Source of the DNA: Octopus sinensis
Lineage: Eukaryota
Assembly: GCF_006345805.1 (NCBI RefSeq)
Contig: NW_021825942.1
Span: forward strand, 1-13,958
Reading direction: 5' to 3'
DNA length: 13,958 nucleotides
Shown: in pieces, positions 1-13,958 of the stretch
How positions within the stretch are numbered: position 1 is the stretch's first letter
Layout of the letters: the number at the start of each line of letters is the position of its first letter
The notes under the pieces: generated by a model
Databases searched by the model: none
Told to the model about the DNA's origin: nothing
What the model saw: the letters and a program-made list of their open reading frames with translations, nothing else
Program-made: the position numbers and the translations under genes

Positions 1-147
1 TTATACATATATATATACATACATATATATATATATATACATTGTATATATATATATATATATACATATATATATACATATATATATACCATATATATAT
101 ACATATATATACATATATATGCATCTCTATATATGTATATTATAATA

Positions 148-192
<45 letters not shown>

Positions 193-199
193 TAGTTAG

Positions 200-230
<31 letters not shown>

Positions 231-696
231 GAATATATATATTATATATATACACACATAGTATATATATGTACGTATGTTAGCGTCTACCAAATATTTC
301 TTCTCTATAGATTTGTCATTTATATAAGCATCTGCAGAGAGAAAGTTAAGTATACGGGTGTAGTATAAGTGAGGGGGTGTGGGGTGAGTGTGTCTGTCAC
401 TGGGTGTGAGCGTATGTGTGAGAGTCGGGTGTATATGCAGCTGCGTATGTATGCGTACGTCCATTACTGACACGTTTCGAAAAACATGCATCTGTATACA
501 TAATTACATATATATATATATGTATATATATATCTATATATATATATATATACATATATATATGGGTTGTGATGTATACACATATAGATGTATATATATG
601 TACGTAGATATACATAGGTTTATATATGTGTATATATATATATATATATGTTATGTGTACATATATAATATATATATGTATACATATATATACATA

Positions 697-735
<39 letters not shown>

Positions 736-782
736 TATTTATTTATTTATATATACACATATATATATATATATATATTATG

Positions 783-814
<32 letters not shown>

Positions 815-818
815 GATA

Positions 819-873
<55 letters not shown>

Positions 874-1560
874 GCCTGTTATTTGATATTTAATACGCAC
901 ATCAAGATATAAGTGTGGACTTAATTATATTATAGGAAGGAATCTATACAACATAACCATGACGCAATTACCGCATGTATGTACCTGTGTATATGTTGTG
1001 TATGTGCGCGTTTGTTGATGGACGTGTGTGTGTGGAGAGAAAATAGAGGAAGAAAGAGAGAGTGAGGGAGAGCGATTTATTCTATAATAATACCAACAAG
1101 ACAATCGTATGCTTAATATCCCACGAACATAATTATGTATTTATAAAAGAAAATTGTGCTATATTTATTGTATATAATAATTTATATATATATGTATATA
1201 TATATAACAATTTATATATATATATATATATTCATCTTGTATATATGTACGTGGGTATATGTATGTGTGTGGACATATATATCGACGCAAAGATAAATAT
1301 ATATTTTTATATACCTACATATGTATATATGTAAATGTGCGTATATGCATGGGTATGTGTAATACACACACACACACATCCCTCTCTCTCTGTTTCTTTC
1401 TCTCTCTCTCTATTTATCTATCTATCAGTCTATCTCTGTCTTTCTCCATCTATCCATGTATCTATATATCTAACGTGTATATATATATATTTATACATAT
1501 ATATAGATAGATAGATAAATAGATATGCCTGTATGTCTGTATGTATATATATTTATATTA
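1..1560. repeat. Compound (TA)n/(TATACA)n/(GA)n/(TG)n microsatellite field
   Basis: Directly visible dinucleotide runs (e.g. ~505-872 almost pure TA). These explain the YI/IY-rich ORFs. Confidence 0.95.
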
Positions 1561-1561
1561 T

Positions 1562-1911
1562 ATTATGGCTGCCCCCTCCTTATCGAGTATGGCCATTGCA
1601 CGAAGCTTAACTGTTACTGGTGCTGTGATCGAATGTGACTTTTTAGCCCAACTAAAGAACTACAATGTCTTGTACAAAATTGGCAACTAAAACCTTTACT
1701 GATAAATAGCCAGCTGTAGTTGTTACTGGTCTTCATGTACCTTTACATGTCGTTTAAGTCCTCCTGCCGAATTACACTCTCTTCCACATGCCCTAGATAT
1801 GATTAGTATGGTGTGTTACACCACCACCAGTGGCCAGGTTGTCACTCATCTGTCTCGTTTTATGACTACGAAGATGACTCTTGAGTCCAGCTTTACTGAG
1901 GCAGGGTCTTT
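1562..1911 (-). mobile_element. 3' fragment of an RTE-type LINE: degenerate ORF C-terminus with three C2H2 zinc fingers plus 3' UTR
   Basis: Manual minus-strand translation across two frameshifts and one stop: QRPCLSKAGLKSHLRSH...NHI/RACGRECNSAGGLKRHVKVHEDQ*.../ISKGFSCQFCTRHCSSLVGLKSHIRSQHQ* (final stop 1614-1616). A short UTR GCCATACTCGATAAGGAGGGGGCAGCC and an AT-rich tail follow, resembling RTE 3' ends. Confidence 0.75.
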
Positions 1912-1927
1912 GTGTGTGCATGTGTGC

Positions 1928-1960
<33 letters not shown>

Positions 1961-2029
1961 GGATTAAACACATAAATGTGAAACAAGGTGGAAAAAAGAG
2001 TACTCAAATACCAGTGGTAGAGTAATATG

Positions 2030-2168
2030 CTTTATTTAAAGCAGCAGAAAATTCAACAAAACCTGATACTCTGAGTTTCCGTTGCCGTTCATAAAAACTG
2101 TCCGATGAACGGCAACGGGAAACTCAGAGTAACAGGTTTTGTTGAATTTTCTGCTGCTTTAAATAAAG
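2030..2168. repeat. Near-perfect inverted repeat (63/64-bp arms, 12-nt spacer), probable inverted PLE terminal repeat remnant
   Basis: 2030-2092 is the reverse complement of 2105-2168 apart from one substitution and a 1-nt indel. The unit (~1959-2168) is bounded by (TA)n on both sides. Confidence 0.9.
2093..2140 (+). ncRNA. Minimal type I hammerhead ribozyme motif (U4C core variant)
   Basis: AAAAACUGU-CCGAUGA-ACG GCAA CGG-GAAAC UCAGA GUA/ACAGGUUUU. Stem I has 8 of 9 pairs, stem II is short and GNRA-capped, stem III is near-palindromic (ACUCAGAGU). Predicted cut after 2131. Confidence 0.65.
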
Positions 2169-2282
2169 TATATATATATATATAAAGGGAAGCTTTATGA
2201 AAATAGACAAAAGACGAAGGCAGGTGGAAAACAAACAAACAATTGTATTAGTATGGCGCTCAGGAAATATAAATAAAACAAG

Positions 2283-2320
2283 TCTTTAACGTTTCGAGCC
2301 TACGCTCTTCAACAGAAAGA
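2283..2320 (-). ncRNA. Minimal type I hammerhead ribozyme motif in the PLE 3' region (A6U core variant)
   Basis: UCUUU-CUGUUGA-A-GAGC GUAG GCUC-GAAAC GUU/AAAGA. 5-bp stem I, 4-bp stem II, loopless palindromic stem III AACGUU. Confidence 0.7.
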
Positions 2321-2484
2321 TACACAGAGAGAAAAAAAACACAGAAAGAAGGAGAGAAAAAAAATGCGTGCAGTAACTAACGAATCAACATGGCGATCTG
2401 ATTTCGGCCAGAAGTCAAAGATCAAACATGAGACGCGAGAGCGAAATTAGGGGAGATAATAGGGTTGAATGACCAGCTCCAACA

Positions 2485-2750
2485 TAAGGGTGTGTGTGTG
2501 TGTGTATGAGAGAGTATTAGTGCGTCTGAGAGGTCTGGACGTGTGTATGTATAGGGTTGGTGTATGTATTAGTATGTATTAGTATGTATTACTATGTATT
2601 AGTACGTATTAGTATGTATAAGGGTGTGTGTGTGTATGAGAGAGTATTAGTGCGTATGAGAGGTCTGGACGTGTGTATGTATAGGGTTGGTGTATGTATT
2701 AGTATGTATTAGTATGTATTAGTATGTATTAGTTGGTGTATGTATTAGTA
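2485..2750. repeat. ~134-bp tandem duplication containing (TATTAGTATG)n, inside the PLE 3' region
   Basis: Units start at TAAGGGTGTG (2485 and 2619) and share GAGAGTATTAGTGCGT...GAGAGGTCTGGACGTGTG. Confidence 0.9.
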
Positions 2751-3082
2751 TGGCACATCATATATGATGTGATGTGTAAAGTCGTGTGGTGTAGTGTGGA
2801 GAGAGGAGAAGAGGGGGAGAGGGAGGAGAGGGGGGAAAGGGGGAGAGAGAGGAGGGGAGAAGGAATGGGGAGGATGGGGAGGAGGAAAGAGGAGAGGGGG
2901 GGAGAGAGAAGAGGAGTGAGGGAGCAGAGGGAAGGGGAAGAAGAGGGAAGGAGGGAGGGAGAAAGAGGGAAGAAGGGAAGGGGAGTAGGGGTGTGTGAAA
3001 GGATGAAGGACTGAAGAAGTAGGGTCGGGGGGGAAAGGTAGGTGAGGAGGGGGAGAGGGGGTTAGATGAGGAGGGGGGAGAG

Positions 3083-3360
3083 TTTGAGACCAAATGGCGT
3101 GTAAGAGCGAAGAGAGAAGATTAATTCCTGTTCACGGCGCAAACGGGAATCCGGATGGCCTCTGTGTAAGGACAAACCGAACACAGATAGGTGTTGCAAG
3201 GAGTGGACCGGTGGAGCGGAAATGGCGAGAGACGGTGTGTCGTTCGCAAGGTGGATTCACGAAGGTGTTCCGCGAACCGGTCAGCCAAGCGGCGTCCCGT
3301 TTGTCCGATGTACAAGGAATGGCAGAGAGAGCAAGAGGCGCAATAGATAATATTGCTGGA
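3083..3360 (-). pseudogene. PLE GIY-YIG endonuclease domain, frameshifted
   Basis: SSNIIYCASCSLCHSLYIGQTGRRLADRFAEHLR /fs/ VSRHFRSTG /fs/ HSLQHLSVFGLSLHRGHPDSRLRREQELIFSLRSYTPFGL. Contains IY..CxxC..YIGQT..R..EH and the terminal RE..I..L....P.GL(N) motif typical of PLE endonucleases. Confidence 0.9.
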
Positions 3361-3376
3361 GTGCGTGTACATACAC

Positions 3377-3469
<93 letters not shown>

Positions 3470-3575
3470 CATGTGTACATATATATCGGTGAGTGGACAA
3501 ATGAAAAGAAAGAGGCACTCAACACATTTGGACATTGGTAAAACTTAAAAAGTCAATAATTTAAAACAGTTTGAA

Positions 3576-3635
3576 TCGACTTAAAGTTTCGCGGGATCTT
3601 ACTGAAATCTAGCTCTTCGCTCATAATGAAGTCGA
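3576..3635 (-). other. Degenerate hammerhead-like motif, probable decayed PLE terminus
   Basis: 7-bp stem I UCGACUU/AAGUCGA, stem II base GCG/CGC and GAAAC are present, but the core reads CAUUAUGA and the site reads UUU. Confidence 0.35.
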
Positions 3636-3649
3636 CGATATCTGTACGA

Positions 3650-4264
3650 CGGAACCGGCGTTACTTCCATTTTAACCCTAGGAGGACACCTCTTCCAGCT
3701 GGTTATCTCGTCACTGGAAAATGGTAGAGGTTCGCGCCCCTGCTTGTAATATATATCTGGTGCAGATAGGCGGCGAGCTGGCAGAATCGTTAGCAAGTCG
3801 GGCGAAATGCTTAGCGGTATTTCGTCTGCCGCTACGTTCTGAGTTCAAATTCCGCCGAGGTCGACTTTGCCTTTCATTCTTTCGGTGTCGATTAAATAAG
3901 TACCAGTTACGCACTATGGTCGATATAATCGACTCAATCCGTGTGTCTGTCCTTGTTTGTCCTCTCTGTGTTTAGCCCCTTGTGGGTAATAAAGAAATAG
4001 GTATTTCGTCTGTCTTTATGTACTGAGTTCAAATTCCGCCATGGTCGACTTTGCCTTTCATCCTTTCGGGGTCGATAAATAAAGTACCAGTTTAGCACTG
4101 GGAACGATGTAATCGACTTAATCCCTTTGTCTGTCCTTGTTTGTCCCCTCTATGTTTAGCCCCTTGTGGGCAGTAAAGAAATATATATATCTGGTGCAGA
4201 TTGCATCGATAACCAGCTGGGAGAGGCTCTTCCAGTGGTTAAAACGGTATTAACGTTGGTTCCG
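3650..4264. repeat. Imperfect ~58-bp inverted repeat pair (3650-3707 / 4208-4264) enclosing a SINE insertion
   Basis: CGGAACCggCGTTA...CCAGCTGGTTATC versus the reverse complement of GATAACCAGCTGG...TAACGttGGTTCCG; about 46/58 identical by manual alignment. Confidence 0.75.
3768..4182 (+). mobile_element. SINE family B, dimeric (full unit plus 5'-truncated unit), with 19-bp TSD
   Basis: Head GGCGGCGAGCTGGCAGAATCGTTAGC, B-box-like GAGTTCAAATTCC; second unit starts at 4000. TSD ATATATATCTGGTGCAGAT at 3749-3767 and 4183-4201. Confidence 0.9.
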
Positions 4265-4420
4265 GCTGAAGAGAGGTGTCGAGGTGGCGGTAAGTATATA
4301 TATTTATACGAGGGAGTAGTCAAATGTAACCGGAAACGTTCTCTGAGATAAACCGTTTGTAGTTCAGATTTCTGCCGCTGGAAACCAGCGTCTTCTTGTG
4401 GTGTCGTACTGTCACATTGT

Positions 4421-4545
4421 GCGTCTTTGGTTTGTAGTGCTTCTCCCATGTTCCCACATGGTTCTGGGTTCAATCCCACTGCGTGGCACTTTGGGCAAGT
4501 GTCTTCTACTATAGCGTCTTTGGTTTGTAGTGCCTCTCCCATGTT
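4421..4545 (+). repeat. 32-bp direct repeat (4421-4452, 4514-4545) flanking a 61-bp SINE A head fragment
   Basis: GCGTCTTTGGTTTGTAGTGC(T/C)TCTCCCATGTT occurs twice with one mismatch. Insert 4453-4513 matches the reverse complement of ~12868-12927. Confidence 0.9.
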
Positions 4546-4764
4546 ACTCTTTTACTCTTATATTCTTTTACTTGTTTCAGTCATTTCACAGCGGCCATGC
4601 TGGAGCACCGCCTTTAGTCGAGCAAATCGACCCCAGGACTTATTATTTGTAAGCCCAGTACTTATTCTATCGGTCTCTTTTTGCCGAACCGCTAAGTTAC
4701 GGGGACGTAAACACACCAGCATCGGTTGTCAAGCGATGTTGAGGAGACAAACACAGACACACAA

Positions 4765-4796
<32 letters not shown>

Positions 4797-4931
4797 GTAT
4801 ATATGCATCTATACGACGAGCTTCTTTCAGTTTCCGTCTACCAAATTGACTCACAAGGCTTTGGTCGACCCAAGGCTGCGGAACCATGTGGTTGGTAAGC
4901 AAGCTACTTACCATACAGCCACTCCTGCACC
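4546..4931 (-). mobile_element. tRNA-derived SINE family A with an internal ~45-bp deletion
   Basis: Head GGTGCAGGAGTGGCTGTATGGTAAG, internal (TG)n, tail of AAAAGAGT-like repeats; colinear with the 12599-12967 copy. Confidence 0.9.
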
Positions 4932-5269
4932 GTTGATTTTTGCGATGGCTTAAACCAATGAACAGTGTGCTTCCGAGAAATTCTGTTTTCTGCTCGGGAA
5001 AGCGGTTGCCGAAACATTTGTCATGTTTCAAACAGCTTACAGGGACCCTACCATGAGCATACATACATACATACATACATGCATACATACACATGTTGTG
5101 CATGTATGTATGTATGTATGCAATCTAGTATTACGTGACCTAGATTTATGAGTGCGTGCGTGTGTGTATATATGTATGTGTGAGTATACCACTAGATGGA
5201 TAGATATATATAGAGAGAGAGTTTTGCGGGCGTGTGCTCACGTGTGCATGCTTATACTCATCTAACTGT

Positions 5270-5317
5270 AATGATGAGGATGATGATGAGGAGGAGGAGG
5301 TGCAGGGGAGGAGGATA

Positions 5318-5367
<50 letters not shown>

Positions 5368-5563
5368 TTGGAGGCGAAGGAGTTTGATGGTCGTAGTTGC
5401 AGTAGCGGTTGTAACAACGAAGGAGATAATGGCTCTGTTAACAGCGATGATAGTGATAATGGTGGTAGTGGTGGTGGTGGTGGAGCTGCTGATGCTGTTA
5501 CTGCTGCTGCTGGTAACGGTGATGGTGGTGGTAGTAGTAGTAGTTGTTGTTGTTGTTGTTACT

Positions 5564-5597
<34 letters not shown>

Positions 5598-6630
5598 GGT
5601 GAGTTGTAATGGAGGTGTTGGTGGTGGTGGTTTGTAGCAGTGTTGGGGCTGGTAGTAGTTTAAGTGTTGTTGGTTAGTTGGCAATGGCGGTAGTGATGGT
5701 GTTGGTAGCGGTGGTAGCGGCGGTGGTGGCGGCGGTGGTGGCGGCGGTGGTGGCGGCGGCGGTGGTTGGGATGGTGTTTCACGTAAATCAATAAACGTGA
5801 CATTAAACAATACTTTCAGTAAATTGTGGAAATAATTTCAACAATGCGAACCTATTGTTTTATAGATAGTGTTTATGGTGGTGGTGGTGGTGGTGGTGGT
5901 GGTGGTGGTGGTGGTGGTGGTGGTGGTGGAGGTGTTGGTGGTGGTGGTGGTGGTGGTGGTGGTGGTGGTGGTGGTGGTGGTGATGGTGGTGGTGGTGGTG
6001 GTGATGGTGGTGATGGTTGTGGTGGTGGTGGTGGTGGTGGTGATGGTGGGGTTATTGATGGTGGTAGTGATAGTGGTGATGGTGGTGATAATGGTGGTGG
6101 TGGTGATGATGGTGGTGGTCTGGTGTTGTTGCTGGTGCTGTGGGGGTGCTGATGGTGGTGATGATGGTGGTGGTGGTGGTGGTGTTTGTAGTGATGATTG
6201 ATGGTTGTGATATTGATGGTTGTGGTGCTTGTATTGGTGGTAGTAGTGGCAATGGTGGTTATGATGGTTGTTGTTGTTGTTGTGGTGATAGTGGTGGTAG
6301 TGGTGGTAGTGGTGGTGGTGATAATGGTGGTGGTGGTGGTGGTGTTGCTGATGGTTGTGGTATTGATGTTTGTGATGGTTGTGTTGGTGGTAGTGGTGAT
6401 AATGGTGGTTGTGATGGTTGTTGTTGTTGTGGTGATAGTGGTGGTAGTGGTGGTAGTGGTGGTGGTGATAATGGTGGTGGTGGTGGTGGTGGTGGTGGTG
6501 CTGATGTTTGTGGTATTGATGTTTGTGATGGTTGTGTTGGTGGTAGTGGTGGTTGTTGTTGTTGTTGTTGTTGTTGTTGTTGATGTTGGTGGTGGTGGTG
6601 GTGGTGGTGGTGGTGGTGGTGGTGGTGGTG
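5270..6630. repeat. Compound trinucleotide field (GAT/GGT/GTA/GTT)n with a ~150-bp higher-order repeat at ~6197-6580
   Basis: Direct inspection; higher-order units begin near 6197, 6347 and 6500. Confidence 0.9.
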
Positions 6631-7017
6631 CGAAAACAACAGAAATAGCAGTCATACTACCGATGCCAACGTAGAAGCTCGTGACTCGATCTGCTAGAAA
6701 TTGCAAGCAACTCTCCCTCGTATCCCTCGCTTCCACCCTTTTTTGTTGCAGGCAGGACACTTGAAAACAATTTAGTTTTGACACTCTGACTAACAGTAGT
6801 GATGGTCGCGGTCGGTGCAAATTTGGTCAAACACCTGATTGATCATTGTTGACTTAAGGTTAAAGAGTAACAATAACCGACCAGGCAACACGAATTGTAA
6901 CAACAACAGCAACAAACAGTTGAAGGACAATAAAAACATCAATAGGAACGAAGACAACATCAACGTTTTAATAACATTATTAACAACAACAATATCAACA
7001 ACAACAGCAACAGCAGT

Positions 7018-7390
7018 GGAAGCGCAATGGCCCAGTGGTTAGGGCAGCGGACTCGCGGTAGGAGGATCGCGGTTTCGATTCCCAGACCAGGCGTTGTATG
7101 TGTTCATTGAGCGAAAACACCTAAAGCTCCACGAGGCTCCGGCAGGGGTTGGTGGCGACCCCTGTTATACTCTTTCGCTCCAACTTTCTCTCACTCTTTC
7201 TTCCTGTTTCTTGTCCCCGACTTCCTACGCAACCGCTGAGCCTGGATGCGCATTCATCCATCCGTCGATGCTCTCTGTTGGGGATTGACCTGCTTTCTCT
7301 TCTGCGGGTCTTACAAATAGCAAAGGACCACGTTTCGGACTTCTCTCACTGGGACGAAGACCGCTTCGCTCAACAATCAAACAAACAAAC
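7018..7390 (+). mobile_element. tRNA-derived SINE family C, tail type 1
   Basis: A box TGGCCCAGTGG, B box GTTTCGATTCC, (CAAA)n end. 7021-7203 is homologous to 11170-10988. Confidence 0.85.
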
Positions 7391-7424
7391 AACAACAGCA
7401 ACAATAAGCAGCAATAGTGGGATA

Positions 7425-7650
7425 ATTGCTTCTAACTTTGGAACAAAGCCAACAATTCTAAGAGGAGGACGATTCTAAGAATTGGTCGATTACATTGATT
7501 TATGGACTTGACAGGTACTTATTTTATCGATCTCGAAATGATGAAAAGCAATGTCATCCTTAGCGGAATTTAAACTCAAGACGTAAAGACGGATGATACG
7601 TCGCTAAGCGTTTCGTCCGTCGTGCCGATCATTCTACCGGATCGTTGCCC
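7425..7650 (-). mobile_element. SINE family B, diverged
   Basis: GGTACTTATTTTATCGA...GGAATTTAAACTC...GCTAAGCGTTTCGTCCG is colinear with the reverse complement of 3769-3930. Confidence 0.8.
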
Positions 7651-7844
7651 TAATGATGGTAATAATGGTTTCAAATTTTGGCATCAGATCAGCAATTTTT
7701 CTTTTGTTAGGAGGGGTGGCCGTAAGTCGATGAAATCAACCTCGATGTTCAACTGGCACTTATTTTACTGTCCCCTAAAAGGATGAAAGGCAAAGTCGAT
7801 TGCGGCGAAATTTGAACTCAGAACGTAAAGACAGATGAAATACT

Positions 7845-7996
7845 ATTTACATTATTTACATTTGACGGATATTTGTCCTCATCCTGTTTTTTGTTAACAC
7901 AACGTTTCGGCTGATATACCCTCCAGCCTTCATCAGGTGTCTTGGGGAAATTTCGAACCTGGGTTCTTATTCCTAAGGTATTTTTCGATGTTATTG

Positions 7997-8062
<66 letters not shown>

Positions 8063-8209
8063 TCACTGCCTGGAATCGATCTCGGAATCCTGGGGGTTAG
8101 TAGCTTGCGTTCTTAACCACTACACCATATGCATGTGGGCATATCCGTCAATTGTAAGTAATGTAAATAATGTACATAATTCCTCATCTCTTAAATATAG
8201 AACTGTATT
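7845..8209 (-). mobile_element. tRNA-headed, HHR-bearing non-autonomous retroelement with an inverted terminal copy
   Basis: Minus strand: tRNA-like head ~8132-8061 (A box TGGTGTAGTGG, B-box-like GAGATCGATTCC), (AAT)n spacer 7991-8058, HHR 7896-7941, tail to 7845. 8141-8169 is an inverted copy of 7844-7872. 12-bp TSD with one mismatch. Confidence 0.8.
7896..7941 (-). ncRNA. Minimal type I hammerhead ribozyme, canonical core
   Basis: GACAC-CUGAUGA-A-GGCUG GAGGGUAUAU CAGCC-GAAAC GUU/GUGUU. 5-bp stems I and II, palindromic stem III AACGUU. Predicted cut between 7901 and 7900. Confidence 0.85.
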
Positions 8210-8273
8210 AGATGAAATGCTGCTAAGCATTTCACCCAGCGTACTAACGACTCTGACAGTTAGCCGCCTTGAA

Positions 8274-8329
<56 letters not shown>

Positions 8330-8351
8330 GTAATAATAATAATAATAATAA

Positions 8352-8907
8352 ATGCCCTGATGCAGTACCAGACAGTGGCTCTCATGGCTTCTGATCTTAA
8401 CTGATTGGAAGTGTTATCATGTACATTGTTTTGTCTTGGTATAAAAGATGGGCTACAGCAAATATTCTGCTCAATATCACAGATTTGCTTGTCAGTTGTT
8501 TGACCTTAACCAGTTGAGCATATCCCTTAGTGGCTAACGATATGTGCATCTCTGATCATGGGCGGAAGTAGTGAAGGAGCATCAGAACCGTGTGTTCAGA
8601 GGGATTCTTTGGGGTTTTAATAATTCACTCTTGCAAACATGGGTGTTTCGTTCAACATCCTTAAACAACCCTTATTCAGGGACCTTTTGACCGGGAAGGG
8701 CTACTCAACCTGAAAGAAATTCTAACTGGGCCCCACCTGCAAGGTCATGCGCTCTTTATCTTGGTATGAGATCACCATGTCGCGCACATATGGTTGTGAT
8801 GCATGTGCCTAGTGCACCCTTATCAGACGGGTAGTCATGATGGGTATACTGGGCTTCGTATATTTTACTCCTGTGTCACTTTGATGGCATGCACTGCTCT
8901 CTCACTC
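8352..8907. mobile_element. Probable interspersed repeat fragment inserted in (AAT)n, family unassigned
   Basis: ~555 bp of complex sequence with sharp (AAT)n boundaries on both sides and no recognisable ORF. Resembles an abundant octopus repeat from memory only. Confidence 0.45.
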
Positions 8908-8995
8908 AATAATAATAATGATAATAACAACAACAACAACAACAACAACAACAAAAATAGCAACAACTACAATAATAATAATAATGATAATAATA

Positions 8996-9036
<41 letters not shown>

Positions 9037-9040
9037 TAAT

Positions 9041-9251
9041 ATTTCTACTATAGGTACAAGGCCTGAAATTTATTGGGAAAGGTCGGGTTGTTTACGTTAA
9101 AGCCAGCTCTTGACTGTTATGTATTTCAGCGATACTGACAAGATGAAAGGCAAAAAATGTCGACCTCAGTGGAATGTGAACTCAGAATTTTATTAGTTGG
9201 AAGAAATGCTCTCTAGCATTTTGTCCGACGCGCTAATGATTCTGCCAACTC
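9041..9251 (-). mobile_element. SINE family B, diverged
   Basis: GATGAAAGGCAAAAAATGTCGACCTCAGTGGAATGTGAACTCAGAA...GCTAATGATTCTGCCAACTC is colinear with other B copies. Confidence 0.8.
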
Positions 9252-9352
9252 AATAATAATGCGAACGAGGACAACAACGGCATGGCAACAATAACAACAA
9301 CAACAAGAACGTTTTAATGACAACATCAGTAATAAAAAGAACAATGCCAAGT

Positions 9353-9384
<32 letters not shown>

Positions 9385-10179
9385 AAAATCGATAGCATCA
9401 CAGCAACAACAACAATTATAAAGTATCTGGGTGATAATAAATACCTTCAACAGTAACAATCCAAAAAGAAACAATAAATACCTAACAACAAATCAAGACT
9501 AAAATCTTAAACAACAACAACAACGTAACGATAACAGTAACAATAGGAACAACAACAATAACAGCAACAATCTATAATGAAATGTAAACTTTAATTAAGA
9601 CGTGACCAAAATGGTGGAACTATGCCAAGATGAAGATATATTATCGATGTGGTGGAGAAGATTGTGTGGGGTTGTAGTGACAGGATGATGTTTGATTGTT
9701 GCTCTTATATTTGATGCCTTTCCTTCACAAAATCGGAATAACTGCGGCCCGTTTGAGAAGCGAAACCCCGCGAGGTGACGGTGGCTGCTTCAGCGAGAGC
9801 CGCTGGCCATTCTCCGCGGCAACGCCTTAGGAGACATGGTAAAACACGCCATTTGTACTGAGGGGTAGCACCTGTTACTCCCACCAAATCTTCTGTCGCT
9901 TCATTCTCTCCCCGTATCCCCCCCTTTTCTTTGTTTCCTTGGTAAGGTGGTATTCGGGGTTTTATTCTCTCTCGATAATTTGATTTATTTATTGCTCTTT
10001 TACTTTCGTTTTTCTCAGTAGAAATATGTTAATAAAAGGTCTTTCAATTAGAAGAAAAGAATATGTGTCCCAATTTATTCTTGAAGGTGATGCTCCAACA
10101 TGGGCACACATTCCTTGCCCTGCCCTGGCTGTCTGTTAATGTTGATGGTGATAATGGCAGTCTTGTTGACGTGCCGTGC

Positions 10180-10230
<51 letters not shown>

Positions 10231-10383
10231 AAATAAGAAAATGGAGAAATATATCTAAATCAATCATCAACTATCAGATAATACCCAATCAATACTTTAT
10301 TAAACCACTACACAATAGCAATGGTATTATACATTAATATAGTACAAATATAACAAGACATAGAAATAGAAATAGAAATGCAT

Positions 10384-10515
10384 TTACATTGTAGCTGACA
10401 GCTGTTTCGGCCGTGAAGACAGGTATGTCTCATTTAACCTGTTAGCCATATAAAGCAGGTATAAATGAGACATTAACAAGAATATCTCACGGCCTCTTCA
10501 GAGATTTTAATGCAA
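10384..10515 (-). ncRNA. Type I hammerhead ribozyme with extended stem II, within a (TA)n-flanked unit (~10229-10585)
   Basis: UUGCAUU AAAAU CU-CUGAAGA-GGCCGUGA[70 nt]UCACGGCC-GAAAC AGCU GUC/AG CUAC AAUGUAA. Inner helix 10425-10441/10456-10473; AATAAA downstream (10296-10301, minus). Confidence 0.85.
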
Positions 10516-10652
10516 GTATGCGTACAAATCCTAAAAAATTTACATGTAAATATAAATATGTGTGCATACACACTCATATTCTTACATATATATATATACA
10601 CAATAATACAATATAAACAGTATAAACAATGTATATATATATGTGGGATGAT

Positions 10653-10832
10653 ATACTCTTTTATTTGTGTCAGCCATTTGACTGCGGCCATGCTGAAGCA
10701 CCTCTTTAGTCGAACAAATACCGATTTATGCAAACATAAAACATACACACACACACACACATATATTTATTTATTTATCTAGGCGTGGATGTGTGCTAAG
10801 AAACTTACTTCTCAACCTCATGGATCCGGATT

Positions 10833-10835
<3 letters not shown>
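10653..10835. mobile_element. SINE family A fragments (tail 10653-~10720 minus; head 10781-10835 plus)
   Basis: CATTTGACTGCGGCCATGCTGAAGCACC matches the A tail; AGGCGTGGATGTGTGCTAAGAAACTT matches the A head. Confidence 0.7.
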
Positions 10836-10863
<28 letters not shown>

Positions 10864-10867
<4 letters not shown>

Positions 10868-11170
10868 CGTGATCACCGTGACCGACCAGGCTATCAGATG
10901 TTGCTACACATCGCTGGTCACAATGTACTTCGCATTGTTTTAGCCTTCAAATGACGCCAGCCCACTGGCTAAGTGAGCAGGCCAAAAGAAGAAAGAGTGG
11001 GAGAAAATTGTGGCGAAAGAATACAGCAGGGATCGCCACTAACCACTGCTGGAGCCTCGTGGAGCTTTAGGTGTTTTCGCTCAATAAACACTCACAACGC
11101 CCCGTCTGGGAAACGAAACCGCGATCCTACGACCGCGAGTCCACTGCCCTAATCACTGGGCCATTGCGCA
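10864..11170 (-). mobile_element. tRNA-derived SINE family C, tail type 2
   Basis: Head GCGCAATGGCCCAGTGATTAGGGCAG; ends in (TCACGGTGA)2 next to (TA)n. Confidence 0.85.
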
Positions 11171-12102
11171 AAGATCCCAGTAGGGGACGAAATAACCGAC
11201 TTATACCCAACCCCGAAATTGCAAGCCTTATATCAAAATTTGAAAGCAAGATTCGTTTCATTTACAGGCGAAAATAGTCAGTATACCAGAAAAGCCTTAG
11301 GATTTTTAGTTCTGTAAGATCGGCGCTCTACCTGCATAAGATACTTGTTTTCGGTCTAAAATACTTATCTGGCCCCTGCTTGTTTTGCGTTTGGCAGAAC
11401 TTTTGATGGGAACATTCCACCAATATTATTTATTTGATTTTATTCTATGTTAGAAATATGTTTTCTATTTATCCACGAGCAGTTCTTTATACGGAAAATA
11501 TTGTATATTGTTTTAACAATAACATCATGCTTCGTAGAAAGGAAATATTTTAATAACCTTTTTTCGACAGCTGTTTATTACATATGTAATAACTTCCGCC
11601 GATGTTTGACACAAAGTCCGCATTTTCTACAGCTTCCTGCTCGTTAAATACTTCACAGTCGTTTTTGTTCCACGAATATGTTCAAACTATCTCCTGTTCT
11701 TGAATTGCAAAAGCTTAACTTTCAAATTGTGTTATGATGTAATCGTCACATGTCCAACAAAAACTACACTTCCTGTCGACATTTCCGGAAAACATACATA
11801 TGCAAAAACCTTGTTGTTAACGTACGTTGCAACGTTTCTCCACCAGATTTTTTTTTTTTTTTTCTTTTAAAGCATATACATCGAGCAGTAACGAGGTCTC
11901 ATGCAACAGTTACCCCACGCTGCTTCCTGAAAACCTTCCTCTTGCCTTGCATAATTCTGGTTTCCTCTCCTACGAGCGCTTTGTCGGTGTATTTGCCGAT
12001 GCTGCAGTCGTGTAGCAGGCTAGACTTCGTTTCAGTAACATCATACAACACTCAAAGCCTGTCTGGCTTGGCTTGGCTTTAAACAATATTCTCAGATATT
12101 TT

Positions 12103-12335
12103 CTCTTTACTTGTTTTAATCATTGGATTGCGGCCATGCACGGTACCTCCATGAAATGTTTTAGTCAACAAATCAACCCTAGTGCTTAGGCATTTTTTTT
12201 AAAGCGTCTTGCTTATTTTTTCCGTGTCCTTTGCCGAACCGCTAAGACATGAGGACGCAAATAAACCAACACCGGTTGTCAAATGGTGACGGCGGAGAAT
12301 AAACACTGACAAAAAGACACACACACAGACTAATA
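12103..12335 (-). mobile_element. SINE family A, diverged 3' part
   Basis: TTTACTTGTTTTAATCATTGGATTGCGGCCATGC...TTTGCCGAACCGCTAAG...CCGGTTGTCAA. Confidence 0.8.
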
Positions 12336-12525
12336 TACTTAAACACGCGCATGCGCACATACATGCACACAACATACACACAAATATATATACATATATG
12401 CATACATTTGTGTGTGTGTGTGTGTGTGTGTATAACTTCGTTTACTCATTTAGTTAGATTGTATCCATGCTGGACACCGTTTTGGATGTTTACCTATTCA
12501 TCTAAACACACACACTCACACATAG

Positions 12526-12558
<33 letters not shown>

Positions 12559-12598
12559 ACACACACGCTCACACACATGTATATATGGGCAGGTGTAG

Positions 12599-12967
12599 CT
12601 CTCTTTACTCTTTTACTTGTTTCAGTCATGTGACTGCGACCATGCTGGAGCACCGCCTTTAGTCGGGCAACTCGACCCCAGGACTTATTCATTGTAAGCC
12701 TAGTACTTATTCTATTGGGCTCCTTTTAAACACACCAGCATCGGTTGTCAAGCAATGCTAGGGGGACAAAAACACACACACATATATATATATATACATA
12801 TACACGACGGGCTTCTTTCAATTTCCGTCTACTAAATCCACTCACAAGGCTTTGGTCAGCCTGAGGCTATAGTAGACGACACTTGCCCAAGGTGCCATGC
12901 AGTGGAACTGAACTCGGAACCATGTGGCTCGTAAGCAAGCAACTTACCACACAGCCACTCCTACGCC
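12599..12967 (-). mobile_element. tRNA-derived SINE family A, both ends present
   Basis: A box TGGCTGTGTGG, B box GAGTTCAGTTCC, CORE-like ACCTTGGGCAAGT, tail of AAAAGAGT-like repeats. Confidence 0.9.
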
Positions 12968-12989
12968 TAAAAGAAATTATTTGAGGTTC

Positions 12990-13622
12990 CAGCGAGCTGT
13001 GTACTAAGAATTATTTTCCCGCAGTTCCATGGCGTAGCACTTTGGACAAATGTCTTCTACTATAGATACAGGCTGACCAAATCCTTGGATGGGAAAGAAA
13101 GAAGGTAAAGAGATCAAGTCACCTTCTTGTGTCATACCGACTCATAAGGGCCGGTTTCCGACTTTTATGGCGTATATATTTCCCCACCTGGATAGGACGT
13201 CGGTCCCGTCACAGGATTACTCACTTTTGCCAGCTGAGTGGACTTGAGTAACGTGAAACGAAGTGGCTTGCTCAAGAACACAATGCAACGCCCGGTCCAG
13301 GAACCGAAACCACAGTCTTGCGATCATGAGTCCAAAATCTTGACCGCTAAGCCACGAGCCTCTACAATCTTTGTGACTGGATTTGACAGACGGAAACTGA
13401 AAGACGCCTGTCGTATATATATGTGAGTGTGCGTATGTATGTGTGTATGTGTGTGTGTGTGTGTCTTTGTGTTTGTACACCACCACTGCTTGACAGCCGG
13501 TGTTGGTGTGTTTACGTCCACATAACAGACCGATAAAATAACTACCACGCTTAAAAAAAATAAGTATTGGGGCGATTCGTTCGACTAAAATTCTTCAAGA
13601 CGGTGCCCCAGCATAGCCGTAT
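12990..13622 (+). mobile_element. Diverged SINE family A split by SINE D (pieces ~12990-13088 and ~13365-13622)
   Basis: ...GTCTTCTACTATAG...GACCAAATCCTTG resumes as CTTTGTGACTGGATTTGACAGACGGAAACTGAAAG. Confidence 0.75.
13093..13362 (-). mobile_element. tRNA-derived SINE family D
   Basis: Head GAGGCTCGTGGCTTAGCGGTCAAG...GGTTTCGGTTCC is related to the family C head; the body is different and the tail is pyrimidine-rich. Confidence 0.8.
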
Positions 13623-13659
13623 TGTATATATATTCATCCACGTATAATACAAAGCAGAA

Positions 13660-13958
13660 ATAGTCTTTTCTACCCTAGGCACAAGGCCGGAAATTTTGGG
13701 GGAGTTGACCAGTCGATCAGATCTACTCCAGTATGCAACTGGTACTTAATTTATCGACCCCAAAAGGACAAAGACAAAGTCGACCTCGGCGGGATTTAAA
13801 CTCAGAACATAACGGCAGACGAAATACCTATTTCTTTATTGCCCACAAGGGGCTAGACACAGAGAGGACAAACAAAGACAGACAAACGGCTTAAGTCGAG
13901 TATATCGACCCCAGTGCGTAACTGGTACTTAATTTATCGACCCCGAAAGGATGAAAGG
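13660..13958 (-). mobile_element. SINE family B, multimeric, runs off the window end
   Basis: Same unit junction AAAGAAATA|GGTATTTCGTCTG at 13829/13828 as at 3999/4000. Confidence 0.9.

Follow-up and report, generated by a model that had tools for sequence, protein, structure and literature searches.

An insertion that splits a host SINE

A short insertion in Octopus sinensis DNA joins a tRNA-like head to a hammerhead ribozyme motif, which raises the question of what element these parts come from and what machinery mobilized them. The insertion lies in the window analyzed here, a stretch of 13,958 nt (contig NW_021825942.1, positions 1 to 13,958). It covers 365 nt (7845-8209) inside a host SINE copy (7725-8270, plus strand), which it splits and which is not part of the element. 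The target site duplications (TSDs) on its left (7833-7844, plus strand) and right (8210-8221, plus strand) are identical at 11 of 12 bases. When the insert was excised, the host SINE rejoined and aligned without a break with the window copy at 3768-3934 (78% over 168 nt).

A sequence-only reading of the window had described a discrete 365-bp insertion splitting a SINE and composed of a tRNA-like head, an (AAT)n spacer, a minimal hammerhead and an inverted copy of its 3' end placed upstream. The insertion and all of these parts were recovered. On the minus strand, the tRNA-like head (8059-8139) consists of a 5-nt leader followed by a tRNA-like stretch, and the same head is found 3' of a Penelope/Poseidon-type open reading frame (ORF) described below. 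A putative Pol III A box (8117-8127) and B box (8072-8082), recognized by sequence against a published consensus (PMC8969392) and by conservation in the family, lie within it; the B box has two mismatches here and one in the family majority. The (AAT)n spacer (about 7993-8058, minus strand) is variable in length, and nested insertions are frequent in it in other copies. The pseudo-LTR tail (7845-7992, minus strand) terminates at what we call the short 3' end and overlaps the codons at the N-terminal end of the ORF, although the position of the family start codon (7970-7968) reads ATA in the window copy. It contains a minimal type I hammerhead motif devoid of helix III (7896-7941, minus strand), with predicted cleavage at 7901/7900. 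A 4-nt microhomology connects the head to an inverted, 5'-truncated second arm (8141-8207, plus strand). Only this plus-strand arm carries the 33-nt "tail" extension typical of Penelope-like elements (PLEs), which defines the long 3' end and is followed by two bases matching the continuation of the ORF (together 8175-8209).

The same site in the host SINE was hit three times, apparently independently (window 7833-7844, L009, and L173:3022-3477), which suggests a target preference; in L173 the divergence of the host flanks visibly exceeds that of the element. The window holds other repeats as well. An abundant repeat (8352-8907; also in L007, L016, L018, and L021) often sits within (AAT)n tracts, including the spacer of the family studied here. 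A long near-perfect hairpin at 2027-2173, matched below cutoff by plant miRNA models of Rfam, is likely a MITE-like repeat, and segments 7022-7203 and 10988-11169 are an inverted pair (88%) of a different tRNA-headed SINE.

The insert belongs to a large family

A 34-mer from the hammerhead had 2,043 exact matches in the genome and a 34-mer from the head had 824, with none for the reversed control in either case. Exact counts fell from 824 in the head to 269 (3' untranslated region [UTR]) and 376 (EN end) just upstream in the element, though the upstream patterns contain no CpG. The fraction of copies that match such a pattern exactly was 12/28 for the EN end, 4/30 for the 3' UTR, 5/68 for the head, and 4/92 for the hammerhead, the last two measured in samples not selected for those parts. 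Normalization gave, with a wide error, about 1,000 to 2,000 EN ends and about 2,000 3' UTRs; for the head and the hammerhead, as exact matches were just 5/68 and 4/92, the totals are of the order of 11,000 and 47,000 segments, respectively.

The association of head and hammerhead is not unique to the window, since the tail followed within 400 nt of the head at 25 of 30 loci selected by the head. At the 5 others, a different repeat came after the head, and the tail was found further on in 2 of them. The family sequence, with the same sharp long end, was also present in three large sequencing runs from organisms coded A, B, and E. RNA data sets matching the family, which were small shares in unrelated metagenomes, were left out, as was the depth of head versus tail in the runs because it depended on a likeness filter. 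By its sequence, the insert is a short copy of a Penelope-type element's end, one of thousands in the genome.

The partner is a Penelope/Poseidon-type element of the same genome

An RVT_1 scan was unspecific for the partner. An RT-thumb motif, of which the partner carries a variant, gave 0 matches in the genome and in viral contigs, and a generic hammerhead pattern gave 72 matches versus 15 for the control, with no partner among them. Linker-bearing (Neptune-type) families, obtained by a GIY-YIG scan and possessing intact ORFs of 775 to 781 amino acids (aa), were rejected: they have no similarity to the tail and a different hammerhead, and the main family ends in (TA)n. Within the EN coding region of these families, the long end had a 15-nt match that was attributed to chance. 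A third PLE family was likewise rejected.

Several sequences met in these searches are described for their own sake. In the young linker-bearing family (L091 to L100, e.g., L093:2532-4874), the 781-aa ORFs are intact and overlap an upstream ORF of ∼479 aa, the hammerhead is a U3-A8 variant, and copies finish in (TA)n at the 3' end. A second short hammerhead family that ends in (TA)n (L145, L147, L158, L160, and L193), with no ORF seen nearby, is likely a nonautonomous PLE derivative. Searches with tail peptides returned short copies, one Octopus sinensis gene model, and short proteins, none of them RT sized. Residues 1 to 36 of the gene model (P0002), a cysteine-rich membrane protein with a weak TNFR-like Pfam match, correspond to the N-terminal peptide of the element, possibly through exonization via the element's start codon or through an annotation artifact. 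In the short proteins P0124 to P0126, P0135, and P0139, a related peptide that overlaps the hammerhead is repeated in tandem, a hint that related pseudo-LTRs form head-to-tail arrays in other organisms.

The sequence-only reading had proposed a search for the partner via PLE termini; the partner family was found through a Poseidon-type RT query, L233, taken from PLE proteins of metagenome contigs that had been selected with a sequence motif. In the best 30 RT loci of this family, the head was present downstream in 15 and the tail in 18. The head started about 25 nt past the stop codon of the ORF (26 to 28 nt past its last codon in 4 of 6 copies measured, with one deletion and one not called), and 11/11 aligned heads from RT-selected loci continued into the ORF end. 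Among 30 other loci selected by the 5' part of the ORF, 24 had the tail directly upstream, 4 of which also had the head, and in L349 the tail runs in frame into the ORF. Moreover, identity between the window tail and the 3' ends of RT-bearing copies was 79 to 97% (13 copies). Since head and tail flank the partner ORF and the window tail is this similar to the element's ends, we consider the insert to be the element's own 3' pseudo-LTR, including the head. The earlier view of an independent tRNA SINE with a borrowed PLE tail gave way at this point, the head being part of the pseudo-LTR at half of the RT-selected loci.

The majority sequence of the element, built from 24 copies, contains a single open frame of 827 codons that is 37% identical to L233 over residues 72 to 818 and 29% identical to the linker-bearing family of this genome. 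The single copy L364 was 36% identical to L233 (E value, 6e-114). Of the two sets compared, the element was closer by bit score to the motif-selected metagenome PLEs (490) than to the linker-bearing family (202). L233 has an RVT_1 match and a weak GIY-YIG match. The stop-free pieces of the decayed copies L364 and L345 had no Pfam or PDB match, so the domain assignment follows from similarity to L233. No intact ORF was seen among the copies examined, and the family appears decayed. Mean pairwise identity was 89.4% for RT segments and 88.4% for short-copy tails; long and short copies are thus similarly diverged, and their ages overlap. The tail majority keeps an open frame, as do 135 of 5,000 shuffles, and this frame suggested the ORF start; indeed, the hammerhead-bearing tail encodes the beginning of the element's ORF. 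Internally deleted copies (L376, L379, L380, L385, L396, L397, and L404) contain a tail, a few hundred bases of the 5' part of the ORF, and then a head or a tail again. Together, these comparisons identify the unit as the 3' pseudo-LTR, head included, of a decayed autonomous-type Penelope/Poseidon-like family of the same genome.

Inverted copies pair a long with a short 3' end

The copies terminate at two 3' end positions ∼33 nt apart: out of 133 ends, 71 were long, 61 were short, and 1 was different. An inverted pair was present at 42 of 82 loci. Among the 45 inverted pairings scored, in which three loci are counted twice, 43 united one long and one short end, and so did 26 of 27 when only sets chosen without regard to the long end were counted. 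The 2 exceptional pairings were alternatives at loci that also yielded a long/short pair. The longer arm could be either one (16 and 15 pairings, with equal arms in 12). A TSD-like repeat scoring at least 8 flanked 33 of the 45 pairings, versus 9 of 400 controls with mismatched flanks. The head-to-head junction of the window copy has a 4-nt overlap that recurs in L173. No head-to-tail array of units was found among the 90 short-copy loci examined, where copies were single or head-to-head, and L040 contains an inverted tandem of a partial tail (∼18 inverted units of ∼76 nt each, upstream of a head). L394:615-1925 is a head-to-head palindrome in which both arms pass the long end into the 5' part of the ORF (to residues 165 and 186).

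Inverted arms, a tail at one end, and a short TSD form a pattern described for PLEs (PMC8557442, PMC3846280). In vitro, the Poseidon protein of the anole cuts both target strands and extends both, and its RT uses two internal start sites that delimit the tail (PMC11167929). The PLE-style geometry and mobilization proposed from the sequence of the window were supported by the long/short pairings, the TSD frequency, and the identification of the partner element.

The tRNA-like head is a candidate Pol III promoter

The A and B boxes are 34 nt apart in the window copy and 33 nt apart in the family majority, which matches the consensus at 11/11 positions (A) and 10/11 positions (B). When the majority head was compared with 20 tRNA sequences of the genome, the best match was tRNA-Arg(TCT) (46/73; z score of about 8), with tRNA-Ala nearly equal. 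ARAGORN did not report the head of the insert, and Rfam at an E value of ≤1 reported neither the head nor the hammerhead.

We then considered where copies begin. Out of 44 head-bearing arms, all selected by the tail or the end and not by the head, 39 began at the head (from −16 to +40 relative to its start), 24 of them within −9 to +8, and 5 ran on upstream. Exact counts were flat over 100 nt upstream of the head, and the arms truncated within the tail (75/188) ended at evenly spread positions. L378, a natural tandem, reaches upstream of an intact head. L394 and L401 start with the head and then go into the 5' part of the ORF; they were rejected as full-length head-started copies, as their ORF breaks off at residues 186 and 139, respectively.

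No T4 run occurs in the short unit or on the sense strand of the 2,576-nt element majority, where 2.9 to 4.5 were expected. The deficit is modest: its P value was 0.008 with base shuffling and 0.03 and 0.014 with codon nulls, but Markov nulls gave 0.07 (dinucleotide) and 0.22 (trinucleotide). The element majority lacks G4 runs as well. Two other PLE ORFs of the genome have 9 and 10 T4 runs, and 9 of 9 metagenome ORFs have 3 to 11. In the long element, a hairpin with an energy of about −10.5 kcal/mol reaches across the start of the head, so stalling of the RT could produce the same step at the 5' end. Two indirect lines, the clustering of 5' ends and the T4 deficit, make it likely that the head is a Pol III promoter.

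The hammerhead motif has a complete core, and 5' ends are not enriched at its predicted cut

The hammerhead (7941-7896) has a complete core, a stem I of 5 bp, a stem II of 6 bp, an extra base between positions 9 and 10.1, and a palindromic CG instead of helix III, an architecture shared with minimal hammerheads of metazoan PLEs (PMC4209133). A descriptor of the motif matched the family majority once and none of 20,000 dinucleotide shuffles, in agreement with the PLE-type minimal hammerhead recognized earlier. The same type without helix III gave 8 distinct matches, 5 of them on the sense strand, among 116 metagenome PLE loci. Compared with shuffles, fold energy was not significant for the hammerhead, and for the stem predicted around the short 3' end, 2 of 3 copies showed no gain in stability.

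Core and stems were intact in 49 of 77 copies. CpG changes aside, the core has a single common variant, at the free position N7 (12/89), which was also seen in three DNA-type runs. We found no covariation of the stems within the family, with 2 double-sided pair-keeping changes in 874 pair observations, and decay of the hammerhead in the family looks neutral. Across other PLE families, the stems differ yet still pair, in matches to a descriptor that itself selects for pairing. Furthermore, 5' ends were not enriched at the cut site (7 versus 6.1 expected in the 75 truncated arms), and the sense RNA of a copy contains one hammerhead. A role for self-cleavage, which the sequence-only reading had attributed to the family, or for circular RNA received no backing from either the 5' ends or the covariation. 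Because of the lack of enrichment at the cut, the copied template is likely uncleaved RNA. Since the predicted cleavage would detach the start codon from the rest of the ORF, the hammerhead may have a regulatory role.

DISCUSSION

The sequence identity of the insert with the element's end, the insertion geometry, and the clustering of 5' ends are direct observations. In the reading that we favor, with a probability of roughly 0.6, the insert is a short pseudo-LTR copy whose tRNA-like promoter motif likely drives a Pol III RNA that would be copied by the protein of the family. A PLE that has captured a tRNA-type promoter would in this way give off a SINE-like RNA of its own. Pol III would initiate at the head and produce an RNA of ∼300 nt containing the head, (AAT)n, the hammerhead motif, and the tail. 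The family's own RT/GIY-YIG protein would bind this short RNA, presumably uncleaved, and copy it into new sites, cutting the two target strands about 8 to 14 bp apart. cDNA synthesis would be primed on each strand at its own internal site, the two sites lying 33 nt apart, as in vitro for the anole Poseidon, so that each insertion would receive one long and one short end, and the two cDNAs would be joined head-to-head through microhomology. Any copy that retains its head intact and has a long end could then act as a further source, which would explain why short copies outnumber ORF-bearing ones ∼5- to 10-fold. More tentatively, the whole 2.6-kb coding element may be driven by Pol III from its upstream pseudo-LTR and purged of T4 runs, the 3' or solo pseudo-LTR emitting a self-propagating SINE.

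The step at the head might instead reflect ordinary 5' truncation, in which the RT stalls or folds back at the hairpin that overlaps the start of the head and the head is a dead SINE relic in the 3' UTR. PLEs are typically 5' truncated with inverted arms (PMC8557442), palindromes occur at the inverted junctions of rotifer Penelopes (PMC3846280), and a large share of the arms already end within the tail. Yet truncation within the tail is even and counts are flat upstream of the head, whereas the head is where 39 of the 44 arms end; both Pol III boxes are still near consensus and correctly spaced; and the T4 deficit of the ORF is left unexplained, so we regard this account as rather unlikely. 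Another scenario would have an independent tRNA SINE with a PLE-derived tail come first, the long element gaining its head by recombination or template switching and the two forming separate lineages. The smaller number of long copies and the standard SINE layout of a tRNA head and a partner-derived tail (PMC10886601) agree with it. However, the fixed distance of the head past the stop codon, the continuation of all aligned RT-selected heads into the ORF end, and the lack of a headless long-element subfamily among loci retrieved by other criteria make it improbable.

Retrozymes have been linked to PLEs (bioRxiv 10.64898/2026.07.22.740005, PMC7229834), and the family majority has a full hammerhead core, with a common non-CpG variant at N7 only. 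A similar cycle could be envisaged here, with hammerhead cleavage and ligation yielding a circular RNA as the transposition intermediate. The copies are, however, single or head-to-head and not head-to-tail, with one hammerhead per sense RNA and no excess of 5' ends at the cut. In addition, hammerhead cleavage is dispensable for insertion of the anole Poseidon, on which hammerhead mutations had no effect (PMC11167929). We therefore consider such a cycle very improbable and retain the short pseudo-LTR copy with a likely Pol III promoter as the best explanation.

Most features of the family have counterparts in described elements. As in Penelope/Poseidon PLEs such as PAc of Anolis (PMC11167929) and rotifer Pen2a (PMC3846280), an ORF of about 830 aa would encode an RT plus a GIY-YIG at the C terminus, the pseudo-LTR holds the ORF start and a minimal hammerhead, and insertions have an inverted 5' arm, a tail of 30 to 40 nt at one end, and a TSD of 8 to 14 bp. 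Unlike these PLEs, whose promoters are described as Pol II-like with TATA/Inr (PMC3846280), a tRNA-type A/B box lies in the head of the octopus repeat, this head is where most copies begin, and the ORF has no T4 runs. The schistosome repeats Sm-alpha and Sj-alpha (PMC6765202, PMC8490949) share the succession of a Pol III-type promoter and a type I hammerhead in a short repeat, a precedent that had been invoked for the insert. They are described as often tandem, lose the promoter on cleavage, and have no autonomous partner named in the sections of these reports consulted, whereas the octopus hammerhead is minimal, its copies are dispersed and inverted, and a parent PLE shares the head. A small-RNA-derived Pol III promoter within a terminal repeat is also known from the TRIMp3 elements Cassandra, Helenus, and Ajax (PMC10886601); those are noncoding LTR elements, whereas the octopus repeat is the PLE pseudo-LTR of a protein-coding family. 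Short noncoding units related to pseudo-LTRs and presumed to be moved by PLEs include non-LTR retrozymes and nonautonomous PLEs (bioRxiv 10.64898/2026.07.22.740005, PMC7229834; MRC1 of Chlamys, PMC8557442), and further nonautonomous derivatives exist (PMC6685494). No tRNA promoter is reported for them in the parts of these sources covered, and retrozymes form head-to-tail arrays with circular RNA.

Like tRNA SINEs (SINE2), the octopus repeat has a head with A and B boxes, a length of about 300 nt, a high copy number, and TSDs, but what makes up its 3' part is a PLE pseudo-LTR, which has two fixed ends, and not a LINE tail or a simple repeat. Octopus tRNA SINEs, including OK, OR1, and OR2, were reportedly described by Ohshima and Okada in 1994. 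Octopus OR2 is a CORE SINE (PMC4758252), whereas (AAT)n directly follows the head here. In the literature searched, covered in part and also including PMC6962438, PMC8967140, PMC4758252, and PMC3531059, with Repbase, Dfam, and SINEBase aside, we found no PLE with a tRNA-type promoter and no octopus tRNA SINE moved by a PLE, though a deposited entry may already contain the sequence with a different name. The parts thus have precedents in Sm-alpha, retrozymes, and Cassandra/Helenus, and our searches of that literature did not find the combination.

SINEs are by definition Pol III RNAs that LINEs move. Here the partner is a Penelope-like element that itself owns the promoter motif, which would offer a direct route to the birth of a SINE and would widen to PLEs the theme of a Pol III promoter in a terminal repeat known from Cassandra and Helenus. 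The thousands of short insertions are an in vivo record of PLE integration that can be mapped genome-wide, and the rule of one long and one short end is what two-strand cutting and two internal RT start sites predict. Should Pol III also make the long RNA, how the ORF of an uncapped RNA gets translated and what purpose is served by a hammerhead that cuts downstream of the start codon become testable questions. As the family is apparently decayed, its interest is mainly evolutionary and mechanistic: if the whole coding element does run on Pol III and its pseudo-LTR emits a SINE, that SINE would have been born inside its own partner and be identical to that partner's end.

Follow-up and report, generated by a model that had tools for sequence, protein, structure and literature searches.

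The window analysed here is a stretch of 13,958 nucleotides of Octopus sinensis DNA (contig NW_021825942.1) and consists of microsatellite-rich animal-type DNA. Its repeats are reminiscent of octopus SINEs; the SINE-like repeats at 3870-4191, 7022-7203, 10988-11169 and 13758-13958 are dispersed, lie in opposite orientations and are 87-88% alike. Motif inspection combined with folding identified a complete type I hammerhead on the minus strand at 10515-10384, near the end of a further repeat that abuts a (TA)n run. The features of this locus are as follows.

10516-10641, minus strand: AT-rich upstream segment, likely 5'-truncated, in which 10586-10597 and 10632-10641 are short runs of (TA)n (contigs reach 10575; 10574-10650 was skipped as repeat)
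10509-10515, minus strand: distal 5' strand of helix I, pairing with 10390-10384 (pair probabilities 0.42-0.98 in the 132-nt fold)
10502-10503, minus strand: proximal 5' strand of helix I, 2 bp with 10396-10395 (fold)
10501-10495, minus strand: catalytic core C3-A9, CUGAAGA (motif and fold)
10494-10409, minus strand: domain II, an 86-nt rod composed of an 8-bp base, 4 bp, an internal loop, 12 bp, 5 bp and a variable tip (-35.7 kcal/mol)
10408-10405, minus strand: catalytic core GAAA, G12-A15.1 (motif and fold)
10405-10398, minus strand: palindromic helix III, ACAGCUGU (2 bp and a tetraloop in the monomer, an 8-bp duplex in the dimer)
10397/10396, minus strand: predicted cleavage site after GUC, with C17 at 10397 (predicted from sequence)
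10384-10396, minus strand: 3' strand of helix I including the internal loop (fold)
10231-10383, minus strand: closing 3' stretch of the repeat, covered most deeply over its final ~60 nt (depth)
10181-10228, no strand assigned: (TA)n run at the 3' end of the repeat, the likely insertion target (sequence)

Architecture of the long-armed hammerhead

The CUGANGA core, the GAAA, the A15.1-U16.1 pair and the NUH site of type I hammerheads are all present. Helices I, II and III surround the core and the structure is open at helix I, with only 2 bp each in the proximal helix I and in helix III of the monomer. The base of helix II is formed by eight Watson-Crick pairs (10494-10487 with 10409-10416), with pair probabilities of 0.98-1.0 for seven of them and 0.51 for the eighth, and is followed by a bulge, 4 more pairs, an asymmetric internal loop, a 12-bp inner stem (10473-10462 with 10425-10436, pair probability 0.8-1.0), a 1-nt bulge and 5 bp. 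Helix I comprises 2 bp beside the core, a 5x4 internal loop and 7 bp, one of which is G-U. The observation of a long-armed hammerhead is thus confirmed. An earlier note, made from the letters of the sequence, had described a perfect core with a GUC site and a palindromic stem III, an 86-nt stem II domain with an 8-bp base and a 12+5-bp inner hairpin, and a stem I of 2+7 bp with an internal loop; all of these were recovered, domain II at exactly 86 nt and stem II with 4 further pairs, and the description is accurate except that the strand, which is the minus strand, was omitted.

Two shorter hammerhead motifs also occur on the minus strand of the window. An ordinary short hammerhead of the Penelope-like element (PLE) type at 7895-7945 carries CUGAUGA with an extra A, a stem II of 5-6 bp, GAAAC-GUU and a 5-bp stem I. 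A short hammerhead-like motif at 2285-2325, with an A6U core (CUGUUGA), adjoins a near-perfect inverted repeat of ~147 nt (2027-2173) and lies 3' of a frameshifted GIY-YIG-like remnant at 3130-3350 (minus strand), recognised by eye; a Pfam search of the endonuclease-like frames at 3124-3552 returned no family. The assemblage at 2027-3350 is likely another PLE insertion.

A relaxed descriptor, allowing a domain II of at most 150 nt and requiring at least 8 bp in stem II and at least 2 bp in stem I, matched one place in the real window and none in 1500 dinucleotide shuffles of it (both strands). The 141-nt stretch that was folded has a z-score of -4.28, none of 200 shuffles being as stable, and the rod formed fully in all three sequence contexts folded. 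Distal helix I, with pair probabilities of 0.42-0.98 in the 132-nt fold, fell to 0.0 in both longer contexts. The self-duplex of the palindrome of helix III has 8 bp and -11.1 kcal/mol. Relative to the monomer ensemble the hammerhead fold is higher by 7.2 kcal/mol, or by 13-15 kcal/mol in the longer contexts, and relative to the tandem ensemble by 10.2 kcal/mol, because a competing AGCU-GUC-AGCU hairpin encloses the cut site. The hammerhead junction gains stability from tertiary contacts and Mg2+ that nearest-neighbour models leave out of account; therefore, the energy gap is a caution rather than a refutation. A search for pseudoknots and for loop-loop or loop-flank Watson-Crick pairing gave nothing above chance in 8 comparisons (best 39 of 500 shuffles), contacts of the rod with helix I and with the flanks included.

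The min-HHR descriptor accepts a stem II of 3-7 bp and a loop II of 3-10 nt, i.e. 24 nt at maximum, with no helix III loop (PMC4209133 supplement), and the spacer in a core-only search was set to 7-17 nt (PMC8557442). The present motif, with a domain II of 86 nt and a helix III loop of 4 nt, falls outside the former, and the suggestion of the earlier note that descriptor searches with short loop limits would miss it is borne out by these published limits of 24 nt and 17 nt against 86 nt. The Rfam hammerhead covariance models, against which the earlier note had proposed a comparison, gave no match to 10515-10384; since they equally missed the ordinary short hammerhead at 7936, the Rfam result is uninformative on the long arm and cannot be attributed to it.

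The repeat family and its carrier

For the family survey, contigs of four of 24 sequencing runs were placed on 10240-10650, the 20 runs with small word shares being left out. In the four runs, which bear three organism labels (A, B, C and A, respectively), 614, 427, 266 and 78 contigs match the region. Summed over domain II, the depth amounts to 0.75, 1.15, 1.19 and 1.10 of that in the two core bins, and it exceeds the depth of the downstream flank 2.5-4.6-fold and that of the upstream flank 3.1-15.2-fold. No joint skipping the arm is listed in any of the four runs, so no common short-armed form appeared, contigs being prone to drop rare variants. Overlapping pieces tile the ribozyme, none spanning all of it among the 32 of 1385 pieces and 24 of 127 loose ends listed, and run X1, of which 76% was read, has a 4-5-fold dip in depth at 10422-10449. 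Division of the depth in run X2 by that of two long contigs (51-75) gives ~1,500-2,300 copies, an order of magnitude only; depth does not equal copy number, and a family size of roughly a thousand or more copies is a rough estimate. The long arm is, thus, a family trait of a multi-copy repeat, and the depth across domain II rules out a one-off insertion that lengthened only this copy. The atypical hammerhead subtype proposed in the earlier note is accordingly carried by a repeat family in four runs, while its placement at a PLE terminus is well motivated but one that we infer, no RT/EN gene being linked. At positions 10380 and 10521 all the placed contigs of the four runs differ from the window, these letters being either peculiar to this copy or perhaps errors in the sequence.

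Five of the 13 variant places listed for the four runs fall inside the 132-nt ribozyme. A10430G retains a pair of the 12-bp stem as U-G, the variants at 10480 and 10507 occupy unpaired positions and that at 10454 disrupts a weak tip pair, while the core variant U4C at 10500 accounts for 4.5, 24, 22 and 43% of the depth in the four runs; for U4C, a reduced in vitro activity is reported that nevertheless permits viroid infectivity (PMC3088659). Among the 24 of 127 loose ends listed, some carry a different tip loop and a sister form replaces the helix I G-U by A-U. At the loose ends at 10398 and 10506, which we infer to be one subfamily, the flanks diverge just outside the ribozyme, and the NUH site (GUA) and helix I, with this A-U, are kept. 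No two-sided compensatory change in domain II was seen among the variants listed for the four runs; the covariation is thin, and it is retention rather than covariation that suggests structural selection on the arm. Further upstream, a U-rich AG/G acceptor-like site is found at 10538-10530 (minus strand), 29 nt upstream of the core, as in the Drosophila Penelope pseudo-LTR intron; a loose-end variant behind 10520 is without this site.

As in PLEs, the hammerhead sits close to the 3' terminus of a repeat present in many copies, and it is quite likely that this repeat end is PLE-related. The predicted cut lies 166 nt from the (TA)n end. The depth at 10254-10309 is 1.9-5.6 times that of domain II in the four runs, a 3' bias that fits, as expected, 5'-truncated retro-insertions or sister families sharing an end; in 5'-truncated PLEs only the 3' hammerhead remains (PMC4209133). 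All three minus frames of this copy contain stops, leaving no ORF, and no RT or GIY-YIG gene is linked to it. The Hydra clade is our best guess for the carrier, held at slightly less than even odds by analogy with published elements. In the available tables, PLEs of this clade insert into (TA)n in 26 of 27 families, the distance of their hammerhead from the 3' end is ~90-430 nt except in two rows, 26 of 26 rows have a real helix III with AC as its first letters, and four of the 26 (Hydra-1_aMil, Penelope-1_NV, Penelope-1_SK and Penelope-2_SK) read ACAG-nn-CUGU; the protein markers of the clade are the RWK and DKT motifs and a CxCX5C linker, with no CCHH (PMC8557442). Insertion at (TA)n was found here at one locus only, and Naiads share the (TA)n preference.

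Several candidate carriers and homologues were set aside. None of eight family motifs occurs in the published consensus files of Naiad, Chlamys and Hydra; Naiad_Obim, Naiad_Ovul and Naiad_Omin gave 0 motif matches and differ at their 3' ends by eye, and the ribozyme of Hydra-1_Obim is a different one. For Octopus vulgaris, 31 Penelope-like families with recent activity have been annotated in a study of its repeats, the main text of which makes no mention of ribozymes. In public collections, the family-specific pattern had 0 matches, and 10 metagenome, 4 GTDB and 5 viral pattern matches include none that is homologous or that closes a long helix II. Six of the 10 metagenome matches (L001, L002, L003, L005, L006 and L007), from one assembly with animal-like genes, form a separate repeat family in which a short-stem hammerhead core is followed ~70-80 nt later by a second GAAAC-AGCUGU-H, and the stem I strand ahead of the first core is complementary to the strand that follows the second (6 bp in L007). 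This family might hold a built-in double hammerhead with the same palindrome as its helix III; an Rfam search of these repeats gave no match.

On comparison with known hammerheads, the present one resembles the dimer-type hammerheads of PLEs in its predicted mode of action. Those of the Hydra clade (Craig et al. 2021, PMC8557442) are likewise of type I, near the 3' end and associated with a (TA)n target, with an ACAG/CUGU helix III in some, whereas their domain II reaches at most ~24 nt across 26 rows against 86 nt here; further, helix III is here a perfect palindrome without the 2-nt loop of ACAG-nn-CUGU, and the proximal helix I has 2 bp in this copy. The Drosophila virilis-type and the minimal hammerheads of PLEs (Cervera and De la Pena 2014, PMC4209133) share the CUGANGA/GAAA core, G10.1-C11.1, the palindromic helix III, the 2-bp helix I and a helix II base of 7-8 bp, but PLE min-hammerheads typically have an extra base after A9, which 10515-10384 lacks, and the longest domain II among 56 metazoan PLE-type representatives is, by our own count, 23 nt. 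An oversized domain II is described for PLE-X1_sMoe of Selaginella, a PLE hammerhead with 9 bp and a 35-nt loop that is flagged as deviating (File S2, PMC8557442); its domain is of 53 nt rather than 86, and the element is an endonuclease-less, rDNA-targeting plant PLE with no likeness of sequence by eye. The discontinuous Clec2 hammerhead is also natural and has a large peripheral insertion, but is of type III, with the insertion (150-1500 nt) in helix I and the host 3' UTR as its location (PMC6155905). Metazoan non-LTR retrozymes resemble it in being of type I with a weak palindromic helix III and dimer cleavage, and differ in forming tandem arrays with mostly short, loop-contacting helices, as against a solo copy with 3'-biased depth (PMC7229834, bioRxiv 10.64898/2026.07.22.740005). 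The present motif is most likely a PLE-end ribozyme, and its helix II is the longest among the hammerheads of that class compared here, with a 53-nt precedent in PLE-X1_sMoe. In a search of the literature, as distinct from Repbase and Dfam, neither this family nor a helix II of 86 nt was found described; examples with a long helix II may be contained in Lunse et al. 2017 and Arkhipova et al. 2017.

Proposed activity and alternative explanations

The locus is best read, with a probability of roughly 0.55, as a type I hammerhead with an 86-nt rod that probably belongs to a (TA)n-targeting PLE as its 3' pseudo-LTR ribozyme and is predicted to cut slowly as a dimer. The chemistry of the hammerhead itself is established. 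The rod would fold first and fix the G10.1-C11.1 pair, while two repeats in a partial-tandem transcript would swap strands, their palindromes forming an 8-bp helix III on which helix II would stack as usual; the double hammerhead would then be cut slowly after C10397. As the rod formed in all contexts and made no base-paired contact above chance, it is read as a tolerated, stabilising extension, which would be dispensable for chemistry and would make no classical loop I-loop II contact. Metazoan PLE hammerheads with a weak palindromic helix III are reported to cut slowly and mainly as dimers (PMC4209133, PMC7229834, bioRxiv 10.64898/2026.07.22.740005), and a 2-bp helix I with a palindromic helix III is published for Penelope of Drosophila virilis (PMC4209133). 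On this model the family is probably active as a dimer. Activity of the window's own copy, which the earlier note thought possible, is somewhat less likely than not: the copy is probably a solo insertion with a truncated 5' end, whose cleavage may be poor or absent, and the 2-bp proximal helix I, the hairpin over the cut site and the U4C variant in 4-43% of the depth call for caution. In the sole PLE reconstituted in vitro, as reported in PMC11167929, hammerhead cleavage occurred but was dispensable for insertion.

That the rod has, besides stabilising helix II, a selected job of its own, for instance in binding the RT/EN protein of the element or in bringing two copies together as a dimer, appears unlikely. 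It would account for the core-level depth of domain II where both flanks drop 2.5-15-fold, and for a tip that varies above a 12-bp stem whose one listed change keeps its pair; but AT-rich sequence may depress the depth of the flanks, five variant sites in 132 nt do not suffice to demonstrate selection, no pairing between the loops or between loop and flank exceeds the shuffles (best 39 of 500), and the one PLE examined in vitro did not require hammerhead cleavage to insert (PMC11167929). The depth profile bears also on the idea that the repeat derives from a PLE end as a non-autonomous, retrozyme-like element, this copy being a solo monomer of ~400 bp. Here the depth peaks at the 3' end rather than being even, the window holds no tandem neighbour and no go-back joint is listed, though a unit junction could fall in the skipped 10574-10650; this explanation is therefore considered improbable, even with the absence of an ORF from the copy, the type I hammerheads of metazoan retrozymes in units of 150-450 bp (PMC7229834, bioRxiv 10.64898/2026.07.22.740005) and the proposed descent of retrozymes from PLE pseudo-LTRs in its favour.

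Equally improbable is a dead or decaying ribozyme whose helix II was lengthened by a fold-back duplication in a master copy that spreads regardless of cleavage. The core, the NUH site and the pairing of helix I persist where the flanks diverge, which argues against decay, and the competition of the hairpin over the cut site comes from nearest-neighbour models, which, as noted above, neglect the junction's tertiary and Mg2+ stabilisation. The common U4C variant and the many Naiad PLEs that spread without canonical hammerheads (PMC8557442) speak for it, as does an internal direct repeat of 11/14 (10489-10476 against 10432-10419); this repeat, however, does not exceed what chance gives (667 and 906 of 5000 shuffles), so that an origin of helix II by internal duplication was rejected and is kept as a lead. 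Finally, 10490-10439 (52 nt, GU...AG) might be a spliceosomal intron whose removal would leave a helix II of 34 nt, given GUGAGA at 10490, ACAG/G at 10442 and the introns that PLE pseudo-LTRs can contain and that alter the hammerhead (PMC4209133). Such an intron would be very short and devoid of a pyrimidine tract, with both sites buried in stable stems, and no corresponding joint is listed in the four runs, though contigs drop rare forms; it is regarded as highly improbable.

The chemistry and the general context being already known, the gain is moderate and the novelty lies in the long-armed family form. Descriptors that limit domain II to ~24 nt, set beside a family with an 86-nt domain, reveal a blind spot in genome surveys of hammerheads, and this matters for claims that certain Penelope-like clades are devoid of them (PMC8557442). 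A bolder possibility, which we regard as unlikely, is that the 86-nt helix II is a selected functional module, docking a protein or serving as a dimer scaffold, of a whole amplified PLE family and that descriptor-invisible hammerheads explain some of the PLE families listed without a hammerhead or with only a 'half core'. The family itself offers a natural test of whether the length of helix II matters in dimer-cleaving PLE hammerheads.
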